A DNA stretch of 63,665 nucleotides, counting the filler, from Octopus bimaculoides (taxonomy: Eukaryota): assembly GCF_001194135.2 (NCBI RefSeq). It is 4 parts of 3 records of this genome, joined end to end, with 100 filler letters (N's around TTAATTAATTAA, not from the genome) between each part and the next. Parts side by side here need not be neighbours in the genome. Positions count along the whole stretch, not along the records: positions 1 to 24,444 come from NC_068983.1; 3 more parts are not named here. One strand, written 5' to 3'. The notes under the pieces were generated by a model. The model was not told the DNA's origin and did not search any database. It saw only the letters and a list, made by a program, of their open reading frames with translations. The position numbers and the translations under genes are program-made. This document shows, piece by piece, positions 1 to 63,665 of the stretch; the stretch's first letter is position 1, and each line of letters begins with the position of its first letter.

Positions 1-490
1 ATATATACACACAACGAAGAAAAAATGAAGAACAGGACAAGTAAACACAGACAACTTCATTAGTTGTCAGCTGTCTATCTACACCTCATTTCGAGCATTC
101 GACAACAATATGAGTCTTCAAAGACTGTTACTCCCATTAATTATAAAATAAAATTTAGGATTTATGGAGGGTCAAATTTGGAAACAACAACATGACAGTG
201 GAGACATACAAGGAAACCGAATGAAAACAGACATGGAGGGTCATTAGACCAGAATGAGAGGAAAATAGCAAATGCTGTGAGAAATATTATTTACAATTTA
301 TGGGAGCAACTGTCTTTGAAGACTCATATTGTCATTGAATGCTCATAATGAGGAGAAGATAGACAGCCGATAACTGGTGAATGGTCCTTTCTCTATGTTT
401 ACTTGTCCTTTTGTCTACTTTTTATCCCATTTGTTTACATATTTCATGTTGTTTGAACTGTTGGTGATGTCCTGTACCCATATATACATG

Positions 491-532
<42 letters not shown>

Positions 533-714
533 TATATATTATTTACTATTTATTATTTAATTGAACACCACACATCCATTTCCAAGTAAGTTTATCTTCA
601 TCCTTTTGATGCAACTCTCTTCTCTATACTGTTTTCTTCCTCCATCCTTCTCTAATCCCCTTTTTCTCTCCCTCTTTCCTTCACCGTTTTCTATCTGTCT
701 CTCTCTCCCCCTCT

Positions 715-764
<50 letters not shown>

Positions 765-1285
765 GCTCACATGTGACCAACATCCATCTTTCTTTTCCTC
801 GTGTGACCATCTCTCTTTTCCTGCATGAACGTTCAAAAGAGAAGACGTATTTTTTCTCCATCTTCTATCTTCTCTCTTTTCAAAAAAATATTTCTCACAG
901 CACTCACTATTCTCCTCTCATTCTGGTCTAACGACCCTCCATGTTTATTTCCATTTGGTTTCTTTGTATGTCTCCACTGTCATGTTTTTGTTCCCAACTT
1001 TGACCCTCCATAAATCCAAAATTTTATTTTAGAATTAATCGGAGTAACTGTCTTTGAAGACTCACATTGTTGTTGAATGCTTAAAATGAGGAGAAGATAA
1101 GCAGCCAAAAACTGATGAAGGGTCTTTCTCTCTGTCTACTTGTCCTGTTCTCCATTTATTTTCGTTGTGTATGTATTTAACCCATTTGTTTATGTATTTC
1201 ATGTTGTTTGAACTGTTGGTGATGTCCTGTACCCGTATATGTATGTATATGTATATATTATTTACTATTTATCATTTAATTGCAC
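1..1285. mobile_element. Penelope-like (PLE) pseudo-LTR relic: three diverged copies of one repeat, one inverted (~1-280 minus; ~305-560 and ~905-1280 plus)
   Basis: 1-280 is the diverged reverse complement of ~905-1186 (AACAGGACAAGTA vs TACTTGTCCTGTT); 305-560 is a direct copy of ~1045-1280 (CTGTCTTTGAAGACTCA...GATGTCCTGTACCC). Mixed direct and inverted terminal repeats are typical of PLEs. No ORF remains, so the class is inferred. Confidence 0.5.
700..760. repeat. (TC)n microsatellite
   Basis: Directly visible dinucleotide run. Confidence 0.95.
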
Positions 1286-1309
1286 CATCTGAGCATTATC
1301 GTTGCTAGA

Positions 1310-1415
1310 GCAGCTGACTGGCTTCTGTGCCGGTGGCACGTAAAAAGCACCACTCGAGCATGATCATTACCAGCGTGGCCTTACCAGCGCTTGCGCCGGT
1401 GGCACGTGAAAAAAT
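1310..1415 (+). mobile_element. SINE fragment with duplicated GCCGGTGGCACGT(A/G)AAAA motif
   Basis: The motif occurs twice; a related segment (GCTTTTACGTGTCACC, minus strand) lies at ~48023-48175. Confidence 0.5.
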
Positions 1416-2991
1416 ATTTTCACTTGTCCGGCCATTGATCAAGAGATAAAACACAAACCACCTCCTGCTGACTGCAAAACTCCCGCCAAATTAGCTGCAA
1501 AAACACACACACATGTCTATTTCATATGTCTTTCACTTTCTCTATGATTATACACACGTCCAATACAATGGTTCTCACATACATTTTCGTCTTCAACAGG
1601 TATGTATCTATTCTATAATATAAATTTTTTTCTATAAGCGTATAACAATTACTTATTCCATACTTCTTTACTTAGCTTTAATCTTCACTTTTCTTAAATT
1701 GGATACGTCTGGTATTAATTCTTACATACAATTTCCCTGTTAATTCTTACAGCTTCATTTTCTGTTAAAGCAATTCTTAACGTCAACTTCTTAATGCCTC
1801 TTCTATTTTTTCCTAGCTGCCACTACTTACCAAGAACATCAATTAAAACTTTTTCTAATGCAATTCCCATTTCTTCTGCCATTAACACAACCAGTTGCAG
1901 ACACACCTTACTGTTTCTCATTCAAACCACATAATATGCAGAATTGTCGCATTAATACAGTAGGGTGTTTTGAGGGAGATTTGGTTGCTATTTCTACCAG
2001 GTATACCTACCATGTAGAGGTCTGAACTTATTTTTCATTCACAGATTTGCATTTCAAACATTTAACATAATCTTTTTCATAAATCAACTATTGTAAAAAT
2101 TTTCTACCGCGACCTCACTTTTTCTATGTATGTGTGTGTACCTTAAACGACGTGATTAGACAGAGGTCCAATAGAATAGTTCTCATAAACAGACTACCTA
2201 GAAATTCTTTCTTCACAACTCCTGAAGNNNNNNNNNNNNNNNNNNNNNNNNNNNNNNNNNNNNNNNNNNNNNNNNNNNNNNNNNNNNNNNNNNNNNNNNN
2301 NNNNNNNNNNNNNNNNNNNNNNNNNNNNNNNNNNNNNNNNNNNNNNNNNNNNNNNNNNNNNNNNNNNNNNNNNNNNNNNNNNNNNNNNNNNNNNNNNNNN
2401 NNNNNNNNNNNNNNNNNNNNNNNNNNNNNNNNNNNNNNNNNNNNNNNNNNNNNNNNNNNNNNNNNNNNNNNNNNNNNNNNNNNNNNNNNNNNNNNNNNNN
2501 NNNNNNNNNNNNNNNNNNNNNNNNNNNNNNNNNNNNNNNNNNNNNNNNNNNNNNNNNNNNNNNNNNNNNNNNNNNNNNNNNNNNNNNNNNNNNNNNNNNN
2601 NNNNNNNNNNNNNNNNNNNNNNNNNNNNNNNNNNNNNNNNNNNNNNNNNNNNNNNNNNNNNNNNNNNNNNNNNNNNNNNNNNNNNNNNNNNNNNNNNNNN
2701 NNNNNNATATATATATACTGATGTTTGTTTCATGTCAATTTATATATAAAAACAATTTACCATCAAACTGAAGAATTACTCAATACTTTTCAATAGAGTA
2801 CATGTTTATGAAACTGTGACAAGAAGGCTATCAATGACTTCAAAGTTTTGGCTAAGTACACTTGATCAGATAGTTCTAACAAGCTGAAACTTTGAAGTCT
2901 CTGTTTTCCATACAGACATGGGTTGAACAATTTGAAAGGATCTTTTTAGTTGGAGGACCATGTTGTGCTCCAATTTCTCAGCGGTGGCATG

Positions 2992-3005
2992 GTTTCTATG
3001 GCAAC
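2992..3005. promoter_or_regulatory. RFX X-box-like motif GTTTCTATGGCAAC (possibly just part of a repeat)
   Basis: Match to the X-box consensus only; no linked gene is visible. Confidence 0.2.
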
Positions 3006-3179
3006 CACTTTACAAAGTGCTCGGGGTACTTTTTTTTATGGTGGCATCATCTATAGCAAGATTACCTGACAGAGACATTACAAGTGAATGGAAAATAAGA
3101 GAGAGAGCAATGAGTTTAGACAATGTGATGAAAGAGTTAGAGTATGGAAAAAAAAGAACAAATATATTCTTTTGAAAAA

Positions 3180-4030
3180 GCGGTAGTGAAGAAAGCAACA
3201 TAGTAGACACTGTTGGGAGAGGCAGTATGGAAAGGATAGGGTAAAGAAGAATGAATTTGTGTCAAGGTTAGTGAAAGGAAGAGAAGGACAAAGCAAACAA
3301 AAGGGAGAGAAGGACAGAGCAAAGATGATGGGGTGAGTTATATAGAAGGGATCCAGTGCTATGTTATAAGGATGAATATGGATAGAAGATGTTGTGGAAA
3401 GGAAACATGAAATGAGAAAGGTGAGAATCTGGAGAGGGCCATGTAGAGATGTAGGGATTATGGACAAGTAGAGAGAGTAAAAGAGAGAGGGAGGAAGAGA
3501 GAGTGTTGAAAAGTAAAAGATGAATCCAGAGAAATAATGGAGAGGAAGAGAGACAGTGGGGAACTGAAGGCAAGTGCAGCAAGTGCATCCTAACCATCAA
3601 CATTCCTCTTGTTAGTACACTCTCCACCATGCTTGCCTGAGACAGCAGGTTTTCTCCAGAACAGCATGTACTAGAGTTGTACTTGAATTGGAATCAATTC
3701 AATTTGATTGACTCAATCACTTCCCAAAGAATTTGTGATATTGCACCAATGTATGAAATTATTGTCTACTGTGATGGCACTGAAGTTCATCACTATCAGA
3801 GAATCCTCAGCAATACAAAAGAATTCATGTTTCAGCCATTTAAGTACCTTATATCTCCATCTGGTTGGCTAGTATTGAATCAGGACACCCTACTCAATAT
3901 TTCCGTCAGTATTTTTCTCCCTCTTTTTCTTTTATTCAGGCTGAAGGTTCCCAGTGCTAAGATTTAAAACCTGAATTGGACACCCACCATCTGGCCACCG
4001 TCACTATTATTTCTTCCAATGCAAGAAAAC
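3180..4030 (-). mobile_element. Highly degenerate Penelope-like 3' relic (GIY-YIG C-terminus plus pyrimidine-rich tail)
   Basis: The minus strand at 3928-3969 reads, with frameshifts, FK-LST-EPS-LNKR, resembling the PLE endonuclease terminus (xLxTLxPxGLN); low-complexity C/T-rich minus-strand sequence follows. Confidence 0.3.
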
Positions 4031-4644
4031 CTTATCTATACAATATATTTCAATACATAGAATCTTTCAATATGCAGCCTGCAATTTCTGTAAATATTTT
4101 TGTCTTTTTCTATTTTGTGTGTGGTGGGTAGTTGTTGTTGCTGTTAGTCCCTATTTCAGCCTTTAACAAGCAGACCTATTATCATAGACAGTCTATGTCT
4201 TCATTCCAGACACAGCATATCTAAAAACACATTATCCAAAATACCATTCTTTTTTAAGATGTTAGCTTAGGTCTCCTTACTAGTTTGTTTGTGTGTGAGT
4301 ATTATTTTCCATATTTTCTTTTCACTTGTTGAATCTGGAAGAAGGGTCATTGCCCAGGACTTTTGCAAGATGAGCTTCATGTAGTTTTGATGTTGCAGGT
4401 CAATACTTGCAGTAAAGACACAATCAGAGAAAAAATTCTAGAGGGCTGATGTTGTGAAGAGAAAGGACTGGGAATAATGGTTTATGGGGGGGGGGGCTAA
4501 GAGGTAGACTACCAGAGAGACAAGAGGTTGAAAGAGATGTGGGATGGGGGTACCTGAGTAGTGGAGATACAAGCCCAACTAGTTCCAAGGAATAGAGTTT
4601 ATAGAGACAGTGACAGAAAATACTAAGAGAGAATACAAAACACA

Positions 4645-5010
4645 TTATGAGTCAGAAGCTGGAGTATATTCATTAGTAATTGAACACCGATTAATTGAGT
4701 GGCTCTTCTCTGGATGCAGTTCTGAATGTTTGTATGCATAGTAACAACATTGACCTAGAGGTGGGAGAAGTATTCCATTGTGAACCTCACTTAAACCTTG
4801 TAGAGTATCAGCGGCTTTTGCAGGCAGCTGAAGTATTTCCAAACCATGAAGAGAAGAACAGGCTTCAAGATGCCGTTCTAGGTATGTTGAGGATATTCTT
4901 TTGCCAGGAGAAATCTTTGGTGATAGCAAGGCCCAAAATTTGAAGTGATTATGAGAGCTTTAGCTTGGTGTTGTTCATGTTTAGTGGGGTGTTGTATGAT
5001 TGTGATTTCT
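4645..5010 (-). pseudogene. CR1/L2-group LINE fragment, region downstream of the RT core
   Basis: Minus-strand translation gives LQILGLAITKDFSWQKNILNI, then after a frameshift WKYFSCLQKPLILYKV*VRFTMEYFSHL*...IQRRATQLIG, matching the CR1-type LYKxxVRPxMEYCSHIW...IQRRAxRLI signature, with stops. Confidence 0.8.
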
Positions 5011-5601
5011 TGATATGAGTAGTGCTTAGTATTTTTACTGTAGAAGCCATACTAGTAATCACTGAGGGGACTGAGAAAGAGAGAGAGATTCAAGGTGTTG
5101 GAGGACATCATTGTTAATAGGTATCTGTAGGTGTGTATGTGTGTATATGTAGATGTCTGAGTGTATGAGTGTGTGTATGCAGATATGTTTGTGTATCGGT
5201 GTCATGATGTGTGTGTGCACATGTTTATGTGTGGATGTGTAAGTGTGTTGGAAACAGAGATGGAAAACAGAAAGACAGACAGACAGAATTAGTTCATGAA
5301 ATATTCAAAAGCCCCCAAAGAAAAATATAACCAAAAACAAATGCAACAATAAACTAATCAGTAAATAAGAAAAAAGTAATAGAGAAGCCAGAGAGAATTG
5401 AGTATATGATCTGATGGCATTTTCCTTCTCTTATAAAGGACAAGTAATTTATTTTATATACCACCATTACAGTACAGATAGTAGTTGATATATGTGTGCA
5501 TGTATGCTTGTATGTATACATAATTATCTACCTATTTATCTACACCACCCCACACACATTTATGCATATATTATACACAGATGTATATGCATATACAGAT
5601 A

Positions 5602-5606
<5 letters not shown>

Positions 5607-5660
<54 letters not shown>
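5607..5660. repeat. (TA)n microsatellite
   Basis: Directly visible. Confidence 0.95.
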
Positions 5661-5669
<9 letters not shown>

Positions 5670-6516
5670 AATAGATATATAGATACAAAGACAGACAGAC
5701 AGACAAACAGACAGGCAAGTGTATATATAGAGAGAGTGAGAGACAAATACCCACACATACATATATCTATACATACATATATGTACACATGTATCAGGAG
5801 TTATTTGAAACAAATTCTAGAAACATTAAATTTACATGCAGTTAACATTGTGTGTGTATGTGTGTGTATGAGTGTGTGTGTGTATGAGTGTGTGTGTGTG
5901 TGTGTGTGTGTACATTTACACACAGAAACATATCGAGAATAAACTCTGTAAATGCTAAACAAAATGTCAAACTACAATACCCTTTCCAAAAGATCAATAC
6001 TCTAGTGGAAACAAATGCACTTACACACATACAACACACACTTGTGTACACGATCACACACATACAATCTTGCATGTAAATACATATATGTTATATGTGT
6101 GTATTTATACATATTGCACCAGAAAATACTGTCCTTTTCTAAGCAACATGACTTTATTCATTGCAATAAATTATTTAAAACCATTCCTAGTTAGTTTTAT
6201 ATTACAATTAAAATGGCACCAACAGCTGTAATAAGTTTCTTACACCAGTTTAAAGATAGAAATGTGTTACAGGGAATGGATGTACATGATTCAGTCAATT
6301 CTGATACATGCCTGGTACTATTTTATCAACCCCAGAATAAAGGAATGCAATGATGACATCTAGGATTAAGGAAGTAGGAAGAAGGACAATCAAATATTAT
6401 TCAAGCAGACTACCATTTCTACCTCTCCACTGTTCTCAACACTATAATAATTATTGTTTCTAATATAGGTACAAGACTGGAAATTTGGTGTGTGTGTGTG
6501 CTTGTGTGTGTGTGTG

Positions 6517-6650
6517 GTGGGGTGAGTTAATCCATTAAATTTAACCCAGTATTTCACTGGCATTTTACCAATCTCAAAAGAGCTAAAGGCAAAGTTGACC
6601 TCAGCAGGATATGAACTCAGAATGTAAAAGAACCAGAACAAATATCACAG
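6517..6650 (-). mobile_element. SINE family 3 fragment (tRNA-like head, (TTA)n-tail family)
   Basis: Shares AGGCAAAGTTGACCTCAGCAGGATATGAACTCAGAATGTA with the copies at 9419-9625 and 10330-10535. Confidence 0.7.
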
Positions 6651-6759
6651 ATGCACTTTTTCATTTTTAAATATATCCAAAAGCTGCTCTGTGGCTGTAT
6701 TAATGGATAGGAGATTGAACAAAATAGACTAGGGAGCAAGATGAGCACAAGTCTGCTGG

Positions 6760-9367
6760 ACACAAAATTGATACTAATAACAAAATATTGTATAAGTATG
6801 CTGTGTTAATTATGAAGAGAGGTTAAAACACAAGCTCTGATGGTATAAAATTACCATATGATAATATCATTAGATTGCCATGGAATAATAAAGGATATGA
6901 ATACCTAGAAATACTGCAAGACAATAGGATAATGAAAGGAAGAAATGAAAGAGAAAATCTCCAAAGAGTAAAAGAGAAGAATTAGGAAGGTGCTCAAAGC
7001 AAAATTAAACAGAGGAAATATCATTAAAGCAATAAATGCATGGATTATGCCAGTATTAAGATATTCCACTCCCTTTCTAAATACAGACAAAGATCAAGCT
7101 ACAGAACTTAAATAGAAGTGTAGTGAAACTAACACCTCGATCGCCATTACATACAAAACTACCTATCGCCATTAGATACAAAACCACTATCGCCATTACA
7201 TCCAATCTTCTCATTTAAATATAAACACATTCCCTGTCATCACGTGACTGATTATTATTTGAAGCGGCAACTTCTTCGAACCGTTCCCGCCAGAACGCAA
7301 ACTGACCTATCACGGCCCCTAATAAGGTCACGTGATAGAGTATTTTTCTGAAGCCTTCGGGAGCCGATATTTCGCTAGAAATAGACCAACTCATACCCAG
7401 CAAATTTGTCTCGGTTCAGTTCTCTTTGAGATCTGTTCCGTGTACCACACGACAACAGCAACAGCAGTTCCAGCGACACATCAACAGCTTCGTCCAACGA
7501 TGACCACCAACGACGCCGCCACATCAGCAACACAATTCTACGATTACTACTAACCAGCATCAATCTCCACCAGCGTCAACACAACTTTCTATGTACNNNN
7601 NNNNNNNNNNNNNNNNNNNNNNNNNNNNNNNNNNNNNNNNNNNNNNNNNNNNNNNNNNNNNNNNNNNNNNNNNNNNNNNNNNNNNNNNNNNNNNNNNNNN
7701 NNNNNNNNNNNNNNNNNNNNNNNNNNNNNNNNNNNNNNNNNNNNNNNNNNNNNNNNNNNNNNNNNNNNNNNNNNNNNNNNNNNNNNNNNNNNNNNNNNNN
7801 NNNNNNNNNNNNNNNNNNNNNNNNNNNNNNNNNNNNNNNNNNNNGTATAACAAGAATCTGCCCTGGCATTGAAGCCAACACACAACTAGTGATAAGCTCT
7901 GCCACACATACGCCTCAACTTCTTTCTCATACAGACTCTTCCTATCGTGTACTCAAGAACTGGTATAAATGCTCATGTGTTACTGACTCTCTTTTCTATC
8001 TGCTGTAATATCTCACATACACATACATGTATCACTCACATATCTCTTTTCTTTATATGACGGCCTGTCTTTTATTATGTTTTTATATGTCGCATTCACA
8101 CTCACACACAGACATACATCTATAATGTCACAATAAATATCTCTGTTATTCATTTCATACGGTTGCCTTCTATCGTCTCTTCATTACTGGTATTTACGAA
8201 TTCACATATGTTATCGTAGTATAACATATTATGTATATCATCATTGATATATAATTTTGTGTTCGACAGTGTGACGCGTATAAATAAAAGGAGTCCTGTT
8301 TTTCCATTCGTCACCATTTTTCCTTTTTGAGTTCGCACGGTCGTTCCTACAGAAGAATTAGGAATCTGTTCACAATGCACAATGCACATCACCCTATAAG
8401 TAATACCATTAGATTCAACCTATCAAGAAAGAAAGGAGGTAGAGGATTACTAAATATAGAAGACACTATTAATGCTGTGATATTGGGGTTGTAAAATTGT
8501 GTTGAACAGTGTGAAAGAAAAATACTATTGACAGCTACAGATCTCCAAAAAGTTATTGAAACAGGAGAATTCAAGAACAGAAGGAAGAACAACAGAACAA
8601 GCAAATGGAAAGAAATGGAAATATATGATGAATTCATGCAACAAACTGAAAATACCGGAAGTAGTGAATGCTGGTTATGGCTGATGGATAGAAACCTGAA
8701 ACAAAAGAACAAATTACCAATTATAGCCCTTCAGGAACAAACCATTAAAATCAACAAAACTCAGTCAGAGTGCATATATAAAATCTGCAGGTAAGGAGAT
8801 GAAAGTATTAATCATATCTTGAGTGAATACAGGAAGCTAGTACAAAAAGAGTATAAATGCAAGTATGACTGTATAGGTAAAGGAATGCATTGAGAGGTTA
8901 GTCAAGTGTGTGGTTCCAAAATAACAAGAGCCAGAGGGTGTGATGGAGAATAAGAATTACAGGATTAAAGGCTGACCATACTATTGAAGCAAGAAGACTA
9001 AATATGATTATAGAAAACAAAATAAACAATGTAAGATCAAAGACCCTGCAATACCATATGACAAGAGCATGTATACCAAAGAAATTTAAAAGATTGAGAA
9101 ATATGAAGACTTAGCCAGAGGGTTGAAGAGATTGTGGAAGTCTAAGACAACAGTTTTTTTCTGTGTAATCAGTGCACTTGGCACAACACTCAAACTGGAA
9201 CCTAAAGACTCGAAGGTATTTGAATTGAGACTTGCATTGTTGACCTGTAGAAAGTGCCATCCTGTATTCTGCAAGAATCCAAAGAAAGATTCTTGAAATT
9301 TGAAGACACTTGTCGCCAAACCTCAACATAACATTCTTGGTAATTAAATTAGCATGTAATAGCTTTG

Positions 9368-9418
<51 letters not shown>
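6760..9418 (+). mobile_element. 5'-truncated, decayed R4/Dong-clade (RLE) non-LTR retrotransposon, interrupted by LTR-C at 7119-8351; (TAA)n tail at 9370-9418
   Basis: Translates as GYEYLEILQD...KLNRGNIIKAINAWIMPVLRY, continues across the insertion as NRRIRNLFTMHNAHHP...KKGGRGL, then SKWKEM, the CCHC region (CR*GDESINHILS) and the RLE tail ending RKILEI*. Many stops and frameshifts. Confidence 0.85.
7119..8351 (+). mobile_element. LTR-C copy 1: long solo-LTR-like element, TG...CA ends, 4-bp TSD GAAG
   Basis: Starts TGTAGTG and ends CCTACA; GAAG at 7115-7118 and 8352-8355; excision restores the LINE reading frame. Contains three TATCGCCATTA-type subrepeats, two CACGTG motifs, a CpG-rich core and AATAAA. 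Internal N gap. Strand assigned from the polyA signal. Confidence 0.8.
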
Positions 9419-9419
<1 letters not shown>

Positions 9420-9625
9420 CTTTTCTACTATAGGCACAAGGCCTTAAATTTTGAAAGAGGAGACAAGTCAAAATCCCAGTGTTTCACTGGTACTTAATTT
9501 ATCAACCCCAAAGGATGAAAGGCAAAGCCGACCTCGGCAGAATTTGAACTCAGAATGTAGTGACAGGTAAAATGCCATGAAGTATTTTGCCCAGCATGCT
9601 AACAACTCTGTCAGTTCACCGCCTT
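9419..9625 (-). mobile_element. SINE family 3, flanked by (TAA)n
   Basis: Minus strand begins GGCGGTGAACTGACAGAGTTGTTAGC (A-box-like), has GAGTTCAAATTC (B-box) and ends GAAAAGATTATTATT. Confidence 0.8.
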
Positions 9626-9650
9626 AATAATAATAATAATAATAATACTA

Positions 9651-10108
9651 GAGAAAGCAACCATACTCTGGGATATGCCAATACACACAGATAAAGAAAT
9701 TAAGGCCAATAGGCCAGATATAGTTGTTAGAGATCATGAAGAAAAAAATGCTTTCTAATTGATGTATCAATACCAGCAGATGACGTTTCCCTAAAAGAAA
9801 TGGAGAAACTTTCAAAATACAAAGACCTGGAAATAGAAGTAACTCGAATGTGGAATCAAAAAACAGAAACAATTCCCATCATAGTAAGCGCCTTAGGTAT
9901 AATAAAAAAATATTCAGACAAATACATGACAAAATCACCAGGACTTACAAATATATATAACATACAGAAAATTGCANNNNNNNNNNATCCTACGCAAAAC
10001 ACTTTCAATACAGGAACCATAAAAGCATCACAGCAAACCACAGCACATACCCAAGGCACAGAGCTGCGCTCGGTAGTGAAGTGAAAGCACGTTATAAAAA
10101 TAAAACTA

Positions 10109-10141
<33 letters not shown>

Positions 10142-10160
10142 TATAATTATAATTATAATA
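9651..10160 (+). mobile_element. R4/Dong-like LINE 3' fragment, copy 1 (RLE PD..D domain, 3' UTR, TAA tail)
   Basis: EKATILWDMPIHTDKEIKANRPDIVVRD...IDVSIP...EKLSKYKDLEIEVTRMW...IVSALG; flanked by (AAT)n on both sides. Confidence 0.85.
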
Positions 10161-10329
10161 TATAAAGGATTGAGGTAACTCCTCCTGAAGATATAGAGTC
10201 AAAATTAAAAGAAGAGTGCCATTGTTATCTAGTGAACGATATTTCGACATCTTGTGCGTCTTCAACTGGTTCAAAAAATAAATTTGTCAATCTACTTCAT
10301 TTTGCTTTATATATTAAAGCATTGTTTCA

Positions 10330-10535
10330 AATTTTGGCACAAGGCGGGCAATTTTGAGGGGAGGGATGAAGTCACTTGAATCAATCTCAGTGCTCAACTG
10401 GTGCATAATATATCAACTCTGAAAAGATGAAAGGTAAAGTCAGCTTAAGTGGAATTTGAACTCTGAACATAAAAACCCACAAGAAATGCTACTAAGCACT
10501 TTGTCTGACATGCTAACAATTCTGTTAGTTCACCA
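10330..10535 (-). mobile_element. SINE family 3 copy
   Basis: Similar to 9419-9625 (GGAATTTGAACTCTGAACATAAA; GCTAACAATTCTGTTAGTTC). Confidence 0.75.
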
Positions 10536-10568
10536 CATTCATGATAATAACAATAATAATAATAATAT

Positions 10569-11053
10569 GAGAAAGCAACCATACTCTGGGATATGTCAAT
10601 AAAGATAGAGAAATCAAGGACAATAGACCAGATATAGTGGTCAGAGATCACCAAGAAAAAAATGCCTCCTAAATGATGTATCAATACCAACAGGTGACAA
10701 TGTATCTCTAAAAGAAACAGAGAAACTCTCAAAATACAAAGATCTAGAAATAGTGGTAACCCAAATGTGGTGTCTAAAAACAGAAACAATCCTTATAATA
10801 ATAGGTGCATTAGGTATGATTAAAAAACATGCAAATACATACATAACCAAAACATCAGGACTTACAAATGTATATAACATACAGAAAATAGCACCACTAG
10901 GCACCACACACGTCCTATGTAAAGCACTTTCAATACAGTGAAAATAAGAGCACCACAATAAACTACAGCATGTGCTCAAGGTACACAGAGCTGCACTCAG
11001 AAATACAGTGAAAGCATGTGATAAAAATAAAACTACTGAATAATAATAATAAT
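10569..11053 (+). mobile_element. R4/Dong-like LINE 3' fragment, copy 2
   Basis: Same 5' start (GAGAAAGCAACCATACTCTGGGATATG) and 3' end (ATAAAAATAAAACTACTGAATAAT) as copy 1; encodes IIGALGMIKK...IQKIAPLGTTHVL. Confidence 0.85.
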
Positions 11054-11595
11054 GACTTCTTTAGCATCAGTTGTGCTTCTCCGCAGTGCAAAGCCCGTAT
11101 TTCATCTAATCTGATTCTGCTCCTAATTGACTGGGCTATAACTTTTCCATAACTTTTATGAACTGGTCCAGTGACTTGATGCCTCTGAAATTACTTCTAT
11201 CTAAGGCATCTCCCTTGCCCTTGTAGCAGCTGACTATAATGCTGTCACCTATATAGTTAATAACCTGGTTAACTATATGGGTGACCAAATTGTATAACTT
11301 CTGAGAGACCAGAGGTTTTCCCTTTCTTCATATCCTTAATTGCTTTATTGTCAACTCGAATAGCTGACCCCTCTCTTGGGTTCACATAGGGAAGACTCTC
11401 TTTCTCCCATTCTCCACATTTAATAGATTTTCACAGTAACACTTCCACATCTCTTTCTTTTCAGAGTCACTAAGTGCAAGCGCACCATTATCCATCTGTA
11501 CACACTTCTGAGCCATTACATCTAATTCTCTCTAATACACTGTCAAGCAATCTGGAACACCTCAAGTCTTTGATCTTCATGCTGTAAGACATTGG

Positions 11596-11881
11596 TGTAG
11601 GAAGATGTCAGTGGCTGGGGAGCTGACTGGAACTTGGGAGCTGAGCAGAAGAGGAAGGGTGCGCAGGTGACATGCACACAGGTGGGGGAAGATTGTGCCC
11701 TTTTTTAATTGGGGAAGCCGTGAGTGCAGGACGTGTCAGTGCTTCGTCGAGGTGAGGGAAAGCAGCTGCTATTTTTAGCGTTTCGGGATGGGTCACGTGG
11801 AAGGATATGTTACTACCCAACAGGTTTGTGCCAACAAAGAGAAAGTAGGTGTCTTACTTCTAATCTCCTGCATTCACTACA
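11596..11881 (+). repeat. Gypsy A 5' LTR (286 bp)
   Basis: TGTAGGAAGA...CATTCACTACA; aligns with 15018-15281 apart from 18-bp and 4-bp indels. Confidence 0.95.
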
Positions 11882-11893
11882 AGCTATTTCAGC
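11882..11893 (+). other. Non-canonical primer-binding site AGCTATTTCAGC
   Basis: Directly abuts the 5' LTR; no TGG; 11/12 complementary to tRNA-Phe nt 1-12 (GCCGAAAUAGCU). The PBS role is inferred from position. Confidence 0.6.
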
Positions 11894-11913
11894 GCTCCAC
11901 ATAAGACGTCACC

Positions 11914-12676
11914 ATGATGGCAGCTAAAATTAGGATCACCAGCGACGTTATCAGGCCCTTTAATGGTGAGGACGATGTAGTGGCCTAGATGCATAAAATC
12001 AGGCTTGTGGCGAGATTGCAAGGCATTAGCGACGTAGCGAGCCTTATGGCACTTTATTTGGAAGGGAGCACATTGACTTTATATCTTGAGATGGATGAAG
12101 AAGAACAACTGAGCGAGGAAAAGATTGAGCAACATCTGAAACAGACTTACACCGCATGTGAGTATACAGCCTTTGTTAAGCTGGGAATGATTAGATGGAT
12201 GGGGAGAGCAGGTAGATGAATACAAGGCAGAGGTGTGTAGGCTGGCCATGCTGGATGGGTTTACGGGAGAAGGCCTGGACAGAGCAGCAATACTGGCATT
12301 CATGAGTGGGTTCCCTGACGATGTAAGGATTCGATTGCAGCAATTGCCCAGGGACAAAAAGATGGCACTGAGCGAACTTGTAGCTCAAGCTCGTGTGTTG
12401 ACGTGAAACACTGGATGGAAAGTGATAGCGATGGTGGTAACGGAGGCGCATAATGACGGACAACGGCCGGAGAAAGATGCGAAGAAGCCTACCATGCAAC
12501 GACAGTGGCCGTTCTCAGGCCAGTGTTTTAAATGTCAGGGGTCATAAATGGCGAGGTAGTGTATGCAACCAGGGCCCATCTGCTATCGATGCAGGAAGTC
12601 AGGGCACATCACCCATGATTGCGACCAGGGAAACGACCATGGGGAAGTTGCTGCCTCTTTCCCCACAAACAAGTAG
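11914..12676 (+). pseudogene. gag: Gypsy A gag (stops and frameshifts) with CCHC zinc knuckles
   Basis: MMAAKIRITSDVIRPFNGEDDVVA*...LYLEG...LYLEM; intact knuckle CYRCRKSGHITHDC; stop TAG at 12674-12676; homologous to the ORF at 20229-20933. Confidence 0.9.
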
Positions 12677-14962
12677 AGGTGCTTGTGGAGACACTGCTTG
12701 TAACTGATGTCGAGGCTGAGGGGAAGACGTTGAAGGCCCTCATGGATACGGGTTGCACAACCACCCTTGTGACTCCAAGGGTGACAAAGAAATGGTATGA
12801 GGCAAGTAGCGTCCAGGTGGTCAACGGCAGCGAAATCCTTATCCCATGAAAGGAGGAGATGGTGCAGCCAACAAAGGGAAAAGTCAGACCGGTGCTGGAC
12901 TTTAGAGAACTGAACGACCATATATCGTGCCACACGGGAGGCAAGGTGACAGACGTTTGCGGTGAGACATTACGTATGTGGAGACAGTCGATCAAGGCAG
13001 CGACAACTGCCGACTTGAAGTTGGCATATTTGCAGCTCCATGTGAGTGACAATCTGTGGCGCTATCAGCTGGTGCGGTACAAGGGCCAGACATACTGTTT
13101 AACCAGGCTGGGTTTCAGACTGAATTCCGCTCCAAAGATCATGGTGACGGTGCTCAAGTCCATCCTAGGGAAAGAGGACAAGATAAGAAAGGCCACCAGT
13201 TCCTACATAAACAACATTTTGGTGGACGAGACTAGTGCCAGCCACCAAGGTAGTGAGACATCTGGAGAAGTTTGGGCTGATTGTGCAGCTACCTGTGTCA
13301 ATGGCGTGGGGAGCTGCACTGGGGCTGAAGCTACGAAGAGATAGATCAGGTGAGTTGGTGTTCCAAAGAGGAAATGAAATCCCAGAGCTGAGTTCCAGCG
13401 TCAGCAGGAGAGAGCTGTTCTCAGTGTGTGGGAAGTTGGTTGGTCACTACCCAATCACTGGATGGCTGCGCACAGCATGCAGTTACACCAAGAGATGAGC
13501 GGACGGGGAGAGTTGGGGACGACAAGGTAGTAGGGGGTGGTGGCGATGATGTGGGAAATCCTAGAGAGGACAAGAGCGGAAGACCCGGTCAGGGGGAAAT
13601 GGTATTTGCCCAAGACAGAATGCAGGACCATTTGGTGTGATGCTAGCAGTACAGTGATAGGGGTTGTGTTGGAGATCGAAGGTGTTGAGGTGGAGGATGC
13701 AGCCTGGCTACAGAAAGCAGACAACTTTAACCACATCAATGTCGCCGAATTAGACGCGGTGTTGAAGGGGTTGAACTTGACCCAGAAATGGGGGCTGTGC
13801 TCAATTGAAATCTGGACGGATTTGGCCACCATGCTCGGCTGGGTAGGATCGGTGATCACCAGTGAGGGGAGAGTTCGGATGAAAGGTGCTACAGAGATGT
13901 TGGTGAAGTACCACCTAGGAGTTCTACTAGAGCTGATTGCTGAGTTTGGACTGAAGCTGAACCTGGTTTCCATGCCTTCAGAGAGAAACAGGGCAGATGC
14001 ATTGACCAGGGTGAAAAGGGTGTGGTTGGAGGAGCCAAAGGAGGCAAAGAAAGGGATAGCTGTGGCATGTCGGTTGGATGACTCCGAACTGAAGAGACTA
14101 CATCCTATGCATCATTTGTGGGTGGAAAGGACCCTGTATCTTGCAAAGATGTTTGATGCAGACGTCACTAGGAGAAGCATCCAGAAAGTGGTCGGGAGCT
14201 GTGGCAGGTGCCAGTCCATTGACCCTGCTCCATGTGGGCATGAACAAGGAAACCTTTCAGTAGAACACAACTAGAAGAGACTAGCTGTGGATGTGATGCA
14301 CTACCGTCAGGGAATATATCTCTCCATGGTCAACTGCGGGCCGGATAGCCATTTGGAGGGAGATGAGGACAGGCATTGTTGATAAGATTGTGCAGATTTT
14401 GAACGGGATATTTTTAGAGAGGGGTCCCGTGGAAGAACTGCTAATGAACAACAGGGTGGCATTTCATTTGGAAGTGTTGAGGGATATGCTCAACTGGTGG
14501 AAAGTGCGTCACTTGTTCAGAGCGGTGTATAGGCTGAGTGGTAACGGAATCGTAGAGAGGCACCATCAGACAATCAAGGCCATGGTGGAAAGAGGGCACA
14601 TTTCACCACTGGAAGCACTTTTCTGGTATAACATGTCTCTCCAATCCAGACAAGCTGAAGAATCTGTGCCACACAGAGCAGTATTTAAATATGAATGGAG
14701 GCATCCCAGTAAAGCACCGGAGTGCCACAAGGAAGAGAAGGAACCTGCCTGCATGAAAATAGGGGAGGAAGTTTGGGTTAAGCCAATGAAGGCACGCTGT
14801 ATGTCTCAGTGGAGCAGAGGAACGGTGATGGCAGTCAGTTCCAGAAACGTCTCCATGGATGGAATGCTGCATCACGTTTTGGACCTTTGCAGGATTATCG
14901 CTTCGTCAGATGACAATTGTGGAGGGGAGGAGAAAGAAGTGCTTAGCTTGAGGAGATCTTGA
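12619..14962 (+). pseudogene. pol: Gypsy A pol: protease, RT, RNase H, integrase (fragmented)
   Basis: PR ALMDTG; RT KVRPVLDFRELN, AYLQL, LTRLGF, and YINNI (decayed YxDD); RH WCDAS, AELDAV, NRADALTR; IN HHCC (HPMHH..CGRC), LAVDV, LMNN (decayed D), NGIVERHHQTIK, VWVKP. Confidence 0.92.
12628..12682 (+). promoter_or_regulatory. -1 ribosomal frameshift signal: G GGA AAC slippery heptamer plus H-type pseudoknot
   Basis: The heptamer is in gag frame and pol is in the -1 frame; 5-nt spacer; stem 1 TGGGGAA (12640-12646) / TTCCCCA (12659-12665); stem 2 GCCTCT (12653-12658) / AGAGGT (12675-12680). Confidence 0.7.
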
Positions 14963-15003
14963 TGCGTAAGGCGCCTGCCTGGTTGGATGGTGGACTTCAA
15001 CGT

Positions 15004-15017
15004 GGAGTAGGGGGAGA
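15004..15017 (+). other. Polypurine tract GGAGTAGGGGGAGA
   Basis: Immediately upstream of the 3' LTR. Confidence 0.85.
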
Positions 15018-15281
15018 TGTGGGATGACGTCAGTGGCTGGGGAACTGACCAGAAGAGGAAGGGCACACAGGTGATGCACGCACAGGCAGAGGAAGATTGC
15101 ACCCTTTTTCAGGGAAGCCGTGAGTGCAAGACGTGTCAGTGCTTTGTTGAGGTGAGGGAAAGCAGCTGCTATTTTTAGCATTTCAGGACAGACTACATGG
15201 AAGGATACGTTACTACCCGACAGGTTTGCACCAACGAAGAGAAGGTAGGTGTCTTACTTCCAATCTCCTGCATTCACTACA
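15018..15281 (+). repeat. Gypsy A 3' LTR (264 bp)
   Basis: TGTGGGATGA...CATTCACTACA followed by the TSD ATTGG. Confidence 0.95.
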
Positions 15282-16288
15282 ATTGGTAAACCTCTTTCTT
15301 CCTACTTCTGCCCTTGTTAGATAAACCTATCACCTAGCTTTCCTCTTGACCACTTGATATTGCTCTTTGCTGCCTCCATTTCTTCAGTCTTTTCAACCCT
15401 ATCTCTTATTTCACATTCTCTTGATTTATCAGTTTATTGCAACAAATACTGGATCTCTCACTCTCTGCCATACATTCATATTGGAGGGGTAAAATTCTAT
15501 ATTATTTGGGTATACTATTTGGAGATAAGCATTTATATCGTTTATCTGTCCTTTCCAGTTTATACTTGTCAAAATATTCAGTGGACTACCCATGCAACAT
15601 TATCACAATGCTTTGTATCTGTGTTGAGGTAAGTGGCAGCATTCACATAGCAAATGTGCACACTTCTCTGTTTTGGAAAGAGTCAGTTATTTTGTTTTTA
15701 TGGAATTCAATATAGTTTTTTTTTTGTTTTTATGAACCTGTTCTTGCTCCCTAAATTTTTAGTAACAACCCAATTTTTAGTAACAACCAAGATTTATCCA
15801 TGCTTACATACTCATTCATCTCTCTGAAAAAGATGGCCATAGGTCAAAACAGCCTGGTAGCCTCTATGGGGTAACTTGACCTTCTAGAAATAGTAGCAGA
15901 ATTCTTCTCAAATCATGCTTTACTATCTTAAGCAAGGAAAGAACATGTAGCGAATAAAAAGATTGTGTGTAGAGATAACAACAATGATGAATTATATTAA
16001 ATTTTTCCCTTCATTTCTTACATTCAAATATAGACTTGCTAAAACAAATCAATGGTGATAACACTATACACAATTTGAGAATATATGTAAAATTGGACAG
16101 AGTTCAAACATAATAAATGTAACAGATCTTAATTCACAACAACAATCAAAGCAAATTTACATAAATGTTTTTGTGAGACTCAGTGTAGTTGTTTTCATGT
16201 TTTACAGTCAACTGGATAATGTGTGTAGAAAAAGATGTTCAAACAGACTTTTTTGTTTCTTTGTAAAGCCAATTAAATAATATGCTGT

Positions 16289-16296
16289 ATAAATGT

Positions 16297-16358
<62 letters not shown>
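16289..16358. repeat. (GT)n microsatellite
   Basis: Directly visible. Confidence 0.95.
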
Positions 16359-16361
<3 letters not shown>

Positions 16362-18324
16362 CATGCACGCACGCGCGAGTGTGTGTGTTTAAATGTCTTG
16401 CAAAATCAGTCATATGATATGTTGTAGAATTGTACTGTTTCCTTTTTATTGTTCCACATGTGCCTGCAGATCATAACACCGAAGCAGAAGAGAGAAAAGT
16501 TAACATTACTATTTATCAAAGTGGTCCCAATAGATATCACCAAAAATTTCACTTGAGATAGTTGAAAGAAAATTTATTCTGTTCCATGTTCTCAAATGTG
16601 CTTACTTTATTGTTTCTTTTGGGAAGACAAAAAGAACTGGGAACTTCAGCTGCTAACTTATCTGATGCTCAGTGAATGAAACAAAAGAAAACAGTCCGCA
16701 GCAAACAGTTTGATTTTTAAAGGATTTTTAGCCCACTAATTTAATATTATGTTCGGTCATTCTTCGATTGCTATTAGAATCAATCCAGTGAGGAACAACA
16801 ACAACTCGTGTGAAATTGTGAAGACTTCATGTACCTGAGAAATTTATTCTGATACATGATGAGAGCATTTACACAGCATGTACATTATCATTCAATAGAA
16901 CAGAAGGGAATTTGAATAAGGGAATGTTTTCATCTTGCAATATTCCATGATTAGTGAAGGGGATTGAAGAAGATTCAATCACCAAAAGGTTGACTCATAG
17001 CTGGAATAGAGATGGAGAACACCATAGCTAGTTGCAGGCAATGTGCAAGAGAAAGAGAGTGTGACCTGTCCATGCAGGTCTTTTTATAACTAGGTAACAA
17101 GTACCATCTCGTTGCTAGCAATGTGACAGGGGAGATAATTATAGCTGACTGCCTTTGAAACCTGATGTCACTGATTCAAATAAGGTTGCCTACAGATTTC
17201 TCTTTAAACAATTAAAAGGTGGCTCACAGTTTACTTGTTTCTGATTAGTAGAAAATTAACATATAACAAAATAGTGAATCTGTCCATAGCCAAATGGATT
17301 TATTACAGACACATTCCATAACATAGTCCTACATAGCCTTAGAAAGACTAACTGATCACAGCTAGAATGCCTTTCCTCAATCAAGGTTGACATAGAGCTA
17401 AACAGCATTAGCTGTCCATATATTTTTCTTTTCTAAATCTCTGTATTTGTTTTCAAGATATATTTTCTTAAATTTCCCTGCTGCCATATTCTTCAACCTT
17501 AAATCTATTCAAGCTTTCCTAATATTTTCCTACAGCACTCTTACACTATTCTTTACATAACATACTACATTATTTTCCGTAAGACGTGTACATTCTTCAC
17601 AATAAATTAATCCCTTCCCATTTTATTATTTTTTTTTACAGAATTTATAGACCCAATAGACACCACTTTGAGGATTTTTGAGTTTTATCTAAACTAACAT
17701 TCTCTTCTTTATTCCATCTTAGCAATCCTCAAGTTTACTTCAAAAGAGATGTAGCCTATGCAATGATGAAAAGTGACTGTTTGTCATTTAGAATTAAGCA
17801 CCAAAAGTAAAAGAGTCATGCTTTTATCCTGGAAGATTTTTATACTCTATCATAAGATAATTTTGTTTTCCATTTATTTACACTCTTTGCAATAACTTTC
17901 TTTATTCTCTTTTATTTCTATTATCTCTGAACATTTTATTATCCTAAAATGAGGGTTTATGTCATAAGATGTCATGATTCAGGCCATTGTGAGGTATGTA
18001 TATTTCTTGAATTTGTGGAGCAAAAATTTATCAGAAATTGGTCGTTTGCATCTTTACTCTTACTTAAGAATGTTTTCTACTCTACTGGTAACATAACCTG
18101 GCTGTCAACTATCATTTGTATAGTATCTGTCAATTGTCTACTACATTGCCTTTGGATTGTTCAAGCATACACAGTCTATTCTACTAAATGTTCTCTACCA
18201 TATTGATAGCATTCAATTATTTGTGGCAGCCAGTCAGTTTTTAAGACCAATACATTTGTAATCTTCAGTACTATGAACTTTCGAGTGAGGGATTTTACTT
18301 CAGCATATTTTCATCTGCTCTTCT

Positions 18325-20174
18325 TGTGGTATTAAACTGAAGCTATGGTGAAGGCGGAAGTGGGAGAGTGGATAGGCCCTGTCAGGAGTTCCTGAGGATG
18401 GAAGTGCTGAAGAAAGCACACACAGCAGAGACAGGAAGACGGAAGAGTGCAGCCAGACAGTGTAGCGTGGCGCCAAATTCATAACAGCCTGCAATATGAT
18501 GTAATGTCGTATTGCTGAGGAAATATGATTGTCGTTTTCCCATTGGTTGAAATAACTGCTCATATTTGAATTCTGAGAATTAGTAAAAGAATATTTTTAT
18601 GAAATTTCTATTCTTGAAAGTCAAATTGAGCAGTTATAATAACCCTGGATTTTGGGGAAAACTTGAGTGCCTGTGCTTGTCTAAATTAATCTACGTCTCT
18701 CAAGTCCAGAGTGATGGTTGTTACCATGAAAAAAACTTTGTAAAAGTCCGACACCTATTTTGGTTGTTGTGTTTCATTAGTTAAGCTAAAAAAATTAGCT
18801 AGGAAAATAATATATGTAATAACGTATATAAATAAAATATATAAAATGATATTTCATCTTTCTTCAATTCTTCCCAACCTGTTTAACATATTTAATTCTG
18901 CTTAATAATCTGTAACGTCTTTTTTTTTTCCAACATGCAGCCCGACATTCCCATGGACGTTTGCAAAATGGTGACCCAGCGCCAGCTTTATGACCAACTG
19001 CTCTTTCTCCTTTTCACTAGTTATTTCATCCTTTATCGTCTATTTTGTCTTACACAAAATGACTGGTGGGGGGCTTTGTATCGTACTTCTCTCTCTCTCT
19101 GTTATATATACATAAATGTGGACGTAGTGGATAACAGCTAGCCTTCGGCTGCACTTTTGGACCCTGTTGTGTCCATCACTCTGATTGGCTGGTATTGGTG
19201 CATTTTTATCTCCTGTTCTATTCTGCACCAAGATGCAACTCAACCAATCACAGCCTTCAGATAACCCCAGTTTGAGCCAACAGGATATTATAAATAGCTA
19301 GCTTTTCACTGTCACAGTTTTATCAGCCTTCTCAGCTCCAGACCTTCTGAGGTCTAGCCGCTGACCACAGAGCACACAGCCAGTTCCAGCAATGACAACA
19401 GCAGCCTCATGGAGAACACCAACACTTTGTCCAGCATTCAGGACCTCCATCTACGTCGCCTCCAGCTTCTTGATGTCTCACCAACAGCACCCACACAAGT
19501 TCTATCACCTCACTGTTTGTGAATTACTTCACCATGGTTAACAGTGAATACAACCTGCGAGACTTCCTGTCTCAAGTAACCAGCCGCAGCATTAAAACCT
19601 CAACTTCTCATGACATGTGCCTTCTTCCCAGCTCTGCATTACTGCCACAACTTCTTGATACAGCACCTCAACCACTGTGTACCTTGAATACGAACTGGTA
19701 TTTACCATCCTTGTATCTGGACTTTCTTCTAACATCCTTCTAGTCTCTTTTCTATGCTCTGTATTTCTCGCACACACATACACACGTTTGTATACACATA
19801 CATCCAGTTTATATGATGGCCGGTCTATTATTGTGTTTATTATGTCACATTCACACACACAGACACACATGTTGACATATCAATAAAACCTTCTCTTAAA
19901 CAATCTACCAGTTGTGTCTCTTTCCTTTTGGCACTTATACTCATTTATCCTCTTTTCATATTTTTTATTTGTATCGCCCGTGCGATGTGCTAAAGGAGCC
20001 ATTCCTCGTCACCATCTCCTGATTGCATGGTCCTTACAACAGCATAAAGTCAAGATGTCCATGTATGACCAAGGGAAGGCAATGACCATGTGGGTGGTGA
20101 GAGAACATTCCCTCCAAATCAACAGGTAAGAAAGCCTCAGTTCTCCTTTTTCCTAATTTCCCTTTCATACCACA
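18325..20174 (+). repeat. Gypsy B 5' LTR (~268 bp: 18325-18460 plus 20043-20174), split by LTR-C copy 2
   Basis: Perfect 8-bp terminal inverted repeat TGTGGTAT...ATACCACA; length after excision is similar to the Gypsy A LTRs; followed by a PBS-like site and gag. Confidence 0.75.
18461..20038 (+). mobile_element. LTR-C copy 2 (diverged subfamily), 1578 bp, TG..CA, 4-bp TSD ACAG
   Basis: TGTAGCG...GGTCCTTACA; ACAG at 18457-18460 and 20039-20042; the U5-like region resembles copy 1 (TATATGATGGCCGGTCT..., CATTCCTCGTCACCAT); has CCAAT boxes, TATAAATAG and AATAAA. Confidence 0.75.
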
Positions 20175-20186
20175 AACTATTTCAGC
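20175..20186 (+). other. Gypsy B non-canonical PBS AACTATTTCAGC
   Basis: Abuts the LTR end; 11/12 identical to the Gypsy A site although the flanking sequence is unrelated. Confidence 0.6.
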
Positions 20187-20228
20187 TCATTGCGTAGTGT
20201 CAAAAAAATAATTTGTCCATGGTAAAAT

Positions 20229-20933
20229 ATGGTATCGAAAATTAGACTCGGCAATGACATGTTGAGACCATTCTCTGGCCAAGGTGATGTGGTGGCTTGG
20301 ATAAAGAAGGTGAAGCTGGTAGCAAAATTACAGGGGATACAGGACATAGCCAGCCTCCTACCATTGTATTTAGAAGGTAGCGCGCTGAGCCTGTATCTAG
20401 AGATGTCAGAAAACAATCAGCAAAAGATCAAAAAGATCAAGGAATGGCTGAAAGTTGCTTACATGGAGGGAGCCTTTAAGGTGTGTAGTAAGCTTGGCAG
20501 TGTGAGGTGGACCAGAGAACAGGTCGACGATTACACGAGTGAGATTAGGAGATTGGTGGCTTTAGCAGGGATTTCCAGCGAGGCAATAGAGAGTGTTGTG
20601 AGGCTGGCCTTTGTGACTGGATTTCCCAATCACATCTCAATAAGTTTGCAGCAGCTACCGGGTATCCACTCCATGCCGGTGAGCGAGTTGATAGAGCTAA
20701 CTCATGTCATGACTCAGAACAACACACGTGATGTAGTTTGTACAATGACAGAGATGAAAACGATGAAGAGGCGAATAGAAACTAACTGGAAGAAGAATGA
20801 GGTGAGGGAAGCTGGGCGAATGATGAAGGGACCATGTTTCAGGTGTCAGGGTCCTCATACAGACAGAGACTGCACTGTGCTGAAACCAGAAGTGGTGTGC
20901 TACCGGTGTGACCAGCCTGAGTACATTGTATAG
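20229..20933 (+). CDS. gag: Gypsy B gag ORF, 234 aa, open but 3'-truncated in the second zinc knuckle
   Basis: RPFSGQGDVVAWIKKVKLVAKLQGI..LLPLYLEG.AL.LYLEM; CFRCQGPH...C and CYRCDQP; no pol or 3' LTR follows. Confidence 0.85.
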   Translation: MVSKIRLGNDMLRPFSGQGDVVAWIKKVKLVAKLQGIQDIASLLPLYLEGSALSLYLEMSENNQQKIKKIKEWLKVAYMEGAFKVCSKLGSVRWTREQVDDYTSEIRRLVALAGISSEAIESVVRLAFVTGFPNHISISLQQLPGIHSMPVSELIELTHVMTQNNTRDVVCTMTEMKTMKRRIETNWKKNEVREAGRMMKGPCFRCQGPHTDRDCTVLKPEVVCYRCDQPEYIV

Positions 20934-21790
20934 ATGTGTTTAGAACATCTCATAAGCGGATTTTCCTAACAATCGTTATGTGCTACACCCCAACAAATGA
21001 TGCTGATGAATTAGCAAAAGTTGAATTTTATGATACTCTGCAGAGCGTAATTGAAAAACGGACTGAGAAAGAATTGATAATGGTTATGGGTAATTTCAAC
21101 GCAAAAGTCAGAAACATTAATTTAGGATATGAAGCCATTATGGGAAAACATGGTTTAGGAAGCATGAATGCAAATGGCCAGTTATTTGCCAATTTTTGCG
21201 CAAATAACAAGTTGGTAATTGGAGGAACTTTATTTCCACACAAAGACTTTCACAAAGCTACATGGATATCGCCAGATCTGAAAACGCAAAATCAGATCGA
21301 TCACATCTGTGTAAGCTGCAAGTTCAGGAGATCACTGTTAGATGTTAGGGTAAAAAGAGGGACTGACGCAGCCTCCAACCACCACCTACTATTTGGCAAA
21401 CTACAACTGAAGTTAAGGGCTTAAAAAAGAGGAATGTAAGGTTCAACGAAAATACAATGTTGATTTACTAAAACACAAAGACACCCAAATAAAATACAGA
21501 AAAGCATTATCATGCAAATCAATGCAAGTAAAAATGATGCAAGGCAACACAATTGAACATACTTGGTTGAAAATTAAGGATGCTTTTATTTCATTATTAG
21601 AAGAATGTATAGGGTGTGTAAACAAAAAGAATAAGGCATTGATATCAGAAGAGACACTAACAGCCATAGAAGTAAGTAAGAAGCTAAAGGAAAAATTACT
21701 ATCGGCAAGCTTAGAAGTAGAGATAAATAGATGTCAGGGAAATTACAACCAACAAAATAAGAAAGTTTAAAAACTCCGCGTTGGAGGGTT
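20934..21790 (+). pseudogene. RTE-clade LINE fragment: AP endonuclease C-terminal half plus linker
   Basis: CYTPT...FYDTLQ...MGNFNAKV...GKHGLG..NANG...TLFPHK..HKATW.SPD..T.NQIDHI...SNHHLL; no RT follows. Confidence 0.88.
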
Positions 21791-21816
21791 AAAGGCAAGA
21801 AAGAAAGAACTATATA

Positions 21817-22248
21817 TAGGCACAGGCGTGATTGTTTGATAAGAATTGTGCTTCCCAACCACATGGTTCCAGGTTCATCCCACTGCGTAGCACCTTGGAC
21901 AAATGTCTTCTATTATAGCCTCAGGCTGACTGAAGCCTTGTGAATGTATTTAGTAGATGGAAACTAAAAGAAGCCCATTGTATGTGTGTGTGTGTGTGTG
22001 TGTGTGTGAGTGTGTATGTTTATATCTACGTGTGTGCTTTTATGTATGTGTTTATCCACCACCACCACTTGACAACTGTGTCAGTGTGTTTACACCCTCA
22101 TAACTTAGTGGTTCAGCAAAAGATACCAATAGAATAAGTACTAGACAAACAAAATAAATACTAAGGTTGATTTGTTCAAGTAAAACCTTCAAGGAATTGC
22201 CCCATCATGGCCACAGTCATATGACTGAAACAAGTAAAAGATAAAAGA
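21817..22248 (+). mobile_element. SINE family 2 (tRNA-like head, CCTTGG.CAA core, internal (TG)n, GACTGAAACAAGTAAAAG tail)
   Basis: Homologous to the copies at 31057-31544, 43983-44335 and 54976-55048; visibly CpG-decayed. Confidence 0.85.
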
Positions 22249-22249
22249 T

Positions 22250-22546
22250 TGTTATGTCAAGAATCATGACACCCACTGTGAGAATGGACTGGCCGAACTC
22301 GTTAAGTAACAGCGTGTTTGACTGAGAGTGAGAAGTCGAAAGAAGTCAAAAGCAAGAAGTCAAAAGGTGTCATTCATGAGTTCATGGAGTCACGGGAAAT
22401 TGTTGAGAAGTTGTTATAGCTCATTGAGAGTTGTTTTGGATTGGTTATAGTTGTTGGCAGAGCATTTGGGAATACATCAAGTGGAGACACTTAGTGTCTA
22501 CCCCATTCCTTAGTATTTTATATCACTTTGTTATTAGTGCATGACA
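22250..22546. mobile_element. Candidate short solo LTR (TGTTATG...CATGACA)
   Basis: Imperfect terminal inverted repeat with TG..CA ends; no convincing TSD. Confidence 0.3.
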
Positions 22547-22987
22547 CAAGGTGACATATACAGAAACCATGTTACAAAAGAGATATATATACATTGGGGT
22601 AACAAGTGAGACTGTAACTGAAATGTGTTGGTGTGTGTAGATTATAGGTGTATGTGTGACAGCAATGTGTATGTGTACACTGTTTAAATATGTTGGTGAA
22701 TATGGTGCAAGTTTTTCTTTTGTTAATAGGTGATGTTGGTGTGAGGTAGTTTTGAATGTGGGGACTGTTGGAATGTATAAGGTGGGTTGTATGTGTAAGT
22801 GTATGTGGAATGGGAAAAAGGGGGTTAAATGAAAAGAGGTTGGTAATTAAGAATGTTGTAGACTGAAGTCCAGCTCCAGATGAAGACATGAATCCAGAGG
22901 ACCTCTGTGCAAAGTCAGTCTTAACACAGAGAGATGTTGAAGAAGGGAAGAAGGGAATGACTGAAACAAATAAGAGAAAAGAAAGAG

Positions 22988-23022
<35 letters not shown>

Positions 23023-23202
23023 NNNNNNNNNNNNNNNNNNNNNNNNNNNNNNNNNNNNNNNNNNNNNNNNNNNNNNNNNNNNNNNNNNNNNNNNNNNNNN
23101 NNNNNNNNNNNNNNNNNNNNNNNNNNNNNNNNTATATATACAGAGAGAGAGAGAAATATATGTATATGTGTGTGTGTGTGTGTATATGTATGTATGTGTG
23201 TG

Positions 23203-23234
<32 letters not shown>

Positions 23235-23235
<1 letters not shown>

Positions 23236-24400
23236 GTAAGAACGACCGTGCAAACCCAAAAAGGAGAAATGGTGACGAATGGAAAAAACAGGACTCCTTT
23301 TATTTAAATGCGTCACACGGTCGAACACAAAAATTATATCAAGAGATGATATACAAATATGTTATACTACGATAACATAGTGATTTCGTAAATTGTCAGT
23401 AATGAAGACGATAGAAGGCAACCGCATGAGATGAATAACAGAAATATTTATTGTGACATTAAAATGTATGTCTGTGTGTGAGTGTGAATGCGACATAATG
23501 AAAACATAATAAAAGACAGACTGTCGTATAAAGAAAAGAGTGTGTGTGAGTGATACATGTATGTGTATGCGTTATATACAGCAGATAAAAAGAGTCAGTA
23601 ACACGTGTGAGCATTTGCCGGTTTGTTGAGTACACAATAGGAAGAGTCTGTATGAAAGAAGTTAATGCGTGTGTGTGGCAGTGCGATCACTAGTTGTGAT
23701 GTTGTGGCTTCCATGCCGGGCCGGGTTCTTGTTATACAGATGTTCGTCGCTGGCTGGGCTCTTGTCTATTATTNNNNNNNNNNTTATACAGATGTTCGTC
23801 GCTGGCTGGGCTCTTGTCTATTATTTATCGTGGTGAAGAAGAATCACACAAACAGAATCGAAGAGAGAGAGAGATGTGCCGCGGTAGTTTCGTTGCTGGT
23901 GTACGTAGAAATCATGTTGATGATATTGGCGATGCTGGTGGCGAATCTTGTAGTTCGTAGTTAAAGTCGTGTTGACGCTGACGGCGATGATGCTGGTTAG
24001 TAATCATAGAGTCGTGTTGCTGATGGCGACGTCGGTGGTAGTCGTAGCTGGAGATGCTGTTGATGTAGTCGCTGGAACTGCTGCTGCTGATCTGTGTGGT
24101 ACACGGAACAGGTCCCTAAGAGATCTGAACCGAGACCAATTTGCCGGGTATAATTTGGGCTATTTATAGTTGATGGTAGGCTCCCAAAGGCATCAGAAAA
24201 ATACTCTATCACATGACCTTATTAGGGGCCGCAGTTGGTCAGTTTGCGTTCTGGCGGGAACGGTTCGAAGCAGTTGCCGCTTCAAATAATAATTAGTCAT
24301 GTGATAACAGGGAAAGATGTTTTCCACTACGCCCGCGCTTGTTTATATATAATAGTGAGAAGATGGTTTGTTTGTAATTAATGGTGATAGGTACTAATTT
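23235..24400 (-). mobile_element. LTR-C copy 3, reverse orientation; far end unclear near the scaffold end
   Basis: Reverse complement of the 7119-8351 element over most of its length (TGTAAGAACGACCGTGC...; TTGCCGCTTCAAATAATAAT); abuts (TA)n. Confidence 0.85.
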
Positions 24401-24444
24401 TATCTTCATTATTATTTTAAACTTAAACTTCGTTCAACTTGTAT

Positions 24445-24544
24445 NNNNNNNNNNNNNNNNNNNNNNNNNNNNNNNNNNNNNNNNNNNNTTAATTAATTAA
24501 NNNNNNNNNNNNNNNNNNNNNNNNNNNNNNNNNNNNNNNNNNNN
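24445..24544. other. Artificial scaffold-join spacer (44 N + TTAATTAATTAA + 44 N)
   Basis: Exactly 100 bp; the palindromic 12-mer gives stop codons in all six frames; identical spacers occur elsewhere in the window. Confidence 0.9.
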
Positions 24545-24989
24545 TGGGGAATACCACTCTGCCTGTCTCCGTTTCTTCTACCTAAATATATATATATATA
24601 TATATATGCGGGGGATATTAACGGATTTGATATAGATACGTGTATGTTCGTGTTTCCCTTGTATGTGTGCGCGCACATCTGTGTGGAATTTTCTTTGGGT
24701 GGTGCATATATGTTTCTATACGTGTGTGTGTGTCTATGTGTGTATTGATCTTTTGTTTCTCTCCGAATTAATATTTCGGACATATGCGGCAGCAAAAATT
24801 GTCGACGAGTGTGAAAAATAGTTATTGTTCTTAAATATCTCTGCAAAATAAACAAATAAAATATATACAAATAAAATGGCGTCCGAGCTGTCATTTTGAT
24901 ATCAATGGCGTGTTATGAAGCCATTGATTTTGAATGGTGGGGGGAGGAAGAGTGCAGAGCAAAATGGCTTTGATATGAGGAGAAGAATA

Positions 24990-25950
24990 TGAAAGCAGAA
25001 GAGATAATATGATGATGAAGAAGATGAAGAAGAAAAACATAAGATGGAAAGAAGAAATAGAAGGAGATGATGGTGATGATGATTATGATGATGAAGTGAT
25101 GGAAAAGGTAAAATAATAGAACATGAAAGTAGAGAAAAGACGATGAAGAAAAAGAGAAAGAATAAGACAAGGAAGAAAGAGAAGAGGAAGAAAAGCAGAA
25201 GAAAACGAAGAACAAGAAAGAAGAAGAAGAAGAAGAAGAAGAAGAAGAAGAAGAAGAAGAAGAAGAAGAAGAAGAAGAAGAAGAAGACGGAAAGGAAGAA
25301 GNNNNNNNNNNAAGTGATGGAAAAGGTAAAATAATAGAACATGAAAGTAGAGAAAAGACGATGAAGAAAAAGAGAAAGAATAAGACAAGGAAGAAAGAGA
25401 AGAGGAAGAAAAAGCAGAAGAAAACGAAGAACAAGAAAGAAGAAGAAGAAGAAGAAGGAAAGGAAGAAGAAGATCAAGAAGAAGAAGAAGAAGAAGTAGA
25501 AGAAGANNNNNNNNNNAAGAAGAAGAAGAAGAAGAAGAAGAAGAAGAAGAAGAAGAAGAATTAGAATTAGAAGAAGAAGGAGAAGAAGAAGAAGAAAAGA
25601 AGAGGAAGTAGAAGAAGAAGAAGAAGAAGAAGAAGAAGAAGAAGAAGAAATATTGCTGATGAAATGAAAAAAAGAGCAGAAAATGAAAAAGAAAAGTGGC
25701 GAAAGAAGATAAAGGAAGTGAAGTAAGAGAGAACGGAAAATAAGGAGGAAAAATTGAAAGATGAAAAGATGAGAATAAGAGAAGATTAAAAATAGAAGGA
25801 AGTCATCGAATAATAGAAGAAAGAGAGAAGGAAATGAAGGAATTGGAGTTGTGAAGGAGTAAATTAGTGAGGACAATGATGAAAAAATTTCTATGAAAGA
25901 AGTCATGAATGAAAGAATACAGGAAGGAGAAAGAGAGGAATAAGGAAAAG
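24990..25950. repeat. (GAA)n-rich polypurine low-complexity region
   Basis: Long GAA runs; the poly-F/S/K ORFs here are artefacts. Confidence 0.9.
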
Positions 25951-25964
25951 TGAATATTAACATG

Positions 25965-26400
25965 AATTAAATGTTTTTATGTGTGTGTGTGAGTTTGTGT
26001 GGTGTGTATGTGCTTGTGTGTGCGCTTGTGTTTCTGTGTGTGTGTGTGTGTGTGTTTCTCTGTGTATATGTTTGTGTGTGCGTTTGTTTGTATGTGTGTT
26101 TGTGTGGGTCTGTTTTTGTTTGTGTGTTTGTGTTTGTGTGTGTGTGTGTGTGTGTGTTTCTCTGTGTATATGCTTGTGTGTGCGTTTGTGTGTGTGTGTT
26201 TGTGTGGGTGTGTTTTTGTGTGTGTGTTTGTGTGTGTATGTGTGTGTATTTTTGTATGTGTGTTTGCGTGTATCTTTTTGTTTGTGTGTTTGCGTTTGTG
26301 TTGGTGTGTTTGTGTTTGTGTGTGTGTGTGTTTGTGCGTATGTATGTGTGCCTGTATGCTTATACATGCGCATATAAATGTATTCGAGTCACGTGCATAG
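25965..26400. repeat. Degenerate (GT)n low-complexity tract
   Basis: Directly visible. Confidence 0.9.
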
Positions 26401-26510
26401 TTATATATGTATATACATTTGTGTGAAGATATATATTTGCACGTGCGATTGTATATGTATGTGTGTGTATGCATGTGGTCATATTTACGTATGTATACTT
26501 GGATCACTAG

Positions 26511-26902
26511 TGGAGGCGCAATGGCCCAGTGGTTAGGGCAGCAGACTCGCGGTCATAGGATTGCGGTTTCGATTCCCAGACCGGGCGTTGTGAGTGTTTA
26601 TTGAGCGAAAACACCTAAAAGCTCCACGAGACTCCAGCAGGGGATGGTGGCGAACCCTACTGTACTCTTCTACCACAACTTCCTCTCACTCTTACTTCCT
26701 GTTTCTGTTGTGCCTGTATTTCTAAGGGTCAGCCTTGTCACACTCTGTGTCACACTGAATATCCCCGAGAACTACGTTAAGGGTACACGTGTCTGTGGAG
26801 TGCTCAGCCACTTGCACGTTAATTTCACGAGCAGGCTGTTCCGTTGATCGGATCAACTGGAACTCTCGACGTCGTAAGCGACGGACTGCCAACAACAACA
26901 AA
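26511..26902 (+). mobile_element. SINE family 1, full length (tRNA-derived head, ACA tail)
   Basis: A-box TGGCCCAGTGG, B-box GGTTTCGATTCC; near-identical copies at 51633-52011 and 52678-52861. Confidence 0.9.
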
Positions 26903-27321
26903 CTTGGATCACTACGAACGTTCTCATGTCTGTGTGTGAAATTATACGTGTACACGTGCAGCATTGTCTTTTTATATATTATATGTTTTTTGTGATGTGT
27001 CGTTGGGTATATCTGCGGTCGGTTATGCGCATGTGTGTTTGTATCCGAATAAGACTCGAAGTCACACATGACTCCTTACTTTTCCTTCTTCACATCCACC
27101 AATCTCACTCATGTTATATATACTTATATAAATTATATATGTGAAAGTCCCTTAATAATACGTATCCCAATACAATTTCAGTTGAGCTATGATGCAAAAT
27201 CTTTTATTCCATGAAATCCTGTCTTTCCATTCTTATTTTTCTTACATGTAAACATATAGGTTAAAATTAATCTCGACTTATGTCAAAATTCTCAACGTTT
27301 TTTTTTATTACACAAATTATA

Positions 27322-27550
27322 TACATGGGGCTGCTGAAAAGTTCGTGGACTAAAAGTTATCGCGAAAGGCCCGTATAGAGTTTGAAGACTTTTACAAAAG
27401 TTCTTTTACAGGTCTTAGAGAATCTGAAGGACCACTACAGCCAGTATCTGAATCTGGGAGGGGAATATGTTGAATAAAATCATAATTAACTGATCCTCCT
27501 GCATTTTCTTTTACCGAAAACCAAACAATTTTCGGCACTCCCCACCCCAC
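27322..27550 (+). mobile_element. Internally deleted mariner-like element (MITE)
   Basis: TA, then CATGGGGCTGCTGAAAAGTTC ... AATTTTCGGCACTCCCCA as imperfect TIRs; contains a transposase C-terminal remnant LNLGGEYVE*. Confidence 0.6.
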
Positions 27551-28376
27551 ATATAATACAGATTCAGTTGAATTAGGTACTTTAACTGAAGCACCTAGCT
27601 AGGTCGGTATAGTCCACACACTTAAACAAGATTAATTAAATATTGTATATCAAGACTCCGTGCAGGGGTGGTTGTACCTCATGTTCCTGCCGTGTGTGGA
27701 GACAACCTGTACATTTGTGTTACACACGTATATNNNNNNNNNNNNNNNNNNNNNNNNNNNNNNNNNNNNNNNNNNNNNNNNNNNNNNNNNNNNNNNNNNN
27801 NNNNNNNNNNNNNNNNNNNNNNNNNNNNNNNNNNNNNNNNNNNNNNNNNNNNNNNNNNNNNNNNNNNNNNNNNNNNNNNNNNNNNNNNNNNNNNNNNNNN
27901 NNNNNNNNNNNNNNNNNNNNNNNNNNNNNNNNNNNNNNNNNNNNNNNNNNNNNNNNNNNNNNNNNNNNNNNNNNNNNNNNNNNNNNNNNNNNNNNNNNNN
28001 NNNNNNNNNNNNNNNNNNNNNNNNNNNNNNNNNNNNNNNNNNNNNNNNNNNNNNNNNNNNNNNNNNNNNNNNNNNNNNNNNNNNNNNNNNNNNNNNNNNN
28101 NNNNNNNNNNNNNNNNNNNNNNNNNNNNNNNNNNNNNNNNNNNNNNNNNNNNNNNNNNNNNNNNNNNNNNNNNNNNNNNNNNNNNNNNNNNNNNNNNNNN
28201 NNNNNNNNNNNNNNNNNNNNNNNNNNNNNNNNNNNNNNNNNNNNNNNNNNNNNNNNNNNNNNNNNNNNNNNNNNNNNNNNNNNNNNNNNNNNNNNNNNNN
28301 NNNNNNNNNNNNNNNNNNNNNNNNNNNNNNNNNNNNNNNNNNNNNNNNNNNNNNNNNNNNNNNNNNNNNNNNNNNN

Positions 28377-28563
28377 ATATTTCGGAATACAATTCCTTCT
28401 TCAGATATTCTTAGATGGAGTCGCTGCTATAATCTGTTTTCCAACGGCTATTCTTTTTTCGGAAGCTTTTCTTTTTTTCGAAAAAAGGAAAGCCGTTGGA
28501 AAACAGATTATAGCAGCGACTTCATCTAAGAATATCTGAAGAAGGAATTGTATTCGGAAATAT
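28377..28563. repeat. Near-perfect palindrome (72-bp arms, 2 mismatches), probably an inverted PLE terminal repeat, with a hammerhead-like core in each arm
   Basis: 28377-28448 is the reverse complement of 28492-28563; the arm reads CTGAAGA-A-GGAAT-TGT-ATTCC-GAAA-TAT. Confidence 0.8.
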
Positions 28564-28749
28564 CATTGGACTATGGGTAACTAAATTACAACAGGTATAT
28601 AGTCCATTTTTTGTATTATAGTGCATTGTTGTACCATTCAAAACTTTTTATTCTTTACAAACAATAGACAATGCTTCAAGCGAACTACAATGCTCTCCTA
28701 TATATATAGGAGAAGAAATGGATGTAATTAATAATTTATTTGCATATTG

Positions 28750-29440
28750 CAAAAAAATGAGAGTACTTTTTAAAAACATGACAGTACAAATATATTGATT
28801 ACAGAATGAAAACTCAAAAAATAAATTAAAATAAAATAAGGAACCTACATATATGTTTCAGTCTTATCATCCAATTGCGAATTTCGAAGCATTTGGTTTA
28901 ATATTAAGAAAGTTACCATATTCAAACTATTTGGTGGTAAGCGGCAGGACTTCTTCAGGGTTAATATAAATCTCATAGAACGTTAGGTAATCATTTTTAT
29001 TTTTTGCACAGATTATCAGTAGGTTAAAAACTATATATTGAAAGTGAATTTGATTGATGGCCTTTATATATGTGTGAATATACTATATATTATATATTAT
29101 AATTTGAATTCCTAAATATATAAAACCCATCCATAAAATACACTTTCAATGTACAGTTTTTAACTTTTAACCCACTAATACTCTATGCTTCCTGAAAAAA
29201 AGATTACTTAATGTTCCATGAGCTCTATATTAACTTAGAAGAAGTCCTGACACCATGGAGTTTGAATGGGGTAACTTTCTTAATAAACCAAATGACTCGA
29301 AATTCACATCAACTAGGTGATAGGACTGAAACATATATGTAGGTTCCTTATTTTATTTTAGTTAATGTTTTGAGCTTTCAACCTGTTATCAAGTTATTTG
29401 TACTGTTATGTTCTTCCAAAAAACTGTCATCTTTTTGTAA
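28750..29440. mobile_element. Foldback/MITE-like element with long (~250-bp) diverged inverted arms
   Basis: GGAACCTACATATATGTTTCAGTC (28840-28863) versus GACTGAAACATATATGTAGGTTCC (29324-29347); similarity extends on both sides; partial copy near 45800-45980. Confidence 0.7.
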
Positions 29441-30124
29441 CAGGCAGTGGATTCAAACAACAAGCGGGGTAAATCATTGCCGAGAAGCAAGCAGGATTCA
29501 GGTTGTCTCGCAGCACAATAGAACACATTTTCAATTTAAGAATTCTTTGGGGGCGCTATCTCCAGCACCATGTAATCCATGATTTTTCCAGGCATTGCTG
29601 TTATAAGATAATTAATAATGTGTCAATTAATAATTTAAGATTTTACCTTATAAAATACTGAAAGATAAAATTTCGATTTTTCCATGTAAGTGATGATAAT
29701 ATTTCGATTTTTTTAATGTTTAATTTAAATATATGTTGTGATTGAATTATTTGATATTACCCCTCCACACCAAATTAATGGCAGGGATTTTTACCATGGT
29801 GTTGGTTGTNNNNNNNNNNNNNNNNNNNNNNNNNTGTACCATGGCTCATCAAAAGTTACAAACAACAAGACCCCAAAACCATCAGTTACCAGGCTCATCT
29901 TAAGTAACCTAATTTTGCAATATTAGGAAGACACAGAAATTCATTCAACGATAAAAAATTCTAATTATTCTGGGATTGGGGGGGGGGACTCCCACCTCAT
30001 TTTTGCCGAACCAAAATAAGGGATTTGTAGTATATTAGGTGGTCAGGGTACTTGATTACGCGCAAAAAATTTTTCTTGCTTTCTTAGTGAAAATCGTGTG
30101 GGTGTTAATATAGAAATTGACCAT

Positions 30125-30310
30125 AATGTTGTTATTTAGCCTCAAATCAACCCTGATACTGCAGACGTATCGTCAAAGACATTTCAGCCTTCAGCAAACC
30201 ATCTTTTTAGGGATAATCTAGGACATTGCATACAATGGGCGTGTGATTTCGGTAGGGGGATTCTTTGGCTGCTATTTTTAGCGTGTCGAGTGACCAGGTA
30301 GAGGCTCTTT
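30125..30310 (+). repeat. Dispersed interspersed repeat (GGCTGCTATTTTTAGC family)
   Basis: Related segments at ~1960-2025, ~15850-15930 (minus), ~35470-35540 and ~60230-60430; class unknown. Confidence 0.45.
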
Positions 30311-31056
30311 TATTGGTTCGATAGCGTGATGAGATGTTTTTTTTTACACATATATGTAATATGCATATATATCATTGGCAGAAGTTAGATACGAAGTCAA
30401 AAGCTGAGAGTTTCGTGTATCAAACACGAATTTGTCCATTGTCACTCTGTAACTGCCAGGCTACATATGTTTCATAGCTGAACTTTGTAAGTAATAAATT
30501 ATTCAAACGCGGTCTAGACTGCAAGCTATTCTTCAGGCCAAGGATGCCTTGATGATATGATGTTTACATGGTCGGTAGGAGATCCCGATTTAACTCGTTA
30601 TATATAAACCAGAAAATAATCGGCCTACGTCACACTGTTTCAACGACCGGAATGATTGTTTCTTGGCTTTATTGGTCACGAAACTTCAGACTCTCTGTAA
30701 CACACACACACTGACAGATATGCACATGCGCAAAAACGCGCACATGCACGCATACGTATTTGGGGTTTGTGTGAATGTGTAATTTGTCATTCTCGTTCGT
30801 TCTGCATCCGTCCCTCTACGTATCTTTCAATATTTGTCCATAAAAATAATCTCCACCCTTAGGGGTTATATCAATTTTACGAAACAATAATGGTGACCAA
30901 TTCTGCTAGAAAAGTGTAGGTACCGAAACTTCGAAGTCACTGTCAGTCCTCTTCTGCCAAAAATGTAATATGCATATATAGATACACATAAACACACACG
31001 CATGAAGTTACATATGCATACTGATATACATACGCACGCACAAAGAAACATGCATG

Positions 31057-31544
31057 CTCTTTACTCTTTTACTTGTTTCAGTCATTTGACTGTGGCCATG
31101 CTGGAGCACCGCCTTTAGTTGAGTAAATCGACCCCAGGACTTATTCTTTGTAAGCCTAGTACTTATTCTATCGGTCTCTTTTGTCGAACCGCTAAGTTAC
31201 GGGGACGTAAACACAGACACACAAACATATATANNNNNNNNNNNNNNNNNNNNNNNNNNNNNNNNNNNNNNNNNNNNNNNNNNNNNNNNNNNNNNNNNNN
31301 NNNNNNNNNNNNNNNNNNNNNNNNNNNNNNNNNNNNNNNNNNNNNNNNNNNNNNNNNNNNNNNNNNNNNNNNNNNTATATATATAAATGTGTATAGCTTC
31401 CGTCTACCAAATCCACTCACAGGGCTTTGGTCGGCCCGAGGCTATAATAGAAGACACTTGCACAAGGTGCCACGCAGTGGGACTGAACGCGGAACCATGT
31501 GGCTGGTAAGCAAGCAACTTACCACACAGCCATTCCTACGCCTA
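31057..31544 (-). mobile_element. SINE family 2 copy (internal microsatellite lies in an N gap)
   Basis: Head and tail match 21817-22248 on the minus strand. Confidence 0.88.
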
Positions 31545-32179
31545 CATACACTGCACAGAAATATAAACATATATATGTGTGTGTATATGTGTCTTTGTAA
31601 ACCTGTGTGTATATGTGTGTACAGACAGACAGAAGCGCGCGCACACGCACACACACGCTCAAACAGACACAGAGAGCAAGAAAAGCGTACGTAAAGCTAC
31701 GATGTACATTCCTCTATTTATCATTATGTCTGCACTATGCATCTCTGTCTATGTGTACGAGCTACTCTAACACCACGTTCTGTAGTAAATGCGTCTGCAA
31801 TTGCCTATACAACGCAATATACATTTGGCCATGCGTTATAACTCTCTCTATGCGGTCTATCATTTCTCAAGTATTTGCCATTATTTCCTACATAAAACGA
31901 CTTCAGAACGTTGAGTTCAAGCCACTTTATTGTTTAATCGATAAGATAGCGTTACCTGATGCTTTAGTCATTAATTAGAAGCAAAATCTATCGATTACGT
32001 AGTCTTTTCTATTTATTCTGCAATATCTATTTCACTAAGATCTCGGTGATCCGTAGCAATAAAGAGATATGTAATATTTGATTGATTGATTTAAATAGAC
32101 GGTAAATGATACTGATGCATACGGATATGTATATAGATTTGAATGTGTATATATGTATATATATATATATGTATGTATG

Positions 32180-32215
<36 letters not shown>

Positions 32216-33051
32216 NNNNNNNNNNNNNNNNNNNNNNNNNNNNNNNNNNNNNNNNNNNNNNNNNNNNNNNNNNNNNNNNNNNNNNNNNNNNNNNNNNNNN
32301 NNNNNNNNNNNNNNNNNNNNNNNNNNNNNNNNNNNNNNNNNNNNNNNNNNNNNNNNNNNNNNNNNNNNNNNNNNNNNNNNNNNNNNNNNNNNNNNNNNNN
32401 NNNNNNNNNNNNNNNNNNNNNNNNNNNNNNNNNNNNNNNNNNNNNNNNNNNNNNNNNNNNNNNNNNNNNNNNNNNNNNNNNNNNNNNNNNNNNNNNNNNN
32501 NNNNNNNNNNNNNNNNNNNNNNNNNNNNNNNNNNNNNNNNNNNNNNNNNNNNNNNNNNNNNNNNNNNNNNNNNNNNNNNNNNNNNNNNNNNNNNNNNNNN
32601 NNNNNNNNNNNNNNNNNNNNNNNNNNNNNNNNNNNNNNNNNNNNNNNNNNNNNNNNNNNNNNNNNNNNNNNNNNNNNNNNNNNNNNNNNNNNNNNNNNNN
32701 NNNNNNNNNNNNNNNNNNNNNNNNNNNNNNNNNNNNNNNNNNNNNNNNNNNNNNNNNNNNNNNNNNNNNNNNNNNNNNNNNNNNNNNNNNNNNNNNNNNN
32801 NNNNNNNNNNNNNNNNNNNNNNNNNNNNNNNNNNNNNNNNNNNNNNNNNNNNNNNNNNNNNNNNNNNNNNNNNNNNNNNNNNNNNNNNNNNNNNNNNNNN
32901 NNNNNNNNNNNNNNNNNNNNNNNNNNNNNNNNNNNNNNNNNNNNNNNNNNNNNNNNNNNNATGGTTAATAATATATATATATGCATTATGAATACACATT
33001 ATACATATGAATAAGTCCATACACGCGCTTGTATATGTATGTATGCATATG

Positions 33052-33095
<44 letters not shown>

Positions 33096-33224
33096 TGTAT
33101 GTGTAAGTATACGTGTGTGCATATACAAACATGTGTATTTATCTTATGTAATTATGTTCTGTTTTTCTGGCGCTACTTTAAACCATTCCTTTTGTTTCAT
33201 CATTGGCATCAGCAGCAGCATCAC

Positions 33225-33241
33225 AACCACCACCACCACCT

Positions 33242-33278
<37 letters not shown>

Positions 33279-33296
33279 CGGCAGCGCAACCGCCAC

Positions 33297-33327
<31 letters not shown>

Positions 33328-33405
33328 TTCATTATCACAGTCATCAGCATTTTGCGTTTTGCTCTGATTCTCCTTTCACTATAACTGCCATCACCTCTTC
33401 TTCTT

Positions 33406-33494
<89 letters not shown>

Positions 33495-33595
33495 CATCAT
33501 CATCATCATCACCATCATTATTATTATTATAAGTAGTAGTAGTAGTAGTAGTGGCAGTAGTAGTAGTAGTAGCAGTAGTAGTAGTAGTAGTATTT

Positions 33596-33648
<53 letters not shown>

Positions 33649-33660
33649 TATAGTAGTAGA
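33225..33660. repeat. Compound trinucleotide microsatellite (CAC/CAA/CAT/CTT/TAT/TAG)
   Basis: Directly visible adjacent blocks. Confidence 0.95.
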
Positions 33661-34340
33661 TGTTGTAGAAGTAGTTTTATTTTTATCATTATGTTGTGTG
33701 CTTGAAACGTGGTTTTCTGTGACGTAAATGTCCTGTCTGTGCATGTGATTTGTGTGCGATTTGGAGTTTATGTATGTGATTACAAGCGAAGCAATTTATG
33801 TAAGTCTTGCGTTAGATGCGAATATGAGGCGTGTGAAATTAGCGCGATACACATATGCGATGTGTGAGAGATGCGTTTATGATTTCTGTTCTTCATTGTT
33901 CTTTGTATAGAGCTAGAGCTTGTGTGTTTTGCGTATGTAATGTTTGCGCATGCTGTGGTGTTGGAAATCTTTCTCTCATGCATACTTGTTGGATGTGTGC
34001 GTTGTTTATGGGAAGTATACATGTGAAATATATGCGATGCATGTATGATGTTTGCGGGATACAATTGTGATTTGTTTTTGCTGTATGTAGTTTCTGGTGT
34101 GGCTGATGCATTGTGTCTGTGTGATTGTGTTTGTGTATGTAAAGGTGAGGTGTAATTTGTGTGGTTCGAAGTCGCTTCTTTTTATAAAAGGAAACTGAAA
34201 GAAGCCCTTCGTGTATATATATATATATATCGTACTTATCTCTCGTTGTGTGTTTACTTATTCTTCAATCGTTGGTGATGTCCTGTTCTTAATGTGTATG
34301 ATTTCATTTATGCATATATATATATATATATATATATATA

Positions 34341-34440
34341 NNNNNNNNNNNNNNNNNNNNNNNNNNNNNNNNNNNNNNNNNNNNTTAATTAATTAANNNN
34401 NNNNNNNNNNNNNNNNNNNNNNNNNNNNNNNNNNNNNNNN
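34341..34440. other. Artificial scaffold-join spacer
   Basis: 44 N + TTAATTAATTAA + 44 N. Confidence 0.9.
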
Positions 34441-34490
34441 ATACACATGATCATAGATATTCCGTCCATATATATATATATATATATATA

Positions 34491-34680
34491 TGGGAGAATT
34501 TACGAAAAAAACAACTACACACGAGGACAGGTGGTGTAAACAACAAAAGGATGTATTAGTTTAACGCTCGGGAATAGAGAAAGTCTTTGACGTTTCGAGC
34601 CTACGCTCTTCAACTGAAAGGAAAACAGAAAGAAATAAGGAGAGAAATAAGGAGAAAAAATATAAATGTAGTGGTCAGCG
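34491..34680 (-). mobile_element. PLE-like terminal repeat with minimal hammerhead-like motif (34584-34621)
   Basis: Minus strand: CCTTT CAGTTGA A GAGC GTAG GCTC GAAAC GTC AAAGA; homologous to 47708-47900 and 53520-53705. Confidence 0.65.
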
Positions 34681-35212
34681 ATCTATCATGGCGAATATAT
34701 ATATCTGTTTGCCAATTTGAGAAGTAGTATATCTGACATTGTTCATTTTTTTTCTGTTCACTGTGGTGACTATAGACGACCTAAGTGGATTTTTATGTCG
34801 GAATACGAAGAAAACAATACAAAATAGAGATCGCAACTGTGTTGAGCAGCTATGTATGCGTAAATGGAGAACAGAAGCATTTTTGGACCAACGCAAAGAA
34901 TCCCAAATACTGAAGGAGATTCTCTCTCCTTCGTTTTTGTTCGTTGTTTAAAATTCTACAAAAAGTTATTACAAAGTTTGTGGTACGAAAAATCAGTTAC
35001 CTGCTACATATTTATTTCAAATACTTTCTTATTATTTGTATATTACAATTGATGCCTGATAGCGTCGTTGGTTGCAGATTCACAACTATCCAATCGATGT
35101 TATACAATGTTTCCAACGGAAAAGATAAGTGAATGTATGTGATGTATTTGGTGCCACTGATGATGAGGATAATGATGATGATGAAGATGAAGTCGACGAC
35201 GACGACGACGAC

Positions 35213-35245
<33 letters not shown>

Positions 35246-35947
35246 ACTGTTAGTTTTGTGCGGAAAATGGTGAGGGCAAAAGAAAAACAACGAGATAAAA
35301 AATGTCTTTACAAAGTTGTATGTACCTCGAGTAACTTCTTCAAATGAAATTGATATCAGGAAGTAATATATCATTTCAAACAGCCAATAGCCCTGTCGAT
35401 TGTTTATAGTACAACACACTTCATCACTGCATTGTCTGTGACTTATAGATTTAGCTCTCAAAGTTTGAGTACACCTAGCTCTACGTTGTTGCTTAGTACC
35501 AGGTCATTCCTACCAGACTAGATCTAATATCAAAGGATTTCAAGCCATGATCCTCAAATATTATGAAACTGTTCAACAATTCGCTGTCTTTCTTTTTTTT
35601 CTTTTCATCTTGGACTGTATTGTCCAGTATATTTTATCGCTTTCAACTCAGTATTGTTATATTTCAATGATATTTTTAATATTTATGAAGGATACAAAGA
35701 GTAGAGAGAGAACCGAGAAGGTAATATTTTTTGAGCGAAATTCTTTGTGATATATAATTTTACCGTCCCAGCCATAGTAGTTGCCCATTCAGTGTTTGAG
35801 AGGACATGGCTTTCCAGAGTCAATTTATTTTAACGGTGTCACTCAATACACATACGGTTTTATCTGCACATCATTTCCTCTCGGTGTTTCTCTTTTGCCA
35901 TTTTATTTATCTCACAGAATCAATACTCGTTGTCGTCGTCCTCGTTT

Positions 35948-35992
<45 letters not shown>

Positions 35993-36703
35993 CTCATCTT
36001 CAATGGCAACATAAATGATATTTCTGACGTTGATTAGATTATGTGTAGCACATTGTGTCTATTGATTATTTCTTAGCTATGAATATTAAAAAAATAAAAA
36101 AGCGAAAAATAACTAAGTGAGGCTGTGTATATGCAGGTATGAAAATTCTGCTTCATGTATACATATATGTAGCTGTGTATGCATGCATTTATGTATGTAT
36201 GCATGGATGGATGTACGCATGCGTGTACATATGTATTAGCTATGCGTATATGTGAGAGAAAGAGAAAAAGAAAGAGAGAGAGTGAGAGAGATGCAGTGGA
36301 GGTGGAAGAATGAAAAGGAAAAAGAACGTTATATGTGTAACGTAGCAAATTGTTATATTAACCTGCTACCCTAATAATATTACATTGACCTGTATACATC
36401 AAAGCAGGTCGAGACGATTAAATGTTGACCTACTGACTAAACGATCAACTGTTTGTCTACAGCACTTTGTAGAGAACTAAACCATTTAAATCTCACAGGT
36501 CTAGCTCTAGGAACAATAAGTAGTTACTATGCAGAAGTACAGCGTACTGCTATAAGAGATTGAAATAATGCATGGTTGACGACTGTCTCATTACCTTTAT
36601 TTCTTAGAAACCCACAAGAGAGATCTTATGCGGCCGCCATATCGCATTCACATCTTATCCAACAGACTTCAAAAAGAAATTAAATTCATTGAATACTGTA
36701 GAC

Positions 36704-37013
36704 CAGTGGTTCCCAAAATGGGCGGTATTTCTCCCTTTTGGGCGGTGGAAAGTTCCAAAAGGGCTTTGAAGAAAAGTGGGGCGTTAATGGGGTAGCGATT
36801 CATATAAAAAGCGAGGTGATAATGGGATAGCGATTCTTGTAAAAAACAACAAAATAATGAGTTCATTAGGTTAAGTTTTATTTGTGAAATACAGTTGCTT
36901 TGAATTTGCTTCAGAAAGAAGTCCATGATGTGATGGTTAGTTGGAGTGGGGACGCTAGGAATGTGACCTGGGTGTCAAGGGAGCGGCAGCCCGGAAAAGT
37001 TTGGGAACCGCTG
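36704..37013. mobile_element. hAT-family MITE, 310 bp
   Basis: TIRs CAGTGGTTCCCAAA / TTTGGGAACCGCTG; 8-bp TSD CTGTAGAC / ATGTAGAC (7/8 match). Confidence 0.85.
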
Positions 37014-37029
37014 ATGTAGACCTACACAT

Positions 37030-37950
37030 GTATCTGGACGACAGAAATGGGACGGAAAAAGATGGAATGGCCATGTTGGGATAAATTTGATCAAACCTCT
37101 GGACCTCAATTAACAACAGCAATAACCTGAAATATTTCAAGCCAGAATGAGAGCCTGGTGGAAGGAAAAATCCCATTGTAACTGTTGAGGAACTAGCACA
37201 GAATCTTGCATTTGGTCATTCAACCATTAATAGACACCTTGCGTGCCATAGAAAAACTCAGTAACTTGGGTCAATGGGTTCCTCACAAACTTTCCTTGTT
37301 CTGAACCGAATAGTGACTGGTGATGAGAAATGGGTTTCTATAAAAATATCAAGCGCCAAAGAAAGTGGGTTGGGAAAGAAGAAAGAAGATCTTTACCCAC
37401 GTAAGGTGTTATCTGTTTGGTGGAATATGTATGGTTTAGTCCACTTTGAACATTTAAACCCAAACCAAACGATAACAAAGGAGATCTGCTGTGAACAGCT
37501 TGAGCGGCTTAAGTCAGCGCTAGAACAAAACAACTATCTTTGGTTTCAAGACGAAAGGTGATCTTCCATTTGGGATAATGCTCGGCTACATACAGCGAGA
37601 ATGACATTCCAAAGGCTGGAGCAGTTTTAATGGGAAACAGTTCCCTCCCCCACCATATTTCACAGACATTTCCCTATCTGACTATCATTTATTCTGCTAT
37701 CTTCAAAATCATTTGGACAGAAAAAATATGAATTCTGTAGATGAGGTCAGAACAGTAATGGAGGAATATTTTTCGCCACGGACAAGTGAAATTTGGAAGA
37801 GGCGCCTTGCAAGTCTACTAGGTAGATAGAAGAGCATTGTAGAGAATGAAGGAGAGTATATTTTAGATTAGAAAAAGAACTTTGTTTATCTAAAATTTGA
37901 AAAATAAAAGAAGTATAAAAAAACCGCTTTATTTATGGGATGACCCAATA
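37030..37950 (+). pseudogene. Decayed mariner (D,D34D-type) transposase with 3' TIR; 5' end missing
   Basis: GQWVPHKL, RIVTGDEKW, KV.SVWW, DNARLHTA, PPYF.D.S.SDYHLF; terminal TTTATGGGATGACCCAATA; frameshifts and stops. Confidence 0.9.
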
Positions 37951-38431
37951 ACTATCAAAGTCCTGTCGCAGCAGCTTTTACGTTCAAAAATTGTTTATGG
38001 TGGACTTCTATGTCCTTGATCTTCCACGCGGAATTCGTGAAATTCAACCAGGAAGAAATTGGAGATTTGTTTTCATTTATAATTGCTTTTGTTAAGTATA
38101 ATTGTTTATTGATTACTAGAATAATTATTTTTGTATGTCAGAAAATTCTTAAAGTAGAAAATTCGAACTGTTAACAATGATTAGTAACTACAAGAACGAT
38201 AAATTAATTGTAATGAATTAATATGTGCCCGATTGTACATGCATGTACGCATACAATCTTACACATGCATACCTTCATAGATACAAACATACATACATAC
38301 ATACATACATACGCACATACGTACGCAAATGTAAATACCTGTGATATACCTTCGTTAAGGAGTTATTGTGCGAATAATGACAAAGGACTGGGCTATCGAA
38401 AACAGAAATCTGTTATGCACACACTCAATGA

Positions 38432-38443
38432 TAATAATAATGT

Positions 38444-38507
<64 letters not shown>
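38432..38507. repeat. (GAT)n microsatellite
   Basis: Directly visible. Confidence 0.95.
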
Positions 38508-38799
38508 CAGCTATACATCAGATATGTATTAATACTCATAGTTTTGTAGCAACATATATTTCAGGTGTCGGTGGTTGTAATATATATTCAATAAAGCAAA
38601 GATTTCTTGAAAGCTGGCTATATACAGAGGCAGATAACGAAAAATTACATTTTTATTCTCCATTTGAGTTTTTGTTTTCCTTTTTAGAATAATAGATTTA
38701 AATTTTTCTTTCCATTCTTTATCGAGAGTTGTCTGTTCATCGAATGCTACCATATATGTGTTGCATCATATTTCATTTTGATGCTAAGTCACAATAATG

Positions 38800-38873
38800 T
38801 AGCAGCAGCAGTGGCAGGAGAAGCAGAAGCAGCAGAAGCAGCAGAAGCAGCAGAAGCAGCAGCTGCAGCAGCT

Positions 38874-38904
<31 letters not shown>

Positions 38905-38935
38905 TAATAGTAGTAGCAGCAGCAGTAGTAGTAGA
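38800..38935. repeat. (GCA)/(GCAGAAGCA)/(GTA) compound repeat
   Basis: Directly visible. Confidence 0.9.
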
Positions 38936-39577
38936 AATTAAAATACTGTAAACCATTTAACCATCGCTAGATACTGTCTGTTCTACTATTACAACAATGT
39001 AAATATTGATTTCTTTAATTGATATGACGCTACTAGCGACTAGCCGAATAATATGGTATATTACGACGTTAGTGTATTACTGGTACTCAGTGATGCTCTT
39101 GGCGAATGAAATTTGAAATTAAACATGCCTTTATTAAATGCATTAGGCATGTAGTCATGTGCGATACTGTATTTATGCCACACTTCTCAGCCTGGAAATC
39201 CCAATCTACGATTTAGTGTCACGTAGCAAATATATATATNNNNNNNNNNNNNNNNNNNNNNNNNNNNNNNNNNNNNNNNNNNNNNNNNNNNNNNNNNNNN
39301 NNNNNNNNNNNNNNNNNNNNNNNNNNNNNNNNNNNNNNNNNNNNNNNNNNNNNNNNNNNNNNNNNNNNNNNNNNNNNNNNNNNNNNNNNNNNNNNNNNNN
39401 NNNNNNNNNNNNNNNNNNNNNNNNNNNNNNNNNNNNNNNNNNNNNNNNNNNNNNNNNNNNNNNNNNNNNNNNNNNNNNNNNNNNNNNNNNNNNNNNNNNN
39501 NNNNNNNNNNNNNNNNNNNNNNNNNNNNNNNNNNNNNNNNNNNNNNNNNNNNNNNNNNNNNNNNNNNNNNNNNNNNN

Positions 39578-39614
<37 letters not shown>

Positions 39615-41313
39615 TTATGTATATTTATGTACATGTATGTATGTGTAAAAGTGTGTGTATCTGTATGCATTTATATTGATAACTTAACCTTATGAACTTT
39701 CTACACCCAAGTACCTTAATCTTATCTACCAAATACTTCAGTTCACTGAAGGGATGGAAGTAAAGTGGGATACTATGAGCTCTTGGCTAAAACACCTGTA
39801 ATAAACTATTCTATCTTCTATGTTCTACGTTATATATTCTAATAATTACTGGTATTTTTATATATGTGAAGCGTAATATGTTATACATGTATTGTTATAA
39901 TTGTTTTTGTTTTTGATAAATAAATAAACATAATATAATGTCTAAAAGTTGATGAATACCACCTCTTGGTCCCCTCCATTTTCTTATTGCCGTATATATA
40001 TATATATATATNNNNNNNNNNNNNNNNNNNNNNNNNNNNNNNNNNNNNNNNNNNNNNNNNNNNNNNNNNNNNNNNNNNNNNNNNNNNNNNNNNNNNNNNN
40101 NNNNNNNNNNNNNNNNNNNNNNNNNNNNNNNNNNNNNNNNNNNNNNNNNNNNNNNNNNNNNNNNNNNNNNNNNNNNNNNNNNNNNNNNNNNNNNNNNNNN
40201 NNNNNNNNNNNNNNNNNNNNNNNNNNNNNNNNNNNNNNNNNNNNNNNNNNNNNNNNNNNNNNNNNNNNNNNNNNNNNNNNNNNNNNNNNNNNNNNNNNNN
40301 NNNNNNNNNNNNNNNNNNNNNNNNNNNNNNNNNNNNNNNNNNNNNNNNNNNNNNNNNNNNNNNNNNNNNNNNNNNNNNNNNNNNNNNNNNNNNNNNNNNN
40401 NNNNNNNNNNNNNNNNNNNNNNNNNNNNNNNNNNNNNNNNNNNNNNNNNNNNNNNNNNNNNNNNNNNNNNNNNNNNNNNNNNNNNNNNNNNNNNNNNNNN
40501 NNNNNNNNNNNNNNNNNNNNNNNNNNNNNNNNNNNNNNNNNNNNNNNNNNNNNNNNNNNNNNNNNNNNNNNNNNNNNNNNNNNNNNNNNNNNNNNNNNNN
40601 NNNNNNNNNNNNNNNNNNNNNNNNNNNNNNNNNNNNNNNNNNNNNNNNNNNNNNNNNNNNNNNNNNNNNNNTATATATATATACATGTATACGACGGGCT
40701 TCTCTCAGTTTCAGCGCAAGCGCCTCGAGCACGGCTTCTAGTTTTAAACTTTCAAATATTTTACCAACAGTGTGGTTTATTCTATCAGACTAAGGAATAA
40801 GTTAGACAAAGCAAGATTGGCTTAGTCTGACTTTCTCCTTGCACTCATTTTCTCTCTCCCTCCCACCGCCACTTTTGCACCTTGTTACTGCTCCAGTTCT
40901 TCCAGTTGGGCTATTCTCTCGTTCCTTCGTAACAAGAAATTTGTTTTAATGACAGGCCTCAATTTCTCTCTTTGTTATTCAGGTAGAATTTTAACAGAAG
41001 TCTTAATTTCTATACTCATTAATGCTAGTAACACCATCATTGACCATTAAGAACATTGTACACGCAAACGGATTTATACTTTACACTTATGGCTACACCG
41101 GTGACTAATGAGGCTAGGTGAAGGTAGAGAGACAAACAGGCAAAAGCTATAAATGTGGTCGAGAGAGAATGCAAATTATACACTGAATAATACAAATTAT
41201 ACTTAATGCTTCTGATTCTTTATTCTCATATCGATTATCAACATTATGTTCTGAAGACACGACAGCTTTGGTTCTTATTAAATATATCTATGAGCTATCG
41301 GTAGAGACAGTAT

Positions 41314-41364
<51 letters not shown>

Positions 41365-42049
41365 TAGTAAGAGCATCAAACCCTCTATGAAACCGAACTT
41401 CTCTGCCTGAAAATCTCTGAAGCATACACTGAATAATACTTTTTACAGAATACACTATCCCTGGGAAAACTGGGCTATTGTAGACTCGATATGTTTGAAA
41501 ATAGATTGGTTGGAGTCAACCTTAGGCTAATCAATTTTAGTAGTGATAAACTTACGTTTCATAATCATTTAGCCTTATAAGTATGTTTAGATGAAACGTT
41601 GTATAAAGCATTTACATAGCCCAATAGAAAGTCCTCTACATTGTTTCTCAGATTGCTAGTTTATCAGCGTTATCACATTGAGATCGTAGATGTCTGTTTT
41701 AAAGAAGTTGGATTTTGGATAATGCTGTTCGAATTAACTATAAACGAGAGGAAAAATGTCTCGGATGTTAGAGCTGGTTATGTATATTCATGATCAGACA
41801 CGATCTCGGAGCTGTACATATATAGGTGTTACGATTAATCCATATAGATGTGTAGAATGAAAAATCTTATGAAGGTGGTTCTGTTAAGAGTAACGTTTTT
41901 TTCTTTTTTTTTCTTGCTTATCTCTTTATATGAATATCAGAAAGGAGATTAGTCAATGTTAATTGTTTCTAAAAGAGCCAAAAGGACATAAAGTTGCAAA
42001 AAGGTAGTTGACTAATGCGATACGAGTTTTTGACTAGTGCTTTATTATT

Positions 42050-42200
42050 ACTATTATTATTTTTTCTTTGACCCGGGAAAAATAAAAAGTAAAGTTCATC
42101 TCGGTACGATTTGAATTCACAATGTAAATAGCCTGAACAAATGCCGTGAAGTATTTTTTCTAACGCACTAACGATTCTGCAAATCCACCATCTTGATTAG
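42050..42200 (-). mobile_element. Diverged SINE family 3 copy
   Basis: AAAGTTCATCTCGGTACGATTTGAATTCACAATGTAAA...CTAACGATTCTGC matches family 3. Confidence 0.6.
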
Positions 42201-42986
42201 ACAATGATAAGGATATTTCAAATATATTGTTGTAGAAATGTATAGGTTGGCAAATTACTGTCAGAGAAGACGTTGTCTTATTTTTTTCTCTCGCACTTTC
42301 TTTCCTATAAGTCTATGCCAACACTTTCTTACTTTTATAAAATCGAAATTATCTGATATTGATGTCTTTGTATTTCCTGCTGCAGTTTTTTTTTTTTGCA
42401 GAGGCCCACGCAATGCCATAAGTGCAAAACTGCACATTTTCAAATATGCGTACGCGTTCATATATACATACATACACATATACACACATATCTACCGTAG
42501 ATATTAGATATTTCTATGTAGCCAGAAATTATGATTCAACGTTTCAATATATTAGCTAATCAATAGCTCTAAGCATAAATTTTCATTTCAATAGAGCACT
42601 CTCACTGATTTGTTTATGTATAATGAAATCATTCTCAGGATAACTGTGACATATTTGTTCACTTATATATCACTTTATTCACAATACAGGTTCTCGATTG
42701 GCATTTAGTAGTTCGAGCATTTTAGCAATTGTTTTAGCTGTGCATGCAGCTCATAGGCACGTATTTCATTTGTTCCGGCTTTTTTGTTTAATATCGACAA
42801 TTTTTTTGTTGTATAGAAGCAGCTCTACATAAATTACGGAGTTATTTACTCTTGTTTTAAAAAAGTTCTCGATGAGGTATCTGCATTCGGCGACTCGGTA
42901 TGGACAGTAGATATTGTTTCCATATCGCTAGGTGTTTTCGAATATCTCTCTGTTTATATATATATATACATAGATTTATAAAATAT

Positions 42987-43037
<51 letters not shown>

Positions 43038-43041
43038 ACAC

Positions 43042-43110
<69 letters not shown>

Positions 43111-43982
43111 TACATAGATAGATATAGATAGATAGATAGATAGATAGATAGATTTAGAAAATATTAGCTTTTATTAAAACTAAAGATTTTATTACAAGTT
43201 ATTACTTCTATTTGTTATTAATTGTTACTTCTATTAAAGATGAAAAAATAACTTAAAATATTTTTTGCACTTTAAAAAAAATCAGTTTTTTTTTATTTAA
43301 AATTAATAATTAGAAATTTGAATAATAGTAGTACATAATTAGCTAGTACAATAACTAGAATAATGCAAAAATTAGTTATATATTACAGTAAAATCTACGT
43401 ATAACAAAAAATTCACAGTAAAATTTGCTTTAGTTATTGTTTAAGTTATTGCCAAGTCTTCACATTTTTAGTCTTGACTCATTACCTATTTTTTACATAA
43501 TGAATTTGCCTACCATATATATTATTCTACTTTTTATAAAACTTTAGCTATATTGGTACATCTGGTTCTCATTATTTAAGTATTCTAGTGTGTCAATATT
43601 TTAACAAAATGATGGTACATTTGTTAATTATAATGTTACTTCGTAAATTAAAATCAAATAATTTTTTACATTCTAATCTTATCCTACTCTTCAGTAAAGA
43701 TTTTCTTGTTTTATCCTTTACCAGATGTAATAAGCTGCCCTGAGAATATTATTTCTCTTGCTCGCATTTTTCCATGTAATCCATGTTTTTTCCAGGCTAT
43801 GTTATTACACTAATAAATAATGTGTCAACTGTGTCAATTAGCGGTGTCGTTGATATTTTTTTCCTTACATCAATGACGCCGGTGACATCTATTAAAAGTC
43901 CACTTATAGAACTATATTCATAAATAAAGTATAGAACTATATTATCACCCTCAAATTTGTGAAACAAACAACACTTTCTTTT

Positions 43983-44169
43983 ATTCTTTTATTTGTTTCA
44001 ATCATTTGCACCTCCATTTTAGTCGAGCAAATCGACCCCCAGGACTTATTTTTTGTAAGCCTAGTACTTAGCCTATCGGTCTATTCTGCCGAACCGCTAA
44101 TTTACGGGGACGTAAACGCACCAACATCAGTTGTCAAGTGATGGTGAGGGGACAAACACAGACACACAA

Positions 44170-44201
<32 letters not shown>

Positions 44202-44335
44202 ATGTGTGTGTGTGTATATACGACGGGCTTCATTTAGTTCAGTTTTCGCCTACCAAATCCACTCACAAGCCTTTCGTGTAGCCGAGGCTATAGTAGAAGA
44301 CACTTGCTCAAGGTGCCACACAGTGGGACTGAACT
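43983..44335 (-). mobile_element. SINE family 2 copy, head truncated
   Basis: GACACTTGCTCAAGGTGCCACACAGTGGGACTGAAC and the tail segment match family 2. Confidence 0.85.
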
Positions 44336-45556
44336 CCTAACTTCATTGCATGAATCTAAAAACTTGATTGCATGAGATTGATACCATGAAATTCCTCGAA
44401 TTGAGCTCTATTATTTAAGCTNNNNNNNNNNNNNNNNNNNNNNNNNNNNNNNNNNNNNNNNNNNNNNNNNNNNNNNNNNNNNNNNNNNNNNNNNNNNNNN
44501 NNNNNNNNNNNNNNNNNNNNNNNNNNNNNNNNNNNNNNNNNNNNNNNNNNNNNNNNNNNNNNNNNNNNNNNNNNNNNNNNNNNNNNNNNNNNNNNNNNNN
44601 NNNNNNNNNNNNNNNNNNNNNNNNNNNNNNNNNNNNNNNNNNNNNNNNNNNNNNNNNNNNNNNNNNNNNNNNNNNNNNNNNNNNNNNNNNNNNNNNNNNN
44701 NNNNNNNNNNNNNNNNNNNNNNNNNNNNNNNNNNNNNNNNNNNNNNNNNNNNNNNNNNNNNNNNNNNNNNNNNNNNNNNNNNNNNNNNNNNNNNNNNNNN
44801 NNNNNNNNNNNNNNNNNNNNNNNNNNNNNNNNNNNNNNNNNNNNNNNNNNNNNNNNNNNNNNNNNNNNNNNNNNNNNNNNNNNNNNNNNNNNNNNNNNNN
44901 NNNNNNNNNNNNNNNNNNNNNNNNNNNNNNNNNNNNNNNNNNNNNNNNNNNNNNNNNNNNNNNNNNNNNNNNNNNNNNNNNNNNNNNNNNNNNNNNNNNN
45001 NNNNNNNNNNNNNNNNNNNNNNNNNNNNNNNNNNNNNNNNNNNNNNNNNNNNNNNNNNNNNNNNNNNNNNNNNNNNNNNNNNNNNNNNNNNNNNNNNNNN
45101 NNNNNNNNNNNNNNNNNNNNNNNNNNNNNNNNNNNNNNNNNNNNNNNNNNNNNNNNNNNNNNNNNNNNNNNNNNNNNNNNNNNNNNNNNNNNNNNNNNNN
45201 NNNNNNNNNNNNNNNNNNNNNNNNNNNNNNNNNNNNNNNNNNNNNNNNNNNNNNNNNNNNNNNNNNNNNNNTATATATATATAATGTTGTATTTCGGGTT
45301 GACCGGATTTTTTTGCCAAATAAACACACGCACTATATATTTGTTCTTCTCGTTTATTACTCCTTTATTACTGTCCTTATTTTTTTTTTTTTTAACTCAT
45401 GTCCATTGTCCGAAAATCTTTCGTCACGCATTTGTGACCTCTTCAGAGACACTTTTTGTTTTCGTGTGTTCTCTTGCACCATTTACTCCACATACTCCGT
45501 TCTAAGAGATGGAGTAAGTGAAACAAGAACACACACGAAAATGAAAAGCGTCGCAG

Positions 45557-45746
45557 AATAGTAATAAGCTTAAGAAGTTAGATCCTATATATAATGTAAG
45601 TGTATCTAGGTAGTAACTTCTAGATATTAATGAAAATGTGATATAGTACAAAATAAATAAAGTAAATAAAAATAAATATCTATAGCTCACCACCTAGATA
45701 CAGGTACATTATATATAGGATCTAACTTCTTAAACTTATTACTATT
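45557..45746. repeat. 190-bp hairpin (about 70-bp inverted arms), MITE-like
   Basis: AATAGTAATAAG.TTAAGAAGTTAGATCCTATATATAATGTA versus its reverse complement ending at 45746. Confidence 0.8.
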
Positions 45747-46859
45747 TTGTATGCATCCTTCCAAGAAAAATGTTAACCTTAGTTCTATAAGCTTATAATA
45801 ACCCTGAAAATTTCTGCCCATATAGTTAAAAACGATACCATTCTTAGCTTATAACCAAATGCTTAGAATTGCATATCAACTAGGGGCTAGAACTGAAACA
45901 TATGTGTAGGTTTTTATCTCATCTCCCATTTTCTTTTTGAGCTGTACAACTTTTAATTAATTGGTATTGTTCTTTTTAAAATTTCAACATTTTTATACCG
46001 TAGAAATTAATTATTCATACATCCATCTTTCTCCATTTTCTTTCTTTCAATATTGATAATATGTATTACAGCAATAATTCCTAACATATCGCAGAGACCT
46101 TCTCATTATATGATAGTGATTAACCAGTGAAAGTTTTGGGATTATATAATCCCTAATGTGAATCAAACATTCTCGAATTGACTATGTGTGTATGTATNNN
46201 NNNNNNNNNNNNNNNNNNNNNNNNNNNNNNNNNNNNNNNNNNNNNNNNNNNNNNNNNNNNNNNNNNNNNNNNNNNNNNNNNNNNNNNNNNNNNNNNNNNN
46301 NNNNNNNNNNNNNNNNNNNNNNNNNNNNNNNNNNNNNNNNNNNNNNNNNNNNNNNNNNNNNNNNNNNNNNNNNNNNNNNNNNNNNNNNNNNNNNNNNNNN
46401 NNNNNNNNNNNNNNNNNNNNNNNNNNNNNNNNNNNNNNNNNNNNNNNNNNNNNNNNNNNNNNNNNNNNNNNNNNNNNNNNNNNNNNNNNNNNNNNNNNNN
46501 NNNNNNNNNNNNNNNNNNNNNNNNNNNNNNNNNNNNNNNNNNNNNNNNNNNNNNNNNNNNNNNNNNNNNNNNNNNNNNNNNNNNNNNNNNNNNNNNNNNN
46601 NNNNNNNNNNNNNNNNNNNNNNNNNNNNNNNNNNNNNNNNNNNNNNNNNNNNNNNNNNNNNNNNNNNNNNNNNNNNNNNNNNNNNNNNNNNNNNNNNNNN
46701 NNNNNNNNNNNNNNNNNNNNNNNNNNNNNNNNNNNNNNNNNNNNNNNNNNNNNNNNNNNNNNNNNNNNNNNNNNNNNNNNNNNNNNNNNNNNNNNNNNNN
46801 NNNNNNNNNNNNNNNNNNNNNNNNNNNNNNNNNNNNNNNNNNNNNNNNNNNNNNNNNNN

Positions 46860-46975
46860 ACTGGAGCAACGTGAAATGAAGTGTTTTGTTCAAACACACG
46901 ACGCATCATCCGGTTCAGGAATCGAACCACAATCTTACGATCATGAGTTCAAGCCTCTAACCACTAAACCAGGTA
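46860..46975 (-). mobile_element. tRNA-derived SINE head fragment (separate family)
   Basis: Minus strand TGGTTTAGTGGTTAG (A-box) and GGTTCGATTCC (B-box) followed by non-tRNA core sequence. Confidence 0.65.
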
Positions 46976-47707
46976 CCTCCACAATATCCGGTTTGCTATA
47001 CTTACATTTGACTTAGAAGTTTTGACGGGAATACTCCACCAATATTCTTTGTTGTGATATTTGTGTAAGAATTCAACAAGAGAAGGGGGTTCTCTATATT
47101 TATTCCAGGTCAGTCTTGATTTTAATGGCATTGTATATTGTGTTGTATACGATGGTAATGTCTTGATGACATATTTCAGCAGCTGCAAATCACGTGTGAT
47201 GTTTTTCCCAGAAACGCGACATAATCTACATTTTTTGCTGAATCCTGGGGCGCCAAAGGCTTCATTTTCTCTTTTGATAACAAGGTATTTCGAAGCAATC
47301 CTATATTCTTGGATTGAAAATGCATAGTCCTTTGAAATGTGATGTGATCTAACGCTAATGAGTCCAAGATAAACTGCACGTCATGTCGATATTGTGTATG
47401 TATGTACATGGGCCCAGAAACAGGATCGCTTTCACTCCCTAAAATTTTTGTGGAGTGCAAAATCATAATTTGCACCATTACTTACTTTTCGCAGGTTGAG
47501 AAAACAGTAAAAGGTGATCTGTAAAAAGTACCTTGAATTAGGTTTCTTCTTAAAGAACATAGATAAATAAAACAAAAAAACATGATCTTGTTTGTAAAAC
47601 TTTTTGGGATCTGGGTTTGCACCCCATCAGCAAATTTCGTTCCCGAGCCATTGTGTATGTGTGTGTGTATGTATGTATGTATGTATGTATGTATGTATGT
47701 ATGTATG

Positions 47708-47900
47708 TGGGAGAATATACGAAAAAACAACAACAGACGAGGACAGGTGGTGTAAATAACAAAAGGATGTATTAGTATGACGCTCGGGAATACGGAAAGT
47801 CTTTGATGTTTCGAGCTACGCTCTTCAACAGAAAGAATACGGAGACAAGGAGAAAAACACGGAGAAAAAAATTGAATAGTGTCCAGTCAACGGTCAAATG
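47708..47900 (-). mobile_element. PLE-like terminal repeat with minimal hammerhead-like motif (47800-47836)
   Basis: Minus strand: TCTTT CTGTTGA A GAGC GTA GCTC GAAAC ATC AAAGA. Confidence 0.65.
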
Positions 47901-48022
47901 TATGTATGTATGTATGTATGTATGTATGTNNNNNNNNNNNNNNNNNNNNNNNNNNNNNNNNNNNNNNNNNNNNNNNNNNNNNNNNNNNNNNNNNNNNNNN
48001 NNNNNNNNNNNNNNNNNNNNNN

Positions 48023-48175
48023 ATGCTAGCATGGGTTGGACGATTTGACTGAGGACTGGTGAAACCGGATGGCAACACCAGGCTCCAATCTAATTTGGCA
48101 GAGTTTCTACAGCTGGATGCCCTTCCTAACGCCAACCACTCAGAGAGTGTAGTGGGTGCTTTTACGTGTCACCCG
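48023..48175 (-). mobile_element. SINE central/3' fragment (GGAAGGGCATCCAGCTGTAGAAAC motif)
   Basis: Recognisable SINE-type conserved motif; related to 1310-1415. Confidence 0.6.
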
Positions 48176-49958
48176 ATATATGTATATATAACAAATAATA
48201 AATGAGTATATGCATATATATGTACAGGTATGTGCATACCTACGTCTACCTGTATATATAGGTGCATATCTGGGTACAGGACATTGCAAACAAAACGTAG
48301 ACAAGAAAATAATAATAACCAGAGTACAGAAAACACACAAGCCACATAGAGAACATTTTCCTTCATCGGCTACCCCCGTTTTGAGAGAAAGAAACAGATT
48401 AAAAGAGAGGAAATAAGGTTATGCAGAATCCTATATAAAACAAATGGCTGACTTAGCGAAAAATGAAAATGTGAATGACATTTATAAATATAAAGATAAA
48501 AATATCGATATAAAACAATTGTAACCAATAATTAATAAATCTGAGTAGAGAGGTAAAATATATCTACTCAGCATATTCCTCAATTGTCAAAACAAAACCC
48601 ATCAGGTGAATTTTCCTCAACGTTTTAGTGTATATACTACACTCTCTCTCTCTCTCTCTCTCTCTTCACTTTTCTTTGATAACCAATATTTGCTTTATAT
48701 TTCTCCCAGTACCTGTCACGTATAAAATTATTCTTTCTTTAAAGCCTCGTCGATCAAGGAAGACCACATACCTGCACTTAGTTCCTCACCAGTACGACTC
48801 GCTGTAAATCCATAGCGTTAAATTGTAAATACATCTTGGAAAATTACATCCTCCGAGATCATTGCCTGAGATTTCATGGCGTAAATTTATCGCCTGTTGA
48901 TTTCATCGCGGTAAATTCATCGATTAGTAAGATTTTACCGCGTTTTATTCGTCGCCCAATAATTTTATCACTTAGTAATTATGTCACAAGTCAAGCCATT
49001 GTCGGGAAATTTATTATCATATAGTTTAAAATTGGTCGCATTTTTACACTTACAAGAAAATAAAGAAATCCCGTCTACTTCATTCATTGTATTGTCTGTT
49101 AATATTTACGCTTTTCCTGATATTGCAATAGAAGATTCAAATCTACCTATTTTGTCTGGCAGCTTAACAAGTTTTGTAAAACTTACATTCATCTGAATGG
49201 CTTTTAATATAAGTGAACGAACTAATAAAACTTTCATTGCTATTGGTTATTGCGCCAGAGAAAGAAAACTGATATATGTATACAGAAATGTGATCAATAT
49301 CATATAACAATAATAGACTTCACCTTGTCAAACGTCTCGAAGAACAATCGTGTCAGCAATGTTGCTTGAGTTAAAGCTGTGAAACAGTTCAGTTTAAGAA
49401 TTGCATACGATTCAAGGAACGGTTGTATCGTAGCCACGTTGCATTGTGCGAAACAACTGTATCTCAGTTGCCTGCGACGCCTTTATGAAGGGGAGCATCG
49501 AGGTTTGACAACACAGGATTCTCCAACCTAGAATATTTTCTCCAGCTTAGGATACTTCTTGAATATAGAGTCATTCTTTTTGCCTTTAACTCTGATATCG
49601 GAATAACGGGATTTATTTTATTATAATCTCATATTAGACATCAGTTTTTTCCAATGAGATATTTAGAAATGAAGATAAGACTTTCAACATAGCTCCATAC
49701 TTATTCCGTTAGCGTTACACCGGTACATTGTATCATGAATGATACCGTTTTATCTTTTACCTATACAGTAATGGTTTCTGATTTAAGCACAAGACTAATG
49801 ATTTCTTGGGAAAAGGAAATAGTCGATTCCATCAACTCCGGTACCTGGCTGGTACTTTATCAACCACGAAAAGAGGAAAAGTTGACCTCAACAGCATTTG
49901 AACTCCGAGTGGTAAGAACAGAAAGAAATACCGCTAAGTATTATTTATTTATTTATAT

Positions 49959-50338
49959 ATTACCTCCGCCTTCGTTAAGGCGGAGGTAATAAATATTGTT
50001 TTTCAGTTGCGTTTGTTTGTTTGCTTGTTTGTTTACTCGTGGACAAGATATCTCAAGAACTGCTAGATGGATTCGGATGAAACTTTCAGGGGTGTTTGGC
50101 CTCATGACTAGCACGAACTGATTCGATCCATCCAGTACTGGACAATGATTCTGGATTATTTTCCCGGATTTTTTACTTAAGTTTTGAGAGCAGTTAGGTT
50201 CATTTTTTGTATTCTCGTTTGTGAGAGAAGTCGAGTCTTTTTCAGATATTCTCATTTAAAAAATCATCTCTGGCTGATCGTTGAGAGGACCTTGGTGTTG
50301 ACTTGGCGGAGGTTTGAGCTCTCTGAGCGATCTTGCTT
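49959..50338 (+). mobile_element. Non-autonomous Helentron-type element (HINE/DINE-1-like)
   Basis: Perfect 14-bp hairpin ATTACCTCCGCCTT-CGTT-AAGGCGGAGGTAAT, (GTTT)n, GATGAAACTTTCAGG core, 3' subterminal GGCGGAGGT plus short stem, T-rich flanks. Confidence 0.75.
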
Positions 50339-51632
50339 AATTTATGTTTTAACGATTCTGCCAGCTTGCTACCTCCTGTGTGTACAATAATGAGAAAAAA
50401 CGAAGAGCGTAAAAGCAGGCTTTCAGCAAACTAAAGCCCTACGAGTTTAGTTAATTTTTTTATAACTGTGTGTTCTCAACTTCAAGTGAAAGAAAAAAGT
50501 TTTTTTTCCATTTCTTTTAGTATGTATTTCAATCCATTGAAACGGATAGTTTGAAAGTATATTATTAAGACGTTAAATATCTCTTGACTGCAGCCTGTTA
50601 TAAATGTAGTTCATTCATTCAAATAGTTATGCGATAATAACAGGTTTCATGCTAAAGACTAGCTGGTCTTAGATTAGATAAGGAATAATCTGGACATCCA
50701 GAACGTTTGCTAAGTTCAGTGACCTGCTTCCTTTCATCATGTACTCTGGAATTATTTTGTAGCTGCCTAGGAAGTTACATCTAAGAAACAATTCTTGTGA
50801 TGATTGTCATCGGTTATTCAGTGAATTGATAGAGGCATTCTATATTTCGATCTTAAATTTTTAGATGTCTAGAAAAAACACAACCAAGAAAGAAATCGAA
50901 CAGTATATCACCGATAAATATGTTTTTTTAAAAATCCATTTTGCAGAAAATAAAAGTTAAGCAACAAGAATTCAGCACGACCTAATCAATAAAAATAAAA
51001 ATTGCAAAGTCTTTTTTGTTTTGTTTGTTTTTCTATTAAGAGTCATTGCTCATAGTCATTTAAAAATTTCTTGCTCTCTACAATTTAAAACAGTTTTATC
51101 TTTTTACTGCATTCTTTTGTATTCTATTTTTAAAATTAACTTTGATTTATTTTTCATGTATGTATTGGATAAATTTGATATTATCAATTTTTTGTCGTTA
51201 GTTTTCGTTGTCATTTGAAATGGAAGTGACATATTCACTCTGTAAAAGAAAACTGCAACTAATGTCTAGAAGTGTATTTAGTCAGCCGACAAAATAGGAT
51301 GGATTTTGCATAACGATAGCTTTACCGAAGATTATTTAGTTCATGGTGAAATGACCAGGCAATGAAATTACAGGCATTGTATTTACCAGACCGTAATTAT
51401 TCTCGATGAATGTAGTAACGAGTTTTCTGGTCAGCCTAAATGGTGTAAGAATAACCAAAGTTATTTTTTAATGGAAGACCATTAGTTATCCAAGCATCTC
51501 ATCTCCCTCCTCGCTGATACTGTGCAAAGAAATATCAAGAGCCGATATGAATTAGCACCAGTGTCGTTGCAGGTGAACTCAAAATGCGTTTCGACTGAAG
51601 CCTTAATGATTTTTATACATAATTATATTACG

Positions 51633-52011
51633 TGGCACTCAGTCGGTTGCGACGACGAGAGTTCCAGTTAATCCGATCAACGGAACAGCCTGCTCGTGAA
51701 ATTAAGGTGCAAGTAGCTGAGCACTCCACAGACACATGTACCCTTAATGTAGTTCTCAGGGAGATTCAGCGTGACACAGAATGTGACAAGGCTGGCCCTT
51801 TGAAATACAGGTACAACAGAAATAGGAAGTAAGAGTGAGAGAAAATTGTGGTGAAAGAGTACAGCAGGGTTCGCCACCACCCCTACCGGAGCCTCATGGA
51901 GCTTTAGGTGTTTTCGTTCAATAAACACTCACAACGTTTGGTCTGGGAATCGAAACCGCGATCCTACAACCGCGAGTCCGCTGCCCTAACGCCTGGGCCA
52001 TTGCGCTTCCA
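51633..52011 (-). mobile_element. SINE family 1, full length
   Basis: Reverse complement of 26511-26902; TACATAATT on both flanks may be a TSD. Confidence 0.9.
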
Positions 52012-52677
52012 CTACATAATTTTATAATATATTAGTGAATGATTTTTCTGTGGAAAGAGACGATTATCCTATCATGTACATTTATATTTAACACATTTGT
52101 ATCAACTCAAGCGCGGAAACTTCACTAAGAAAAAGAAATTCACCTCACAAACAAACTCTGTGAAAAACCTAACTGGAGGCAACGAATGATGTCATCGGAC
52201 TGAATGACACTTGCAACCGTACCTTTGCGCTTTATCAGCAACACACCGTATCCATAGTTCATAGCACAGAGTGAATTATCCCTCTTATATATATATAACA
52301 CAACAAATAATACTTATGCAGCCGTTTGCAAAGTTTTGGTAAACGGAAATTTATGAATTAAATACACACTAAGAAGAGCTGATCAAAGTCTAGATTATAT
52401 TTAACATGTCTGGGTACATTCAAACGTGGAAAGATTTCTGGTGTGGTTACTGTCACAGAAGAGAAATTCCCCTTATAAATAACGTATGAGAAAACACACT
52501 GTCTAGATGTTGCTGATATGAAAATTTCTCTTCCGAGATAGTCATTGCAGTGAAGGTTTTTCTACGTTTGACGTATATCAAATATTAATGTATACAGCTC
52601 TACTTTAAATCATGGTTACTAAATGTACCTTTAATTAATATGCCATGCTTTTAATGTTCTTATCTATCATATCATGG

Positions 52678-52861
52678 TGGAGGCGCAATGGCCCAGTGGT
52701 TAGGGCAGCGGACTCGCGGTCATAGGATCGCGGTTTCGATTCCCAGACGGGTGTTGTGAGTGTTTATTGAGCGAAAACACCTAAAGCTCCACGAGGCTCC
52801 GGCAGGGGATGGTGGCGAACCCTGCTGTACTCTTTCACCACAACTTTCTCTCACTCTTACT
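52678..52861 (+). mobile_element. SINE family 1, 5' half (cut by an N gap)
   Basis: Near-identical to 26511-26700. Confidence 0.9.
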
Positions 52862-53519
52862 NNNNNNNNNNNNNNNNNNNNNNNNNNNNNNNNNNNNNNN
52901 NNNNNNNNNNNNNNNNNNNNNNNNNNNNNNNNNNNNNNNNNNNNNNNNNNNNNNNNNNNNNNNNNNNNNNNNNNNNNNNNNNNNNNNNNNNNNNNNNNNN
53001 NNNNNNNNNNNNNNNNNNNNNNNNNNNNNNNNNNNNNNNNNNNNNNNNNNNNNNNNNNNNNNNNNNNNNNNNNNNNNNNNNNNNNNNNNNNNNNNNNNNN
53101 NNNNNNNNNNNNNNNNNNNNNNNNNNNNNNNNNNNNNNNNNNNNNNNNNNNNNNNNNNNNNNNNNNNNNNNNNNNNNNNNNNNNNNNNNNNNNNNNNNNN
53201 NNNNNNNNNNNNNNNNNNNNNNNNNNNNNNNNNNNNNNNNNNNNNNNNNNNNNNNNNNNNNNNNNNNNNNNNNNNNNNNNNNNNNNNNNNNNNNNNNNNN
53301 NNNNNNNNNNNNNNNNNNNNNNNNNNNNNNNNNNNNNNNNNNNNNNNNNNNNNNNNNNNNNNNNNNNNNNNNNNNNNNNNNNNNNNNNNNNNNNNNNNNN
53401 NNNNNNNNNNNNNNNNNNNNNNNNNNNNNNNNNNNNNNNNNNNNNNNNNNNNNNNNNNNNNNNNNNNNNNNNNNNNNNNNNNNNNNNNNNNNNNNNNNTA
53501 TCTCTCTCACTCTCTCTCT

Positions 53520-53705
53520 CTGGACCGCTGAACTCTACAAGTTTTTTTTCATTCACTTTGTTTATTTTCTCTTATTCCTTTCTGTTGAAGAGCGTAGGCT
53601 CGAAACGTAAAGGACTTTTTCATATTTCCCGAGCGTCAAACTGATACACTTGCTTGTTGTTCCTACGCCTGTCTTCGTCTTTTGTTTATCTTAAATTACA
53701 ATTAT
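53520..53705 (+). mobile_element. PLE-like terminal repeat with minimal hammerhead-like motif (53576-53614)
   Basis: TCCTTT CTGTTGA A GAGC GTAG GCTC GAAAC GTA AAGGA. Confidence 0.65.
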
Positions 53706-54147
53706 ATGTATGTATGTATGTGTGTGCGTGTGTGTGTGTGCGTGCGTGCGTGTGTATATATATATGGCCGCAGTCTAATGACTGAAACAAGTAAAAGATA
53801 AAAGATATATATACTGGACTCTCCCGTCGTTAAACGAAAGATGAGGGTTCCGTAATTTCGTACTGAACAACTACAAAGATGATTTATACATCGTGATCAA
53901 ATGTTTGTGTTTACATAAACTCACTCCTTCCATCAAATCGACATTGCCTGTACAAGTGCACAAGTACACTACACATCAGAAATAATCGTATGAAAGGAAA
54001 CGTTTTGCTGAAGAACAAAACGCGCGCCGCCCGATCCGAGAAACAAACCGGCGATCTAGTGATCGCTAGTGCAACACCCTACCCACTTAACCACGCGCCT
54101 TCACTTGTGTATACACGCACATACACGCACGTACACGCACATACAGA

Positions 54148-54190
<43 letters not shown>

Positions 54191-54975
54191 ACACACACAC
54201 ACACACACGCACACATGTACACACATAACTATATGTGTGTGCTTGCGTGAATTATTGCTTGATTTAATACATAGATGAAAGTTCCGAATCCGATTAAAAT
54301 TTAATCTTGTATTTAAGAAAACAAACAATTTTTTGCGTAACTTCTGTATTACTCATATTAATCATTGATGGAATGAATGTGATGAATGTTGAAGATTAGA
54401 TAAAACTAAGTAAAGTATATTGTTTCTCTTTTCTCTTCACTTATAGACGCACGCTTTGATATCTTTATATCCTTCTGGTACTGCTAATAAATAATATACT
54501 GTGTCTGGATCGACGCCGAAGTTAATGCATTTAGGTACAACCATTCGCCGTTCATTCACGGGTGAGTGCATTTTGGTGAAATGTTTACCAAACTTTCGCT
54601 GATTGATTTTACGGGCCTCTTTCGCTACAAGCAATCGTATGTACCGTCTGGATTCCTCTACTTATGCTTGAATCTGTAGAACATCTAGGAGTTAAATGAT
54701 GGAGAGAGAGGGAGAGAAAGAGAGAGAGAGAAAGAGAGAGAGAGAAAGAGAAAGGGAGACAGACAGACAGACAGACAGATAGACAGACAGGCAGACAGAC
54801 AGATCAATAGACTAAAGAAAATTTTAATGAAATGCTTTACTCAAGAATACGACGCCGCATTCGGTAAGGGACTGAGCCTATAATCTTGTGATTACAACCG
54901 AAGCAGGTATTCACATGCTTTTCTGTTTCCAAATTTGTGTATATAACACATGTATGTCATCTACATATATATATA

Positions 54976-55048
54976 TAGGAGTGGCTGTGTGGTAAGTAGC
55001 TTGCTTACCAACCACATGGTCTCGGGTTCAGTCCCACTGCGTGGCATC
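54976..55048 (+). mobile_element. SINE family 2 head (cut by a gap)
   Basis: GGAGTGGCTGTGTGGTAAG...GGTTCAGTCCCACTGCGTGGCA. Confidence 0.85.
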
Positions 55049-55359
55049 NNNNNNNNNNNNNNNNNNNNNNNNNNNNNNNNNNNNNNNNNNNNNNNNNNNN
55101 NNNNNNNNNNNNNNNNNNNNNNNNNNNNNNNNNNNNNNNNNNNNNNNNNNNNNNNNNNNNNNNNNNNNNNNNNNNNNNNNNNNNNNNNNNNNNNNNNNNN
55201 NNNNNNNNNNNNNNNNNNNNNNNNNNNNNNNNNNNNNNNNNNNNNNNNNNNNNNNNNNNNNNNNNNNNNNNNNNNNNNNNNNNNNNNNNNNNNNNNNNNN
55301 NNNNNNNNNNNNNNNNNNNNNNNNNNNNNNNNNNNNNNNNNNNNNNNNNNNNNNNNNNN

Positions 55360-55415
<56 letters not shown>

Positions 55416-55610
55416 AATGTTAAGGAGAGTTCGAATAAGTTCAGTAATTTATACAAACATATATTGTGCCAATGTATATCAGTGTTTAAATGTACAATCA
55501 TTAAAATATCAAAACATTAAAAATCTATGAATACATAAATATATAAACATTTAATATATATGTTTCCAAATTTATGTATATAACACATAACACACACGCA
55601 CACATATATA

Positions 55611-55662
<52 letters not shown>

Positions 55663-56481
55663 CGCGCGTGTATACATATATATATGTATGTATGCATATA
55701 TATATATATATATATAATAGATAGATAGATAGATAGATAGATAGAGATATATAATTCTTACTGGAAAATATCTCGGTTTTCTCACCGTCATCACATACTT
55801 TGATGATGGGGAGCAAGCTGAAACTTCGAAGTCATTGTCAAACTTTTCATTACTGAAATTAATGAACATGCTATCTTCTAAAAAGTATTGAGTAATCACT
55901 CAGTTTAATATCAAATGATATATATGTACATACACGTATGTGCATAAAGATACATGCGTATATATACGTGTATGTGTGCGCGCGCGTGCGCATAAATATT
56001 TAAAACCAAAGACTGAAGACTTCCTCATGCTGTGCAGTTTAATCTGCCTCAAATGCTACAGAAAGTATAAGTAAGACAAGTAGCAATTGACTATGCGACA
56101 CTGCAGACTGTTCAGTACTCTGGTAATATCTCTCTTTTCTAACTGTCATATGATATATTCAGTGGAGAAAAGCTAATATGTGACCTTCCCGTGCAACTGT
56201 CACTTAAGTGGAATGCATGAACGTTGACGTATCAATTTGTACGTTAATGGATAGCGTTCTGAGCCGATTACCTACTTCAAAACAAACTATTTTCATAACT
56301 GCGACCAGAAAAGACACAATTCCATGCACTATACACTTTTGAACATCCAATGTGAAACCGGTCAAGTGTACTCCTATATTACAAGATGTAATTAAATTCC
56401 TAATTGATTTTAATATATTCTCTGTACATTCTATACTTCATTTCTTTTATTCTCCCACTTATTTGGATTAATAACAACGTA

Positions 56482-56514
<33 letters not shown>

Positions 56515-57409
56515 NNNNNNNNNNNNNNNNNNNNNNNNNNNNNNNNNNNNNNNNNNNNNNNNNNNNNNNNNNNNNNNNNNNNNNNNNNNNNNNNNNNNNN
56601 NNNNNNNNNNNNNNNNNNNNNNNNNNNNNNNNNNNNNNNNNNNNNNNNNNNNNNNNNNNNNNNNNNNNNNNNNNNNNNNNNNNNNNNNNNNNNNNNNNNN
56701 NNNNNNNNNNNNNNNNNNNNNNNNNNNNNNNNNNNNNNNNNNNNNNNNNNNNNNNNNNNNNNNNNNNNNNNNNNNNNNNNNNNNNNNNNNNNNNNNNNNN
56801 NNNNNNNNNNNNNNNNNNNNNNNNNNNNNNNNNNNNNNNNNNNNNNNNNNNNNNNNNNNNNNNNNNNNNNNNNNNNNNNNNNNNNNNNNNNNNNNNNNNN
56901 NNNNNNNNNNNNNNNNNNNNNNNNNNNNNNNNNNNNNNNNNNNNNNNNNNNNNNNNNNNNNNNNNNNNNNNNNNNNNNNNNNNNNNNNNNNNNNNNNNNN
57001 NNNNNNNNNNNNNNNNNNNNNNNNNNNNNNNNNNNNNNNNNNNNNNNNNNNNNNNNNNNNNNNNNNNNNNNNNNNNNNNNNNNNNNNNTAATCACTGACA
57101 AAATTTCAGATTGCAGGTAATTCGCTGTCAAATTGTACTCTATCATCTTTTAGACAAAAGAACAAGAAGAACACATTGCTAAAGATAGAATGCGATGGTT
57201 GGAATGCCTTTATGATAATAGGTTGTTCAACTAGAGCTGACATAGTTTTACACAATTATATGTGAGCATATGTGAGTACTTGTATGTGTGTGTGTGTGTG
57301 TGTGTGCGTGTGTGTGTGTTTATATTTACGTACATACGTACGTATGTATGTATGTATGTATGTATGAATTAATGTGTGTGTATGTATATATGTATGTATG
57401 CATGCATGT

Positions 57410-57530
57410 TGGAAAAGTGGCAGAGTCAAGAAAGTATTAGATAGATGCTTTGTGGTATCTTACTCTCAACACTATGTTCAAATCCCTTCGAGATCAACTT
57501 TATCTTCCATTATTTGGAAGACTATGGATT
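57410..57530 (+). mobile_element. Diverged SINE family 3 fragment
   Basis: GTGGCAGAGTC...TATGTTCAAATCCC..GAGATCAACTTT. Confidence 0.5.
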
Positions 57531-59503
57531 GGTGGAATTGTTGGAGCGGGGTGGTCGGAATAGTTTATGCATTCTGACTTTACATTCCACTTCGTCACCG
57601 AGAAACGGTAACAATTTTATTAGAAGTTGTATCCATCAGTCAATAGCTACAATGCAAAAAATTACAGGTAAAAATATAGAAAAATTCTGCAGTTCAGAAC
57701 AGCATTAAAAAAGATACGATTAACACACTTGTAATTTATAAATCAAAGTAGAGGCAAATAATGTATTATCTTTGTAAAATGATGTTTACACTTTACTTGA
57801 ACTCTTACTAATTGTGACTTACAATCAATATCAAGTGAACTCTTAAAGAAAACAGTCGCAGATAAGATCCCGAAACACAAGTGAAACTAGTTCGGCTGAT
57901 GCTTCTTTTTCTGTCCAGAGATATAGCCTGTATAAAGACAAAGTGTTTACATTTGTGTATACAGAAGACCTTGACTAAAAGTTTGTAGATATATTCTGCA
58001 ATATAGTATAGCATTCAACCAAAATGTTATTACACACAGTAATTTATTAAATTAGGGAAAGACACATCAGATATACTTCCTAAAAAGATTATGTGATCAC
58101 AGCTGAACTGCCTTTGGTTAACCGTTTATTCGCTTAATTTCGGTTAAGCATTGAAATAAGAATGGTATAGAAGGCATAGGTTTTTCACAAGCGATTAACA
58201 TCTTATGATATTATTTTATAGTTGATGTCGAAAATAGATGACCGCTATCTGTCTTTAATCTTCGACTAAAATTCTGAATTATAGGTATAAGTTGAAAGGA
58301 ATCAGTCAGAGTACTGATCCTTGTGGTACTGAAATCGGGATATTCTAGATTCTAAATCTGTTGTCATTGTCATCGTCATCGTCATTGTTGTTCTTCCTCT
58401 ATACTACCCAAACTTGGTATTCTGAGTATTTTCAAAGCCAGCATAGATTTGTTTTGTTTTGCTTCTTAAGATGTTGAAAGTGTTGTGAAAAAGTTTGTAG
58501 ATAGTGATGGCGCCTAGTTAATTGATGCATATAAGTTTATTTCGTGTTCGAGACATCGCGTTTGCTTTGTGTAAGATTTATCGTGTGGTAGCTGAATGCT
58601 GTTGCCTAAATTCGAAGTGTCATTTAAACAGAAGAATATGTAATTCAAAGAGAATAATCTATAGAGGATGAGCATAATTTTCTGAGAGTATGCAAAGGAA
58701 GCTAATGAATTTATATGATGTTACTTAATTTGCATTTGATAGGGTTTAAAAGGGTGACGATTTTGCCAAGATTCCAAATTTGGAGATGGTAGCGTTGGTT
58801 CGAGTGGTTGTAGATGTTGTGGAGTATAAGGTTTCTTTTAGGTCCTAGGCGTTTTAGATTATACATTTGGGGTTTTATTAGGTTGTAAGGTTTTTGAATT
58901 TTGAAATTTTCCTAATGCTTTTCTGACTTCTCCGTTATTGGTTTGTACTTTTTGCATTTTTGCTATATATCTTATAAATATCTAAAAAAATCTTTGCGTG
59001 CTTTTTCGACCTTTTAGAAATAACAATAAAAATGCCCTCAAATGTCTTAGAAAGGTTGAGTATACTAATATAGCAGGGGAAAACTGGGTGGTTATGGCTT
59101 GAATGCTGGCTGGACAATAAAATTTTGTCATAATAACCTAATACTTTTGAACAATAAGGAGTCTCGCATTTAAACATGAAACAGTGAAACATTATGAGTC
59201 AGTTTGGCATGAAGCAACAAACACAGGAGATAAAGAGATGTAATTAGTTTCTTTTGTAATAATAAGATAAAGTGCTTGCCTCCTTAGGATTCCAATCATT
59301 CGCAAGCGACTTTTAGATAAGATATAACCATATTCCCGACAGCTAGATCAACCGAGTTACGTTCAGAACATTATCCTCTCTTCCGTTTTGANNNNNNNNN
59401 NNNNNNNNNNNNNNNNNNNNNNNNNNNNNNNNNNNNNNNNNNNNNNNNNNNNNNNNNNNNNNNNNNNNNNNNNNNNNNNNNNNNNNNNNNNNNNNNNNNN
59501 NNN

Positions 59504-59537
<34 letters not shown>

Positions 59538-61402
59538 TTATATACGAATCAAAAATGGTGTCACTATATACAGTCGACTGAAACGAGAACAGTTCAGTTG
59601 TTTCGGAGTGAGAGACGATACAAGAAGAAATTACTTTCTATATATCTACAAGAAATATCTCTTGCTGCTGAACGACCATTCATAGGTAAGTCCTATTTAG
59701 GCAGTATCTTTAAACATGGATTCGTAAGCTTTCGGATGAAAGTCATTATTAAACATCAAAGAAGCCAGTGGATAAACGTTTCTTTTTCATCTTTATAAAA
59801 TGAAGTAGTAGCAAGAAAGATATGACAATAAAAAGAGCCTAAGAATAATCTAAGTGTTAATAATTTCAACAGAAATTTCTTGAAACGTAATCTAACACAT
59901 TCAGCTGCAAAAATGCAGTAAATCAGCAAAATGACAGTTTTATATCAGTTTCCGATTTATTAAGATACATTTCATGAGATATAAACTATTGTACTTAAAG
60001 CTAATTTGAAATGGAAATTTTTCATTTTCTTATAGAAATTACATGTTATCACACCATTTTACTAATTCACTTGTTTACAGAATTTGGAAAATATACATAT
60101 TATACTAATACATCTTGAAATACTTTGTTCTGTGAATAAAAAAAATGAATAAGTGTGCTTCCTTTACTTTACGATGGTAAAGTATGATTCAAGGAAAATT
60201 TGACTGGGAACTCTAGCATATAGCAACCAGTTTGCTGGAAGACGGGTGTTATTGTTGTTTAGATGAAAGACAACTCTAATCTAGCAAACCTAAGGTGCAA
60301 GATATTCCAGTTGTAACCCCTCTGTCCTTTTCTATATATCTATGACTGCATTATGTTCTTCTCACTTTAAAAGGATTGGAAGAGATCTAAAGAATATTTC
60401 AATGCTATTTTTCTTAGGTCTAGCGAACACATAGAGAACCCCATCGTTATAAGAGAGAAATAATTTGAAATAAATCAGTAGTTTAACAGATTGTCACTGA
60501 TGAATAAGCAACAAAATACGTGAAGCGATACGGATTTATATTTACATGAGGTGTAATTTTCTCTTTGAAAGTTCTCGTATTTATAAGTGCTTCAGAGTTC
60601 TTATCTGTTAGGAATATGTACCAGAACTTCCGGTAAAATTAAATTAGTATCAAATCCAAAGACAGTATTTGACAGAAGTATTTTGTTTTTGATATGTTGA
60701 CAAAAGATTATCACAGGTATGGTCTATGTTTCAAAAACCCTTTAATTTAGACATTAAAGAAGACCTCGAAATGAAAGTCCGATCTACTTGAAATAGCGTC
60801 CAAAATCTCCTTCAACTCGCATCTTACAGTTTTAAATAAGATAGAACTTGTTGGATAATATAGTGCCAGATATACTGAAGAAAAGAAATCAGGAATGCTA
60901 CAACTGTAATGTTTTGCATCGTAAGTCTGCTTGGTCAGGGCTCCACTGGGTCCAAACAGTTAATGTTGCTGTTGTTTAGTTGTATTTCAGTTCTTATTGT
61001 CCAAATGAATTCTTGCTATAACCATCTCTCTGTGTTTTAGAAATTGAGCATGCAGGACTGCATTATTCAATAGATCTCGGTTTTTAAGAGGGCATTGTAT
61101 GATTTGCGGAATATTTGTTTGTTAATTATAGCACATCTAGCAATAGCATACAGCTTCCGTCACCTGCTCAACAAAATTTCAAATACATATTGAAAACAAG
61201 TGAGATTTTCTAAAACTTCCCACAAGGTTTATATGAGTTCTGTCAACGAAAATATATTTATTTACGCATGTGTTTAATACTGCAGCTCCAAAGTTCATTG
61301 TTCCCATTCCTTTCCCTTTATCCCTCTCATCCCTTACTCTCTCTCAGCCCTTGCTCTCCCTCTCTCTCAGCCCTCTCTCTATCTCTCTTTTCTGCCTCTC
61401 AG

Positions 61403-61408
61403 TCTCTC

Positions 61409-61471
<63 letters not shown>
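61403..61471. repeat. (CT)n microsatellite
   Basis: Directly visible. Confidence 0.95.
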
Positions 61472-61476
<5 letters not shown>

Positions 61477-62182
61477 GATGACAAGCAATTTGAATCTCTT
61501 CGAAAGCTGTATCCCTCTCGAGTGTCAATAATGCCCACAGATATCATAAATGCGGTAAAAATGATACAATGATATTCAACTATTTAAAATGTTGATGAAT
61601 TACTGAAATAATACATACATCACTGAAAAGGACATTGTATTGTATTACTCTTGAGAATATCAAAGATTTACAATAAATTAAATGCTCCACAAGGAGAAGG
61701 ATATTAAGGGTACTTAAATAATAAATGTCGACAACAAATAGAGAAAACTACCGGAGAAAACTCTGAAGTGTTGCTTCCCAGAGAAACTATAGGCAGGTTT
61801 TAACGGATAAAACATAGTTTTCCATAAAGTTTCAGAGAATATCGCATAAACAAGAAACTATTCTTTAGAGGAAGCTAATGTCAACTAAAGATAGAAAATG
61901 ATTTATCACAAATTGCTGCAAACAATATTTTAGACGAAGGCGTTGTACATCCATTGTGGAACATATAGAATATACTTATTATCTTTAAAAAATACATACA
62001 GGGGAAAAGATAAATGAGGTTTCTACGTAAGCGATAAATATCAGAATAATGTTCATTGATTTCTGTTGACAATAAATAGGGAAGCCTTAAAAACATCATA
62101 AACCCTCCGAGTATTGAAGAGAAGCTTCCCGATTATGCTGATATTTTTGTGAGTTGTACCGGTGTAGTTTACAACCAGCCCA

Positions 62183-62282
62183 NNNNNNNNNNNNNNNNNN
62201 NNNNNNNNNNNNNNNNNNNNNNNNNNTTAATTAATTAANNNNNNNNNNNNNNNNNNNNNNNNNNNNNNNNNNNNNNNNNNNN
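62183..62282. other. Artificial scaffold-join spacer
   Basis: 44 N + TTAATTAATTAA + 44 N. Confidence 0.9.
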
Positions 62283-62814
62283 TATCAATGAAGAATTTTG
62301 CCAAGGAGGTGAAGTTTGTCCTCAAGATCTTTTTCCATTTCACTTTAGAGAGTGAAAGAGAGAGAGAGAGGCAGAGACAGAGAAACAGAGATAGAGAACG
62401 TGTAGACGTTACTGGAAAAATATATTAAGTCTCTGTGTGTATGCCGTTAATGTAATCCTGTGTAATTTTGGGCTTTGTATAGTTATTTTGGGGCTTTGTT
62501 CCGTTGTATTAAATATACTCGTCCACCTGCGATGGAGAATGAATCAGACAGAAGGCAACGGTTAGCCAGAGAGAGACAAAGGCGAAGAACAGCCATTCTC
62601 ACTCAGGAAGGAGATTAACCAATACATTAAGGTTATTAAATCAATCCCAAGAAGTGAAACAAGAGGAATTGGGGAGGATAGCGATATTAACCCTGATATA
62701 AATGATAATAATAATAATAACAATCATAGTAATAATAATCGGAATATGATTACTACTGACCCCAGAAGATTGAAGTTTGAAGGCCCTAATGCGAGAGTTA
62801 GAAATGTAAGAGTG

Positions 62815-63115
62815 TACTTCGGGACAAATCTGTAAACGATTATCTAATCATTATAGTACCTTTAGAGATAGAAGTAAAATAGCAAGTACTAGTCTTAGTA
62901 AATTCATTTGGGAATTGAAAGAACAAAAAAAGCAATATTCGCTAGAATGGTCAATCATTGGGAGGTCTTTCCTATATGACAAAGGTAGGAGATATTGCTC
63001 GTTATGTAATTTAGAACTATATTTTATATTATTCTCTAAGGGTAAGTTGATAAATAAACTAACAAATAATGCTCTCAGATGTACCCATTATCCAAAACAC
63101 GTTTCTCTGATTTAA
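62815..63115 (+). pseudogene. Penelope-like element GIY-YIG endonuclease C-terminal fragment
   Basis: KRLSNHYSTFR...TSLSKFIWELKEQKKQYSLEWSII...CSLCNLELYFI...LINK...RCTH matches the PLE pattern LSKxIWxLK..W.I...CxLC.xE...LNK...CRH. Confidence 0.75.
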
Positions 63116-63665
63116 ATGAGTTATAAATTGCAGCATGACCGGGTATTATAGTATATTATAGTATAATATTAGGCCTTAAGGCAGGCCATATCAATGAATA
63201 ATTTACCAATAGCAGTTGTGATTATTTGCTAAAGTTTCTAGAGATAATATAATATAGATTTCCATTGTAATATGTGATTGTTTATAATTAATTAATAATA
63301 TTATGAGGAGTTTTCTCCCTTTGACGGACCTTAGAGACGATGTTTTTGGTGCTTACTTTTTGTTCGTTACCTTTTACCCTAACCCTAACCCTGAAGATGT
63401 GTAAGGTAAATTATATATTTGACTTGAATTTGACAGTTAAATATAGCCTTATACAGAAATGTTGACATAGGAATAAATTTCAATAATAATGGATATCAGC
63501 GTCAAAACTCTCTTTTAAATTTTAAATTTGATATATAACCAAGGAGATCGATCCTTAAGGAGTCTACTTTAGACCTTTGGGGAGAAATCTCTTGCTATAT
63601 TGGTAGCGATTACATGCTTTTCTCATCAACACATTGTGGAGATATCATCATATGAACAAATATAT

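What the first reader, a model, noticed from the sequence alone, without database searches (positions are those of the whole stretch)
11882..11893. Gypsy primer-binding site complementary to the 5' end (nt 1-12) of tRNA-Phe rather than a tRNA 3' end
Seen: the TSD and the paired LTRs fix the 5' LTR end at 11881. The next bases are AGCTATTTCAGC, with no TGG, so no CCA-3' tRNA can prime here. Established: metazoan cytosolic tRNA-Phe(GAA) begins GCCGAAAUAGCU-CAG, whose complement is AGCTATTTCGGC. That is 11/12, and the mismatch (CG to CA) is the CpG decay seen throughout this element. Complementarity stops exactly at tRNA nt 1 on one side and at the LTR edge on the other. Inference: minus-strand synthesis was primed by a 12-nt 5' fragment of tRNA-Phe cut in the D-arm. 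This would resemble Tf1 self-priming (RNase H cutting after an 11-nt duplex) or copia/Ty5 internal tRNA priming, but with a different geometry. I do not know whether it has been described for this lineage.
Basis: partly seen in the sequence, partly recalled or inferred. Interest (0 to 1): 0.85.

Follow-up and report, generated by a model that had tools for sequence, protein, structure and literature searches.

The report
Retroelement primer site matching tRNA 5' end
A dead octopus LTR retrotransposon belongs to an animal-wide family whose primer-binding site pairs with the first 12 bases of a host tRNA rather than its 3' end, which implies an apparently undescribed way of starting reverse transcription.

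Summary
In the window, 5-bp target-site duplications (ATTGG) fix the 5' LTR end at 11881. The next 12 nt, AGCTATTTCAGC, match the complement of tRNA-Phe nt 1-12 (GCCGAAATAGCT) at 11 of 12 positions.

- **Relatives with mapped LTR ends:** Relatives were found by protein similarity only. In all 11 loci where I could place the LTR end, a tRNA-like 12-mer starts directly after the terminal ACA. The hosts are octopus, cuttlefish, bryozoan, Hydra, barnacle, crab, mantis shrimp, whipworm and one unidentified. Six copies read AGCTATTTCGGC exactly.
- **Where conservation ends:** It stops at position 12.
- **Other tRNAs:** Divergent clades from metagenomes carry the exact complement of nt 1-12 of tRNA-Lys(CUU) or tRNA-Lys(UUU), or a tRNA-Met(e)-like 12-mer. 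The rule is therefore "nt 1-12 of a tRNA", not tRNA-Phe alone.
- **Alternatives excluded:** There is no TGG-type site. No complement of the site lies in the LTR or elsewhere in the element, so Tf1-type self-priming is ruled out.

Best model: the tRNA is cut between nt 12 and 13, U12 primes minus-strand DNA, and run-off at tRNA nt 1 sets the site's length. This is inferred, not shown.

The "Gypsy" label holds only in a broad sense, because the polymerase is very divergent. I found no description in the searchable literature. The window copy is an old, broken member of the family.

The parts
11591..11595 (.). 5' target-site duplication ATTGG
   Evidence: Identical 5-mer at 15282-15286, directly outside the two LTRs. 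A 5-bp duplication is also read at both ends in nine relatives.
11596..11881 (+). 5' LTR (286 bp, TGTAGG...CACTACA); carries a ~22-bp internal duplication near 11615-11650 relative to the 3' LTR
   Evidence: Direct repeat with 15018-15281. 86.4% identity, 35 of 36 differences are transitions.
11882..11893 (+). Primer-binding site AGCTATTTCAGC. It is the complement of tRNA-Phe nt 1-12 with one CG-to-CA change. The family form is AGCTATTTCGGC.
   Evidence: tRNA-Phe 5' sequence from PMC10505166 and PMC7038984.
11914..12219 (+). N-terminal part of gag (MMAAKIRITSDVIRPFNGEDD...), broken by an in-frame TAG at 11986-11988. Frameshifted gag remnants, including a CFKCQG zinc-knuckle remnant, continue to about 12600.
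   Evidence: ORF list and translations. The gag start is orthologous to that of relatives, a few to ~90 nt after the 12-mer.
12619..12849 (+). Aspartic protease remnant (active-site DTG at 12745-12753)
   Evidence: Weak Pfam Asp_protease_2 / gag-asp_proteas hits. The same families hit 16-18 of 20 relatives.
12859..13498 (+). Reverse transcriptase, split over two frames. Fingers/palm lie at 12859-13344, with the catalytic motif decayed to YINN. The thumb (Pfam DUF7047) lies in the frame of 13235-13498.
   Evidence: Translations. Family consensus SYIDDIxV and weak RVT_1 hits in 20 of 20 relatives. DUF7047 in relatives.
13537..14274 (+). RNase H domain followed by the integrase HHCC zinc finger (longest intact ORF, 245 aa)
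   Evidence: Weak Pfam RVT_3 hit. 60 homologues, 80% identity to an Octopus sinensis protein.
14363..14962 (+). Integrase catalytic core and C-terminal region remnant
   Evidence: ORF. The orthologous ORFs in relatives hit Pfam rve.
15004..15017 (+). Remnant of the polypurine tract (GGAGTAGGGGGAGA). The conserved hairpin plus G-run seen in relatives is missing here (about 26 nt lost).
   Evidence: Comparison with L001, L003, L004, L005, L008, L089, L091, L092 and L037.
15018..15281 (+). 3' LTR (264 bp, TGTGGG...CACTACA)
15282..15286 (.). 3' target-site duplication ATTGG

Best explanation
The 12 nt directly after the 5' LTR are the element's primer-binding site. They pair with nucleotides 1-12 of a host tRNA: the 5' strand of the acceptor stem, nt 8-9, and the first three bases of the D stem. 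In the octopus copies that tRNA is tRNA-Phe.

**Shown**
- The site lies exactly between the LTR's terminal ACA and a point 12 nt downstream.
- It is the only conserved non-coding block there across at least five animal phyla.
- Its sequence is the exact complement of documented 5' ends of tRNA-Phe, tRNA-Lys(CUU) and tRNA-Lys(UUU) in different clades.
- Position 1 of the site changes from A to C in the tRNA-Met(e)-like clade, where the inferred tRNA nt 12 is G instead of U.
- There is no 3'-end (TGG) site and no self-complement.

**Inferred**
- The annealed tRNA is cut between nt 12 and 13. The most likely agent is the element's own RNase H acting at the end of the 12-bp RNA:RNA duplex, a fixed distance from the RNA 5' end. 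Tf1 does the same with the first 11 nt of its own mRNA.
- The 3'-OH of nt 12 primes minus-strand strong-stop DNA into U5.
- Plus-strand strong-stop DNA later copies the 12-nt primer and runs off at the tRNA's mature 5' end. That would explain why the site is exactly 12 nt long and ends at tRNA nt 1.
- Because the site is re-copied from the primer in each cycle, young copies match perfectly. Lineages can also switch among look-alike tRNAs of the form GCC-NNNN-UAGCU.
- All the tRNAs used have A9 rather than G9, which avoids the pairing-blocking m1G9 modification.

The window copy is a dead member of the family. Its site is mutated (CG to CA), its polypurine-tract hairpin is deleted, and its reading frames are broken.
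For: - **LTR edges and the 12-mer:** The 12-mer directly follows the LTR end in 12 copies from 10 host genera plus one unidentified host; 5-bp duplications were read at both ends in the window and nine relatives.
- **Information profile:** About 2 bits for the terminal ACA. 2.0 bits at eight of the 12 positions, 1.6 at positions 2 and 10, and 1.0-1.2 at positions 7-9 (tRNA nt 4-6). Then 0.1-0.6 bits.
- **Unbiased sample:** 80 metagenome loci were chosen by RNase H/integrase protein similarity only. The pattern AGCT[AG]NNNNGGC occurs 55 times on the coding strand and 4 times on the other. The recurrent variants (45 of the 55 hits) sit ~2 kb upstream of the RNase H match, or the equivalent distance downstream in permuted contigs, and are mostly preceded by ACA.
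- **Exact tRNA matches:**
  - AGCTATTTCGGC is the complement of tRNA-Phe nt 1-12.
  - L051 AGCTAGCCGGGC is the complement of tRNA-Lys(CUU) nt 1-12.
  - L082 AGCTATCCGGGC is the complement of tRNA-Lys3 nt 1-12.
  - L062 and L079 CGCTACCGAGGC match tRNA-Met(e) nt 1-12 at 11 of 12 positions.
- **No self-complement:**
- **No tRNA-Phe 3'-end site:**
- **Duplex stability:** -18.7 kcal/mol for the tRNA-Phe 12-mer and -23.5 to -25.5 for the tRNA-Lys types.
- **Element-encoded RNase H:** The polymerase has an RNase H directly after the thumb (model with pLDDT 80.9; matches).
- **Precedents:** Internal tRNA cleavage (copia, Ty5) and a 5'-terminal RNA segment used as primer (Tf1, Tj1) are both described (PMC5371799; PMC4600332).
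Against: - No experiment or small-RNA/cDNA data were available. Cleavage at nt 12/13, the nuclease responsible and actual priming are untested.
- The octopus tRNA-Phe gene could not be fetched. Its 5' end is inferred from the identical human and Drosophila sequences.
- Several common variants could not be assigned to a tRNA. Their inferred tRNA 5' ends are GCCUAGAUAGCU, GCCUCGAUAGCU, GCCGCGAUAGCU, GCCGUGAUAGCU, GCCGGGAUAGCU and GCCGAGGUAGCU (one search found nothing for the five searched; none for GCCUCGAUAGCU).
- A 12-nt primer is short. Opening the acceptor and D stems of a folded tRNA needs a chaperone.
- If the integrase trims two bases, the primer 3' end could be at nt 10 rather than nt 12. 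The A-to-C change at position 1 of the site in the tRNA-Met(e)-like clade argues for pairing through nt 12.
- A minority of loci with enough sequence showed no recognisable site, or an altered one such as the 13-nt form in L037.
Confidence: 0.75

Rival explanations
1. The pairing is the same, but the primer is a pre-existing short 5' tRNA fragment made by a host nuclease. The element then recruits a ready-made ~12-nt 5' fragment instead of cutting an intact tRNA itself.
For: Short 5' tRNA fragments cut in the D loop or stem are a known small-RNA class (established knowledge; compare PMC3710361, listed). Nothing in the sequence data shows who makes the cut. The review attributes the Ty5 internal cut to a host enzyme.
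Against: - The described 5' fragments are mostly 14 nt or longer (established knowledge). An exact 12-nt end would be needed in hosts from many phyla and for several tRNAs.
- The constant 12-nt length across tRNA types fits an element-encoded measuring enzyme better.
Confidence: 0.15
2. Tf1-type self-priming: the 12-mer pairs with the 5' end of the element's own transcript, which is then cut to give the primer.
For: The duplex length (11-12 nt) and its position next to U5 resemble Tf1 and Tj1.
Against: - No complement within 3 mismatches in the eight 5' LTRs tested; duplex energies are within the shuffled range.
- Only 1 of 54 sites has a complement with 2 or fewer mismatches within 6 kb, and it lies outside the element.
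- The 12-mer stays constant while the LTRs are unalignable between phyla.
Confidence: 0.02
3. The primer is the 3' end of some other conserved small RNA that happens to end in ...GCCGAAAUAGCU-3'. Alternatively, the 12-mer is a cis signal (integrase end recognition, packaging) with only a chance resemblance to tRNA.
For: The primer was not identified directly. The first two bases (AG) could also serve end recognition.
Against: - Three different clade-specific 12-mers are exact complements of three different documented tRNA 5' ends. Each exact match has a chance of about 6e-8.
- The variable positions are tRNA nt 4-7 (acceptor stem), while the near-universal U8, A9, G10 and C11 are fixed.
- Complementarity always stops at tRNA nt 1.
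Confidence: 0.05
4. The tRNA 5' strand anneals to the 12-mer only to position or package the tRNA. DNA synthesis starts from the tRNA's natural CCA-3' end at another site.
For: Ty1 and Ty3 use bipartite sites with extra tRNA contacts.
Against: - No tRNA-Phe 3'-end complement lies next to U5 in seven Phe-type copies. The only recurrent weak matches (3 mismatches) lie within the gag coding region ~120-140 nt downstream in the three cephalopod relatives (L001, L003, L008).
- A primer annealed away from the U5 edge would not reproduce the observed LTR end.
Confidence: 0.03

Closest known systems
Tf1 / Tj1 self-priming (Schizosaccharomyces; Tf1/sushi group)
   Same: - A short (11-nt) 5'-terminal segment of an RNA anneals to a site directly next to U5.
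- The primer 3' end is created by an endonucleolytic cut at the end of that duplex.
- The site's length equals the length of the 5'-terminal segment (PMC4600332; the cleavage detail is established knowledge).
   Different: - Here the 5'-terminal segment belongs to a host tRNA acting in trans, not to the element's own mRNA.
- No complement exists in the LTR.
- The duplex is 12 nt, not 11.
- The elements are not Tf1/sushi relatives by any test run here.
copia / Ty5 'half-tRNA' priming
   Same: A host tRNA is used after an internal cut, so the primer 3' end is not the CCA end (PMC5371799).
   Different: - copia and Ty5 pair with the anticodon stem-loop of initiator tRNA-Met, and the primer is a fragment of about 39 nt.
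- Here pairing is with nt 1-12, the cut lies in the D stem, the tRNAs are elongator Phe/Lys/Met-like, and the whole primer is base-paired.
Canonical 3'-end tRNA primer-binding site of retroviruses, Ty1, Ty3 and most Gypsy, BEL and Copia elements
   Same: - The position next to U5 is the same.
- A host tRNA is used.
- The clade-specific choice of tRNA and the apparent primer switching are shared.
   Different: - No TGG and no complementarity to the CCA end.
- 12 nt instead of about 18 nt (or 8-10 nt).
- The opposite end of the tRNA is used, and a cut is required.
Recently named deep LTR lineages: Troyka, Kuafuorterviruses, Odin
   Same: Like these, this is a widely distributed animal LTR lineage that standard classification places poorly.
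   Different: - Troyka has 3-bp duplications and CG...CG ends. Ours has 5-bp duplications and TG...CA ends.
- Kuafuorterviruses have IADD/VADD/LADD and are 5-6 kb long. Ours has YIDD, and internal regions run 3.1-4.4 kb.
- Odin has two RNase H domains and is reported only in sea anemones. Our model shows a single RNase H after the thumb.
- The Odin and Troyka papers do not mention a primer-binding site (term searches); the Kuafuortervirus Results section does not either.

Membership tests
Canonical tRNA 3'-end primed LTR element | Site begins TGG and is complementary to the 3' CCA end of a tRNA | tested here: not met
   The bases after the LTR are AGCTAT... in all 12 edge-defined copies. No tRNA-Phe 3'-end complement lies next to U5.
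Tf1-type self-priming element | Site complementary to the 5' end of the element's own transcript (within the 5' LTR) | tested here: not met
   No complement within 3 mismatches in eight LTRs; duplex energies within the shuffled range. 53 of 54 sites lack any complement with 2 or fewer mismatches within 6 kb.
Tf1-type self-priming element | RNase H cut at the end of a ~11-nt RNA:RNA duplex releases the primer | not testable with these tools
   Needs biochemistry. Here the only support is the constant 12-nt geometry.
copia/Ty5 half-tRNA priming | Site complementary to the anticodon stem-loop of initiator tRNA-Met | tested here: not met
   The 12-mers are complements of nt 1-12 of tRNA-Phe, tRNA-Lys(CUU) and tRNA-Lys(UUU).
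copia/Ty5 half-tRNA priming | Host tRNA cut internally to create the primer 3' end | not testable with these tools
   Required by the geometry, because the 3' end of the pairing lies at tRNA nt 12, but not observed.
Ty3/Gypsy (Metaviridae) in the broad sense | Domain order PR-RT-RNase H-IN, with an HHCC plus DDE integrase | tested here: met
   ORF order and Pfam hits in the window and relatives. The model shows PR, RT, thumb, then a single RNase H.
Ty3/Gypsy (Metaviridae) in the broad sense | TG...CA LTR ends and 4-6 bp target duplication | tested here: met
   TGTGG...ACA ends and 5-bp duplications read in ten copies.
Ty3/Gypsy (Metaviridae) in the strict sense | RT and RNase H group with Gypsy RT/RNase H families | tested here: inconclusive
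   - RVT_1 hits are only weak (28.3 bits against a 29.6-bit cut-off for the one member tabulated). RNase H hits RVT_3/RNase_H, not the Gypsy RT_RNaseH families.
- The best PDB sequence-profile hits are foamy-virus PR-RT (1.7e-9) and HIV RT. Ty3 is not in the 60 listed.
- The best-superposing fold match is cauliflower mosaic virus RT (TM 0.69).
- No phylogeny with reference RTs could be built.
Troyka | 3-bp duplication and CG...CG termini | tested here: not met
   5-bp duplication and TG...CA ends, against the definition in PMC12440569.
Kuafuorterviruses | IADD/VADD/LADD catalytic motif; 5-6 kb | tested here: not met
   The family consensus is SYIDDIxV. The window copy is 3.7 kb, and internal regions in relatives run 3.1-4.4 kb, against PMC11673190.

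The most novel reading that the evidence does not exclude
This is a pan-metazoan, so far unnamed lineage of compact LTR retroelements, found in Cnidaria, Nematoda, Arthropoda, Mollusca and Bryozoa. It starts reverse transcription from the first 12 nucleotides of a host elongator tRNA. The element's own RNase H releases the primer by a cut measured from the tRNA's 5' end, which is Tf1's mechanism transferred from the element's own mRNA to a host tRNA. Its primer-binding site is rewritten from the tRNA in each cycle, so lineages hop among tRNAs that begin GCC-NNNN-UAGCU (Phe, Lys, others).
Probability: 0.5. Interest if true: 0.85.

Novelty: new variant of a known kind. Interest (0 to 1): 0.8.

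Why it matters
- **A further priming mode.** The textbook list for LTR retroelements has three modes: tRNA 3' end, half-tRNA cut in the anticodon loop, and self-priming. A fourth mode, the 5'-terminal 12 nt of a tRNA, would link the tRNA-dependent and Tf1-type mechanisms. It would also bear on how priming evolved.
- **Annotation.** LTR annotation programs look for complements of tRNA 3' ends (established knowledge). They would therefore report these elements as lacking a primer-binding site. The motif ACA|AGCTANNNNGGC is a simple diagnostic for a family that is widespread in animal genomes and metagenomes.
- **Host tRNA fragments.** 5' tRNA fragments, or oligonucleotides mimicking them, would compete with or mimic the primer. 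This parallels the known targeting of conventional sites by 3' tRNA fragments.
- **Testability.** The hypothesis can be tested directly with a short RNA, tRNA-Phe and one recombinant enzyme.

Tried and rejected
- **tRNA genes and Rfam.** ARAGORN found no tRNA gene in the window or the first eight loci; a local ARAGORN run over the 88 loci then held printed nothing. Rfam found nothing in the window. No host tRNA could therefore be read directly.
- **Viral contigs.** They hold no relative.
- **Literature on the 12-mers.** String searches for five unassigned 12-mers and for GCCTCGATAGCTCAG found nothing useful. My recollection that nematode tRNA-Phe begins GCCUCGAUAGCU, which would fit the Trichuris copy exactly, could not be documented. 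It is not used as evidence.
- **Literature on the mechanism.** Searches for a site complementary to a tRNA 5' end, for DUF7047 and for AGCTATTTCGGC found only tRNA probes and reviews of tRNA fragments. All 10 searches are used. Subscription journals and Repbase notes were not searchable, so prior description cannot be excluded.
- **Classification by sequence.** Single sequences gave no PDB hit. The RNase H/integrase profile gave none either. Source names of 180 homologues are all uninformative.
- **Dual RNase H idea.** I considered a retrovirus-like dual RNase H with DUF7047 as the tether. The model shows DUF7047 as three helices in the thumb position, followed by a single RNase H, so I dropped it.
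- **Extended tRNA contacts.** The bases after position 12 differ between copies, so contacts downstream of the site are unlikely.
- **Loci without a site.** Several metagenome loci with no recognisable site are either too short upstream or show no tRNA-like 12-mer at the expected place. L037 has a 13-nt variant.
- **Housekeeping.** Working copies of the fetched loci that I wrote to the scratch folder for BLAST were deleted. No element was extracted, assembled or printed whole.
Full report
**1. What is in the window**

Positions 11596-15281 hold a 3.7-kb LTR retroelement flanked by the 5-bp duplication ATTGG at 11591-11595 and 15282-15286. The 5' LTR runs 11596-11881 and the 3' LTR runs 15018-15281.

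Between the LTRs lie remnants, in this order:
- gag, starting at 11914, with an in-frame stop at 11986
- an aspartic protease (DTG at 12745)
- a reverse transcriptase (RT) whose catalytic motif has decayed to YINN
- an RNase H
- an HHCC/DDE integrase

All of these are split by frameshifts. The LTRs are 86.4% identical, and 35 of 36 differences are transitions, so the copy is old and dead.

There is no TGG.

**2. The match to tRNA-Phe**

The reverse complement of the site, GCTGAAATAGCT, differs at one base from GCCGAAATAGCT. I documented that sequence rather than relying on memory. A human tRNA-Phe(GAA) forward primer reads GCCGAAATAGCTCAGTTGGGAG (PMC10505166). A Drosophila tRNA-Phe 5' probe reads GCTCTCCCAACTGAGCTATTTCGGC (PMC7038984). 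A deuterostome and an ecdysozoan therefore share nt 1-25. This makes the same 5' end very likely in molluscs, although I could not fetch an octopus tRNA gene.

**3. Relatives chosen without reference to the motif**

The 245-aa RNase H/integrase ORF finds homologues in Octopus sinensis, O. bimaculoides, Acanthosepion, Oratosquilla, Trichuris and Watersipora. An RT profile adds Hydra, Chionoecetes, Amphibalanus, Pycnogonum and Trichinella. I fetched the DNA around these genes and found each LTR pair by self-alignment. I then read the duplications.

Where both LTR ends could be read, the LTR is TGT...ACA with a 5-bp duplication. The 12 nt after ACA are listed below.

| Locus | Host | 12 nt after ACA |
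|---|---|---|
| L001, L008 | O. sinensis (two families) | AGCTATTTCGGC |
| L002 | O. bimaculoides | AGCTATTTCGGC |
| L005 | Watersipora | AGCTATTTCGGC |
| L089 | Hydra | AGCTATTTCGGC |
| L092 | Amphibalanus | AGCTATTTCGGC |
| L003 | Acanthosepion | ACCTATTTCGGC |
| L004 | Oratosquilla | AGCTATCTAGGC |
| L090 | Trichuris | AGCTATCGAGGC |
| L091 | Chionoecetes | AGCTATCGAGGC |
| L006 | unidentified host | AGCTATTCCGGC |

Two loci are less complete. L002's LTR ends fall in assembly gaps, so no duplication could be read there. L006 ends in ATA rather than ACA, and its two flanking 5-mers differ at one base.

The LTRs and the leader sequences cannot be aligned between phyla. The information profile is close to 2 bits for ACA and for most of the 12 positions. 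It dips to 1.0-1.2 bits at positions 7-9, which pair with tRNA nt 4-6. It falls to background at position 13.

**4. A larger unbiased sample**

A protein-pattern scan of metagenome contigs returned 80 loci.
- The pattern AGCT[AG]NNNNGGC occurs 55 times on the coding strand and 4 times on the other strand.
- The recurrent variants, 45 of the 55 hits, sit at a fixed distance from the pol genes. Most are preceded by ACA and are followed within a few to tens of bases by the gag ATG.
- The recurrent forms correspond to tRNA-like 5' ends GCC-GAAA/UAGA/GCGA/GUGA/GGGA/GAGG/UCGA-UAGCU.

More divergent clades carry other 12-mers:
- L051: AGCTAGCCGGGC
- L082: AGCTATCCGGGC
- L062 and L079: CGCTACCGAGGC

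The first two are exact complements of nt 1-12 of tRNA-Lys(CUU) (GCCCGGCUAGCU, PMC12140204) and of tRNA-Lys3 (PMC1797187). The third matches tRNA-Met(e), GCCTCGTTAGCG, at 11 of 12 positions. In that third type the first base of the site is C instead of A, matching G12 instead of U12. This is a co-variation that supports pairing right up to nt 12.

The rule is therefore general. The site is the complement of nt 1-12 of a tRNA, with the near-universal U8, A9, G10 and C11 fixed and the acceptor-stem positions variable.

**5. Alternatives tested**

- **Self-priming.** None of the eight 5' LTRs tested contains the complement of its own site within 3 mismatches. Duplex energies against the LTR lie within the shuffled distribution. 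Of 54 sites, only one has a complement with 2 or fewer mismatches within 6 kb, and it lies outside the element.
- **Hidden conventional site.** No complement of the tRNA-Phe 3' end lies next to U5. The only recurrent weak matches lie within the gag coding region in the three cephalopod relatives.
- **Chance.** Three independent exact 12-mer matches to documented tRNA 5' ends exclude it.

**6. Mechanism (inferred)**

An RNA annealed to this site can prime synthesis into U5 only if its 3'-OH lies at the base paired with position 1 of the site, which is tRNA nt 12. The tRNA must therefore be cut between nt 12 and 13, inside the D stem.

The constant 12-nt length, whatever the tRNA, suggests an enzyme that measures from the RNA 5' end or cuts at the duplex end. 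Tf1's RNase H does this after the 11-nt duplex formed by its own mRNA 5' end (PMC4600332; the cleavage detail is established knowledge). The family's polymerase carries an RNase H directly after the thumb (model pLDDT 80.9).

The other boundary of the site is explained by run-off. Plus-strand strong-stop DNA copies the primer to the tRNA's mature 5' end, so the regenerated site is exactly 12 nt. By analogy with retroviruses, the site would be partly re-templated by the primer in each cycle. This accounts for two things. Young copies match perfectly, and lineages move among tRNAs that share GCC...UAGCU, because a look-alike tRNA with 8-10 matches can misprime and convert the site.

All the tRNAs used have A9. 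tRNAs with G9 often carry m1G9, which blocks pairing (established knowledge; inference). The 12-bp duplexes are predicted at -18.7 kcal/mol for Phe and -23.5 to -25.5 kcal/mol for Lys.

Who makes the cut, the element's RNase H or a host nuclease producing 5' fragments, cannot be decided here.

**7. What kind of element**

The domain order (PR-RT-RNase H-IN), the TG...CA ends and the 5-bp duplication fit Ty3/Gypsy in the broad sense. The family is nevertheless poorly placed.
- Pfam RVT_1 hits are weak in all 20 members scanned. The one member tabulated scores 28.3 bits against a 29.6-bit cut-off.
- The RNase H hits RVT_3/RNase_H, not the Gypsy RT_RNaseH families.
- The thumb is the uncharacterised DUF7047.
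- An RT profile finds foamy-virus PR-RT (E = 1.7e-9) and HIV RT ahead of anything else in the PDB.
- The predicted structure aligns over its full length with foamy-virus PR-RT. It superposes best on cauliflower mosaic virus RT (TM 0.69).
- It is not Troyka (3-bp duplications, CG...CG ends).
- It is not a Kuafuortervirus ([ILV]ADD motif, 5-6 kb).
- It does not show Odin's dual RNase H.

I could not build a reference phylogeny, so "Gypsy" remains a broad label.

**8. Novelty**

The known priming modes are summarised in PMC5371799: native tRNA 3' end (with bipartite sites in Ty1 and Ty3), half-tRNA (copia; Ty5, cut in the anticodon loop), and tRNA-independent self-priming (Tf1). None uses the tRNA 5' end.

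Ten full-text searches found no description of such a site. The library lacks most subscription journals and Repbase reports, so an earlier description cannot be ruled out.

I rate this as a new variant of a known kind. It is tRNA-dependent priming of an LTR element with a new geometry that combines features of copia/Ty5 and Tf1.

**9. Verdict**

The priming chemistry itself remains to be shown.

Noticed in passing
window 15004-15017; L001 7475-7500, L003, L004, L005, L008, L089, L091, L092, L037 1660-1686: Directly upstream of the 3' LTR, relatives share a short perfect hairpin followed by a G-run. Examples are TGATCTTTAAGATCA-GGGTGGCG|TGTGG, GATCCTTGAGGATC-AGGAGGGGA|TGTG and AAGAACTTAGTTCTT-GGGGAGA|TG. 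This looks like a structured polypurine-tract module. The window copy has lost the hairpin, apparently through a ~26-nt deletion between two TGTG repeats.
   Followed up: partly
L009-L088 (metagenome contigs): Many relatives sit on ~3.5-4.8 kb contigs that are circular permutations of one element (...IN - one LTR - 12-mer - gag...). Some have identical sequence at both contig ends. This looks like LTR-collapsed assemblies, but one-LTR circles or tandem arrays are not excluded.
   Followed up: no
family-wide (A3, A4; model m96ac2c409d3e): The family is widespread in animals (Hydra, Trichuris, Trichinella, crabs, barnacle, sea spider, mantis shrimp, cephalopods, bryozoan), but every source name is 'uncharacterized'. 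Pfam DUF7047 corresponds to a three-helix thumb between the RT palm and a single RNase H. The closest PDB sequence-profile hits are foamy-virus PR-RT.
   Followed up: partly
window 11615-11650: The 5' LTR carries a ~22-bp internal duplication (GGGGAGCTGACTGGAACTTGGGAGCTGAGCAGAAG, against GGGGAACTGACCAGAAG in the 3' LTR).
   Followed up: no
window 9689-10126 and 10603-11053: Two tandem copies (76-89% identical, spacing ~920 bp) of another repeat. It encodes a conserved peptide (MEKLSKYKDLEIEVTRMWNQKTETIPIIVSALGIIKK...), probably the tail of a different transposable element. The LTR element is inserted just downstream, next to a minus-strand ORF fragment of unknown origin (11382-11516).
   Followed up: no
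window 290-501 and 1028-1256: Another pair of direct repeats (84-91% identical, spacing ~740-755 bp) of unknown nature.
   Followed up: no
window 5100-5950, 16290-16370, 21980-22030, 23113-23240: Long (TG)n, (TA)n and (GACA)n microsatellite tracts. There are also N-runs (assembly gaps) near 9977-9988 and 23113-23132.
   Followed up: no
L037 1932-1944: One metagenome copy has a 13-nt site, AGCTATCATCGGC. Either it is a 1-nt insertion in a decayed copy, or it pairs with a tRNA of different length at the 5' strand. An AATAAA lies ~40 nt before the LTR end of this copy, which suggests a very short U5.
   Followed up: no
L004 (Oratosquilla), L091 (Chionoecetes), L092 (Amphibalanus): Three crustaceans carry three different 12-mers, with inferred tRNA nt 4-7 of UAGA, UCGA and GAAA. 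The same UAGA form dominates one clade of metagenome loci. The variant therefore follows the element clade rather than the host, which suggests that different tRNAs are used rather than host-specific tRNA-Phe variants.
   Followed up: partly
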